From: Hemiscyllium ocellatum
Taxonomy: Eukaryota
DNA: 64,000 nt
Direction: 5' to 3'
Assembly: GCF_020745735.1 (NCBI RefSeq)
Contig: NC_083417.1
Span: 72,664,001 to 72,728,000 of the forward strand
Under the pieces are notes generated by a model. The model worked only from the letters and a program-made list of their open reading frames with translations. It was not told the DNA's origin and searched no databases. The first letter of the stretch is position 1, and every line of letters begins with the position of its first letter. The position numbers and the translations under genes are program-made. Positions 1 to 64,000 of this stretch are shown here, piece by piece.

Positions 1-252
1 GCACGCACACCTCCTGCCATTCGGACCTGCTTGGACACTATGTCACCCAAAACATACAGCAACGTTGCTGACTCTCAATAACTCTCCCAGTTGAACAAGG
101 AAACCACTCAGTTCAAGGATAATTGCGGTTGGACAAAAATGTTAACTTGCCATTGAAGAACATACAACATCAAATACATTGTTAATAAATCCTGTAATGT
201 GAACTTTTCCAAGCACACCTGAGAATTGCTTAACTTTCACTTTCATACATAC

Positions 253-804
253 CCAACACTGTTAAATTGGACCCTGTTCCGTTTCCAATCAATTTGCCTT
301 GACGGACGATTGTGCAATAGTACATTCCTCTGTCCTGTACATTGACATTGAATATCTGAAGGAAGCCACTGTATTTATTTTTGCGGCCAGTTACTTTTCG
401 TTCATCTTGTTCCACGTTGAGATAATGAGGATCACCTTGCTTCCACCAGATTACCTTGACAGCTTGGTCGATTTGAAAAGAATGAAGTCAGCACTGGAAG
501 GACACATTTGCACCCACAGGTTCAGTCACGTTCACTGGTAACTGGGTCACTTTATCCCTGATTACTCCAGACACTAGAGAAAGAGACAGTCACACACAAA
601 TTAGCAAGATTAAATAAAAGAGTTAAAAGAGTGCAGTTCAGAAATTGACTTAAACTGTCCAAAGGAGAACAGTACAGAATATATTAAATAAAGATTAAAT
701 AAGAGCTCGACTTTATGGAAAGGCAGTATACTGTAGAAAGAGAGAAAATACCTGGGAAAATTGCTGTCTGAAAAAAGACAGAAAAGTGCAATACTCAGGA
801 ACAT
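253..804 (-). pseudogene. Paralogue A of the V(J)-C1 receptor: leader (752-804) and V exon (253-573); the rest lies before the window start
   Basis: V exon is 321 nt like the intact gene: KVTQLP...VSFQC*LHSF...VIWWKQGD...DRGMYYC...GNGTGSNLTV. In-frame TGA directly after the first Cys; leader MFLSIALFCLF... is 53 nt (wrong phase). Confidence 0.88.
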
Positions 805-824
805 GTTGGTGTATTTGCCAGAGA

Positions 825-834
825 GACAGAGCGT
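825..834 (-). promoter_or_regulatory. Conserved upstream 10-mer ACGCTCTGTC (paralogue A)
   Basis: Identical 10-mer 20 nt upstream of the ATG; also found at 17966-17975 and 54695-54704. Confidence 0.4.
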
Positions 835-1734
835 GAACTGGCTGATAATTTGCAAGAAGTTGAAAGTACAGTTGGACAGATAGTGTCAAAGTGCAGCGTA
901 ACATCCGGTTCAATGATCTGGACCGTGATTTTATTTTGTTCCTTTTGCTGAAGTTCAGTGCAACAGTTCGTCATTCGCTGTGTACGGCTCGAGTTGATCA
1001 TTCAAGCCAGTATTTCCCTCTGTAGGGGACGTGTGGACTGTATGAGAGAACAAACATAGAGCATAAACATAGAACAGTATAGCACAGAACAGGCCTTTCA
1101 AGCCACGATGTTGTGCCAACCACTGATCCTCATGTATGCACCCTCAAACTTCTGTGACCATATGCATGTCCAGTAGTCTGTGTGTTCTTTCAAATTATCA
1201 CATTTAAAATTCCTAACAGCCACACCCACCTCCCCCAATCCCCATCCCGCGATATACGAACAACACTCTAGGTTGCATATTTTAAAAAAGATCAAATACT
1301 TTGATTCCCCACCTTTCGAGGAAGTGTGATGCGATGCAAACATATTGGTCTATCGGTGTGAGAAAAAGACATTCTCCTCAGCGAATTGTCACACTGAGGA
1401 CTCTGAGTTTCTGCAACTGCCATTAATTCTCCAATCTCCCTCAACTGTAAATATTCTGGCAACATGCACCCTGCCAAGACCCACTTTGGATTCTGTACGT
1501 TTCAGTCAATTTGACTTATTCTTCTATAAGCTTCATCTGGACTTTCCAATCGTCATAAATCAATGGGTCGCTTCGAAATATTATTCTGGTAAATCATCTC
1601 TGGCCTGCTCTCAAAGCCTTTTCATCTTTCCTTAAATAACAAGATCACTATTATATGAATGATGCCAGATATTATCTCACTAATACCATGTGCACTAAAC
1701 ATAACCTCCTTACTTTTCTGTTTTTCATGAATGA

Positions 1735-2470
1735 TCTGGGGGACCTGCCAAACGGAAATCATGGATGAACCGGGAGATCCAATCCATACTGAAGGCCGGG
1801 TTAGAGCAGTACAAGTCGGGCAGCTCTGGGCTATAGGGGAAATCCAGTTATGACCTTCAGAAGACCATCAGAGATGCAAGATGTAATACAAATCTAAGCT
1901 TGACATCCAGACCAACCACACGGACAGCTATCATTTGTGGCAAGGCTTGTATCAGCTTACAAATGAAAGACAAACAGAATTGCAGGCAATACTGCGCTCC
2001 TATTCAATTATCTCACTGTATTCTGTGGTCACTTTGTATTGAAGGTTACTGAAACCATGTCACCTATCGCAACAGCCTCCGATTCACCTGCTCCCACATA
2101 CAATGCAGCAGATGGTAGATCAGTCCACTCCTCCCATTGACCAACCCGGTCATATTCACCACCTGTATTCACATATCACTACCTCATCACTCCACCCCTC
2201 TCTCCATCATAACCCTTCACCCATCTGCTTTATCTACACCTCCCGCTACTACCACCGCCATTCCGGTGAGAGGGTTATACTGGAAAGGTTGACTTCTCCA
2301 CCGTCCTGTCGGAGTCCTTGGCCTTGCATTCAGACCCCGTGCAGACCAACAGGCAGGAGTATACCCAGAAATGTTTAACCCTTTCTTACTCAGATTTGAA
2401 GTCCCCACCTGCTTCAAGAAAACCACCATAATCTATGTACCATAGGATAATCATGCAATGTGTCGCTGAC
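1735..2470 (+). mobile_element. Rex1/Babar-like LINE fragment (paralogue at ~18775-19510)
   Basis: PTCFKKTTII.VP motif typical of Rex1-type RT. Confidence 0.65.
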
Positions 2471-2744
2471 TACCCATAAAGCAAACTCTATCTCAGATTT
2501 AAAACCACTAACTATTTTGAATTCATTGCCAGAAGTGGAAGGGAGTTTGGAACATTTGTGACCCTTTGTACTCTAATCATCGAGCTATCAAGGCCAGCTT
2601 TTCTTTAGCTTTTATGATTACTTTCTGAACATCTCATGACATTTTAAAGACCTTTCCAGATGAAACACTAAGTCTCTTTGGACATTCACTGTACTTAAAT
2701 TCATACCAGTTCGAAAGTACCCAGATTTCTCATTTTCTTGATCC

Positions 2745-3770
2745 TAAATGGATCACATAAAACATAAAACATTGCAGGTCAGTACAGGCTCTTCGGCCTT
2801 TGGTGTTATGCCAAGTTTTAATCCTACTCTAAAATCAAGCTATCCTTTGCGCTCTTCATTTCATTATCATCCATTCCACAAACCCACCACTCCGTGTGCA
2901 GAGAACCGACCTTTACTCTCAACCATCCATCAATCGCATTGAAATTATAGCCCCTTGTAATAGCCATTTCCGCACTGGGAAAAAGTCTCTGACTATTTAC
3001 TATGTCGATGCATCTCACCATCTTGTCCACGTCGATCAAGTTGCCTCTCATCCTTCTTTGATCTAATGAGAAAAGCCTAAGCTCCCTCAACCTTTCTTCA
3101 TAAGACATGCCCTTAAGTCCAGGCAGCATCCCTGTAAATCTCCTCTGCATATTCTCTACAGCTTCCACATCCTTCCTATAATGAGACAACCAGAAATGAA
3201 CACAATATTCCAAGTGTGTTCTAACCAGGGCTCTATAGAGTGCAGAATAACCTCGTCGATCTTAAACTCAATCCACCTGCTAATGAAAGCCAACACACCA
3301 TTGTGGACATGAAACCCAAGATTTCTCTGATACTCCACATGGCCGAGAATCCTGCCCATAACCCTGTATACTTCATTCAAATTCAACCTAGTAAAATGAA
3401 TCACTTCACACTTTTCCAGGTTGAACTCCATCTGCCACTTATCAGCCTAGTTTTGCATCCTGTCAATTCCCGTTGCAACCTACAACAGTCCTCCACACTG
3501 TCCAACACTCCACCAACATTTCTGTCATCAGCCCACAGTTCCATTTACTCAAGCAAGTCTTTTTATAAAATTCACAAAGAGTAGAGGTCCTAGATCAGAT
3601 CCCTGTAGAATATCAATGATAACTGAGTGCCAGGCTGAATATGTACCATCCAGCACTACCCTCTGTCTTCTATGGGCCAGCCAATTCTGTACACAGTCAA
3701 ATTTACTGTATCCCATGCCTCCTTAGTTTCTGAATGAGCCTACCATGAGGCACCTTACCAGATGCCTAAT
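2745..3770 (-). mobile_element. CR1-type LINE 3-prime fragment (shared with 19790-20930)
   Basis: EYCVHFW...VENMQRRFT...LFSLDQRRMRG. Confidence 0.9.
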
Positions 3771-4373
3771 CTGCTGAGCTTTTCCAGCAATTTCTATTGT
3801 TGTTTCTGCCATTGAAGAGGGTGTGCATCTCAAATTAGAATTAGCATGTCTGTGAGATGCTGTATACCTCGGACATACCTGTGCATTAAAAACATGTAGA
3901 ATGCAACTTCAGTTGAAGTAAAGCAATGCTGGACCATCACTGAGGAAGACGTCACTCTGAAAGTGACTTTTGTCAAATCAAATATCAAACACGTGGAGGG
4001 AAACACAAAGCAATGAATTTGAATAGATTGAAGAATTCCAACTGAACTCCTGTTATAACATGTTTCAAGGTGGGCATACACAGGAAAGAAGTGGCAGTGT
4101 TAATCACTGTGCAAAGAAGTCAAAATGAAATCAAAATGCTGTTGATGCACAAAATCTGACATAAAAGAAAATACATTTCTGGAAGAACACAATAGGTTCA
4201 GCAGCATTTGTGAGGCAACAAGGAGAGTTAACATTTTACACCTGATATGATGTTCTAAGGAAGGAAAAGTCATATTTGTCTTGAAGGATTTCCTTTATTT
4301 CTCTTCACAAAGATGCTGCCAGGCCCACTCCATGTATTCAGTGTTTCTCCCTTTATTGCAATGTTAGCATTAA

Positions 4374-4549
4374 TCATATTGACGGGGATTGTGTTTGGAA
4401 GTCAGCCAGCATATCCATAAATGTTGGAAGGTATTGACGCCCAGTTTGGAGTTTGGCTAGAGACCTCGTATATTGTACTAACTCTTTACTAAGTGGTTGA
4501 TCAGAAGTTCGAATAGGACGAATGGAACTTGTTAGACCTACTCCTGAGT
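4374..4549 (-). other. Candidate terminal cytoplasmic exon (DSGVGL...VQYTRSL...QYLPTF...SPSI*), duplication copy 1
   Basis: Acceptor ttgtttgtgaag, phase 1, 176 nt to TGA; same length and stop as the copy at 22923-23098; the differences between copies are mostly non-synonymous, so coding status is uncertain. Confidence 0.3.
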
Positions 4550-6373
4550 CTTCACAAACAATTGACAAGCATGATATCTTTTGCAAAAATCAAGTAAATG
4601 TCAATTCAATCCTGCCATTGTCGATGACCAAAAGAACAGCAGATGTTATAAATCCGGAACAAAAATGGAAATTGCTGGAAAAGCTCAGCACATTGGCCGA
4701 CACCTGTGGAAAGTAATGAGAGTTATTGTTTCGGGTCGAGTGACTCTTGCTCGGAATTTTGGGCCGAAACAGTGACTCTGATTTCTTTCCACAGATGCTG
4801 CCAGATCTGCTGAGCTTTTCCAGCAATTTCTATTGTTGTTTCTGCCATTGACGATGCTTCATTATCTGACTCTGATAAATTCTTAAACCGAATTGCCTCA
4901 CCATCAGAATCGCATGTGCCATCTCGAATATCTCAATCCAGGAACAATTAAGTTGATCACAGTCGACTTACCGTCCATTGGTCCCTGGGAGGTCTCCACT
5001 TCCTTAGAAAACTGCTAGTTTAATTTGTAGGCAAAGCATTTAAATTTCAAACCTTCCTTTCCATGACAGACATTTCAGTTCAGTTTCAACAAGGAACCTT
5101 GTCTGAATAACTTAATTTTGCTAATCTCAAGTCTTTAACCTTCGTCAAGTTCCACATAAAAAGTGTTATTTTACAGAGTACCTGAAATATCTTTCCCTTG
5201 ATAGAACCAATTTCTTCCTACCTCTTCTATGAGCCCAGTGCATAGTTTCACATATTCTGGAAGCAAACCGGGGGTTGGTGGGGGGTGGGGGGGGGGGGGG
5301 TCACTGTCCATTTTTAGATTAAACTATTGTTTTTTTTTCACCTTTCTCTCTCAAATTCCTTTCAGACATTGCCACACCCAGATGAACAAGATCATTACCT
5401 ACAACATTCAATTCGAAAACTAAGAGTAATCTTGCACAGTGATAACTGTTGATCAAGTCAGGCTTCTGGGTTTTAATTTAAAGAGAGCACGTTCTTACCT
5501 CCCCTTTATTCTATTTTGTTTGAAGGGCTTAATAAACCATCAGTTACGATCAATAACTAATATTTCTCCATTCATATTTTGTAGAAAATGTGAGGGATTA
5601 GTTTTCCATTGGGAAGAAAGTCACCAGTAATCAATCTCACTTGTTTTTATGAAGGCAAGAACATCCTTGAATACTTCGAGTGATATCCATCACACTTGGA
5701 GGTTCTAATCCACTATCACCAATTTCATTTACTGATATTGCCGTTTCTGAATACTCTTTAGAACTCTGGGTTGACGCTGATAATTTATTTTTCTTATTCC
5801 TAAATTCCATGCGCCGGCTTACAGTCCTTAAGTTATTCAGGGTTGTTTTTAAAACTTTCACATTTATTTGATAATGTTTTATTAAGCAAAAACCTGCGCA
5901 GTCTCCCAAAAACTAGGATCATTTCAGACTGCAAACTTTCAATTGCTGCATTTTCAATTGGACTTCACATATCGAAGTTTACATTCTGCGAGCTGCCTGA
6001 TAGATGTCATACCCATCTGTTAGAACCGCCATATGTATTATTTCCAAATTAAGCACATGAGGCTAATGTGTTGCTTTAACACTGACGTTCACCAAACTTC
6101 AATACTTTTTGGTGAAATAACATTTTTGCTAGTTACAGACAGATATTTGCTTTGAATCCTTTGGGATTTTCACATGGATCACTCTCAATCTCGTACAGAC
6201 TACGAAAATATGGAATTTATTTAGTCTATTGTCACGCTTTGCCTGTCTTTAATTTGGCACAACGTTAAGTGGGTGTCGCACGAATAATTAGGACCGGGTT
6301 CCTCCCTTGTGAAAGGTTGCGTCCCATATGGTGCATGGACTCATACTCTTCTATTAGCTCAATATGGCCTTTG

Positions 6374-6655
6374 AGGGTGACTCAGTGACTCTATGATTAA
6401 CACTGCTGCCTCACTGTGCCAGGGACCCGGGTTCGATTCAAGCCTCGGGCAACTGTCTGTCTGGAGATTGCACATTCTCTCCGTGTCTGCATTAGTTTCC
6501 TCTCACAGAATTGGCCATGCTGAAATTGTCCAATGTGTTCAGAGATGTGTAGATTAGGTCGTTAGACAAGAATAGAGAATGGGTCTGGATGGGTTGCTCT
6601 TCGGCGGGTTGGTGTGGACTTGTTGGGTCGATTAACCTGTTTCTGCACTGTCTAT
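6374..6655 (+). mobile_element. HE1-type SINE (older; paralogue at ~27270-27560)
   Basis: Decayed A/B boxes and body. Confidence 0.8.
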
Positions 6656-7085
6656 TTATATATATTGGGTCCAGGTCAATGTGTCTGTTGATGGAGTTTG
6701 GGGATGAATGCCATGCTTCCAGGAATTCTCTGGCTGTTCTCTGTCCGGCTTGTCCTATGATGGTGGTGTTTTCCCATGCAAATTCATGTTGATGGTTGTC
6801 TGAGTGTATGGCTACTAGTGATAACTGGTCGTGTCGTTTTGTGGCTAGCTGGTGTTCGTGGATATACAAACCACTACAGCTGAAACTGACACCCGGAAGC
6901 GGCAAGAACAAACCAATATAAATACCGGAAGAAACATCAAAGCAGCGCTTCACACGAGGCTCCAACAGCACTGATGATGTTCCCTAGCCAGGGAACGAAA
7001 CGTTTGCAGCAAAAACTTCCAGCTCGGCGAACACAACCACAACAACGGATACCCGAGCTGCAAATCTTCAATCAAACTTTAAATG
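6655..7085. mobile_element. Penelope-like fragment (minus-strand GIY-YIG piece joined to a plus-strand terminus); copy-1-specific
   Basis: HEHQLATKRHDQLSLVA...REFLEAWHS...IDLDPIY on minus; hammerhead terminus on plus. Confidence 0.8.
6968..7007 (+). ncRNA. Minimal type I hammerhead ribozyme motif in a Penelope-type terminus
   Basis: GCA CUGAUGA U GUUCCCU-AGCC-AGGGAAC GAAAC GUU UGC: core boxes, 7-bp stem II, stem I GCA/UGC. Confidence 0.7.
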
Positions 7086-7163
7086 TCTTTTATAATTTAT
7101 AATACAATTTCTGCCAGTAATTCATTTATTTTATACCAAATACCATGTGCATTCATTGAAGAA

Positions 7164-7962
7164 TGATTTTACTATTATCTCTCCACTTTGACCCTATTTA
7201 TTGCTATTATCTATGCTTATGCATTTTCCTTCCAGTTCCCACTTTGGATATTGCTATGTAATACTTCCATATCTTCTGACTTTGGTAAGCCTACATTTAC
7301 CCTCATCCAAATCCTCCTCCAGCACTACTACCCAGCACCACCGTCTCATGCACATGCAAACACATACATTAAATTAACACGTTGTCCACATCCTCAGTTA
7401 TTCAAATCCCCTACACAGTAGACCCAATGCCATTCAAATTAAATCTGGATCAACTCCCGATTGCCAGTTCTGGTGCCATTGCAACCACAACCTGAAACTC
7501 ATTATAAACATCTAATGAGCCATGCATTTTACAAATTGAATTATTTTTCATAGATCAGTTTGATTTTGCTATTATCTCTCCACTTTGACACTATTTATTG
7601 CTGTTATCTATGTTTATCCATTTTTCCCTCCACTTCCCACTTTGGAAATTCCTATGTAATGCTTCCATATCTTCTCACTTTGGTCAGCCTACATTTACCC
7701 TCATACAAATCCTCCTCCAGCACTACTACCCCAGCACCAGTCATCCAATGCACGTAAAAACACACACATTAGATTAACACATTGTCTACAGCCTCAGTTA
7801 TCCAAATCCTCTACATAGTATACCCAGTGACATTCAAATGAAATCTGGATCAACTCCCTATTGCCCAGTTCTGGTGCCATTGCAACCACAACATGAAAAC
7901 CCATTTAAAACATATAATGAGCCATGTATTTTTCAAATTGACTTATTTTTCATAGATCAGTT
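7164..7962. repeat. Tandem duplication of a ~400-bp unit (7164-7560 / 7561-7962)
   Basis: Both units start tgatttt...attatctctccactttgac and end ...tttttcatagatcagtt. Confidence 0.9.
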
Positions 7963-10900
7963 TGCCTGTGGCTCAGGTACTAATCCAAAGATTATTACTT
8001 TGGAGGTTGTACTTTTCTAATTTAGCTCCCAACTTTTCAAACTGTTTCAGCAGAATCATCAGTCCAGTCCTAACAACGTCACTCTTCCCAACGTGGGTGA
8101 AGACACCTGGATTCCACTCGTCCATCTTCAGTTCCACTCCAACCCGATCAGATATCATTGAATCTGACACTGGACAGAAAATACATTCTTTGGGCCACTC
8201 GTTCACTGTTGCACAGAACAATATACATTCCACTAATTGTATTAAAATATCAAGAATTAACTGTGGACACAGCAAACCTGAAATAATAAGAATGAAAGTT
8301 CTGGGAGAAACTCAAGAGATCCGGATAGCATATGAAGAGAGAAAACACAGTTAAATTTTTGAGTCAAGTGAGCATTTAACAGAACCATAATTGAATTGTT
8401 TGCTACTGCAACTGCATTTCTATTTCCTCTCCCAACTCGAATGCCCTGTGTTTGTAGGTACAGTTGCCCGTTTGATCATCCTCCCTGTTTATGCCATCTT
8501 TTATTTTCCTTCACAGGTTTCAAGAACCTTAAAACTGTTGCTTGGGCTGAAAGTCCTTCATAGAAAAATCTGTGTTCCCCTTAACTAACTCACCTGAAGA
8601 CACACATTCCTGTCACCGATAACAAATAAATTTTGGGTGAGATGTTCTGAGTAGAGTGACCATCCACTGCAACAAAGTGTCAGGGTTACTTTCCCCTTCC
8701 CTGGTGTTATGCAAATATTTTAACTCAGATGCAGCTCAGATGCAGAATTCTTTGAATCGGAAGCATTTACTATAGATGTGGTTGCTGTGGACTACGTTGG
8801 TGCTCAGAGCTTCAACATGTTGCCGTAGCAACACATCACCCATCCTGCCATCACTATTATATTTGATTTAGTTTATACATTCGTTCCCTTAGATTCCAAA
8901 GGACAACAGAAAATGTCACTTCTGGAAGATTATAGATATTGACATTGAATTCTCACAGGCACATGTCTTCAATCATCATCTAAACAAAGTGGTACTCTAT
9001 TATAGCAAATATCCTCCTGGAATTAATTCCAACTTGATCATTGTGTTACTCTACAATAATGACTACTCCTCCTTCTATACCATTCACTTTGATCCGACTG
9101 TCAACTGCAGTACAATATTTTCTACTTCATATCTTTGAAACTTAATTAAACCAGTGCTGAATCTCTATTGCCCATGATAATTGCCTATCTTGATAACATT
9201 GATTTATTGGGGATTTAGTAACTATGGCTGTATGCGTACCAAAGCCTTAACATCATCTACACTGGGCACAAGATTCCAAGGAAGACTGACCAAGAAGAAA
9301 ATCTTCTCTTCACTTACAATTAGTAGTCTTGTAGTTTTTGTTTCTTTTCTTTCAAGTGGTTAAATATATATGACTTACCCTTACTTATCACATTATATAT
9401 TTTTTTTCTCGTGCCAATGCAATGATTGAACCAAGTGATGATTCTTTCAGTTTCTCCAGAAATGATGAAGGAACTAATGAAACCATCAACATTTCTGAAA
9501 ATTTCTACACAATGATACTTCCAGCCCAAGCAACATGCTGACAACTCCCCTCTTCCCTCTTTCTGGTGCTATCACATAGGCTTATGATAAGCCTCCTAAC
9601 ATGCTGGATTTCAGAACTGCACATAATATTCGAGCTGTTGCGATCCAAAATTTTACACAGTCCAGGTGTAACCTCCCTACTCTTAAACTGTTTGTCTTGC
9701 CTGATAAAGGCAAGGATACCATATGCCTGCTTAATTACTTTACTCACCCACCTTAAATGACTGATGGACATGCATATCAAGGTTCCTCTGATCCTTGATG
9801 CTTCAGAGATCATAGAACATGTGCTTTCTTGGATCCTACATTTCATCATGTATTTCGTTGCTTCATTTGTTGTTCCCAACTACATTTACCCATCTTGGAA
9901 TTGCATTTGCCACTGATTTGCCCATCTGACATGCCCATTTATATCCTTCTGAAATCTAAGGCCATCTACCTCAATACTTAACACTCCACCAATTCTCATA
10001 TCATGTGTGAACTGTCTGATCAATCCTCCCAGTTCAAATCTAAATAAGCTATATCACTCACAAAGAGCAAGGGCCCAAACAATAATTGCTGTGTGACTCC
10101 GCATCGCAGAAACTCCCAGTTAGAAAAACACCGTCTGCTTCCAGTCACTCAAGCATGCGTAGTTCACTTTGCAAATCTTTCTTGGAACCCATGAGCTCTT
10201 ACTTTTGCTATCAGTCTCCCATGTGTGACTTTATCAAGAACCACGTATGATACATCAGAAGTCTTGACCCCATCTGCCCACCTGGTCACAGACATTGAAC
10301 ATAGAACATTACATCACATTACAGGCTCTTTGACCCTCGATGTTGCGCTGACTGATGAAATCAATCTAAAACCCACCTAACCCACACTACTCCATTATAA
10401 TCCATATGCTTATCCAGTGATCTGTTGCAGGCAAGACATTCCACGTCCTTAATACTCTCTGAGTAACCAGTTTACCTCTGATATCTGGCCTTTTTTTGAT
10501 ACCCCTCAATTTAAAGCTATGTCCCCTCTGCTTGTCACCACATCGTAGGAGAAATACTTTCACTGTTCACCCTATCTAAACCTCTGATCATCCTGTATGC
10601 CTCCATTAAGTCGCCTCTTAATCTTCTTCTCTCTAATGAAGACAGTCTCAAGTCCATCAGGCTTTCCTCATAAGTCCTTCCCTCTATAGCAGACAACATC
10701 CTAGTAAATCTCCTCTAAACCCTTTTCTATGCTTCCACATCCTTCTGGAAATGCGACGACCGAACAGTACACAATACTCCAATTGTGGCTGAACCAGAGT
10801 TTTGTACAGCTGCAATGTGACCTCGTGCATCCGAAATTCAAATCCTCCACCAATAAAAGCTAACACACCAGATGCCTTCTTAACAACCCAATTGACCTGG

Positions 10901-11484
10901 GTGGCAAATTTCAGGGATCTATGCACATGGACACCTCTTAGAAATAGTCAATCAAATTGGTCAGACGTGACCTCCCCTTCATAAAACCATGCAGGTTATT
11001 CTTGATTAATCGCTGTCTCTCCAAATTGAGGTTAATCCTTTCACTGAGAATGGCTTCCATTAGTTTTCCCAACGCTGAGGTTAGATTGACAGGTCTATAG
11101 TTTCACTGTTTGCTCCTTTCTAGAGTAATGGTGTAGCAAGTTACTACAGATGGTGGAATTGTTCTGAAAACTAAGATTAATGGAAATCACAGAGGCTCAG
11201 GAACCATCCATGGAGAGAGAGCTGCTAACGTTTCAAGTCTTGATGACTCTTTATCAGAGCTGGTGTGAAGTGTGAAGTGGGCAATATTAATACAATGTTG
11301 GGGAGAGAGATATAGAGCGTTGGGGGAGAAAGAACGTGTTTAGTGCAGATTAAGTGATGGGAATGTCAGAATGGCAGAAGAGTAGTGCATCTAACATCCA
11401 AACTGAAAATGACTCTTTGGAGTCGGGGCGGGGGAGAGAGATGAGGGGTAATGGTGACAGAGAATGCATCAAGTAAAGAATCAC

Positions 11485-11803
11485 AAAATCCCAACAATGT
11501 GGAAACAGGCCATTTGGCTCAACAGGTCCACACAGATCCTCCGAAGAGTAACCCACCCAGATCCATTACCTTCCCTTATTACTCTACATTTAACCTCGAA
11601 TAATGTACCAAACATACATATCCCTGAACTCTATGGGTAATTTAGCATGGCCAATGCATCAAGCGTGGGTGGAAACATGAGCACCCAGAGGAAACCCATG
11701 CAGACAAGGGGAGGATGTGGAAACTCCAAACAGACAGTCGCCATGGCTGGAATCTAACATGGGTTCCTGGCTTTGTGAGGCAGCAGTGCTTACCACTGAG
11801 TCA
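11485..11803 (-). mobile_element. HE1-type SINE at the duplication boundary (paralogue at ~34890-35215)
   Basis: Reverse-strand SINE head; homology between the two duplication copies ends here. Confidence 0.78.
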
Positions 11804-11890
11804 GAATTGGAATCCTATAACAATATTACTAGTAGAATTTTCAAGGGGCAACCAGTCGATATAGCATATTTGGACTTTCAGAAAGCATTG

Positions 11891-12205
11891 TGGGCGGCAC
11901 GGTGGCACAGTGGTTAGCACTGCTGCCTCACAGCACCTGAGACCCGGGTTCAATTCCCGACTCAGGCGACTGACTGTGTGGAGTTTCCACGTTCTCCCCG
12001 TGTCTGCGTGGGTTTCTTCGGGTGCTCCGGTTTCCTCCCACAGTCCAAAGATGTGAGGGTCAGGTGAATTGGCCATGCTAAATTGCCCGTAGTGTTAGGT
12101 AAGGGGTATATGTAGGGGTATGGGTGGATTGCGCTTCGGCGGGTCGATGTGGACTTGTTGAGCCGAAGCGCCTGTTTCCACACTGTAAGTGATCTAATCT
12201 AAAAA
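11891..12205 (+). mobile_element. HE1-type tRNA-derived SINE nested inside a CR1 fragment
   Basis: A box TGGCACAGTGG, B box GGTTCAATTCC, LINE-like tail, A-rich end; splits gactttcagaaagcattg|ttgacgaagtcc. Confidence 0.9.
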
Positions 12206-15200
12206 AAATTGACGAAGTCCCACAGCAGAGCTTATTGTGTATGATAAGAGCACATGGAATTAGATGAAGTGTTTTGAGATGGATGAAAAATTAGTTGGCA
12301 GAGGAAGCAAAGAGTAGAAGTTAATGGGTCCCTTTCAGATTAGCAGGCATTAACGAGCGGCGTGCCACAGGGCCCCAGCTATTCACAGTATCTACTAATG
12401 AATTGAAAGGGGAAAAAAAATGTAACATCTCAAAGTTTGCAGATGAAAACAAATTGGGTGCGAGTGTGAATTGTGATGGTCCTTCAGCATGATCTGGGGC
12501 AGGTTGGGTGAGTGGGCAAATTAATGGCAGATACATTGTAATTTGCATAAATGTGAGTTTATTCACTTTCAAAGCAAAAGCAAGAAGGCAGATTACTACA
12601 TGAATGGCTGTAAATTGGGAGAGGGCAATGTGCAGTGGCACCTGGGTGTCATTGCGCACCAGTCGCTGAAATTCAGCATGCAAGTACAGTAGTCGTAAAG
12701 AAAGCAAATAAGCAAGTGCCATGTTGACTTTCATTGTGAGAGTTTTCATGTGCAAGGGATGTGTTGTGCTTATGTTGGGTCTTGATAAGGCCGCATATAG
12801 AACATTGTGTGCATTGGTCTTCTTTTCTGGGGAGAAGTGCTCTTGTGCTTGAGGTGGAGCAGCGAAGGATTAACAGGCTGATTCCAGGAATGGCAGGACT
12901 GATGTATGAGGAAACATTGACTAAGTTAAAATTATTTTTGCTGGAGTTTAGATCTTTTCAAAAGAACAGGGAGGGGGGAAAAAGAGGCACTAGCCAGTTT
13001 CCACACTACTGTTGTAAAATACTGAATGGCCTTAAAAAACTCTTAACATTCACCTGTACCTGTGTTTTCGTTTTTGCTACTGTTTTCCTACTACTTACTA
13101 TCTATGCTACTTAACTATGTGATCTGTCTGTATTGATAGCAAGACAAAGATTTTCACTGTGCCTCAGTAGATGTGACAATAAATTCAAGAGGAGGGAGAG
13201 TAGCATTGTTAATTAGAGAGTCCATCACAGCTGCAGAAAAGGAGGATTTGTTTACTGTGTCAGTATGGGTGGAAGTCAGTAACAGGAAAAGAGTAATCAA
13301 TTTATTGGTGTTTTCTAAAGACCCAACAATAGCAACAGAGAGAAGGAAGAACAGGTTGGAAAGTACATCACAGAAAGGTGGAGACAGAAATATTGTTCTG
13401 CCTTACTTCAACTTCCCCAATATTGATTGAACTCTTTAGTGCAGATGGTCTGGATGGAGCTGATTTTGTCAGGTGTGTCCAGAAAGGATCCCAGACTCAA
13501 GACGTAGGTAAAATTAAAGTGGTGCTGGAAAAGCACAGCAGGTCAGGCAGCGTCTGAGGAGCAGGAAAATCGATGTTTCGAGCAGGAGCCCTTCACCATT
13601 CCTGATGCTGCCTGACCTGCTGTGCTTTTACAGTACCACTCTAAACTCGTCTCTGATCTCCAGCATCTGCAGTCCTCACTTTCACCTACTTAATATGTAG
13701 GCAGGCTGACTGGGGGGAGGCAACATTGGATTTGGTGCGAGGCAATGAGCCAGGCCAGGTGTCAGATCTCTTGGTGGGAGAGCGTTTTGGTGACAGTGAC
13801 CACAACTGCCTCACTTTTACCATAGCCATGGAGGGGAATAGGAACAGACAGTATGGGAAGGTATTTAACTGAGGGAGGAGAAATTACACTAAAATTAGAC
13901 AGGAACTGTGGAGTATAAATAGGGAACAATTGTTCTATGCGATATGCACAACGGAAATGTGGAGGCTGTTTAAGGAGCATTTGTTGCGAGTGTTGGATAA
14001 CGTTGCCTCACTGAGACAGGCAAGGAATGGTAAAGTGAAGGAGCATTGAATGACAAGAGAAGAGGAGTTTCTCGTCAAGAGGGAGAAGGAAACATATTTA
14101 AGGTTGAGGATACAAGGTGCTGGCACAGCTTTAGACAATAACAGGGTAATTTGAAAATAACTCAAAAATGAACTGAGGAGAGCTAGGAGGGGTCACGAAA
14201 AAGCCTTAGTAGGAATGATTAGTGAAAACCCAAATGTAGTCTACACTTAATATGAGGAACATTTGAATGATCAGAGAGAGATTCGGCCCAGATCATGCCT
14301 CACAAGCCTTATTGAGTTCTTTGAGGATATGATGAGACGAATTGATGAAGATCGAGCAGTGGATGTGGTGTATATGGATTTCAATAAGACATTTGATAAG
14401 CTGCCTCACAGCAGAAGTTTGGAGGTATGAGACACAGGGGCATGTGGCTGTCTAGATATAGAAATGGCTGGCCAAAAGAAGGAGCAAGTGCTAGTGGATG
14501 GAAAGTATTCCACCTAGAGGTTAGTGGCCAGTGGTGTCCTGCAGAGATCATGTTCTTGGGCCTCTTCTTTGTAGCTTTTATAAATGACTTGGATGAAGAG
14601 GAAGGGTGGGTGAGTAGGTTTGTCAATGACACAACGTGCAGTTGTGTTGTAGATAGTGTTGCGGGTTTTGCAGGCTATGCATTGCCAGGATGCAGAGCTA
14701 GGCTGAGAAGTAGCAGATGTATTTCAACCTGGATAAATGTGAAGTGATTCATTTTGGAAGATCGAATTTGAATGCTGAATACAGGGTTAAAGACAGGATT
14801 CTTGGCAGAGTGGGAGAGCAACAGGTATTTGGTGTCCATGTACCTCAAAGTTGCCACCCATGTTGATAGGGTTGTTCAGGAGACATATGGTGTTTTGTCT
14901 TTCATTAACAGGGGGATTGAGTTTAAGAGCCATGGGACTTTGTGGCAGCTCTATAAAACCCTGGTTAGACCACACTTGGAATATTGTGTCCAATTCTAGT
15001 CGCCTCATTATAGGAAGGGCATAGATGCTTCAGAGAGGGTGCAGAGGTCGCTGCCTGGATTGGAGGGTATATCTTACGAAGAGAGGTTGAGTGAGCTTGG
15101 GCTTTTCACACTGGAGAGAAGTTAGAGAAGTGACTTGATCAAGGTGTACAACGTAATGAGAGGCACAGACAGAGTAGATAGCCAGAGACATTTCCCCAGG

Positions 15201-15480
15201 GCAGAAATGGCTGTCACGAAGGGTCATAATTTTAAGGTGATTGGAAGAAGGTAGATGGTAGATGTCAGAGGTAGTCAGGAAGTGGTGGGTGATGGAATGC
15301 ATTGCTAGCGGTGGTAGTGAAGTCACAGACATTAGGGATATTTAAGCGACTTCTGGACAAGCATATGGTTGGCAATAAATTGAGGGATGTGTAGGTTAGG
15401 TTGATCTTAGATTAAGATAAATGCTCAGCACAACATCGTGGGCCATAACGCCTGAATGCTGCTGTACTGTTCCATGTTCT
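12206..15480 (+). mobile_element. Stack of decayed CR1-type LINE fragments with SINE-like inserts
   Basis: RT motifs (FADE, LVRPHLEYCVQF) in short ORFs with many stops. Confidence 0.85.
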
Positions 15481-15776
15481 ATGTCTTAGCCATATGTTGC
15501 AGAAAAGGTATATATTTCTGATATTTTCAAGAAAGCGAAAATAAACAGAATCTTCTCCAGGTGAATTCTAATTTTCTGTGTAAAATCAAAGCATTTGCAC
15601 AGAAAATGTCAAATAAAATTTTGATTATTTTCTTGAAAAGAACACTTTTATAATTATAAAGAGCACTCTACATGGTCCTAGCAAGAAAAACGTAAAAGGT
15701 TGGGATTTCTTTCTCGGGAGATTAGGAGGTTGAAAGATGACCTGATAGAAGTTTATAAAATAATGAGGGGTACAGA

Positions 15777-15877
15777 AGCGCTCGGGTAAACGGGAGATGT
15801 GGAGCCGAAAACAGCAAGGGTCACGCTTGGATCTTTTCCAGGCTGCTGAGAGAGAATATTCAGTGGAGTCGGTGGAA
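15777..15877 (-). pseudogene. Relic 5-prime third of a C1 exon
   Basis: VPPTPLNILSQQPGKDPSVTLAVFGSTSPVYP vs VPPIPLKIISKSPENSVPGTLIVLCKTAAFYP; acceptor reads GG instead of AG; CR1-type sequence begins immediately after. Confidence 0.75.
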
Positions 15878-17948
15878 CCAGGGAAGTGAACAGGAAGAAA
15901 ATGAAATTACCTCGACATTAGAAGAGGATTACAGCCCAATCTTTTGTTTCGGGCGATTGCTGGGCAGTTACTGTCCAGTTGGGGGGGGGAAGGTGCTCAT
16001 GGTGGTGAGGGTTGGTGCGCGCTGTTGGTGCCGAGATACGAACATAGTACAGTATCAACGGGAATATTAACTCATCCCCGGACAAAGCGCGGGCAAGAAA
16101 ACGTGGACCGCTGTTGTTACAGACCTGTTTTTCTGTTGGAAATAACTGTCAAGAGACTCCTGAATTGGATTCATGATTTGCTATCGCTGATGGTGCAATA
16201 AGGCAGTTGTGGAAATGACATAACATAGGGGGAAAACAACTGATCCGTAACTGACGCGGAAGCCAACGGAGTCACTTACTTATTGCAAGGAGAAAGCATG
16301 TGAAATGTACAGGACGGTGGTTCCAGCAGTTTTTAGATTTTGAAATATCAGCATTCAAATTTTAATATTTATCTATTAAAACCACACCGACAAAAGAATG
16401 AGCCGTGAGTGTGGTCTTGGAAAAGCAGAGCAGGACAGGCAACATTCGAGGAGCAGCAGAATCCACATTTCAGGCAAAAAGCACTTTATCAGGAATGCTG
16501 CCTAACCTGCTGTGCTTTTCCAGTCTCCTGCCCCGCGGATGCTGCCTGACCTGCTGTGCTTTTCCAGCACCACACTCTTGACTCTAGCCTCCAGCATCTG
16601 CAATCCTCACTTTCGCCGAAAAAGATAAGCCCGTCAAGAAACGTCATCAATAAAAATAAACAGAAATTGTTGGAGAAACTCAACCGGTCTGGCAGGGTGG
16701 AGACTTGGGCACCAGGGAACCTTCTTCTCAAAGAAGATATAAAAAATAAATCATCAAATATAATCAAATCTGTGTCACCCGCGACGGGCTATTGCTTTTA
16801 ACCAATATCGTTGAAATGTCGGAGCAAATTACTCCAGATGCTGGAATCTGTGGACAAATGCTGGCGATCACAGCGGGTCAGGCAGCATCCACGAAGAGAG
16901 AGCAAGTTAACGTTTAGATGCCCCTTGATCAGGGCATGTATCTTTTCATCATCTTGCCAAAGTACTTGAGATTTCTGTTTATGTTCCACGGCTGTATAAT
17001 TCAGGTACAATTGCTAATACATCATTCTAAACATTCTAAACTGCTAATACATCATTGTAAGCTATTGAAATAATGAACGTAAAGTACAGTAGTCAGCGAT
17101 GCAATTTAATTGTGGGCATCTGTCAGGAACTGTGGCGATGTCACCAGGAGCGCACACACACCGCCTGCCATTCGGACCTGCTTGGACACTATGTCACTCA
17201 AAACATACAGCAATGTTGCTGCCTCTCAACATTTCTCCCAACTGACCAGGGAAATCTCTCAGTTCAAGGATAATTACAGTTGGACTAAAGTGTTAACTTG
17301 CCATTGAAGAACATACAACACCAAATACATTTTCAATAAACCCTGTAATGTGAACTTTTCCAAGCACACCCGAGAATAGCTTACGTTTGCTTTCATACAT
17401 ACCCCACACTGTTAAATTGGACCCTGTTCCGTTTCCAATCAATTTACCTTGATGGACGATTGTGCAATAAAACATTCCTCTGTCCTGTACACTGACATTG
17501 ATTAACTGAAGGAAGCCACTGAATTTAGTCCGGAGGCCAATTACTTTTCGTTCATCTTGTGTCAATAATGAGGATCATCTTGCTTCCACCAGGTTACCTT
17601 GACAGCTTGGCCGACTTGAAATAAGGAAAGCGAGAAATGGAAGGACACAGTTGCACCCACTGTTTCAGTCCACGTCCTCTGGTAACTGGGTCACTTTAAC
17701 TGAGATTGCCCCAGAACCTACAGAAAAAGGCATTCACAAATAAACTAGTAGGATTTAATAAAAGAGTTAAAAGAGTGGAGTTCAGTAATTGACTTAACCT
17801 GTCCAAAGGAGAATAGTACACAACATACTACATAAGATTAAATAACAGCTCGACTTTACGGAAAGGCAATATACTGTAGAAAGAGAGAGAATACCTGGGA
17901 AAATTGTGTCAGAATAAAGAGACAGAAAAGTGCAATACTCAGGAACAT
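15777..17948 (-). pseudogene. Paralogue B of the V(J)-C1 receptor: leader (17895-17948), V (17403-17717), truncated C1 (15777-15877)
   Basis: Leader 54 nt (wrong phase); V has a +1 insertion, a 7-nt deletion and first Cys changed to Phe, but keeps WWKQ, FYC and GNGTGSNLTV; C1 start VPPTPLNILS aligns with VPPIPLKIIS of the intact gene. Confidence 0.88.
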
Positions 17949-17965
17949 GATCAATTTACCGGAGA

Positions 17966-17975
17966 GACAGAGCGT
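17966..17975 (-). promoter_or_regulatory. Conserved upstream 10-mer ACGCTCTGTC (paralogue B)
   Basis: 17 nt upstream of the leader ATG. Confidence 0.4.
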
Positions 17976-19789
17976 GAACTGGCTGATAGTTTGCAAGAAC
18001 TTAAAAGTGTCGTTGGATAGGCAGTGTCAGAGTGCAGCGTAACATCCGTTCATTGACCAGGAACGCGACTCTTTCTTGTTCCTTTTGCTAAATTTCAATG
18101 CAACAGTTGGCCATTCGCTGTGTACGGCTCGAGCTGATCATTCAAGCCAGCCTTTCCCTCTGTAGGGAATGTATGGACTGTATGAGCAGAACACACATCA
18201 GTGTGTTCTTTCAAATAATCACATTTAATATTCCAAGCAACGATGAATTTTAAGACCGTCAGTGAAATTCTAATGCCCCCACTCCCCGCGATTTACAAAC
18301 ATCTATCTAGGTTGCATTTTAAAAAAGAACAAATACTCTGCTAACCCGCTTTTCGAGGAAGTGTGATGCGATGCAAAGATATTGTGCGAAAGTGTGAGAA
18401 AAAGACGTTCTCGTCAGGGATGTGTTCCAGGGAGGACTGTGCGCATTATGCAACTGCCATTAATTCTCCAACCTCCCTCAGTTGGAAACGTTCTGGTAAC
18501 ATGCACCCTGCCAAGATCCACTTTGGATTCTATATGTTTCATGCAATTTGACTTATTCTTCTAAAAGCTTAACCTAGACTTTCCAACCAATCCTTATACA
18601 TCAATGGGTCTCTTTGAAATATAGTTCTGGTAAATCATCTCTGGCCTTTTCTCAAAGCCTTTACATCTTTCCTTAAATAACAAGAGCACTATTGTACACA
18701 TGATGCCAGATGTTAACTCACTAATGCCATGTGTACTAATTATAACCTCCTTACTTCTCTGTTTTTCAGGACTGATCTGGAGTGTCTCCCAACCAGAAAT
18801 CATGGATGTACCGACAGATCCACTTTATACTGAACTCCAGGTCATAACAGTACAAATCAGGCAGCCCTGGGCTATAGGGAAAATCTAGCTATGGCCTTCG
18901 GAAGACCATCAGAGATGCAAGATGCAATACAAATCTAAGCCTGGCACCCAGACCAACCACACGGACACCTACCTTTTGTGGCAAAGGTTGCACCATCTTC
19001 CAAAGGAAAGGCAAATAGAATTGTAGGCAACACTACGTTCCTATTCAATGATCTCAATCCATTCTGTGTTCACTTTGAACAGATGGTTACTGAAACTATG
19101 TCACCTGTCGCAACAGCTTCAGATGCACCTGTTCCCACAGTCACTGCAGCAGACGTTAGATCGGTCCACTCCTCCCATTGACCAAACAGGTAATATCCAC
19201 CACTAATATTCACCTATCACTACCTCACCACTCCATCCCCCTCTCCATCCATAACAGTCCCCATCTGCTTTATCTGCAGCTCTCCCTACCTCCCCTCCAT
19301 TCCTGAGACAGGGTAGTACTAGAAATGTTGACTTCTCCACCACCTGTAGAAGTCCCTGGCCATGCATTCAGACCCAGTGGAGAGGAGCAGGCAGGAGTAT
19401 ACACAGAAATGTTTAACATCCTCTTCAGATATGAAGTGCCTACCTGCTTCAAGAAAACCACCATCATCTATGTACCAAAGAAAAATCATGCAATGAGTGT
19501 CACTGACTATTCATAAAACAAAATCTAATTCATATTTAAAATCACTAACTTTTTGAATTCGTTGTCAAAGGTGGAAGGGAGTTTGGAACATTTGTGACCG
19601 TTTGTACTCCAATCATTGATGTATCAAGGCTTTTTGGATTACTGTCTGAACCTCTCATGACAGTTTAAATACCCTTCCAGATGAAGCACCAAGCCTCTTC
19701 GGACATTCACTGTATTTAAATTCATATCAGTTCAAAGGGATCCTGATTTATCCTTTTGTTGATCCGAAATGGATCACATAGAAACTAAA

Positions 19790-21900
19790 ACAGTGCAGGA
19801 CAGTACAGGCTCTTTGGCCCTTGGTGTTGTGTCAAGTGTTTATCCTACTCTAAGTTCAAACTATCCCATGTGCCCTTCATTTTATTATCATCCATACCAC
19901 AAACTCACCACTCTCTGTGCAAAGAATCGACCTCAGATATCTATCCTAAACCTTCCCCAATCACCTTAAAATTATGCCTCTTTGTGACAGCCATTTCTGC
20001 CCTGGGAAAAAGTCTCTGACTATTCACCATCTATTGATGCCTCTCACCATCTTGTACACCTCTATCAAGTTGCCTCTCATTCCTTCTTAGTTCTAGTGAG
20101 AAAAGCCTAAGCTCCCTCAACCTTTCTTCATAACACATGCCGTCCAATCCAGGCAGCATACCTGTAAATCTCCTCTGCCTACTCTTTAAAGCTTCCACAT
20201 CCTTCCTATAATGAGATAATCAGAACTTTACAGAATATTGCAAGTGTGTTCTAACCAGGGGTCTATAGAGCTGCAGAATAACCTTGTGGATCTTAAATTC
20301 AATACCCCTGCTAATGAAAGCCAACACACCATTGTGGAAATGAAACCCAAGATTTCTCTGATACTCCACATGGCCAAGAATCTTACCTCTAACCCTATTT
20401 ACTGCATTCAAGTTCAACCTTGCAAAATGAATCACTGTTTGGGAGAAGATTTGTAGCTCGGTTGCTTGTTGTTGTGGTTCTGTTCGCTGAGCTGGGAATT
20501 TGTGTTGCAGATGTTTCGTCCCCTGTCTAGGTGACATCCTCAGTGCTTGGGAGCCTCCTGTGAAGCGCTTCTGTGATCTTTTCTAAGATCACTTCACACC
20601 TTTCCAGGTTGAACTCCATCTGCCACTTATTAGCCCCTTTTTACATCCTGTCAATTCCCATTGTAACCCACAACAGCCCTCCACACTGTCCACCACTCCA
20701 CCAACCTTTCTGTCATCAGCAGAACTTATTAGCCCACCCTTCCACTTCCTCATCCAAGTCACTTATACAATTCACAAAGAGCAGAGGTCCTGGATCAGAG
20801 CCCTGTGGGACACTACTGGTAACTGAGTGCCAGGCTGAATACTTTCCATCTAGCACCACCCTCTGTCTTCTATGGGCCAACCATTTCTGTAGACGGTCAA
20901 ATTTACTGTATCCCATGCCTCCTTAATTTTGGAATGAGTCTAACATGAGGAACCTTAACAGATGCCTTGCTAAAATGAATGTACACCACATCCACTGCTC
21001 TACCTTCATGAATGTGTTTTCTCATGACCTCAAATAATTCAATAAGGTTTGTGAAGCAAGACCTGCCCCTCACAAAACCAAGCTGACTATCTCAATCAAA
21101 CTATGGTTTTCAAAGTAATCATCAATCCTATCTCTCAGAATACACTCCAATAATTTTCCCACCATTGATGTAGGACTAACTGGTCTGTAATTCCCAGGAA
21201 TATCCCCATTCCCTTTCTTGAACAAGACAATACCATTTGCACCCTCCAATCATCAGTGGACACTGAGGACACAAAGATCATTGCTATAAAGGCACAGCAA
21301 TCTCTTCCCCAACTTCCTGTAGTAACCTTGGGTATATCTCGTCTGGCCGAGGGGACTTATCTGCCCTTACATTTTCCAACATTTTCAGCATATCCTCTTT
21401 CTTAACATCAACCTGTTCAAGCATATCAGCCTGGTTCATGCTGTCGAACATTACACTTGCTTGTATTGAACTCAATCTGTCATTTTTTAAAAAAATCTCT
21501 CATTCACTTAGTCTCTCAATGTCTCTTTGTGCATATATTCTATCACCTACAATGCTGTCTAACTTTGTATCATCAGCAAATTTGGCTACATGATTTTCGT
21601 ACCCATATCCAATTGTTCATCAGTAACATGAAAAATTGAAGCCCTAATACAGATCCTTGTGGGACATCACAGTTTACATCTTTCCATAACATGTACCTGC
21701 CCATTATCCCAACTTTCTTTCGCCAACCACTTACCAATTTCCCAGCCTTATCAGTAACTTTCTCCCAGTTATATGGGTTTCTAATGTAAATGGTTTGTGT
21801 GATTTCATAAAATGCCATTTTGAAGCCCAGAGAAACAACACCCATAGATATTCCGCTGTTGGCCACTTTCGTCATCTCTGCAAACAGTTCAAATAAGGGT
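19790..21900 (-). mobile_element. CR1-type LINE fragments (with a Penelope terminus at 20437-20590)
   Basis: SVTSSVPQGSDPGP, VPQGSVLGL motifs. Confidence 0.85.
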
Positions 21901-22922
21901 TATCACAAACAACTTACTATGTAAATTGGATATTTGACATTAGCACAGAATGTGCTGGAGAAACAAACATGTTTGGCAGGATATATGAAGAAACAAGCAA
22001 AATTTGAAATTAAATATCACTTTTCTCATGATTAAAAACAACACAATTTGTGCTCGCAATTCATTGAAACTAAGGAGCAAATGCAAAAGCGTACGTCTTT
22101 GCTGAGAACAGATCATACAGTGTCAAAAATGGAGAGGTTAGAATGTGGAATGGACAAGCGGTTATACCAGAAGATTCTTGGAGTTAGAGAGAAATAGAGG
22201 AAGAATTCAAGGTTTCTGGAGTTTGTAGCCCTCAACAGAGTGAAACAGAATTAAATGAGAGAAATAAAAAATTAAATTTGGGACCAATACAACTTTGAAT
22301 AATATGAAGCTTAATAATGAAGAAAGAGGTCAAGAGCCTGCATTTGGCAAGACATAGCACAGGGTGTGGATCTCAAATTACAGTGGGAAGCAGCAGTCTG
22401 TGGGATGCTGTGTACCTCGGAGATACCAGTGGATTAAAAGCATGAAGAATGGAATTTCAGTTGAAGTAAAGCAATGCTGAATCACCACTGAGGAAGAAGT
22501 CACTCTGAAAGTGACTTTTGCCGAATCAAATATCAAACGCTAGGAGGAAAACAGAAAGCAATGAATTTGAATACCTTGAAGAATTCCAACTGGACTCCTG
22601 TTACAACTTGTTTCAAGGTGGGCATTCATAGGAAAGATGTGGCAGTGTAAATCACTGTGTAAAGATGTCAAAAATAAAATCTAAATGCTGTAGATGCTCA
22701 AAATATGACATAAAAGAAAATACATTTCTGGAAGAACACATTAGCTTCGCTAGCATTTGTGAGGCAAGAAGGAGAGTCAATATTTTACACCTGATAAGAA
22801 TGTTCTAAGGAAGGAAAAGTAATATTTGCCTTGAAGGATTTCTGTTATTTCACTTTGCATAGATGCTACCAACCTACTCTATGTATTCAGTGTTTCCCCC
22901 TTTATTACAATGTTAGCATTAA

Positions 22923-23303
22923 TCATATTGAATGGGATTCTGTTTGGAAGTCAGCCAGCATATCCATGAATTTTGGAAGGTATTGATGCCCAGTTTGGGG
23001 TTTGGCTAGATACCTCACATATTGTACTAAATCTTTATTAATTGGTTGATGAAAAGTTGGCATTGGACGAATGGAACTTGTTAGACCTACAACTGGGTCT
23101 TCACAAACAATTGACAAGCATGATATCTTTGCAAAAAACAAGTAAATGTCATTCAATCCTGCCACTGAAGGTGACCAAAAGAACAACAGGTGATATAAAT
23201 CAGAAACAAAAAAATAGAAATTGCAGGAAAAGTTAATTTAAAGACAGCAGGTTCTTACCTCCCCTGAAAACAGCCTTTATTCTATTTTGTTCCATCAAAC
23301 TAT
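22923..23303 (-). other. Candidate small cytoplasmic exon (23259-23303, 45 nt, DSLMEQNRIKAVFRG) plus terminal exon (22923-23098), duplication copy 2
   Basis: tttaatttgtccttcag acceptor, GAG|GTAAGA donor, phase 1-1, in frame with the downstream 176-nt exon. Confidence 0.3.
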
Positions 23304-23504
23304 CTGAAGGACAAATTAAATCATCAGTCACGATCAATAACTAGCATTTCTCAATTCATATTTTGTAGAAAATGTGAGGGAATAATTTTCTGTTGGGGAC
23401 AACGTTGCCAGTAATCAATCTCACTTGTTCATATGAAGGCAAGAACATCCTTGAATACCTCAAACGATATCCATCACTCTTGGAGGTTCTAATCCACGAT
23501 CACA

Positions 23505-24112
23505 ATCACCAAAGCTTACCTTCATTGGATGGGGTATTGAGTATAACAGCTGGCAGTTCATGTTAAAATTGTATAAGACTTTGGTTCAGCCACATTTAGA
23601 ATACTGTGTATAGTTCTGGTCGCCATATTACCAAAAGGGTGTGGAGGCTTTGGAGAGGGTGCACAAATGTTTACCCTCTCCAAAGGTTGAGTAGGTTAGG
23701 ATTGTTTTTCTTAGAAAAAATGTGATTGAGGAGGGACCTGATTGAAGTCTACAAAGTCACGAAAAGTATAGACAGGATGGATAGAGATAAGCTTATTCCC
23801 AGTGTGAGGGATTCAATAGCAAGAGATCACACGTTCATGGTGAGTGGTGAAAAGTGTAAGGGGGATGCATGCGGAAAGTACTTCAACAAAGGGTGGTAGG
23901 TGCCTGGAACGCGTAGCCAGCAAAGGTAGTAGAGGCAGGCATGGTAGATTCATTTAAGGTTGGCTGGACTGATGCATGAGTAGATGAGAGCAGAGGGATA
24001 CAGATGCTTAGGAATTGGGAGATATGTTTAGATTGTAGGTTTGGATCGGCTCAGGCTTGGAGGGTCCAAGGGCCTGTTCCTAGACTGTAAAGTTTCTTTG
24101 TTTTTTTTGTTC
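23505..24112 (+). mobile_element. CR1-type LINE 3-prime fragment; copy-2-specific
   Basis: Absent at the homologous site ~5720-5730 of copy 1; LEYCV-type coding remnant and tail. Confidence 0.88.
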
Positions 24113-24723
24113 TTTACTGATATTGCCCTTTAGAACTCTTGGTTGACGCTGAGTTAAGTTACATGCACTGACTTACAGTACTTAAGTTATTCCAGGTTTT
24201 TTAAAACTTTCTTGTCTATTTGATAATTTTTATTGAGCAGAAGTCTGCACAGTCTCCCGAAAACTAGGATAATTTCAAACTGTAAAATTTCGATTGCTGA
24301 ATTTTCAATGGGGGTTCACATATCGAGGTTTACTTTCCGCGAGCTGCCTGATAGGTGTCATATCCATCTGCAAATCCGCCATACAAATTATTTCCAAATT
24401 AAGCTCAGGAGGCTAATGTGTCGCCTAAACACCTACCTTCGCCACCCTTCAATACTTCTGGTGAAATACCATATTTTGCTACGTACAAGCATACATTTGC
24501 TTTTATGTCCTTTGAGTTTTTCACATGGAGCAATCTCAATTTCATACAGACTATGAAATTATAGAATTTGTTCAGTCTATTGTCACGCTTTGTAACGAAC
24601 CAGAATTGGTCAGAGACCTCGAAGTGAAGGAGCCATTGGGAATTAGTGACCATAATACATTAAGCTGAAAATGTGTTGCTGGTTAAAGCACAGCAGGTTA
24701 GGCAGCATCCAAGGAACGGGAAG

Positions 24724-24757
24724 TTCGACGTTTCGGGACAGAGCCCTTCATCAGGAA
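24724..24757 (-). ncRNA. Minimal hammerhead ribozyme motif
   Basis: UUC CUGAUGA A GGG-CUCUGU-CCC GAAAC GUC GAA; stem I UUC/GAA. Confidence 0.65.
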
Positions 24758-24899
24758 TGATGAAGGGCTCTGGCCCGAAACGTCGAACTTCCTGTTCCTT
24801 GGATGCTGCCTAACCTGCTGTGCTTTAACCAGCAACACATTTTCAGCTCTGATCTCCAGCATCTGCAGACCTCACTTTTTACTCGAAGATAATACATTA

Positions 24900-27140
24900 A
24901 ACTTCAATCTACAATTTGAGAGGGCGAGGATAGAGTCAGAAGTGACATTACTTCTGTTGAATAAAGGGAACTATGGAGCTATGAGGGAGGAGCTGTCCAA
25001 AGTTCAATGGTGCAATACCTTAGCAGGGATGACTGTGGAGGAACAATGGCGGATATTTCTGTGTATAATGCAGAAGTTGCAGGATTAGTTCATTCCTAAA
25101 AGGAAGAAAGATCCCAGGTTGAGGCATGGTCGGCCGTGGCTGACGCAGGAAGTTAAGAAACTTATAAAGTTAAAAGAGAAAAAGTATAACATAGCAAAGA
25201 TAAGTGGGAAAACTGAGGACTTGGAAGCTTTTAAAGAGCAACAGAGGATTACTAAGAAGGATATACGCAGAGGAAAAATGAGGTACGAAGGTAAACTGGC
25301 CAATAATATAAAGGAGGATAGTAAAAGCTTTTTTAAGTATGTGCAAGGCAAAAAAATGGTTAGGACTAAAATTGGGCCCTTGAAGACAGAAACAGGGGAA
25401 CAAAGAAATGGCAGAAGAATTAAACGGGTACTTCAGATCTGTGTTCACTGGGGAATACACAAGCAATCTCCCTGAGGTAACAGTGGCTGAAGGACCTGAA
25501 CTTAAGGGAATCTATATTTGCCAGGATTTGGTGTTGGAGAGACTGTTAGGCTTGAAGGTTGATAAGTCTCCGGGGCCTGATGGTCTACATCCCAGGGTAC
25601 TGAAGGAGGAGGCTCGGGAAATCGTGGATGCGTTGGTGATTATTTTCCAGAGTTCGATAGATTCAGAATCGGTTCCTGAGGATTGGAGGGTGGCTAATGT
25701 TATACCACTTTTTAAGAAAGGTGAGAGAGAGAAAGCAGGAAATTATAGACCAGTTAGTCTGACCTCAGTGGTGGAAAAGATGCTGGAGTCTATTATAAAG
25801 GATGAAATTACGGCACATCTGGATAGTAGTAACAGGATAGGACAGAGTCAGGATGGATTTATGAAGGGGAAATTATGCTTGACTATGCTTGAATTTTTTG
25901 AGGATGTAACTCTGAAGATGGACGAGGGAGATTCAGTAGATGTAGTGTACCTGGACCTTCAGAAAGCTTTTGATAAATTCCCACACAGGAGGTTAGTGAG
26001 TAAACGTACGGCGCATGGTATTGGAGGCAAAGTACTAGATTGGATTGAAAATTGGTTGGCTGATAGGAAACAAAGGGTAGTGATAAATGGCTCCATTTTG
26101 GATTTGCAGGCAGTGATCAGTGGGGTACTGCAGGGATCCGTGCTGGGACCGCAGCTTTTTACAATATATGTTAATGGTGTAGAAGATGGTATCAGCAATA
26201 ACATTAGCAAATTTGCTGATGATACAAAGCTGGGTGGCAGGGTGAAATGTGATGAGAATGTTAGGAGATTACAGGGTGACCTGGGCAAGTTAGGTGAGTG
26301 GCAGATGCATGGCAGATGCAGTTTAATGTGGATAAATGTATGGTTATCCATTTTGGTGGCAAGAACAGGAAGGCCGATTGCCACCTCAATAGAATCAATT
26401 TAGGTAAAGGGGCAGTACAGAGAGATCTGGGTGTTCTTGTACACCTGTCAATGAAGGCAAGCGTGCAGGTACAGCAGGTAGTGAAGAAGGCTAATAGCAT
26501 GCTGGCCTTCATAACAAGAGGAATTGAATATAGAAGTAAAGAGGTGTTTCTGCAGCTGTACAGGGCCCTGGTGAGACCACACCTGGAGTACTGTGTGCAG
26601 ATCTGGTCTCCAAATTTGAGGAAAGACATTCTGGCTATTGAGGGAGTGCAGCGTAGGTTCACGAGGTCAATTCCTGGAATGGCGGGATTACCTTATACTG
26701 AAAGACTGAAGCGACTGGACTTGTATACCCTTGAGTTTAGAAGACTGAGAGGGGATCTGATTGAGACATATAAGATTATGAAAGGATTGGACACTCTGGC
26801 AGCAGGAAACATGTTTCCGCTGGTGGGTGAGTGCTGAACCAGAGGACTCAGCTTAAAAATACGGGGTAGACCATTTAGGACAGAGATGAGGAGAAACTTC
26901 TTCACCCAGAGAGTGGTGGCTGTGTGGAATGCTCTGCCCCAGAGGGCAGTGGAAGCCTAGTCTCTGGATTCATTTAAGAAGGAGTTGGATAGAGCTCTCA
27001 AAGATGGTGGAATCAAGGGTTATGGAGATAAGGCAGGAAGAGGATACTAATTAGGAATGATCAGCCATGATCATATTGAATGGCGGTGCAGGCTCAAAGG
27101 GCTGAATGGCCTACTCCTGCACCTACTGTCTACTGTCTAT
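24900..27140 (+). mobile_element. CR1/HER1-type LINE, 5-prime truncated, frameshifted ORF2 (RT); copy-2-specific
   Basis: ORFs 25119-25475, 25408-26403 and 26298-26837 with NYRPVSLTS, YLDLQKAFDK, QGSVLGP, FADDTK; 3-prime (ACTGTCT)n-like tail. Confidence 0.95.
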
Positions 27141-29679
27141 TGTCTTTGATTTGGCACATTGTTAAGAAAGTGTCGCACGCAAATATTAGGAACTGGTTCC
27201 CACCTTGTGTGAGGCTCCGTCCCAGATGGTCCATGGAGCCATCCTTTGCTTTTAGCTCAATATGGCCTTTGAGGGCAGCACTGTGACTCCATGATTAGCA
27301 CTGCTGCCTCACAGTGCCGGGGACCTGCGTTCAATTCCAGCCTCGGACAACTGTCCGAGGAGCTTGCACACCCTCTCCATGTCTGCATGGGCTTCCTCCC
27401 ACAGAATTGGCCATGCTAAAATTGCCCAAAATGTTCAGAGATGTGTAGGTTTGGTGCATTAGTGAAGGGAAATGTAGAGTAACAAGGCAGGGGAACGGGT
27501 GTGGGTGGGTTACTCTTCAGTGGGTCAGTGTGGAATTGTTGGGCTGAATAGCCTGTTTCTGGAATGCCAGGATTCTATGAACTTCTATTTCAGGTGCCAG
27601 AAGCCATCAGGTCATTTTAATAGAAAACCTGATGAATCTCCAAAGCCATATTGCCTCATTCGTTTCATTTAGATGAAAGCGAATCGCCTTTATGCTGGAT
27701 GTACTCTGGGCTTTCTGAATGACAGGAGACAGTGAGGTCTGCAGATGCTGGAGATCAGAGTTGAGAGTGTGTGGCTGGAAAAGCACAGCACAGCAGGTCA
27801 GGCAGCATCTGAGGAGCAGGAAAATCGACTTTTTGGGCTGGAACCCTTCATCAGGAATGAGGGCTCTTTTCGGAATGGTATCTTACTTATTAATTTGTCT
27901 CAATAAGGTAGACAGAGCATCATGCTAAAAATCTAATGATTGTTAATGGTTATTTATGTCAAATACATTTATGTGTTTCTTTCACAGAAACCCAAGGGAC
28001 CCAGATACCTGATGTAAATGACATTTTCAGTCTTGAATAGGTATGTTAATTTTCAACATACCAGCAAGTTCGAGGATAGTCTATTTTTCTCCATTTTCTT
28101 CCAGTTCCAGTCTCATCCCAAGTCTTTTAAGACATGCTTGTAAATTCACGATAATGGCTTGATACAATGGTGTAATTCTTCAACTGTTATTTTCAAGGAC
28201 ATTATCCAATTGCTAAACTAGTTGTGTGGCCAGCATTTATCATCTCTGAAGCACCAGATACATTGAAAGCCCTGAGTCTTTTCTGTTGAAAAGTAATGTG
28301 GACCAATCTGTCTCAATGTTTGGGTTTGTCAGCGCCCATGTTTCAAAATCTTCAGATTCTTGGATGACTGTGTTTGTAAATGTAGGGCAAGCTCATTTTG
28401 TTTGAATAGCTTTCTAAGGCCTTTTCTTAGAGAGAAGAATTTTGACCAAATTTTTTTTTTCTCGTGAATTGCAGTCTGTACGAAGATGGGCTTAAAGTAA
28501 TAAAAAAGATTTTTCTTTCCACGCATGACCGTGCTGAGATCATCAGGGAAATATTTCTGACTCTGTGTGTGTGTGTGTATGTATGCGTGTCATATTTGCG
28601 GATAAGACAATTGTTATTACCCTGCAAGTGAATCAAACTGCCTTGCCAAATAAAGTCAAATAACAAAGCACGCAATTGATTGTGGTGGGAGTTTTAATCA
28701 AGTACATTTTGAACATTTCGTCGAGATGAGATTCCTGTATTACTGCATCACTTCAAGTCACTATGTCTGTATTGTGATGCTCTGATTTCGGCCTAACATT
28801 ATCCCATTCTCTTGTTTTGTATCTAGTGTGTTATGACAATCCTTGAATTGAATGCTAAGGGCAGAGTGCTTAGCTATATCAGTGACACCTGACAATTTTA
28901 ATCGAGTTCGAGTTACAAGATTTTGCCACTGCTCAGAGTTTGGGAACAGGGAGCAATCTCGGGATGGAGTGCTTCCAGGTGGGGTGCTAATTTAGGAATT
29001 TAAAGCAGGTTGGAACTCACTTGTCAGCTTTTGCTGAACAATAATTTGGAGTAAAAAACACACTTTGATTTCGAATTTTACTGTACAAAAAGTGATGAAA
29101 GTCCTGTTTCTTCTATGTTTGTTCCAGTCTCCTTGTAGCTCGTGATTGACAAAACCATTCATTTCATGAGCTTTAGAGTAATTGGTTGCTGAGTTGTGTG
29201 ACTGTATCACTCCAGATTGGGGCAATGCTTTGCACAGTGACTGTAGAGAATACATACTGATTATATATTTAAATAAATGCGTTAAGCTGCACAATTTACT
29301 CAGAAAAATGACAACCAACAGTGCTGGAGAGACTGAACTGGGCTGGCAGTATCTGTGGAGACAGAAACCGAGCTCATACTTTTTGCCTCGTATGGCTCTT
29401 TTCCAGCATCTGCAGTAATTTGCTCCCACAGCAATGTGGTGGACTGTTCACTGCCCCCTGGAAAATGTGGGATGGACAATAAACACTGGACTCACCAGTG
29501 AAACCCACATCCTCCGGATGCGTGAAGAGAAAACATTGAAACCTCTGCTCTGCCTGTGGGAATGACCCCGACCTAACTTGTCATTTCAATAAACCGCCTT
29601 GTTCCCAGGCTGATATTTCTCTTTGCCTTGCTCCAATGTTGCAATGAGGCTCAACGCAAGTTGGAGGAATAACTCATTT

Positions 29680-30375
29680 TCTGCTAAGTTAAAAATCACA
29701 CTATACCAGGTTGTAGTCCAACAGGGTTATTTGGAAACAGAAGCTTTCGGAGCGCTGTCCCTTCATCAGGTGGTTGTGGAGAATAAGATTCTAAGACAAA
29801 GAATTTATAGCAAAAGTTTCCAGTGTGATGTAATTAAAATTACATATTGAAAAAGACCTGGATTGGTTTGTTAAGTCTCACATCTTTACACACTTGCAGA
29901 ATTACATTTTACTTTCCTCAAAAACTGCGTGAATCCATGTAAGATTCTCTAAATCCGTTTTTATGACTAGAATTAGTCAGATCATTGCGGCACAGGCAGC
30001 CTGACAGGAAAACTCATACCTTCAATGCATTATCTGCGCCAACATGACACCAATTGTTAAAGTTCACTTGAAAATGTAACTTTCAAAAATAGTTTTGCAT
30101 TTTACATATGAAAGAACTGAAACCAACATGGTCATTCTAAAAGAGGAGAGACTTAACAAACAATCCAGGTCTTTTTCAATATAAAATTTCAGTTACATTA
30201 CACTGTAAATGTTTTGCTATAATTTCCGTGTCTTACAACCTTATTCTCCACAACCACCTGATAAAGGAGAAGTGCTCTGAAAGCTAATGCTTCCAAGTAA
30301 ACCTGTTGGATTATAACCTGGTGTTGTGTGATTTTTAATTTTGTACATCCCACTCCAACACCGGTGTCTCCAAAT
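29680..30375. mobile_element. Fold-back non-autonomous element with ~200-bp inverted arms containing decayed hammerhead motifs; related copy at ~45890-46290
   Basis: 29685-29885 is reverse-complementary to ~30145-30345 (e.g. gaaaaagacctggatt...ttaagtctc / gagacttaa...aatccaggtctttttc). Confidence 0.75.
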
Positions 30376-33300
30376 CATTTTCTGCTCGGTACTTTACAGC
30401 CTGTAGGAGTCAGTGCTGAGCTGCACCACTTCAGACTATGACGTTTGAACTCTATCATCCACCAACAATGGCCCGGTCAGGTCTTGCTGGCTTTATTCTC
30501 AGTAAGGCAGAACCATTATTTCCACACAACGAACAGCTCTATCACTCAACTATCACTGCTGGTACTCAGTATGTCTTTTGTTCAGGGAACGCTCACAATC
30601 AGTTTCCCTTGCTCCTCCTCCCTCTCTGTCACGACCATAATAAACACCACTTTAAGGCTCCATTCATGCTGAATAAAAAGTAATAACCGTTTCCCCCTCC
30701 ACAGATATTCGAGTTTCAACTTTCAACTTCCAGCCATTTCGAGTTTCTCCAGCATTTTTGCTTTAATTCATATTTCTCGCACAGACCGAATTTTGCTTTA
30801 CATTAAATCACATATAATCTCATAGTTAGCTACATTTTACTGAGTTTGTGATATGTTTTCCCACTGACTGAACTATCTCTCTCACCTTGAAGCTTCCTTG
30901 AAATGTTGTGACCCAGGGAGCAATGAGCCTGCAGAATTCACTTCTTCAGCAGGTTGTTGAGGCCAAAACTTTGTATTTTCAAGAAGGAGATGGATATAGC
31001 TCAAAGGGCATAGAGGAAGGTGGGATTAGATTATTCAGGTCAATGATCAGCCATCATTTTATTGAATGGTGGAGCATGTTTAAGGAATGGAATGATCGAT
31101 TCCTGCTCCTATCCTCTATGCGTCCTCCTCACAACTCAGAACCAACATCCAATTTGTGCGTGTCAAAAAATTTTCAATCAATGACAAGATATTACACTAT
31201 ATCCTACATACTTTAGCATAATTTATCCACATCCTCTTACAAGTAAACTTACCAAAAGCCTTGTGAAAATCCAGCTACACCCCATCGACAAATTCTCCCT
31301 CACCTATTACAGGAGTGAACCTTCAAAAAGCTCCAGTGGATTTGTTGAGAATGATTTGCATTTCATAAACCTCTGCCAGCTTTGCTTAGTCCTGTCAATT
31401 CTTTCCAAATATTTTGTGATCATTTCTTTTATAATTTATAATACAATTTGTGCCAGTAATTAAAGAAGACATCTGGATTCCGCTCACCCATCTTCAAGTT
31501 CCTCTGCAATCTGAGCAGATATCCTTGAATCTGACACTGGACACAAAATACAGTCTTTGGACCACTCATTCACTGCTGCACAGAACAATATACATTCCAC
31601 TAATTGTATGAAGATACCCAGGGAAGAACTGCAGATGCTACAAATCTGAAAGAAAGAAAAATGAAAGTTCTAGGAGAAACTCATCAAATCTGGTAGCATA
31701 TGTGGAGAGAAAACACAGTTAACCTTTTGAGTCCAGTGAACCTTTAACAGAGCCATAACTGAAATGTTCACTACCAAAACTACATTTCTATTTCCTCTTG
31801 CCATTCAAATGCCCTGTGTTTGCAGGTACTGTGGTCAGTTTCATAATCCTCCTGTTTCCACCTCTTTTTTTTCTCTCTCACAGCTTTCAAGAACCTCACA
31901 ACTGTTTCTGGGGCTGAGGGTCGTTCACTGTAAAATCTGCCTTCCCCTTAACTACCTCACCTGAAGTCATACACTCCTGTCACCGCTAACAAATCAATTT
32001 TGAATGAGCTCTTCTAAGTAGCGTGACAACACACTGGAACATAGTGCCAAGGTAATTTTCCCCTTCCCTGATGTGATGTAATGACTTTAACTCAGAATCC
32101 AGCTCAGATGCAAAGTTCTTTGAGTTGGAAGCACTTACTACATGTGTATTTGCTATGGACTACATTGGTGCTCAGCAGTTTCAATATGTTACAGTCGCTA
32201 CACATTACCAATCCTGCCATCACTATTACATTTGATTTAATTTATACATTAGTTCCCTTAGGTTGCTGATTTACAAGAGACAACAGAAATGTCGCTTCTG
32301 GAAGATTATAGATAATGACATCGAATCCTCACAGGCACAGATCTTCAAACATCAGCTAAACAGAGTGGCTATTCTATTGTAGCAAATATCCTCCTAGAAT
32401 TAATTCTAACCTGATCAGTGTGTTGCTGTACAATAATGACTACTCATCCTTCTATGCCATTGAATTTGATCCGACTGTCAACTGCAGTATAATGTATTCT
32501 ATTTCGTATCTTTGAAACTTAATCAGATCAGTACTGGGTCTAATTTGCCCTTGATAATTGCCTATCCTGATAACATTGATTTCCTTTGAATGTAGTGACC
32601 TCAGCTTTTTGCATACCAAAGTCTTAACATCATCTAGCATTTGATGAGGTAAATGGTGGATGCAAGATTCCAAGGAAGTCTGAACAAGAGAAAAAACTTC
32701 TCTTAACTTATAATTAGTAGTCTTATCATGTTTGTTTCTTTTGTTTCAAGTGGTTAAATGTCTATAACTTTTCCTTTCTTCTCACACTACTTAAAGGTTT
32801 GGTTTATGTCTCGTGCAAATGAAGTGATTGAACCATAGTGCTGATCCATTCAATTTCCCCACAAATGATGAAGGAACTAATGAAACCATCAACATTTCTG
32901 AAAATGTCTTCATAACTGAAACTTCCAGCCCAAGCAACATGCTGATAAATCTTCTCTGCACTCTATCTGATATCTATCTGCAGAAACTCATGATAAGCAT
33001 GCTGAAAGGTGGATTTCAGGACTGCACACAATATTTGAACTGTTGTTTATCCAAAGTTTTATGCAGTTGCAGCGTAACCCTCCTTGCTCTTAAACTCTTT
33101 GCCTTGACTGATAAAGGCAAGGATACTATATGGCTTTTTAATCACTTTACCCATCTATCCTGATACCTTAAATGATGAGTGGACAAGGTCCCGCTGATCC
33201 TTGTGCTTCATAGAACATAGAACAAGTGCTTCCTTGGGTCCTACCTTTCATCATGTATTTCTTTGCTTCATTTGTCCTCCCCAACTGCATTTACCCATTT

Positions 33301-35259
33301 TGAATTGCATTTGCAACTGATTTACCATCTGGCATGCTCATCTATATCTTTCTGCAATTTAAAGCCATCCTCCTCAATATTTATCACTCCACCAATCTCA
33401 TATCGTGTGCAACCTGTCTGATCAACTCTCCTAATTCAAGTCTCAATAATCTATATCAACCACAAAGAGCAAGGACCCTAACAATGACAGGGCACAGCAA
33501 TGACAGAAAAACATCCGCTGCTCCCTGTAACTCAGACAAAAGTGGTTCCAATTTGCAAAACTTTGTTGGATCCCATGAGCTCTTACCTTTGCTATCAGTC
33601 TCCCACGTGGGACTTTATCAAGAACTACTTATAATACATCAAAAGTCTTGCCCTCATCTACACATCTGCTCACCTCCATAGAACACAAAACATGGAACAT
33701 AGAACATTACAACACAGTATAGACCCTTCGGCCCTTGATTTTGTGCCGAGCTGTGAAACCAATCTAATGCCCATGTAACAGACAATATTCTATTATCATC
33801 CATATGTTTATCAATGGCCTGTTGCAGGCAGGGCATTCCATGTCTTTACTATTCTCTGAGTAAACAACCGACCTCTGACACCTGTACTATATCTATCACC
33901 CCCCCCAATTTAAAACTATGCTCCCTGTGCTTGCCAACACCATCCAAAGAAAACACTCACTGTTCACCCAACCTAATCCTCTTATCAACCCATATGCCTT
34001 TATTATGTCGCCACTCAATCTTCTTCTTTCTAACAAACATAGTCTCAATTCCATCAGACTTTCCTCATAAATCCTTCCCTCCATTCCAGGCAACGTTCAG
34101 GTACAACCTCTCTGCACCCTTTTCAATGCTTCCACATCCTTCCTATAATGTGGCGACCAGAACTGTACACAATACTCCAAGGGAAGCCGCTCCAGAATTT
34201 TGTGCAGCTGCAATGTGACCTCCTGGCTTCGAAACTCAATCCCTCTACCAATAAAAGCTAACACACCGTATGCCTTATTATAAACCCTATCAACCTGGGT
34301 GGCAACTTTCAGGGATATATGGACATGGACACCTCTTTGAAAATTTCAATCAAATTGATCAGATATGACCTCCCCTTCACAAAACCATGCAGGTTGTTCT
34401 TGATTAATCGCTGTATCTCCAGTTGAGATTAATCCTTTCACTGAGAATGGCTCCCATTAGTTTTCCCACGCTAAGGTTAGACTGACAGGTCTGTAGTTTC
34501 ACAGGTTTGCTCTTTTCTTGAGTATTGGTGGAGTAAATTACTGCAGACGCTGGAATCTGTCCTGAAAACCAAAATTGCTGGAAATCACGGGGGCTCAGGG
34601 TGCAACCTTGGAGGGAGAGCAGCTAACATTTCGAATTTTGATGACTCTTCATCAGAGCTGGTGTGAAGTGTTGAGGGGGCAGCATAAGTGCAATATGGGG
34701 GGGTATGAGGATAGAGTGCTGGAAGAGAAAGAATGTTGATAGTGTAGATTAAGTGCTGGGAATGTCAGAATGGCAGAACAATAGTGTATCTGACTTCCAA
34801 ATTGGAAAGAACAGACAATTTTTTGGGGGTGAGGGAGTGAAGAGATGCAATGGCAACTGAGAATGCAGCAAGGAAAGAATCATAGAATCCCTACAGTAAA
34901 GAAACAGGCCACTTGGCCCAACAAGCCCCCAAAGAGTAACCCACACAGACTCATTCCCTTCCCTTATTACTCTACATTTATCTCTGACTAATGCACCAAG
35001 CCTATATATCCCTGAACACTATGGGCAATTTAGCACAGCCAATTCACCTAACCTGCACATCTTTGGGTTGTGGGAGGAAACAGGAGCACCCAAAGGAAAC
35101 CCACACAGACATAGGGAGAATGCGCACACTCCGTACTGGCATTTGCCCAAGGCTGGAATTGAACATGGGTCCCGGGTACTATGAGGCAGCAGTGCTAACT
35201 ACTGAGCCACTGTGCCATCACAGTTAAAAGAAAGGGAAGGAATGGGAATGGGTTCATGA

Positions 35260-36080
35260 TTAGAAGGTGTTCATTCAATATTAAGTCCAGAAGGTTGTTA
35301 AGTGCCTAGTCTGGAGATGAGATGTTGTTCCTCCAGTTTGCATTGTGATTTGCTGGAGCATTGTAGTCTGCCAACGACAGAAATGTAAGCATGCAAGGGG
35401 AGTGCTATGTTAAAATGACTGGCTACAGGAGATCATACATGCGCATGATCCAGAGATGCACTTCAAAGCTGTCACCCAGTCTTCTTTTGGTTTGCCCAAT
35501 GCAGTGTATGCCACATTGGGTGCAGTGAATGCAATAGACCAGATTGCAGGAGCTACAGGTGAAATGCTGCTACACCTAGAAAGATCTGGTTAGGCACTTG
35601 AATGATGAGCAGGGAGGAGGTAGAGGGACAGATGTTGCACATTTGATGGTAATGGCAAGGTAAAAACAATTACTGCAGATGCTGTAAACCAAATTCTGAA
35701 TTAGAGTGGTGCAGGAAAAGCACAGCGTATCAGGCAGCATCTGATGGGCAGGAAAGTCAACGTTTTGGGCAAAAGCCATTCATCAGATTACATAGGAAGG
35801 TGCTGTGGGAAGGGAGTGATGTTGTTGGTGGTAGAGGGATGGGCGAAGGTGTCCTGGAAGAAATTTTCCCTGTGAAATGCAGATGGGGGAATGAGGGGAA
35901 GATATGATGGGTGGTGGCATTCTGCTGGAGTTGTCTAAAATTGCAGAGGATAATCCTTTAAATGTGGAGGCTGGTGCAATGAAAAGTGAGAACGAGGGGG
36001 GGGTTCCAATCACATTGTTCTGAATGATAGAGAGGGGCAAGGTTGGAAGCAATAGTGATAGGTCAGATGTGGCTGAGTGC
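35260..36080 (-). mobile_element. Degenerate Penelope-like element with an internal hammerhead-type SINE-like insert
   Basis: Decayed linker/GIY-YIG region; reverse-complement similarity to 57600-58400. Confidence 0.5.
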
Positions 36081-37120
36081 CCTGTCACAGAGCCATAGAG
36101 TCATAGAGATGTACAGCTCGGGAACTGACCCTTTGGTCCAACCGGTCCATGACGACCAGATATCCCAACCCAATCTAGTCCCAACTGCCAGCACCCGGCC
36201 CATATCCTGCCAAATCCTTCCTATTCACATACCCTTCCAAATGACGCTTAAATGTTGCTATTGTATCAGCCTCCCCCACTTCCACTGGCAGCTCATTCCA
36301 TACACGTACCACTTTTCTGTGTGAAAACGTTGACCCTTAGGTCTCTTTTATATATTTCCCCTCTCACCCTAAACCTATGCCATCCAGTTCTGGATTCCCC
36401 GACCCTAGGGAAAAGACTTTGTCTATTTATCCTATCCATGCGCCCCTCATAATTTTGTAAACCTCTATAAGGTCTCCCCTCAGCCTCTGATGCTCCAGGG
36501 AAAACAGCCCCAGCCTGCTTAGCCTCTCCCTGTACTTCAAATCCTCCAACCTTGTCAACATCCTTGTCAATCTTTTCTGAACCCTTTCAAGTTTCACACA
36601 TCTTTCCGATAGGAACGAGACCAGAATTGCACGCAATATGCCAACAGTGGCCTAACCAATGCCCTGTACAGCCGCAACATGACCTCCCAACTCCTGGACT
36701 CAATACTCTGACCAATAAAGGAAAGCATACCAAACGCTTTCTTCACTATCCTATCTACCTGCGACTTCACTTTCAAGGAGATATGAACTAGCACTCAAAG
36801 GTCTCTTTGTTCAGTAACACTCCCTAGGACATTACCATCAAGTGTATAAGTCCTGCTAAGATTTGCTTTCCCAAAATGCAGCACCTCGCATTTATCTGAA
36901 TTAAACTCCATCTACCACTTCTCAGCCTATTGGCTCATCTGGTACAGATCCTGTTGCAATCTGAGGTAACCCTCTTCGCTGTCCACTACACTTCCAATTT
37001 TTGTGTCATCTGCAAACTTACTAACTGTACCTCTTATGCTCGCATCCAAATCATTTATGTAAATGACAAAAAGTAGAGGACCCAGCACTGGTCACAGGCC
37101 TCCCATCTGAAAACCAACCC
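36080..37120 (-). mobile_element. CR1-type LINE 3-prime fragment
   Basis: ALVRPLLAYCVQFWS, LFSLEHQRLRGDLIEVYKIMRG. Confidence 0.92.
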
Positions 37121-38802
37121 AATCTGATAGAATAATGGTACCACAGTTTTTGTCTTCAGTCCTCCAGTTTCTCTCCTGTGCCCACAGAGGAATTGATTTT
37201 TTTCCAATTTTGTTCAATTACTCATGGGTCCTGGGAATCATGGATTATATTCTATTTATCTTTCTCCCTTATTTCCCAACATCAGTCACATCCTGCCTCA
37301 TCCTGAGGCATAGTTACTAGTCACATTTGTCCAAGCTTGCACGTACACAGCTTTCATTGCCTGGTGACATTTCATTCTGTACCACTGACAGCTCCTGTCC
37401 CAGACTGAGAACTAATGGAGAAAAGTTTGATCTCTTCTCCTTATCCAAAATTTTGCCTTTGGGAACCCAAAATTGATCTTCATCCAACAATAAACCACCA
37501 AGGCGTCATCTTCCAAATAAAAAAGGCTGAGCCCGTGCATTGTGCCATTACAGATATTATTTTTATGTCATCATAAAACCACAGGAGTGATTGTGAATTG
37601 TACCCATTGTTGAACCACATGATTCATAATAATCCTCAACAAATAAAATTTTCCTGGTCGTATGGCAGCAGTTTTATTATTCTATCATATATGAATGGAG
37701 AAAATAGTTATAATTAGGATAGCATAATTTCTATTTTCTTCATTAGATTTCTATGCATTTATTGGAGAAAGTAAGGACTGCAGATGCTGGAGACCAGAGT
37801 TGAAAAGTGTGGTGCTGGAATAGTGCAGCAGGTCAGGCAGCATCCTGGCCTGCTGTGCCTTTCCAGCATCACACTTTTCTATGCATTCATAGTCTAGTAC
37901 TTTACAAGGAGCTTTACAAAATGTCACTGTATGTCATCAATTACAATTAACCTGGCACATTACCAACTTGTAATTGAAAGGAAAGTGCACAAGAATGTTG
38001 GAAATATATAAAAATCACAAGAGTCAGTAGAGAGAGGAGCTGTAGGAGCACTTCAAGTCTATTTATTGTTATCAGAACCGAGAAGGACTTTGCAATATAA
38101 TCTGTTCTTAAACAAAACCCAGGGAAGGGGAAGAGTGAGGTGGTGTATAGGGAGGGGCATTGGGGCGTTAGGAGTGAGGGCAATAGGTATCTGTGGAGAA
38201 TAGGAATTTTAAAAGTTTAAATATATTACAATATGAACCACAGAAACATAGAAGATAGGAGCAGGAGAAGGCCATTCAGCCCTCCAAGCCTGCTCCACCA
38301 TTCATCATGATCATACTTGATCATCCAACTCTATAGCCTGATCCTGCTTTCATCCCAAATCTTTGATCCAATTTGCCTCAAGTGCTATATCTAGCTGCTT
38401 CTTGAGTGTATTCAATGTTTTGGCATCAACTACTTCCTGTGGTAATGACTTCCACAGACTTGCCACTCTTTGATGAAGAAATGGCTTCTCATCTCCATCA
38501 TAAATGGTCCACTCCGAATCCTCAGACAGTGACTGTTGGTGGATGCACTGATCATTGGGAACATCCTCCTTCCATCTACACTGTAAAATTCTGTTAGAAT
38601 TTTACAAATGTCTATTCGATCCACCGCCCCCCAACCCCCCGACACGTCTGAACTCCAGGGAAAATAATTCAAACTTAGTCAATGTTCTCATGCGTCAGTC
38701 CTGCCATCCCTGGAATCAGCCTGTTAAACATTCACTGCACTCCCTCAAGAACAAGACCATCCTCCCTCAGAAAAGAAGACCAAAACTGCACATAATAGCA
38801 AG

Positions 38803-39230
38803 GTTTGTGAAGGTTTGTAGCTCAGCTTGAGGTTTAGGGTGTAGGTTTGCTCGCTGAGCTGTAGGTTTGATATCCAGACGTTTCGTTACCTGGCTAGGTA
38901 ACATCATCAGTGGCGAGCTCCAACTGAAGCGAAGCTGTTGTCTCCTGCTTTCTATTGATATCTTTGTCCTGGATGGGGTTCCTGGGGTTTGTGGTGATGT
39001 CATTTTCTGTTCGTTTTCTGAGGGGTTGATAGATGGCATCTAGATCAATGTGCTTGTTTATGGCATTGTGGTTGGAGTGCCAGGCAGTGCAAGGAATTCT
39101 CTGGCATGTCTTTGCTTAGCCTGTCCCAGGACAGATGTGTTGTCCCAGTCGAAATGGTGTTTTTTTTTTCATCCGTGTGTGGGGCTATGAGGGAGAGGGG
39201 GGTCATGTCTTTTTGTGGCTAGCTGGTGTG
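38803..39230 (-). mobile_element. Penelope-like 3-prime fragment
   Basis: Degenerate GIY-YIG C-terminus homologous to 59051-59626, plus hammerhead terminus. Confidence 0.8.
38874..38913 (-). ncRNA. Minimal hammerhead ribozyme motif (best preserved copy)
   Basis: CCA CUGAUGA U GUUACCU-AGCC-AGGUAAC GAAAC GUC UGG; perfect stems I and II, GUC cleavage triplet, palindromic ACGU stem III. Confidence 0.78.
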
Positions 39231-40289
39231 CCACAGGTGAATCTTTACTTTATGCACATTCAGAACAAAATAAGTGTAAGGTTCCAAAAAAAAATTTAGA
39301 AATGAGACCAGAAATAGATAAAATAGAAAATATTGTGCCAGAGTACTGTCCGAATGAAACGCTAGTTTTATACAGCAGCCTTTTCTTCAGGGTCATACCT
39401 ACTGCACATACCTTCTGTGACAAAAGAAGGTCGGGTTCTTTTTCCATAAAATAAAATAAATGGATCTCAGATGGGGAAATACAAACTACTGAGTCATTCT
39501 TTTTATCTAACAACAAAAACTATTGTACTTGAAGTAGAATCGATTTTCAGATTAGTTGCATGTTAATCTTAGAATTTGTCTTAGTCGAAAGTCACAGCTG
39601 CAAGTTTTACGAAAATCAGTCACGAAAAATCTCATTTATTCATAGGAAAATTTGAAGCAACAAACGAAAAATCTGATTTGAGCTTTTTAAAAAGCTTGCA
39701 TATTTTTAAATTATTTCACACACCTACATTTCATTTTTTTGACCAGGTGAAAGGTGTTTTTTTTGTCTATACACCCACATTTTGTCATTTGGTGCTAAAA
39801 TGTTGTTACTTGTTCTCAATTTACATTTCCGCGGATTAGTTTGTTTTAATTTTCTGTTTTGCAATATTCTTCCCTGTCCGGGTTGCGCTAACAAAAATAA
39901 TAACTTCAGTTAATGTTTACAGGTTTTGGATTTAATCTCAAATCGGGTAATGCCTTTAGGATATGTGTACACATTATGCATACTGTATATCGATGGACTA
40001 GCAATTCCAAGTTACATTTGAAGTTTTACACAAAAGTAAGGAAAAGAACTATCCTTGGATTTCTGGTTTGTATTTTTAAAGAAAGCGTACAAAGTGCCCC
40101 TGGATCAGTGCATTGGTACAGTATAAAAGGAGACCATTGATGCCATTGTCTGGACTGACTTTCGGAATGAACAACTCGCTTAGTGCAGTTCTTCCACTTC
40201 CATTAACATCACACATCTGTTTCACAACTTTCACTTTTTAGCTATTTTGCTCATAATGCAGATATTCTTTTTTGTGCGATCATTGGCGA

Positions 40290-42190
40290 ACATCCCCATT
40301 TCTGACGTTATGACAGAGGGAAGGTCATTGATGGAGCAGCTGTAGATTGTTGGGCCTTGGACACTACCCTAGGGTCTCCTGCAGAGATGTCCTGAAGCTG
40401 AGATGACTGACCATCCACAATAATAACCATCTTCCTTTGTGCCAGGTATGATTTTAACCAATGGAGCATTTGCCCCCAATACCATTGATTCCAGTTTGGC
40501 TAAGGCTCCTTGATGACATAATTGATCAAATGCAGCCTTGATATCAAGGGGTGTCACTCTCACTTCACCTCTGGCTGTAATGAGATCAGGAGCAGAGTGA
40601 CCCTGGTGAAACCCAAACTGGGTATTACTGAGTAGGTTGTTGCTGAGTAGGTGTTGCTTGATAGCATTGTTGATGACCCCTTCTATCACTTAAATGCTGA
40701 TGGAGAATAGACTAATTGGGCAGCAATTGGCCAGGTTGGATTTGTCCTGCTTTTTGTGTACAGGACATACGTGGCAATTTTCCACATTGTCGGGTAGATG
40801 CCAGTGTTGTAACTGTACTGGAAGAGCTTGGCGAGGGGAGTGACATATCTTCAGTTTTGTTGCTGAATGTTATCAGGGCCCTTCGCCTTTGCATTATCCA
40901 GTACCTCCATCTGTTTCTTGATGTCACATTGAGTGAATCGAATTGGCTGGAGATTGATATCTGAGATGCTGGGGACCACTGGACGAGTCTGAGATGGATC
41001 ATCCACTTTGCATTTCTGACTGAAGATTGTTGTGAATGTGTCAGCCTTATCTTTTGCACTGATCTGCTGAGCGCCTTCATCATTGACGATGGGGATATTG
41101 TGAAGACTCCTCCTGCGGTGAGTTGTTTAATTGTCCACCACTATTCATCCACCACATCCACCACATCCACCACTGGATGTCGAAGGACTGCAGAGCTTAG
41201 ATTTGATCTGTTGATTATGGGCTTGTTTAGCTCTGTCTATCACATGCTTTTTTTGTCGTTTGGCATGCAACTAGTCCAGTTTGGCAACTGCACTAGTTTT
41301 ACACCTCATTTTCAGGTCTGCCTGATGCTGCTCCTGGCATGCCCTACTGCACACTCTATTGAACCAGGGTTGATCGCCTAGCTTGATGGTAATGGTTGAG
41401 TGAGGCATATGCCAGGCCATGAGGTTGCAGACTGTGCTGGAGTACAATTCTGCTGCTGTTGATGACTCACAGTGCCTCATGGATGCCCAGTCTCGAGCTA
41501 CTAGATTGGTTCAGAGTCTGTCCCATTTAGCACGGTGATAGTGTCACGCATAATGATGGAGATTTTTCTCAATGTGAAGGTGGAACTTCATCTCCACAAG
41601 GACAGTACTATGGTCAATTTTACCTAAATTGTCATGGACAGATACTTCAGAGCTGGCAGGTTAGTAAGGATGAGGACAAGTGTGTTTGTTTTTTCCTCTT
41701 GTTGGTTCCTTCCCTAATGCTGCAGAACTAGTCTGGCCATTATATCCTTTACAGCCCGACCAGCTTGATCAGTAATGCTGCTGCCAAGCCACACTTGGTG
41801 GTGGACATTGACTTCCCCACCCAAAGTACATTTTGCGCACTTGCCACCCTCAGTACTTCCTCCAAGTGTTGTTCAACATGGAGGAGTATTGATTCATCAG
41901 CCAAAGGAGGACGTGGTAACCAGTAAAAGCTTTCCTTGCCCATGTGGAACCTGAAGCCATGAAACTGAATAGGGACCTGAATCAATGATTCCCAGGGCAA
42001 CTCCGTAACAATAGTAAGCCAACCTCTGCTGGGACTGGAAGACAGGATATAATGAAAATGATGGTGTATCATCTGCAGCGTATGATTCCATGAGTATGAC
42101 TACGTCAGACTCTTGGTTGACTAGTCTGTGAGACAGATCTCCCAATTTCAGCACAAGCTCCCAGATATTGGTATGGAGTACTTTGCAATA
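40290..42190 (-). mobile_element. Decayed non-LTR retrotransposon (CR1/L2-clade-like, a different subfamily)
   Basis: QFGFHQGHSAPDL, LDIKAAFD and upstream endonuclease-like remnants. Confidence 0.75.
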
Positions 42191-43189
42191 AGCCTTAATG
42201 ATTATTTATTTTAAAACAGGTCATAAAATTTGCAATTTTACTAAAGTTATCACAAATTCATAGGTTTGTGTTGTGGTTCTGTTCGCCGAGCTGGGAATTT
42301 GTGTTGCAGACGTTTTGTCCCCTGTCTAGGTGACATCCTCAGTGCTTGGGAGCCTCCTGTGAAGCACTTCTGTGATGTTTCCTCCGGCAACAAACCACTG
42401 CTGGTGTTTCATAGGACAAAAAATGTGTAAAAGATCATACTGTCATACACCTGATGCGATGCTTGTATTTTTGCTGTTGTCTTTTCCCCGGTTCCAAGGT
42501 CGGTGGTCCGTCTGGTTTCATTTCTTTGTTGTGACTTTCCAGTGATTGATACAACTTGCTATGTCATTTCAGAGGGCAGCTGGGAGTCAATCACATTGCT
42601 GTGGCCCTGGAGTCACATGTAGACTAGACCAGGTATTGATGGCAAATTTCCTTCCCTAATTAGTGAACCAGAAGGATTTTTTCCTGACAATTGACAACTT
42701 CTTTCAAGTTACAGCCCCAAGATAACTTAAAATTTTATGAAACAAAAGTGACGTCTCAGGTCTGACACTCTCAGCCCTTTGAACAGGGCCCTAGTGCAGC
42801 TTCCCTTGTGTCTTTTGAGTGGTCACTGTTGTAGTTCAAGATCTGGTACCTATGTGTGGCTTGTTCTTAAACCTTTATTGTGCATTCACTCTTCTGTGCT
42901 CTTTCTACACACACATCCAGAAATGGGAATTGGTTGTTGGTTTTCTCTTCTCTCATAAATTTGATCCCCGAGAGCGTGGTGTTGACAATCCAGTGTGTGT
43001 TCTCTGATAAAAGCAAATTACTGCGGATGCTGGAATCTGAAACCAAAAGAGCAAACGCTGGAAAATCTCAGCAGGTCTGGCAGCATCTGTAAGGAGAGAA
43101 AGAGCTGACGTTTCGAGTCTAACTGACCCTTTGTGAAAGCTTTTCCAGCATTTTCTCTTTTGATGTGTTCTCTGATCTCTGTTCTTTTA

Positions 43190-43365
43190 ATTATTACAAA
43201 AGTGTCATCATGTATCTGATCCATCTCAAGGCTCATAGTAGAAGCAATGATGCAAAGACTGTAACAAACAGCCCTCCCACAAATCCAACTCAAACTCTGG
43301 ATCAGATAGGTGGATGACACTTCTGCAATAGTTAAGAAAACAGAGACCACAGCAGTTTTGCCTTT
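43190..43365 (+). mobile_element. Penelope-like RT fragment
   Basis: ALPQIQLKLWIR*VDDTSAIVKK resembles the PLE W.RYVDD motif. Confidence 0.6.
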
Positions 43366-43849
43366 TGTGAACAGGAGGGCGTATCTTCCCCAAACATAAA
43401 ACCTCCAATATTTCCTCTTCCAGATAGAACGTGCGTGACCCATTGTAGAATTAGTTGTTTTTATTTACATCAGCATAAAGCCACGGGAGTGCCAGTGAAT
43501 TATATCCAATTATTAAACGCCCCCCCCCCCACCCCCCCGCATCTCCCGTCCCCACGACACGATTCATAATAACCCTCACCCGCACAAAATCAGGTGGTTA
43601 CGGTCTTATCACAGCTTGTTTCGCTATTCCCTTATATACAAGAGTACCAATACAGTCTCAATTACAATGGCACAATTTATACTTTCTCTCATGAATTTTT
43701 AATGCATTCATAGCCAGTCCCGTCTAATGTCATTTACAAATTGTCACTCTTCGTCATCAGTTGCAATGGATTGCATATATTATCAACTTATAATTAAAAG
43801 GAAAGTGTGCAAGAATGTTGAAAATATATACCTGGTCGGAAGGGTCGAG

Positions 43850-44915
43850 AACATAGAACAATTCAGCACATACAAGCCCTTCGGCCCTTGATGTTGCGCT
43901 GACCTTTTATCCTACTCTAAGATCAGACTAATCTACATATCCTTCATTTTACTATCATCCATGTGCCAATCCAAGAGTAGCTTAAATGTCCCTAATGTCT
44001 TTGACTCTACTACCACCGCTGGCAGTGCATTCCACGCACCCACCACTCTCTGTAAAGAACCTACCTCGGACATGTCCCATAAACCTTCCCCCAGTCACCT
44101 TAAAATTATGGTCACTTTTGGTAGCCATTTCTGCCCTGGGGAAAAAGTCTCTGATTATTCACTCTATCTCTGCCTCTCATTATCTTGCACACTTCAATCA
44201 AGTCACCTGTCATTTTTCTTTGTTCAAATGAGAAAAGCCCTAGCTCCCTTAACCTTTCTTCACTGCTGCGTATAGGCCAGGCAGCATCCTGGTAAAATGC
44301 CTCTGCACCCTTTCAAAAGCTTCCACATCCTTCCTATGATGAGATGACCAGAACTTAATACAATATTCCAAGTGTGGTCTAACCAGGGCTCCATAGAACA
44401 GCAGCATAACCTCATGGCTCTTAAACTCAATCCCCCTGCAAACGAAAGAATCTTAATGACCCTATCAACTTGCAGGCAACTTTGAGAGATCTATGGACAT
44501 GAATCCCAAGATTCCTCTGTTCCTACACACTGCCAAGAGTCCTGCTTTTAATTCTATATTTTGTATTCAAATTCAACATTCCAAAATGAATCACTTCACA
44601 CTTTTCCAGGTTGAACTCCGTCTGCCACTAAGCAGCCCAGTTCTGCATCTTGCCAATTTTCTGTTGCAACCTAGTATAGCCCCCTCACACTATCCATAAC
44701 TCCGCCAACGTTTGTGTCATCAGCAAACTTATTAACCCACCCTTCCACTTCCTCATCCAAGTCCTTTATAAAAATCACAAACAGCAGAGGTCCTAGAACA
44801 GATCCCTGTGGAACACCACTAGTCACTGAGCTCCAGGCTGAATACTTTCCATCTATTACCAGACTCTGTCTTCTATTGACCAGTCAATTCTGTATCCAGA
44901 CAGTCAGATTTCCCA
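43850..44915 (-). mobile_element. CR1-type LINE fragment
   Basis: Reverse-strand RT and 3-prime tail homologous to 2745-3770. Confidence 0.88.
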
Positions 44916-45978
44916 AAAGAGGTCTGGGGTGAGAGAAGCAGTGGCACTTAGTACACTGCGATCAGAACTGAGAGGGACTTAGAGATACAATATGATTTCA
45001 AGCAAATATCAAGAGAGGAAAAGTGGGGCGTGGATTGGGAGGTGCTATAGGGAGACATGGACTAAGATGTGGAGAATGGTATTGGGCATCGATGGAGAAC
45101 AGGAGTGAAACATTGGCTAATCATGTTTTATGTGAAAAGCTAAGGTGAAATATTAAAGTGATTATTTAGTGGAAAAGTGGGGCTAAATGGCATAAGAAAA
45201 CAAACCTTAATAGGAATTCAAAAATATTATGCCTTCATTCCAACAGACTATAGCTAAGCTTGTAAATGTATCTGTACTTACAAAACGTGGACTTACAATA
45301 AATCAGCATCATGTGCCAGCAGGGGCGAACGTGTTGACAAACTGCTGATTTCAGATTGAATCAGAGGTGAACACATTTTTGAGGACATGATATTTTTCCA
45401 ACTCAATGAAATTACCAAAAGCAGCTCATAAGTTCTCAGACCATAAGATAACAGCTAGAGTAGCATGGGGGACAACATTGTGACTTTCCGGCTTCAAATA
45501 ATTTGGACAACTAAAATGGTTAATAAAGCTGGTCGACTTCCTCGAGTATTATGACACGTCGATCTGCTATTTACATTAATATTGCTAAGCATTTCATTAG
45601 AGCTGAAAATGTGTTGCTGGAAAAGCACAGCAGGTCAGACAGCACCAAGGAACAAGAGATTTGACGTTTCGGGCATAAGCCCTTCTTCAGGAATGAAGGA
45701 ATAAGCCCTTCTTAAGCATTTCATTAGCCATGGAAATTAAACCAATGGACATAGAATGTGGCATTCAACACCTTTCATTCTCAAATCTTTTATTGCATCA
45801 AATGCAGCTTCAATCATACAGTTGAACATGTTGAAAATGACACATTTTACAGAGCGGGGCATTGGTGATGATACAAAACAACTTTTTAAATGGTTTGGAG
45901 GTGTTGGTCTTGGACTGGTGTGCACACCGTTAAAAATCACACAACACCAGGTTACAGTCCAACTGGTTTATTTGGAAG

Positions 45979-46013
45979 CACTAGCTTTCGGAGCGCTGCT
46001 CCTTCATCAGGTG
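45979..46013 (-). ncRNA. Minimal hammerhead ribozyme motif
   Basis: CAC CUGAUGA A GGAGC-AGC-GCUCC GAAAG CUA GUG; stem I CAC/GUG, palindromic AGCU stem III. Confidence 0.68.
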
Positions 46014-46290
46014 GTTGTGGAGTATAAGATCATAAGACATAGAATTTAGAGCAAAGGTTTCAGTGTGATGCCATTGTAATTATATGTTGAAAATCAGTTG
46101 AATTATTTGTGAAGTCTCTCATCTTTGAGAATGACCATGTTGATTTCAGTTCTTTCATATGTAAATCCCAGAACTTTTTTTTAAAAAGTTACATTTTCAA
46201 CTGAACTTTAACAAGAGATGCCATGTTAGATTGAAGGTGTAAAGTTAAAGTCTGTCTGTCTGTGTCCCAATGCTCAGACGGATTAAATAG

Positions 46291-47371
46291 TTAACTGGTT
46301 AATCTGTACAAAATTCATATGCAGAACTTTATAAGTAGGTTTCCAAAGAAATAATCAAAAGCTAGACCAGTAAAATATTTTACATCGAACATTGTGCAAG
46401 AAAAATAACTGAATGAAATGCCAACTCACATCTCAAATAAGTTGGCAGAGCTTTAATTCCATAAAATATAAAAATTGGTTTTTCAGATGAACCACAAACT
46501 AATGAGTGTCTCCTTTGAACCAAACAATACAGACCACCATACTGTAATTCGAATCTACTTTCAATTGTAATTCTTCAAACACAGCAATGCACACAATCTT
46601 ACATGTATTCATGCAGTTTTTGAGCAAAATACGATTAATTCTGCAAGTACAAATTCACCCCACAAACTTCTATGTATGTGCTTGCATGTAGGTGTGCGTT
46701 TGTGGGGGCTGTGACTGTTTGTGAGACAGTGTGTCTGTGCGTGTGCTGCGTGATTTTTAACTTTTAACTGTTAGTTTAAGAAGCTCAGTTCAAACAGATA
46801 AGCTAAGACTGCAACAAAATTGCTTTATGGTGGAAAAAGTGATCATAGGAATGAAATCACTTTGAAAGCAACAACTTTACTTTATATTAGTTGACACTTT
46901 TAGAACCTATTGTTTGCTTTCAAAAGATCACAATTCAAGCAACGACATGATCTAAATACATGAAAATTACATTTGAGGACTGTCATCACTATGATGAATG
47001 TAACCGTAAAGATGATGTTCACCATTTTCGACATGCAAAGGAAGATGAAAAATAAAACTGATCAAATGATTAATCTGTAGTAAATTCATGTGCAGAGCTA
47101 TATAAGTGTAAGTTTCCAAAGAAATAATAAAAAGAAATTAGGCAATAAAATATTTTATATAGTACATTGTGCAAGAAAAATAACTAAATTAAATGCCAAT
47201 TCACATTTGCAAATAAGATGACAGAGCTTTAATTTCATAAAATATAAAAATTGTTCTTTTCAGGTGAACCACAAACTAATGAGTGTCTCCTTTGATCCAA
47301 ACAATATAGATCACTATACTTTAAGCAGAATCTGCTTTCAGTTGTAATTGTTCAAACACAGCAATGCACAC
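46291..47371. repeat. Local direct repeat of ~300 bp (46291-46593 / 47072-47371), with a diverged third copy near 39250-39560
   Basis: Shared tgaaccacaaactaatgagtgtctcctttga...caaacacagcaatgcacaca. Confidence 0.88.
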
Positions 47372-48049
47372 AGGAAATTGCACTCACAACTTTATGGAAA
47401 TCAATACCAAATGAAAGCACATACAGTTACAGCAAGATTTGAAACAACAAAAGGTAAGTTTGATGTACATTGTTTAAATTGGTTTTAAATGTTTTATTAC
47501 TTCACATTGCTACATTCTTTTTTCTGACTGACGTTGACAAATGCATAAATCCATTTCTTTCACTGTTTTGTGTTGCTGCACTGTCATAGGTTCTCAACTT
47601 TTGTTTCCGCAGATCAACTTGTTCTGTTTTTCCACATGTGCATTATTACTTCCTGCACAGATTGTATAAGCAAAAATAATTAAAGCTCACAAGTTTTGGA
47701 TTTAATTATAAATCAGTCAATGTATAACAACTTTCAATGCTGTACTGATGAATATTACATATTGATGAAATTAGCTTCTCATTTTATGTTCGAAGTTGTG
47801 CAAACAAGGAAAGTAAAATAATTGCCCTTGGATTTCTGGCTTAATTATTTCAGGAAAGCACACAGAGAACACCAGGATTAATGAATTTCAATATGTAAAA
47901 GGAGACCCTTAATGCCTTTGGTAGCACTTACTTTTGGAACGACCAAGTCACTCAGTGCAAATCTACCACTATCTGCCAGTAACACCACATGGTCTTTTTT
48001 CACAACTTCTATTGTATTTAGCTGATTAGATCATTATGCAGATATTCTT

Positions 48050-49705
48050 TCTTTATCTGTCAGACGGATCAAAACAACATGTTGGAAGGTACAATGTTTG
48101 GAACCACCAAGGATCAGACGACGTTGAGGTATCAGGACAGGTAGATGAAGTGGTTAAGAAGGTATACGGGATACTTGTCAATATTAGCTATGCCATGGAG
48201 TTTAAGAACAGGGAAGCTGTGCTGAACGTATATTAAATAATGGTTTGGTCACAGCCAGAGTGTTATGAGCAGTTCTGGAATCCACATAATAGGAAAGATG
48301 AGCTAGCACTGGAGAAAGTGGAGAGGGACCGTATTATGATGCTGTAAGGTCTGGATAGTTTCAGCTATGAAGAGAAATTGGAAAGACTGTGATTGATTTC
48401 TTTCGAGCAGCATAGATTGAATGGGGAGATGTTAGTGATGGATAAAACTTCCCCTTGATGGAGTGGTCAATGACCATGTGGGCATAGATTTAACATAAAG
48501 GGCAGAATGTTTTTAGCAGATGTGAGGAGAATCTTTTTGCATATAAATAACACTTGAAGTGGTCAAATTTTCATGTCATCCTGCAAAGCCAACAGAAAAA
48601 AAATCAAATCTACCACTCTGATGAGGGCAGGGCAATATATGGAGTCTTGAAGGATCTCAGTAAGGCCTTTGATAAGGCTTCATATGGTCAGCTGCGACGG
48701 AAGATTGGATCACAGGGCAAGCTGACAAACTGAAAACAAAATTGGCCTGAGGGTAGGAAGCAGAGGGTGATAGTGGAAGGATGATTGTCGAACTAAAGGC
48801 CTGTGACTAGTGGAATGCATCAGGGTTGCTGCTGGGCCCACTACTGTTTGTGATCCCGATCAATGATTTGGATGAGAATGTACAAGGCATGATTGGAAAG
48901 TTTACTGATGACATGGTATCATGGTTACTGAGGAAAATTATCAGAAATTGCAGCAGGACCTTGATCAAATGGGGAAGTGGGGTTTAATCTACAAAGGTAT
49001 GAGGTCTTGCATTTTGGAGAGGCAAATCAAGATAGGAGTTTTATGGTGAATGGTAGGACTTAAGGAGTGTCGTGGGATGTTGAAGTTCAGATTCACAGTT
49101 CTCATGAAAGTGAAGTCAAGGGTAGTGAAGAATGCTTTTGGTACACTAGCTTTCATCAGTCAGGGCATTGGGTAAAGAGGTTGGGAAGTTATGTTGCAGT
49201 TTTACAGGATGTTGTTGAGGCTGAATTTGGAGTATTGTGTTCAGTTTTGGTCACCTTGTTATGGGAAGGATGTTATTAAACTGGAACAAGTGCAGAAGAA
49301 ATTTACAAGGATGTTGTCTGGACTCAATGGCCTGAGATATAGGGAGAGGTTGGACAAGCTCGAGCAGGAGACTGAGCGGGGACCTTAAAGAGATGAGAGG
49401 CATGTATAGGCTGAATACATTCAGTCTTTTTTTCCAGGGATGAAGAATCAAGGACTAGAGGGTGTCCATTTAAGATTACAGGGGAAACAATAAAAGGGAA
49501 TCTGAGGGGCAACCATTTTACACAGAGAGTGGTATGTTTATAGATTGAGCTGCCAGTGGAAGTGGTTGAAGTGGATACATTAACAACATTTAAAAGGCAT
49601 TTGGTCAAAAAATGGATAGGAAAGGCTTAGAAGGATATTGGCCAAATGCAGGGAAATGGGGTCAGTATGGACCAGTTTGGGCCAAAGAACTGTTATAGGA
49701 CTCTA
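48050..49705 (+). mobile_element. CR1-type LINE fragments directly downstream of the intact gene
   Basis: LEYCVQFWSPCYGKDVIKLE and RT remnants. Confidence 0.85.
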
Positions 49706-49727
49706 CGGTTCTATGATTCAACAAAAT

Positions 49728-49738
49728 CTACTGGCAAC
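49728..49738 (-). CDS. Candidate terminal coding exon (G-C-Q-stop)
   Basis: Strong polypyrimidine acceptor tacatttttttctctcag ~280 nt below the TM donor; phase-compatible, but alternatives exist (acceptor near 49787 giving EHLTLKYF*). Confidence 0.4.
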
Positions 49739-52700
49739 CTGAGAGAAAAAAATGTAAAGTCAGAAGTATTTCAGAGTAAGATGTTCTGGAGGCAAATGAA
49801 TGAAATGAATAAACCAGATTGGCTGCTGTAAAAATCTTGCATCTTTGCTCAGCATTGGATATGTTGAAATTTGCAAAACATCCATTTTAATTTACATTTT
49901 GCTAGATATTCTGCTCTGCATCCTCAATATCTCTGTCAATCCAATATTCACAGTATACCAAAGGTGGGTTAGTAAGTTTAGATGAAAAGCAGAAAATGAT
50001 GGTCTGTTAGCATTACCTTTCACTTTAAGATGTTTGACATAATCAGCAATGATAAGTGTCAGAGCGAGAATCATGAAGAAACCTAATATAAATTGAGGAA
50101 TCAAAGGAATGTTGAACCTGTGGACTAAAATATAGGATTTAGAGTAGTCATTGAATTATTATAGATAGCATGCCCAACTAAAATTCTATGAAACAAAAAA
50201 ATTCAATATTCAATAAACACTTGAAATAAATTGATCCATAATTTCAGAATCACTCCCTGAAAAGTGACAAGCATCATGAATATGAGCCTGGAGTCCATAG
50301 CTAAACAATTGTTCTGTAGATTGTACTCCTTACTTTAAACTGAAAAAAAACTTACAAAATCTAAGGCTGTTTCATAACATACAATTCTGCATGAACACAA
50401 CAAATTCTTGAAGGAAATTGATCTATTCTCAACTGAGCTAAGTGAAATATAATTGGAGAGCAAAGTGCAATAAATCATTAATTCAATCTCTTGCAAAAGA
50501 ACAACGTGCCATTGGGCAGCATTGTGGCTCAGTAATTAGCACTGCTACCTCATAGCGGCAGGGACGTGAGTTCAATGCCCATCTTGGGCAACTGTCTGTG
50601 TGGGCTTCCTCCCACAGAACAAAGATGTGCAGGTGAGGTGAATTGGCTACGCTAAATTGCACGTAGTGTTAGGTCGATTAGTTAGGGGGGTAGTGGAGGG
50701 TTAGTGTGGACTTGTTGGGCTGAAGGGTCTGTTTCCACATGGTAGGTAATCTAATCTTGTCCTGATTTGAAGTTTACCTCTTACATTGCTAATATGATAA
50801 ATCTCCAGATTAATTTGAACAACACAGTTGCAGAACAATTAATTTTATATGTGAAATATTTTGAAAGTGTCATAATCTACATAGAATTTGTGGAGTTAGC
50901 AGATCTTAAAGTCACCTGCACAATCAATTCATCCATGACAAAACAGTGTTCATGAAGGGATTTTAATAATTAATTGATTTCATCTGAATACATTAGATTG
51001 GAGATTTAAAAAATGTTTCTTTCTTTAGGGTAGAGGGCAATTAGTTCAGATAAAATGATTTTTTTAAAAAAAGCATCAAAATTTTATGTTAATTAACAAC
51101 AAGCAAAAAAGTAGGAGCATTATGTGCATTACCATGAATACAATAAAGTTGAAGGTAAAATTATAGTGAAATTATAGTTGTGGTATGTAAGGAGTATTTT
51201 TAATCATGGTATGATGACCATCCTTTTGCATTGGAGGGTAATAATCAAATGCCAACATTGAATTGTATTTTCAAGGTGTAAAGATACTTTTCAGAAATGC
51301 AAATACCAAAAAAGAGACTTGCCCATGGATTTTTGTATGTACGTAAAATGACAATAAATGTATAATTAAGAAAATACATGGTTATAATTGTTGCCAAAGA
51401 TGAATGGTTAAAGTAAATCTTCATAGTTAGAAGTAAGGAGAAAGTGAGGACTGCAGATGCTGCAGATCAGAGCTGAAAAATGTGTTGCTGCAAAAGCGCA
51501 ACAGGTCAGGCAGCATCCAAGGAGCAGGAGAATAGACGTTTCGGGCATGAGTCCTTCTTCAGGTTAGAAGTAAGCTAAAACATAGATTAAAAAGCATAAG
51601 TAAGCTACTATAGTAAGAAACCTCTCGCAAAATCTACAATTCAGAGAATTCGGGAGTATGTGAAAAAGGAAGTCTTGATTGAGAAGCAACTATAAATGTT
51701 TCCGTAAAGATGTTTTTAAAGTCATAGATCCATGGGCAGTTAGATAATGAATGATTTTCTGACTGTATTTTTGATGCAGACATACATGCTGCACTGGACC
51801 CCATAGTTTTCACTAGACATTCAGAAATTTCCAACGATAAAAAAAACCGAAAAATCATAATCTGTTGCGAGCTAGTTTCATCTTACACAATATTACCTAC
51901 ACCATTTGCTCCAAGCCTACCTTTCTTATGCAGATCGGAAATGTGTAATTGCAAGGATTTAAAAAATGTTGACATACGGTTGAATGTTTTAAAATGACGG
52001 GAAGCCATGGACAGCTTTGAAAGGAGGCGCTTGCCATTCAATAACGTTTGTTAGCACCCTGTAAAAATAAATCATAAATAAAGGCTCACCTTTCCGATTT
52101 GAGACAAAGAAGGTGCTGCGGACTGGAATCGGAAGCGTGCGGTGAGTGACCTGACAGGTAACATTGTGGGTTGCACGGGTGACTTCCATGCAGCTGGTAA
52201 GTTCATAAAGTCCTTTGGAATTCAAGTGCTTCAGAGCCATTATCCCGTTGGTAACATGAACGCCATCCTTGTACCAAGTTAGATTAATACTGTCTGGGTA
52301 AAAAGCAGCCGTTTTGCACAAGACAATCAAAGTTCCGGGAACACTGTTCTCAGGTGATTTGGAGATAATTTTCAATGGAATTGGAGGAACTGCAAAATAA
52401 AAACCGCAAAAGAAAATAACATCAGAAGCAGCCATCTGGCAATGTCCAGACGTTTTTTTTTCACAGTGAAACACTGTAAAGACTGGGCGCTGGTAATTCA
52501 GTTGCACAGGCGATGGCTCTCCCTGATAATCTGCATCGGGGTTGGCTTTAAATTAAGCGTAAATTTGGACAAAACCCCTCACAGAATAACTGAGAAAAAA
52601 TGACAAAGTCAGCGACCGTGCATCTCTTGAAAGCAATTGGGTTACCGCGGAAAATAACAGTCTCGAGTCTAAGCCACGAAATATTTACTTGCGTATTTAT

Positions 52701-54659
52701 ATATTAAATCAGATTTAGGAAACCAGGCACAATTAAGGGAAAAGGTAGCGGAGGGCGGAAATGCAAATAACACGATTTGCATTGTTTTATGATTTTTGAT
52801 AAAATAAGAATAATGAAGTACTGAAGGAATGGGCTCCAATGTTATGTTTTTCTGTGTACCAGAAGGTGTCTGGTAAAACGGCTCTCAGAGCTGCCTCACA
52901 CAGAGGCCCGGGTTGCATTCCAGCCATGTGTGTCTACGTGGAGTTTGCACGTTCTCCACACATGGGGTCCCCCCAGATGCACGATTTTCCACCTCAGCCC
53001 AAAGACGTGCAGATTCGGCGGATTGGCCAAGTATTGCCCCATAGTGTCCCGTGACCTGCAGGATGGTTGGACTAGCCATGGTAAAAACGTAAGGGTAGGG
53101 ATGGGTCTTTGTTGGAACGCTCATTGGAAGGTGGGTACAAACGCGATGGGCTGAATGGCCTGCACTGTAGGTATTCCATGATTCTGAAAGTCATCACAAA
53201 GCAGACAACATCCTTACATTGGAATATCAAATCCTGATTATAGTTGAGCGAGTTTAGTGGGCAACTTTGAGGTTACTACAACAACAAACAAATACCGCCC
53301 CCCGAATTATTTAAAGGTCAAGTGTCTCGATGAGGGATGTGAATTGCGAGATCGAATCCTTGATTCCTCATTTCATCTCCGTGTGCCGATTTTATAAATC
53401 ATTCTCCAATATCCAAAACCTGGTGTTACCGTGCATCATAATCATCATCTGCACAGCGAAACCCAACTCGAAGTGGTAAAGATTAATAGGAGCCTTCTAG
53501 ATTGATAAAGGGAGACACAAATTAATGTTTTACTTCAATACACTGGGAATACCATTTCCAAAGGTTGGTGAGTAATATTCGATTTTCACCGGACGCATTA
53601 CTGTAGTATGTTTGGTTCAGGAATAATATATTATACTTAATTAGATATTTCTTCACATTCGAATCTCAGTTTGATAGAGCTTTTTATGAAGCATTAAATT
53701 TCTGTGAATTCACATCTATCCCTCAGCAAGGTCTTGAGCGATAGTGGAAAAAGGGATGAAAACAGTCGCTCATTGTCCAACATTTCTCGTGGTACATTCG
53801 TGTTCTTGAGTAGAAATATATATCAGAAGGACACTTTCATTTTGTGAGAACAGTGTCTACAATTTAAGGTAATAGCAGGGTTTATCGCAACCGCTTCATC
53901 AATTGGGAAATGAAAGGGGTTACAATTCAGTTCTCGGTCAGTCAAAACGGTGTTTAATTTAAGAGATTATGTCAGACGAATCTCCTGTTACACGTTTTTT
54001 GCGTGTCCTTTCTGTTATTCAGTGCATCATTTTCAATGACAGTGGATTTATTCAATATAGTTCAGACCGGAAAGCAGACGTCAATGTTCATGGATCATCC
54101 CATTTAAAATAAACGCTTAGTATTGTGCGCTGTTGATATCACGTGAAATAATTTGCTACACATTGCACTTACCATAGATAACAAGCCTTGACCCAGTTCC
54201 ATTTACAATGGGGCTATCCGGATGTTTTACTCCACAGTAATAGACTCCAGAGTCATCGGCCTTGACGTTTAAGAGTTGCAGAGAGGCTTCACCTTTCTTC
54301 AACGGAAGAAATCGTTTCCTGCCGTCAGATCCTGACTGCAGAAGTTCGGTATCGCCGAGTTTCCACCAACTGATAGTCACATTGGATTGATCGCGAAAAA
54401 GAGGGAATGCGCAGTAAAAGGTAAAGCTTTCACCTTCGACAGCGTATGTACTTTCGGGGGTTTGAGACACTTTCATCTGACAATTTGCGACAGCTGTTTG
54501 GAACAAAATGGAAACGCCAAATCGATATATAACATAGCACCAAAGGCAAGTTGAAATGAGAAAGGACAAATCTCGAGCAGGATAGAATGAGAAATGTATA
54601 CCTGCAGAAATAATGACAAAAATATTTACAATTGGAGACAACACAATGCCGGATACCAT
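49728..54659 (-). CDS. Non-rearranging antigen-receptor-like type I membrane protein, leader-V(J-joined)-C1-TM-short tail (5 exons, about 265 aa); NKp30/PRARP/SIRP/B7H6-like architecture, orthology unresolved
   Basis: Exons 54602-54659, 54173-54493, 52090-52389 and 50017-50124 (plus candidate 49728-49738) have GT-AG ends, are all joined in phase 1, and splice into one stop-free frame: MVSGIVLSPIVNIFVIISAAVANCQMKVSQTPE...YYCGVKHPDSPIVNGTGSRLVIYVPPIPLKII...CQVTHRTLPIPVRSTFFVSNRKVHRFNIPLIPQFILGFFMILALTLIIADYVKHLKVK(GCQ*). Confidence 0.85.
50017..50124 (-). CDS. Exon 4, stalk/transmembrane/juxtamembrane (VHRFNIPLIPQFILGFFMILALTLIIADYVKHLKVK)
   Basis: 108 nt phase 1-1, acceptor cctatattttag, donor AAAG|GTAATG, long hydrophobic run followed by basic residues. 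Confidence 0.8.
50513..50757 (+). mobile_element. HE1-type SINE in intron 3 of the intact gene
   Basis: gggcagcattgtggctcagtaattagcactgctacc... head. Confidence 0.8.
52090..52389 (-). CDS. Exon 3, C1-set Ig domain
   Basis: 300 nt, acceptor ttttattttgcag, donor AAAG|GTGAGC; C1 hallmarks LIVLCKTAAFYP, LTWYKDG, NSKGLYELTS, CQVTH. Confidence 0.95.
52870..53185 (+). mobile_element. tRNA-derived SINE in intron 2 of the intact gene
   Basis: gctgcctcacacag...cccgggttgcattcc...gtggagtttgcacgttctcc. Confidence 0.75.
54173..54493 (-). CDS. Exon 2, V-set Ig domain with germline-joined J-like G strand
   Basis: 321 nt, acceptor ttttgttccaaacag, donor TATG|GTAAGT; B-strand Cys (FTFYC), WWK, DSGVYYC, NGTGSRLVI (GxG...LxV/I). 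Confidence 0.95.
54602..54659 (-). CDS. Exon 1, signal peptide MVSGIVLSPIVNIFVIISA
   Basis: ATG at 54659, 19 hydrophobic codons plus 1 nt, donor GCAG|GTATAC; phase 1 matches the V exon. Confidence 0.82.
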
Positions 54660-54694
54660 TCTGAACAATCAAATATCAAATCTCAGTCAGGAAC

Positions 54695-54704
54695 GACAGA
54701 GCGT
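54695..54704 (-). promoter_or_regulatory. Conserved upstream 10-mer ACGCTCTGTC (intact gene)
   Basis: 35 nt upstream of the ATG; shared with distant paralogues whose flanks are otherwise not alignable by eye. Confidence 0.4.
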
Positions 54705-54929
54705 ATCTTGCTTGGAAATATCGCACGGAAGGAACTGCCCAAAGTGATTTCATCTGCTGGACGCCAACTCGAGACAAAAATTACCAATGGCGGGATGGCA
54801 AACCCATCTCAACGTACATCGTCAGCATATTTGAATAATGCATGCATTGAGGCCAAGCTTGTTATTGTATTGATCAATCTGATTTCCGACCTAGAGTCAG
54901 AGAGATGTACTGCACGGAGACAGTTCAAC

Positions 54930-55860
54930 TGACTTTGCCGACCAGATACCCGAAATTCATCCAGTCCCATTGGCCCAGTAGACAGTTCCTATTCATATAG
55001 CTATCCAAATGCCTTTCAAGTGTTACAGTTGTGCCAACTTCCACCACTTTCTTGGCAGTTTATTCCATTCATGTACCACCCTCTACATTAAAAAGTTGTC
55101 CCTTAGGTCCTATTTAAATCTTTCCTTTCCCACCTTAAACCTATGCCCTCTCGTTTTGGACTCCCCCAACTTAGAGAATAGGTCTTGCCTATTTCCTCTA
55201 TCCTTGCCCCTCATGATTTTGTAAACTTCTATAAGGTCCCCCTCAGTCTCCAATGCTCCACTGAAAACAGCCCCAGCTTATTCAGCCTCTTCCAATAGCT
55301 CAAATTCTCTTACCCTGGCAACATTCTTGTAAATCTTTTCTGAACCCTTTAGAGTTTCACAACATTCTTCCTATAGCAGGGAGACCAGAATTACACAGTA
55401 TTCGAAAAGTGGCCCAACCAATGTCCTGCACAGCTGCAACATGACCTTCCAACTCCTATACTCAATGCTGTGACTAGTAAAGGTGAGCATACCAAACACC
55501 TTCTTCACTATCCTATCTGCCTGCGGCTACACTTTCAAGAATCTATGAACCTGCACTCCAAGGCCTCTCTGTTCAGTAGGATCTGTCGTTAGGTGTATAA
55601 GTCCTGTCTTGATTTGCCTTTCCGAAATGCAGCACCTTACATTTATCTCAATTAAACTCCATTGGCCAGTCCTCGGCCCATTGGCCCATCTGATCAAGAT
55701 CCTGCTCTCCTTTAATGTAACCTTCTTCATTGTTCAGAACACCTCCAATTATGGTGTAATCTGCGAACTTACTAACTGTACCTCCTATGAACACATCCAA
55801 ATCATTTATATGAATGACGAAAAGCAGTGAACCCAATACCGATCCTGTGGCACATTGCTG
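54930..55860 (-). mobile_element. CR1-type LINE fragment upstream of the intact gene
   Basis: SLLFVIHINDLD...VSKFADYT motif. Confidence 0.88.
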
Positions 55861-57599
55861 GTTGAATAATTAAAGGTATTATCTTAATATCACATGTGGT
55901 TTCATCACAGGACTAACATTCTTTTGGAAATTAATGGCACTTTTTCAGAATTTAAATATTCTTCATCTTTATCCTTGGTGATGGGTAATAAAGTGTGGTA
56001 GTATAGCAAATAAACTGAGCTTTTAGGCAACAAATCATATATAGAAAAAGTATTATATATTACTATGTAATACAGTAACAAAACAAGTGTCTGGTCATTA
56101 GCAAGATGACCATGAGGTGAAGAGACTGTCTGTCTTTTCATAAGTTTATAAAATCCTCCTGAGATAAAAATTGATGGCAAGATCTTTTGCTTGTGTTAAA
56201 AAAAGAAAGAAGATAAAGTTGCTAAGCTGATGGACAAATGATAATGAAAAATAAGGAAATTCCCATAACCTGAAATAATATTTTCTAATTGTCGTTATGG
56301 TCAAAGGTATTAAAACGAATCCCAAGAATAATAAAAATCAAGTGTCAAAAGTCCGAGGGAACTTAGAGCATTCGCTATCATTGAATTAACATTACACTTT
56401 CTAATGAAAGTGAGGATGAAAGGTCCCTTAAACCAATCCTTGAATCATATTGGAAATAATTACAGAAATAGAGGAGGCATGGGTTGCAATATTTCAAAAT
56501 ATGCTATCTTCTGGAAAGGATCCAATAAATTGGAACACAACAGACTAGATGGAAAGGAAGGAGACAAACATGAGGAAGCTATAGATCCCCAAGTCCGAGG
56601 TCTCTCAGTGGGAATATATTATAGTCCATTTTTAAAGTAGCAGCAGCAGGACGTTTAGAAAACCATGGCATGATTATATAAAAGGGAGGGATGTATTGGA
56701 GTAGGTGAGGGAAGTATTGGAACCAATGTACTCGAAAGGTCTTCTTTCCTGTTCTGTCATAACTTTATGATTCCATGAAATCGAGTAGGAATGTAAAAGA
56801 AATTGTGTGAAATAGACACTATTTGTGTGAAAAGCAACAATGTTGAATAGGGGGAGACTGTCAAGACAGCAAACTTGGACTTTGAAAGATAATCAGTGTA
56901 ATGCGCTAGAATAAAAAAAAGCAAAGTACCTCATTGCATTGATAGGGGATTGACTAACAGGAAGCAGAGTGTTATTTTGTGGCTTGACATTAACATCTGA
57001 GATGTCAAAAGGTTAAATGCTGGGGATTCAACTATTTAGAATAAATAATACTGTATTAAGTGAATGGCAAGTTTATTTTTATCAGCATTTGTTGTCGCAC
57101 AGACACAGATACAAAAATAATTTGTGAGAAGGATGCAAACCTCTAATAAAGTATTAGACCAAGAAGTGAATGAGTCAAAAATGGCAGAAGGAGCATAATA
57201 CGATAAATTGTGGAGTTGACCACATTAGCAAGGACAATAGAAAAGCAGATTAGTTAAATGGACAGGGGTTGCTGAATGCTGATGTGGTCCTATTACTTAT
57301 GTGTTGAATTGCAAAAGGTTGGCATGACAAATACTCTAATTAAAGACTTGATTGCAAATTAGCATTCAAGGGTGAATATAAATATCTAGAAAAGCGATTA
57401 GAAAGGCTTAGAACATTAGACTGAACACTTCTAGGCAAAGATGTACAATTTTCCCACTAATTTTTGAGGAGGAACAGTAGCAGTAGTTCAGAGAAATTTC
57501 ACTCAGTTGAGTCATGAGGTGCACATTTAATCATATTAGGAAGATTTGATTAAGTTGGGCTTATGCTCATAGAAATGCCATGAACGTAGGTCAGACTAC

Positions 57600-58400
57600 C
57601 ATTTTTATAAGAGCTCCAAATACCATAGTTACCTCGACCTCACCTTGTCATATCCTTCTTTCATCCTGTTCTCTGAGTTTCTTCATCTCTGTTGCATCTG
57701 TTTCAATGATGCCACCTTCCACTGGGCTGCCTCCTTTATGCCCTCCTTTTTCATCAGCCACGGATTCACCCACCCTATTGTGACTGACATGTCCTTTCAG
57801 CTGGGTCAGAACTACCTCCCAACACTGCTGCCTTCACTCATTCCCCACCTTCCCTGAGCAATGATAGGATTCCCCTCTTGTCCTCACTTGCCAGCCCACT
57901 ATTCTCTGCTTTCAAATGATTATTTCCAACACTCTAGCAGTATGCCACCATCAAACAAACCTTCATTTCCTCTCTCTTGTCAGCAATCCACAGGGGCTGT
58001 TCCATGCATGGCACTCCGGTCCACTCTTTTCACCATTCCTAATGCTTCTTCACTCCCTCATGGCACACTCCGAGATAACTGCAGAAGTTGTTACACTTTC
58101 CCATTGACTTCTACTGTCCCGAGTCTCCAAGGCACTAAATGTGCCTGATAGGTGAACCAATATTTTACTTACTTTTCTTTCAATCTACTCTACTGCATTT
58201 GGTGTTCACTTCTTTACCTGGAACTTCCAGTTGCTTGCTATTTCAATAAACCACCTCAGTCACATGGTAACATTTAGTACTGGCCCAGGCGCAACATTCC
58301 AATGAAGTACAATGGAAGCTCAATGAACAGCATCCCATTTTTCACTTTGCCACTTGACAGCCTTGACTTCTCAATATTGACTTCAGTAATATCTGAAACT
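57600..58400 (+). mobile_element. Degenerate Penelope-like element
   Basis: Decayed SQFLRL.RICS-like and FPLVL-like segments, many stops. Confidence 0.5.
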
Positions 58401-58959
58401 GATCTGTCATCCATTTTCATTACATTCTCTCACCTCCCCCATCTTACACACCTTATTTGAGTCTGGTTTAATTTGCCCTTATTATAAACGACCTGCTTCC
58501 TTTCTTTCACACTTAAACTTACCCATTTTGCAACACTTTTCCTCCTTCTTCAATATTAAAGCCCCCTTTCTATATTAAATTGGGCCTCTACCTCTCCCAA
58601 CAGTATAACAAAAGTCCATTTTCCTTTCAGTTCTGAAGAAGAGCCAAGTCAGACTCGAAAGGTTAACTCTGCTTCTGAATCCATGATTGCTGCTAGACCT
58701 GCTGCATTTCTCCAGCATTCTCTGAGTTTCCCAGAAACCTCAGATATTTGCCTTTCTTCCACCACTTTGAATGGCATGACTGTGGGACAGCTGACCAGTT
58801 TCTGTTATGATATCAGACCATCACACTGTGATAAAGCTTGATTCGGGACTAGCATATTCTAATTTAACATTAGAAAGAAATGTCATATCCAGGTATTTAA
58901 TTGGAGATGAAGACTCAACATTTCATGATTTTGAAGCAAAAAGACAGTACTTTATTCAA

Positions 58960-59701
58960 AGTTTGGGAGAAGATTTGTAGCTCGGGTGCTCGTTGTTGTG
59001 GTTTTGTTTGCCGAGCTGGGAATTTGTGTTGCAGACGTTTCGTCCCCTGTCTAGGTGACATCCTCAGTGCTTGGGAGCCTCCTGTGAAGAGCTTCTGTGA
59101 TCTTTCCTCTGGCATTTGTAGTGGTTTGAATCTGCCGCTTCCGGTTGTCAGTTCCAGCTGTCCGTTGCAGAGGTTGGTATACTGGGTCCAGGTCGATGTG
59201 CTTATTGATTGAATCTGTGGATGAATGCCATGCCTCTAGGAATTCCCTGGTTGTTCTCTGTTTGGCTTGTCCTATAATAATAGTGCTGACCCAGTCAAAT
59301 TCATGTTGCTTGTCATCTGCATGTGTGGCTACGAAGGATAGCTGGTGGTGTCGTTTCGTGGCTAGTTGGTGTTCATGGATGCGGATCGTTAGCTGTCTTC
59401 CTGTTTGTCCTATGTAGTGTTTTGTGCAGTCCTTGTATGGGATTTTGTACACTACATTGGTTTTGCACATGCTGGGTATTGGGTCCTTCATTCTGGTGAG
59501 TTGTTGCCTGAAAGTGGCTGTTGGTTTGTGTGCTGTTATGAGTTGTAGTGGTCGCAGTAGTCTGGCTGTCAGTTCGGAAATGCTCTTGATGTATGGTAGT
59601 GTGGCTAGTCCTTTGGGTTGTGCCACATCCTCATTCCGTTGTCTTTCCCTTAGGTATCTGTTGATGAAATTGCGCGGGTATCCATTCTTGGCGAATACAT
59701 T
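58960..59701 (-). mobile_element. Penelope-like element 3-prime fragment (GIY-YIG endonuclease)
   Basis: ORF 59051-59626 with VVYKIPYKDCTKHYIGQTGRQLTIRIHEH and FLEAWHS; hammerhead-bearing terminus. Confidence 0.9.
59031..59070 (-). ncRNA. Minimal hammerhead ribozyme motif at a Penelope 3-prime terminus
   Basis: GCA CUGAGGA U GUCaCCU-AGAC-AGGgGAC GAAAC GUC UGC, just downstream of the GIY-YIG ORF. Confidence 0.72.
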
Positions 59702-59704
59702 ACT

Positions 59705-60015
59705 TAGATTAGATTACATACAGTGTGGAAACAGGCCCTTCGGCCCAACAAGTCCATACCGACCCGCCGAAATGCAACCCACCCAGGCTCCTACATTTAC
59801 CTCTTACCTAGCACTACAGTCAATTCAGCATGGCCAATTCACCTGACCCACATATCTTTGGACTGTGGGAGGAAACTGGAGCACCCGGAGGAAACCCAAG
59901 CAGACACGGGCAGAACGTGCAAACTCCACACAGTCAGTCGCCTGAGGCAGGAATTTAACCCGGGTCTCTGGCGCTGTGAGGCAGCAGTGCTAACCACTGT
60001 GCCACCGTGCCGCCC
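59705..60015 (-). mobile_element. HE1-type SINE between the inverted Penelope arms
   Basis: Reverse complement of GGGCGGCACGGTGGCACAGTGGTTAGCACTGCTGCCTCACAGCGCC... Confidence 0.9.
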
Positions 60016-60029
60016 ACAAATTGTATAGG

Positions 60030-60845
60030 TCTTCTTCTTCTTCTTTTGCAAAAGAAGTTGCATCAAGACACTATTCAAAAGGGCCACAACACACTGCAGT
60101 ACACCAGAACTGCAAAAAGAGGAAGAAGAACACCTATACAATGTATTCGCCAAAAACAGATCCCCGCGCATTTTCATCAACAGATGCCTAAGGGAAAGAC
60201 AACAGAACGAGGACATGCCGCAACCCAAAGGACTAGCCACACTACCATACATCAAGAGCATTTCTGAATTGACAGCCAGACTACTACGACCACTAGGACT
60301 CATAACAGCACACAAACCAACAGCCACTCTCAGACAACTCACCAGAATGAAGTATCCAATACCCAGCATGTGCAAAACCAATGTAGTGTACAAAATCCCA
60401 TACAAGGTCTGCACAAAACACTACATAGGACAAACAGGAAGACTGCTAACGATCAGCATCCATGAACACCAACTAGCCATGAAACGACACCACCAGCTAT
60501 CCTTCGTAGCCACACACGCAAATGAAAAGCAACATGAATTTGACTGGGACAGCACTATTATTATAGGACAAGCCAAACAGAGAACAACCAAGGAATTCCT
60601 AGAGGCATGGCACTCATCCACAGATTCAATCAATAAGCACATCGACCTGGACCCAATATACCGACCACTGCAACGGACAGCTGGAACTTACAACCGGAAG
60701 TGGCAGATTCAAACCACTACAAATGCCGGAGGAAAGATCACAGAAGTGCTTCACAGGAGGCTCCCAAGCACTGAGGATGTCACCTAGTCAGGGGACAAAA
60801 CATCTGCAACACAAATTCCCAGCTCGGCGAAGAGAACCACAACAC
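60030..60845 (+). mobile_element. Penelope-like element 3-prime fragment, inverted relative to 58960-59701
   Basis: ORF 60215-60787 is nearly identical in protein to 59051-59626. Confidence 0.9.
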
Positions 60846-61779
60846 TGCATAAGTTGGAACAGTAATGCAATCTACATAGCATCCATAACATATTACTAAT
60901 AGCAGGAATTAGCATATGATAAATATAATATAATAACTGTTATATCACCCCAAGAAATGCATTAAATGTTAAATGAGACCTGGACAGGCACTGTGGATAT
61001 CTCAGTATTTCCTCCCAGATGCTGAGGCACAATGAGTTATTATATCTCGTTGAATTTCATATTGGACTGCAATTCTGTACTTGTGTGAACTACTGTTGAA
61101 ACCATTTCTCACAGTTTGCCCCACTATACTCTGCTTCAAATATTGCTCCTGTTTTGGTTGATTGACCTCCTGTCCTGAGTTCACGATCCCGTGGATTCTG
61201 AATAACACTCTGGAGTACCCCTTCACCTGGAATGAGTGGATTGCCTTTTGAGGAAAAGCTACACAGGCAAGGCTATTTTCCTCTGGAATATAGAATAATC
61301 AGAGGTGACTTAACTGAAGCATGCAAGATCCTGAGAGGCTTGACTGGATAGATATTGAAAGGATGTTTTCTACTGTGGGTGGATCTCGAATTAGTGGTCA
61401 TAGTTAGAAAATAAGGGGGCATTCATTTAAAACAGAAATGGTTTGTGAGTATTTGGAATTCCATTCATCAAAAGGAAGTGGATGCAGAATCTTTAAAAAT
61501 TTTTAAGCAGAGGTAGATAGATCCTTGTTTATTAAGAGACCATGCATGAATGTAGAGTTGAGGCTAAAGTCAGGTCAGACTATTGTTGTTATTGTTCATG
61601 TATTCATATGCTCACAGGCACAACTCCAGTAGGTGTACCCTAAAATATATCTGGATGGATATATGAATAGGAGGGGTTCAGAGGGATGTGGGTCAAGTGC
61701 TGGCAAAAAGGACTAGACTAGTTTAGGATATCTGGTCAGCATTGATGAGTTGGACCGAAGGGTCTGTTTCCATGCTGTA

Positions 61780-64000
61780 TTTAAGTCAAAGAGTCATAGA
61801 GATGTACAGCATGGAAACAGACCCTTTGGTCTAACCAACCCATGTTGACAAGATATCCCAACCCAATCTAGTCCCACCTACCAGCACCCGGCCCATATCC
61901 CTCCAAACGTTTCCTATTCATACACCCATCCAAATGCCTCTGAAATTTTGCAATTGTACCAGCCTCCATCACTTCCTCTGGCAGCTCATTCCATACATGT
62001 ACTACTCTCTGTGTGAAAAAGTTGCCCCTTAGGTCTCTTTTATATCTTTCCCCTCTCACCCTAAACATATACCCTCTCTTTCTGGACTCCTCAACCCCAG
62101 GGAAAAGACTCTGCCTATTTACCCTATTCACGCCCCTCATAATTTTGTAAACCTCTATAAGGTCACCCCTCGGCCTCCTACACTCCAGGGAAAACAGCGC
62201 TAGCCTGCTCAGCCTCTCCCTGTACCTCAAATCCTCCAACCCTGGCAACATCTTTGTAAATCTTTTCTGAACCCTTTCAAGTTTCGCAACATCTTTCCAA
62301 TAGGAAGGAGACCAGAATTGCACGCAATATTCCAACAGTGGCCTAACCAATGTCATGTACAGCCGCAACATGACCTCCCAACTCCTGTACTCAATACTCC
62401 GACCAATAAAGGAAAGCATACCAAACGCCTTCTTCACTATCCTACCTACCTACAACTCCACTTTCAAGGAGCTATGAACCTGCACTCCAAGATCTGTTTG
62501 TTCAGCAACACTCCTTAGGACCTTACCATTAAGTGTTTAATTCCTGCTAGCATTTGCTTTCCCAAAATGCAGCACCTTGCATTTATCTGAATTAAACTCC
62601 ATCTGCCCCTTCTCAGCCCATTGGCCCATCAGGTCAAGATCCTGTTGTAATCTGAGGTAACCCTCTTCACTATCCACTACACCTCCAATTATGGTGTCAT
62701 CTGTAAACTTATTAACTGTACCTCTTATGCTCACATCCAAATCATTTATGTAAATCACAAAAAACGGAGGGCCTAGCACCAACCCTTGTGACACTCCACT
62801 GGTCACAGGCCCCCAGTGTGAAAAGCAACCCTCCACCACCCTCTGTCTTCTATCTTTGAGCCAATTCTCCATTCAAATGGCTAGTTCTGCCTTTATTCCA
62901 TGAGACCTAACCTTGCTAATCAGTATTCCATGGGGAACCTTGTCGAATGTCTTACTGAAGTCCATATAGATCACATCTACTGCTCTGCACTCATCAATCT
63001 TCTTTGTTACTTCTTCAAAAAACTCAATCAAGTTTGTGAGACATGATTTCCCACGCACAAAGCCATGTTGACTATCCCTAATCAATCCTTGTCTTTCTAA
63101 ATACATGCACATCCTGTCCCTCAGGATTCCCTCCAACAATTTGCCCACCACTGAGGTCAGGCTCACCGGTCTATAGTTCCCTGGCTTGTCTTTACCACCA
63201 TTTTTAAACAGTGGCACCACGTTTGCCAACCTCCAGTCTTCTGGCACCTCACCTGTGACTATCAATGATACAAATATGTCAGCAAGAGGCCCATCAATCA
63301 CTTCTCTAGATTCCCACAGAGTTCTAGGTTACACCTGATCAGGTACTGGGGATTTATCCACCTTTATGCATTTCAAGACATCCAGCACTTCCTCCTCTAT
63401 AATCTGGACATTTTGCAAGATGTCACCATCTATTTTCCTACAGTCTATATCTCCCATATCCTTTTCCACAGTAAATATTGATGCAAAATATTCATTTAGT
63501 ATCTCTCCATTTTCTGTGGTTCCACACAAAGGTCACCTTGCTGATCTTTGAGGGGCCCTATTCTCTCCCTAGTTACCCTTTTGTCCTTAATGTATTTGTA
63601 AAAACCCTTTGGATTCTCCATGGCTCTATTTGCCAAAGCTATATCATTTCCCCCTTTTGCCCCCCTGATTTCCCTCTTAAGAATACTCCTTCTGCCTTCA
63701 TACTCTTCTAAGAATTCACTCGATCTATCCTGTCTATACCTTGCATATGCTTCCTTTTTCTTAACCAAACCCTCAATTTCTCTTGTCAGCCAGCCTTGCC
63801 TTTCACCCTAACTGGGATATCCATTCTCTGGTTTCTTGTTATTTCAGTTCTGAAAGCTTCCTATTTTCCAGCCATCCCTTTACCTGCAAACATTTGCCCC
63901 CAAACAGCTTTTGAGATTTCTTGCCTAATACCATCAAAATTGGCCTTTCTCCAATTTAGAACTTCAACTTTTAGATCTGGTCTATCCTTTTCTATCATTA
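61780..64000 (-). mobile_element. CR1/HER1-type LINE, decayed ORF2, continuing past the window end
   Basis: NYRPVSLTSVVGKLLE, YMDFSKTFDKVPH, FTDDT, LEYCVQFWSP split over stops and frameshifts. Confidence 0.95.

Follow-up and report, generated by a model that had tools for sequence, protein, structure and literature searches.

A conserved, non-rearranging VJ-C1 receptor gene of the epaulette shark, probably an activating-type member of a chondrichthyan paired-receptor family

The minus strand of the window (the whole 64,000-nucleotide stretch of the Hemiscyllium ocellatum genome analyzed herein) carries a real, intact gene for a small, non-rearranging, antibody-like surface receptor. The gene extends over approximately 47490-54659, and its five coding exons encode, in order, the leader, the V(J) domain, the C1 domain, the connecting peptide with the transmembrane (TM) helix, and the tail, with phase 1 and canonical splice sites at every exon junction (Table 1). 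A preliminary description of the locus had proposed four phase-1 exons between 49728 and 54659. The phase and the uninterrupted leader-V-C1-TM protein were borne out, but the exon number was not, and the extent was replaced once exon 5 and an AATAAA signal had been placed. Specifically, a 70-residue read-through tail (50104-49892, with a stop at 49892) was dropped, since the GTAAT donor at 50016, together with exon 5, reproduces the RefSeq protein XP_060693848.1 of H. ocellatum (P0184). The five-exon product of 281 residues is identical to that protein letter for letter, exon 5 being required for the exact match, and the coding sequence extends over 7066 nt, just as the annotated gene does (GCA_020745735.1). 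Because this RefSeq model already exists, under the automatic name "immunoglobulin lambda-1 light chain-like", the gene is not undiscovered.

Table 1. Features of the VJ-C1 receptor gene, in positions of the window; Pfam scores were computed on single exons.
Feature	Position	Strand	Details
Exon 1, leader	54602..54659	-	ATG at 54659; encodes MVSGIVLSPIVNIFVIISA plus 1 nt; donor G/GTATAC
Exon 2, V-set	54173..54493	-	321 nt; acceptor ..aaacag, donor GTAAGT; Pfam V-set 3.1e-11
Alternative cassette exon, V-C1 intron	53431..53496	-	Conserved; acceptor ..tctag, donor GTAAC
Exon 3, C1-set	52090..52389	-	300 nt; acceptor ttttgcag, donor GTGAGC; Pfam C1-set 2.9e-12
Exon 4, connecting peptide and TM helix	50017..50124	-	Encodes VHRFNIPLIPQFILGFFMILALTLIIADYVKHLKVK plus G; acceptor tattttag, donor GTAAT (AAA G/GTAAT)
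Exon 5, tail	47594..47652	-	19 C-terminal residues GSNNAHVEKQNKLICGNKS and TGA stop
Polyadenylation signal AATAAA	47493..47498	-	About 95 nt past the stop codon; read from the sequence, putatively used

The leader is split: exon 1 supplies the ATG and the bulk of the signal peptide, and the V exon its last few residues; at the other end of the gene, the codon for the first Gly of the 19 C-terminal residues is divided across the exon 4/5 junction. The V exon encodes Cys47, Cys106, and a YYC motif and, as the preliminary description had recognized, contains a J-like strand, NGTGSRLVI, here a germline-joined G strand (VNGTGSRLVIY). The exon ends directly at its splice donor, in place of the separate RSS-flanked V and J segments of rearranging Ig light chain and TCR genes. 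The early observation that no RSS lies beside V can be widened, as no heptamer-spacer-nonamer was found anywhere in the window, and the sole CACAGTG within the gene, at 52462, is intronic and on the opposite strand. The second domain is a true C1-set domain, as had been claimed, with the exon spanning LCKTAAFYPDSINLTWYKDG to VTCQVTHRTLPIPV and encoding the FYP, WYKDG, and CQVTH motifs. The cassette exon in the intron between these two domains shares 95% identity (tblastn) with residues 11-32 of isoform X4 of Chiloscyllium plagiosum (P0182), and splicing it into the main reading frame leads to a stop four codons later. The RefSeq isoforms in Chiloscyllium suggest RNA support.

The product contains only one V and one C1 domain, and its cytoplasmic tail of about 25 residues is without a known signalling motif. 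Structure prediction, a check suggested at the outset, agrees with this layout: the AF2 model of the full product (pLDDT 86) folds into a pair of beta-sandwich domains plus a TM helix, with helix predicted across residues 234-276, and the V domain modelled alone reached a pLDDT of 87.7. The best PDB fold matches of the whole ectodomain were Ig kappa light chains (E 2e-17, 24-27% identity). For the C1 family profile, the best single-domain PDB match was Ig lambda C (49.1 bits), followed by UrIg2 C1 (42.5 bits), these being per-domain alignment scores, the only usable ones given that PDB sequence searches were swamped by multi-domain chains. For the V domain, the top fold match was NKp30 in both AFDB Swiss-Prot (E 1.3e-8) and PDB (3noi, E 9.8e-9), at 23-25% identity and with a lead of less than 10-fold in E-value over CD79b, Ig kappa V, VNAR, and TCR V. 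The gene shares with Ig light chains and TCR a V-set followed by a C1-set, in the domain order V-J-C1, as well as the split leader and the phase-1 exons. It differs from them in having V and J joined in the germline without an RSS, in that the protein is anchored by its own TM exon, and in that its family carries ITIM or short tails.

That family is large. A family profile search returned at least 88 clusters (50% identity) at E<=1e-30, and approximately 50 named matches were all chondrichthyan, coming from sharks, rays, skates, and the chimaera Callorhinchus, with no bony-vertebrate protein among the named strong matches of the family searches. The proposal that this is a cartilaginous-fish VJ-C1 gene is thereby upheld, as is the suggestion of an unnamed, lineage-expanded innate receptor family. 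About 100 members have a single V and a single C1 domain, and their tails are of two sorts, ITIM-bearing or short. The hallmarks of the family are the V strand NGTGSxLxV, a single C1 domain that starts with VPPxP and bears the motifs FYP..W..CxVxH, a TM segment, and an ITIM or short tail; alignments, a motif and tail survey, and the tree place the epaulette-shark gene within it on all of them. RefSeq has given members conflicting automatic names (SIRP-alpha-like, SIRP-beta-like, tapasin-related-like, Ig lambda-like, NCR3LG1-like, and CD276). Our limited literature search returned no paper on the family, and a prior description may exist.

Within the family, the gene falls in a clade of eight galeomorph 1:1 orthologues (support 100/99), the topology of which matches the species tree and all eight of which are short-tailed. 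Between shark orders, identity amounts to 58-69% in V and 59-64% in C1. Five of the eight orthologues carry an Arg in the outer TM segment, a residue that is seen in Carcharodon, Cetorhinus, Mustelus, and Scyliorhinus and that recurs in other clades of the family (P0009, P0025, P0028, P0049, and P0200). In the hemiscylliid orthologues, a Gln replaces this Arg of an otherwise conserved cassette (IPQFILGF in H. ocellatum). Hence, the basic TM residue that characterizes adaptor-coupled activating receptors is absent from the H. ocellatum copy and present in the Arg-bearing orthologues. The white-shark orthologue (P0002) lies on a 193.5-Mb contig, and the white-shark MHC chromosome, chr19, ends near 116 Mb; the gene is not on the MHC chromosome.

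We propose, with a probability of roughly 0.7, that this intact, five-exon, germline-joined gene is a short-tailed member of a Chondrichthyes-wide paired-receptor family, the adaptor signalling outlined below included. Its product is a membrane protein of type I. Following a signal peptide, it comprises an NKp30-like V domain and a C1 domain resembling that of Ig light chains, then a short stalk, a TM helix, and the short tail; its paralogues join nearly the same kind of ectodomain to ITIM tails. Since conservation across shark orders is no lower in V than in C1, we suggest that the V domain binds a conserved ligand. Signalling would pass through a TM-associated adaptor by way of the recurrent cassette, with Arg in its outer third and Asp/Glu-His at its inner end. 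This argument cannot be carried over directly to the H. ocellatum protein, which has no TM Arg; since hemiscylliids have Gln at that position, adaptor coupling in H. ocellatum may be weakened or lost, in which case the protein could serve as a decoy, a co-receptor, or a ligand-like partner. The gene structure, the domains, the family, the orthology, and the TM cassette were established directly, and expression, adaptor pairing, ligand binding, and an activating function are inferred. We regard the gene as an ordinary, conserved, probably activating-type member of the chondrichthyan VJ-C1 paired-receptor family.

Two alternatives would assign the gene to a family already known from other vertebrates. 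It might be a true SIRP orthologue or co-orthologue, that is, a chondrichthyan SIRP-beta or SIRP-gamma minus one C1 domain. SIRP, like the shark family, joins a non-rearranging V with a J-like G strand to one or more C1-set domains and pairs ITIM-tailed with short-tailed members, many of the shark proteins are automatically named SIRP-alpha-like or SIRP-beta-like, and the best rigid-body fits of the two-domain model are D1-D2 of SIRP-alpha and SIRP-beta, which are among the whole-model fold matches at 22-24% identity, the tightest superposition being on rat SIRP-alpha D1-D2 (3.8 A over 218 residues, 24% identity). SIRP, however, has a V and two C1 domains, whereas the epaulette-shark product has a V and one C1 and lacks the SIRP-type TM Lys for DAP12. 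Moreover, NKp30 leads the V fold ranking, with SIRP V missing from the top 30 Swiss-Prot and the top 50 PDB matches, and the strong named family matches hold no bony-vertebrate sequence, so that we consider SIRP orthology unlikely. The gene might instead be shark B7H6 (NCR3LG1), a V-C1 ligand on target cells that is recognized by NKp30-like receptors and is not itself a receptor. In RefSeq, the name NCR3LG1-like is attached to the orthologues of Carcharodon, Mustelus, and C. punctatum, B7H6 has the V-C1-TM layout as well, the short, motif-free tail and the missing TM Arg of H. ocellatum would suit a ligand, and B7H6 is among the whole-model fold matches (E 9.5e-15). Yet its identity is 17-18%, versus 23-27% for Ig light chains and SIRP, and human B7H6 falls outside the top 60 PDB sequence matches for V and C1 alike. 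B7H6, PD-L1, CD276, and BTN proteins all appear as whole-model fold matches at 14-20% identity, with Ig light chains, SIRP, and NKp30 equal or better at 23-27%. The best fold match of the V domain is NKp30 itself and no B7-family V domain; unlike B7 and butyrophilin proteins, it has a J-like GxG strand and resembles the V domains of NKp30 and antigen receptors. Further, ITIM-tailed and Arg-TM paralogues surround the clade in the tree, a pattern expected of receptors, which makes the ligand reading improbable. Fold and profile rankings, as distinct from trees, gave no firm grouping of both domains with either B7H6 or SIRP.

The remaining alternatives concern ancestry. NKp30 has an Arg near its outer TM end, as do most orthologues of the epaulette-shark gene, and both have a VJ-type V exon, the structural likeness of which holds in two fold libraries; NKp30, in contrast, is a V-stalk-TM protein without a C domain, whereas here the V and TM exons are separated by one for C1. 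Identity with NKp30 was rejected on account of that C1 exon and because P0002 is not in the MHC: in white shark, the NCR3 genes map next to AIF1 at 101.9-102.3 Mb of chr19, and P0002 is on another chromosome. It is conceivable, if rather improbable, that the chondrichthyan family preserves the two-domain state of the NKp30 lineage, with NKp30 derived from a V(J)-C1 receptor by loss of C1. If so, the family would directly link innate receptors of the NKp30 type to the V-C1 ancestor of antigen receptors, and a conserved orthologue like the epaulette-shark gene would be a slow-evolving core member. Another view takes the gene not for an innate paired receptor but for a direct relic, comparable to UrIg and UrIg2, that survives as a relative of the pre-RAG antigen-receptor gene. 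UrIg and UrIg2 are non-rearranging, antibody-like shark genes with three to eleven C domains and linkage to the MHC or the antigen-receptor complex (AgRC) (PMC12227049). They share with the present gene the elasmobranch setting, the single-exon VJ, and C1-type domains, and the relic view gains from this exon structure with its split leader, from the C1 scores against Ig lambda C and UrIg2 C1, and from the light chains being the best PDB match of the whole ectodomain. Against it, UrIg and UrIg2 have at least three C domains and a defined MHC/AgRC linkage, whereas the epaulette-shark gene has one C1 and sits elsewhere, in a large family that has expanded in tandem and has ITIM as well as activating tails, and the contig of the white-shark orthologue is not that of MHC chr19; similarity to antigen-receptor domains, at 23-27%, is no higher than that to SIRP. 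We therefore regard a direct relic as very unlikely. Identity with UrIg or UrIg2 themselves was rejected on the single C1 exon versus at least three C domains; a long, multi-C1 white-shark match (P0014) lies on a separate 20-Mb contig. As described in PMC10751288, which cites Fu et al. 2019 and Ohta et al. 2019, PRARP and the tetrapod VJ-C1 genes are likewise IgSF genes of the broad non-rearranging VJ-C1 class. The kinship with a pre-RAG receptor raised in the preliminary description is supported here no more strongly than it is for VJ-C1 IgSF genes at large.

The gene itself is an ordinary member of the chondrichthyan VJ-C1 family. RefSeq names of the family's genes are inconsistent and misleading, and are unfit for comparative inference. 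Non-rearranging VJ-C1 genes are raw material for models of the origin of antibodies and T-cell receptors, and our results indicate that a large paired-receptor family, expanded in tandem and combining an NKp30-like V with a light-chain-like C1, persists in cartilaginous fishes. In this family, which evolves fast, one or more short-tailed members have been kept as 1:1 orthologues over three shark orders.

The exons of the minus-strand V(J)-C1-TM gene, joined by script from the window sequence, splice in phase 1 at all junctions and encode a 281-aa product that is identical to the RefSeq H. ocellatum protein XP_060693848.1, labeled “immunoglobulin lambda-1 light chain-like”. The coding sequence spans 7066 nt, as does the gene called on the 85.0-Mb chromosome of assembly GCA_020745735.1. 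The gene is real and intact, and it is already a public model in RefSeq. The preliminary description had proposed four exons; its V and C1 exons and the phase-1 junctions stand, while its 3' end does not, as exon 4 had been read through to a stop at 49892. It was the different C terminus of the Chiloscyllium plagiosum orthologue (P0001) that led to the fifth exon. Further, the V-C1 intron holds a conserved cassette exon that would reach a stop after four codons in the main frame, and it could act as a poison exon or give rise to a V-only product. In C. plagiosum, isoforms without the TM exon (P0183) point to a possible soluble form.

Exons of the studied gene and related features in the window
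Feature	Position	Strand	Details
Exon 1, leader	54659-54602	-	donor GTATAC
Exon 2, V, 321 nt	54493-54173	-	acceptor aaacag, donor GTAAGT
Cassette exon, V-C1 intron	53431-53496	-	AG/GT splice sites; 95% identity to part of C. plagiosum isoform X4
Exon 3, C1, 300 nt	52389-52090	-	acceptor ttttgcag, donor GTGAGC
Exon 4, connecting peptide and TM	50124-50017	-	acceptor tattttag, donor GTAAT
Exon 5, tail, TGA stop	47652-47594	-	acceptor ctgtgcag
AATAAA, 3' of exon 5	47498-47493	-	sequence reading
Reverse-transcriptase ORF, 331 aa	25408-26403	+	RVT_1, 4e-24
V exon with frameshifts and stops	17254-17745	-	closest to S. canicula subfamily P0019/P0191
Degenerate C1 start (VPPTPLNILSQQPG..)	15693-15878	-	~1.4 kb downstream of the 17254-17745 V exon
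Dead V exon, same family	194-598	-	ends GKLIGNGTGSNLTVLG plus GT donor

Pfam searches with single exons identified exon 2 as V-set (3e-11) and exon 3 as C1-set (2.9e-12), the latter as the first reading had it, and the full-length product gave the same pair of domains. The J-like G strand that had been placed inside the V exon is indeed encoded at its end, as VNGTGSRLVIY. Likewise, the reported lack of a recombination signal beside V extends to all 64 kb, as no heptamer-spacer-nonamer RSS occurs anywhere in the window; the single CACAGTG in the gene is intronic and on the opposite strand. With no RSS, a rearranging receptor is ruled out. The cytoplasmic tail, KHLKVKGSNNAHVEKQNKLICGNKS, contains no recognizable motif. 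Separately, residue 24 of the H. ocellatum protein (around 54588-54590, minus strand) is Cys (AVANCQMKV) versus Gly in every other orthologue; this Cys would be unpaired and at, or adjoining, the signal-peptide cleavage site. The C1 domain has a further Cys, Cys193, that varies among species.

The gene is a non-rearranging VJ-C1 receptor of the immunoglobulin superfamily and an ordinary member of a large chondrichthyan family. Specifically, a family profile built from five orthologues and scored against 1.84 billion representatives matched 1836 proteins at E<=0.001, of which 517 reached E<=1e-10 and 88 reached E<=1e-30, and every match for which a name was looked up was chondrichthyan, in agreement with the lineage-expanded cartilaginous-fish family anticipated from the sequence. 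Members occur in sharks (Chiloscyllium, Hemiscyllium, Carcharodon, Cetorhinus, Mustelus, Scyliorhinus, Heterodontus, and Heptranchias), in rays and skates (Mobula, Hemitrygon, Hypanus, Leucoraja, and Amblyraja), and in the chimaera Callorhinchus. Of the proteins retrieved, about 100 carry a single such V domain and a single such C1 domain, and family members of one species often share a chromosome. Their automatic names conflict, including SIRP-alpha-like, SIRP-beta-like, tapasin-related-like, Ig lambda-like, NCR3LG1-like, CD276 homolog, and MHC class II beta-like. Cytoplasmic tails are of two kinds, either long with at least one ITIM-like motif (LTYAAL, VxYxxL) or short, a combination typical of paired inhibitory/activating receptor families. 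As a side observation, the profile also matched (1e-60) a white-shark protein of 1105 aa with many C1-set domains (P0014, on a 20.4-Mb contig), possibly UrIg2 or a multi-C1 relative, with a V-C1 gene next to it.

Fold comparisons place the protein among several known receptor types. The AlphaFold model, which rests on a 38-sequence family alignment, has a mean pLDDT of 86 and comprises a pair of beta sandwiches plus a long TM helix (residues 234-276). Its best 50 PDB matches were antibody light chains, mostly kappa (E ~2e-17, 21-27% identity), and matches among Swiss-Prot models included butyrophilins, Ig lambda/kappa, CD276, PD-L1, TCR-beta, B7H6 (17-18% identity), and SIRP-alpha/beta, with the tightest superposition on rat SIRP-alpha (3.8 A over 218 residues, 24% identity). 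The V domain modeled alone (pLDDT 87.7) found NKp30 first in both databases at 23-25% identity (macaque, human, and rat NCR3, E 1.3e-8 to 4e-8, in Swiss-Prot; 3noi, E 9.8e-9, in the PDB), followed, at most one order of magnitude behind, by CD79b, Ig kappa V, shark VNAR, and TCR V-alpha. For C1, among the PDB alignments listed for the family profile, Ig lambda C was the best single domain (49.1 bits), ahead of the C1 of UrIg2 (42.5 bits); the single sequence gave 29.9 bits to a Fab light-chain constant domain and 24.6 bits to UrIg2 C1. Hence, V is NKp30-like or antigen-receptor-like and C1 is light-chain-like, with all of these likenesses at ~23-27% identity.

Architecture separates the gene from most of these systems. 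The shark gene is not built like NKp30, the top fold match for V, because it carries a C1 domain, nor like SIRP, because it has a single C1 and lacks a TM Lys. UrIg and UrIg2, the latter second only to Ig lambda C in the C1 alignments, are ruled out by the one C1 domain and by a different locus. With low identity and a V domain resembling NKp30, the gene is unlikely to be B7H6. In white shark, a 193.5-Mb contig carries the orthologue, whereas the last listed gene on the white-shark MHC chromosome 19, which carries five NCR3 genes beside AIF1 as well as UrIg, ends at 115.6 Mb; this puts the studied gene outside the MHC chromosome.

The V+C1 regions of 46 named family members were compared in a maximum-likelihood tree, where the protein belongs to an eight-member clade with 100/99 support, (Hemiscyllium, C. 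plagiosum, C. punctatum), ((Carcharodon, Cetorhinus), (Mustelus, (S. canicula, S. torazame))), which matches the species tree and thus indicates 1:1 orthologues across Orectolobiformes, Lamniformes, and Carcharhiniformes. Between these orders, identity is 58-69% for V and 59-64% for C1; V being at least as conserved as C1 argues for a conserved ligand and against rapid diversification. All eight have a short tail and share a TM cassette, ..(P/H)(R/Q)F(I/V)L(G/A/S)F...II(A/V)(D/E/V)(Y/H), in which the outer third carries Arg in the five lamniform and carcharhiniform orthologues and Gln in all three hemiscylliids (in H. ocellatum codon CAA, ~50090, minus strand, within IPQFILGF). Other clades also contain the Arg...Asp-His cassette (P0009, P0025, P0028, P0049, and Mobula P0200). 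TM type and ectodomain are not always in step across the family: Heterodontus P0009 combines this cassette with an ectodomain that clusters with those of ITIM-tailed P0007 and P0012, a mismatch that suggests exon exchange between paired forms.

Two dead relatives lie in the window on the same strand, both closest to a catshark (S. canicula) subfamily that differs from that of the studied gene. The V exon nearest the window start (57% identity to P0019) is interrupted by one in-frame stop, which immediately follows the first canonical Cys (..SFQC*LHSF..), and the remainder of its gene would lie beyond the window start. The other broken V exon and the degenerate C1 look like a dead V-C1 copy, and a retroelement sits between the family copies. 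Several further stretches match P0009 in its N-terminal part, suggesting that this gene model has incorporated a repeat.

Building on the demonstrated gene structure, domains, family, and orthology, we propose a mechanism in which the V domain would bind a ligand and the ancestral form would have used its TM Arg to recruit an ITAM adaptor for signaling. In other paired families, short-tailed partners signal through ITAM adaptors. The hemiscylliid Gln may mark a lineage-specific loss of adaptor coupling, such that, with the Arg lost, coupling in the epaulette shark may be weak or absent. In its mode of action, the protein would most resemble a paired innate receptor of the SIRP or NKp30 type.
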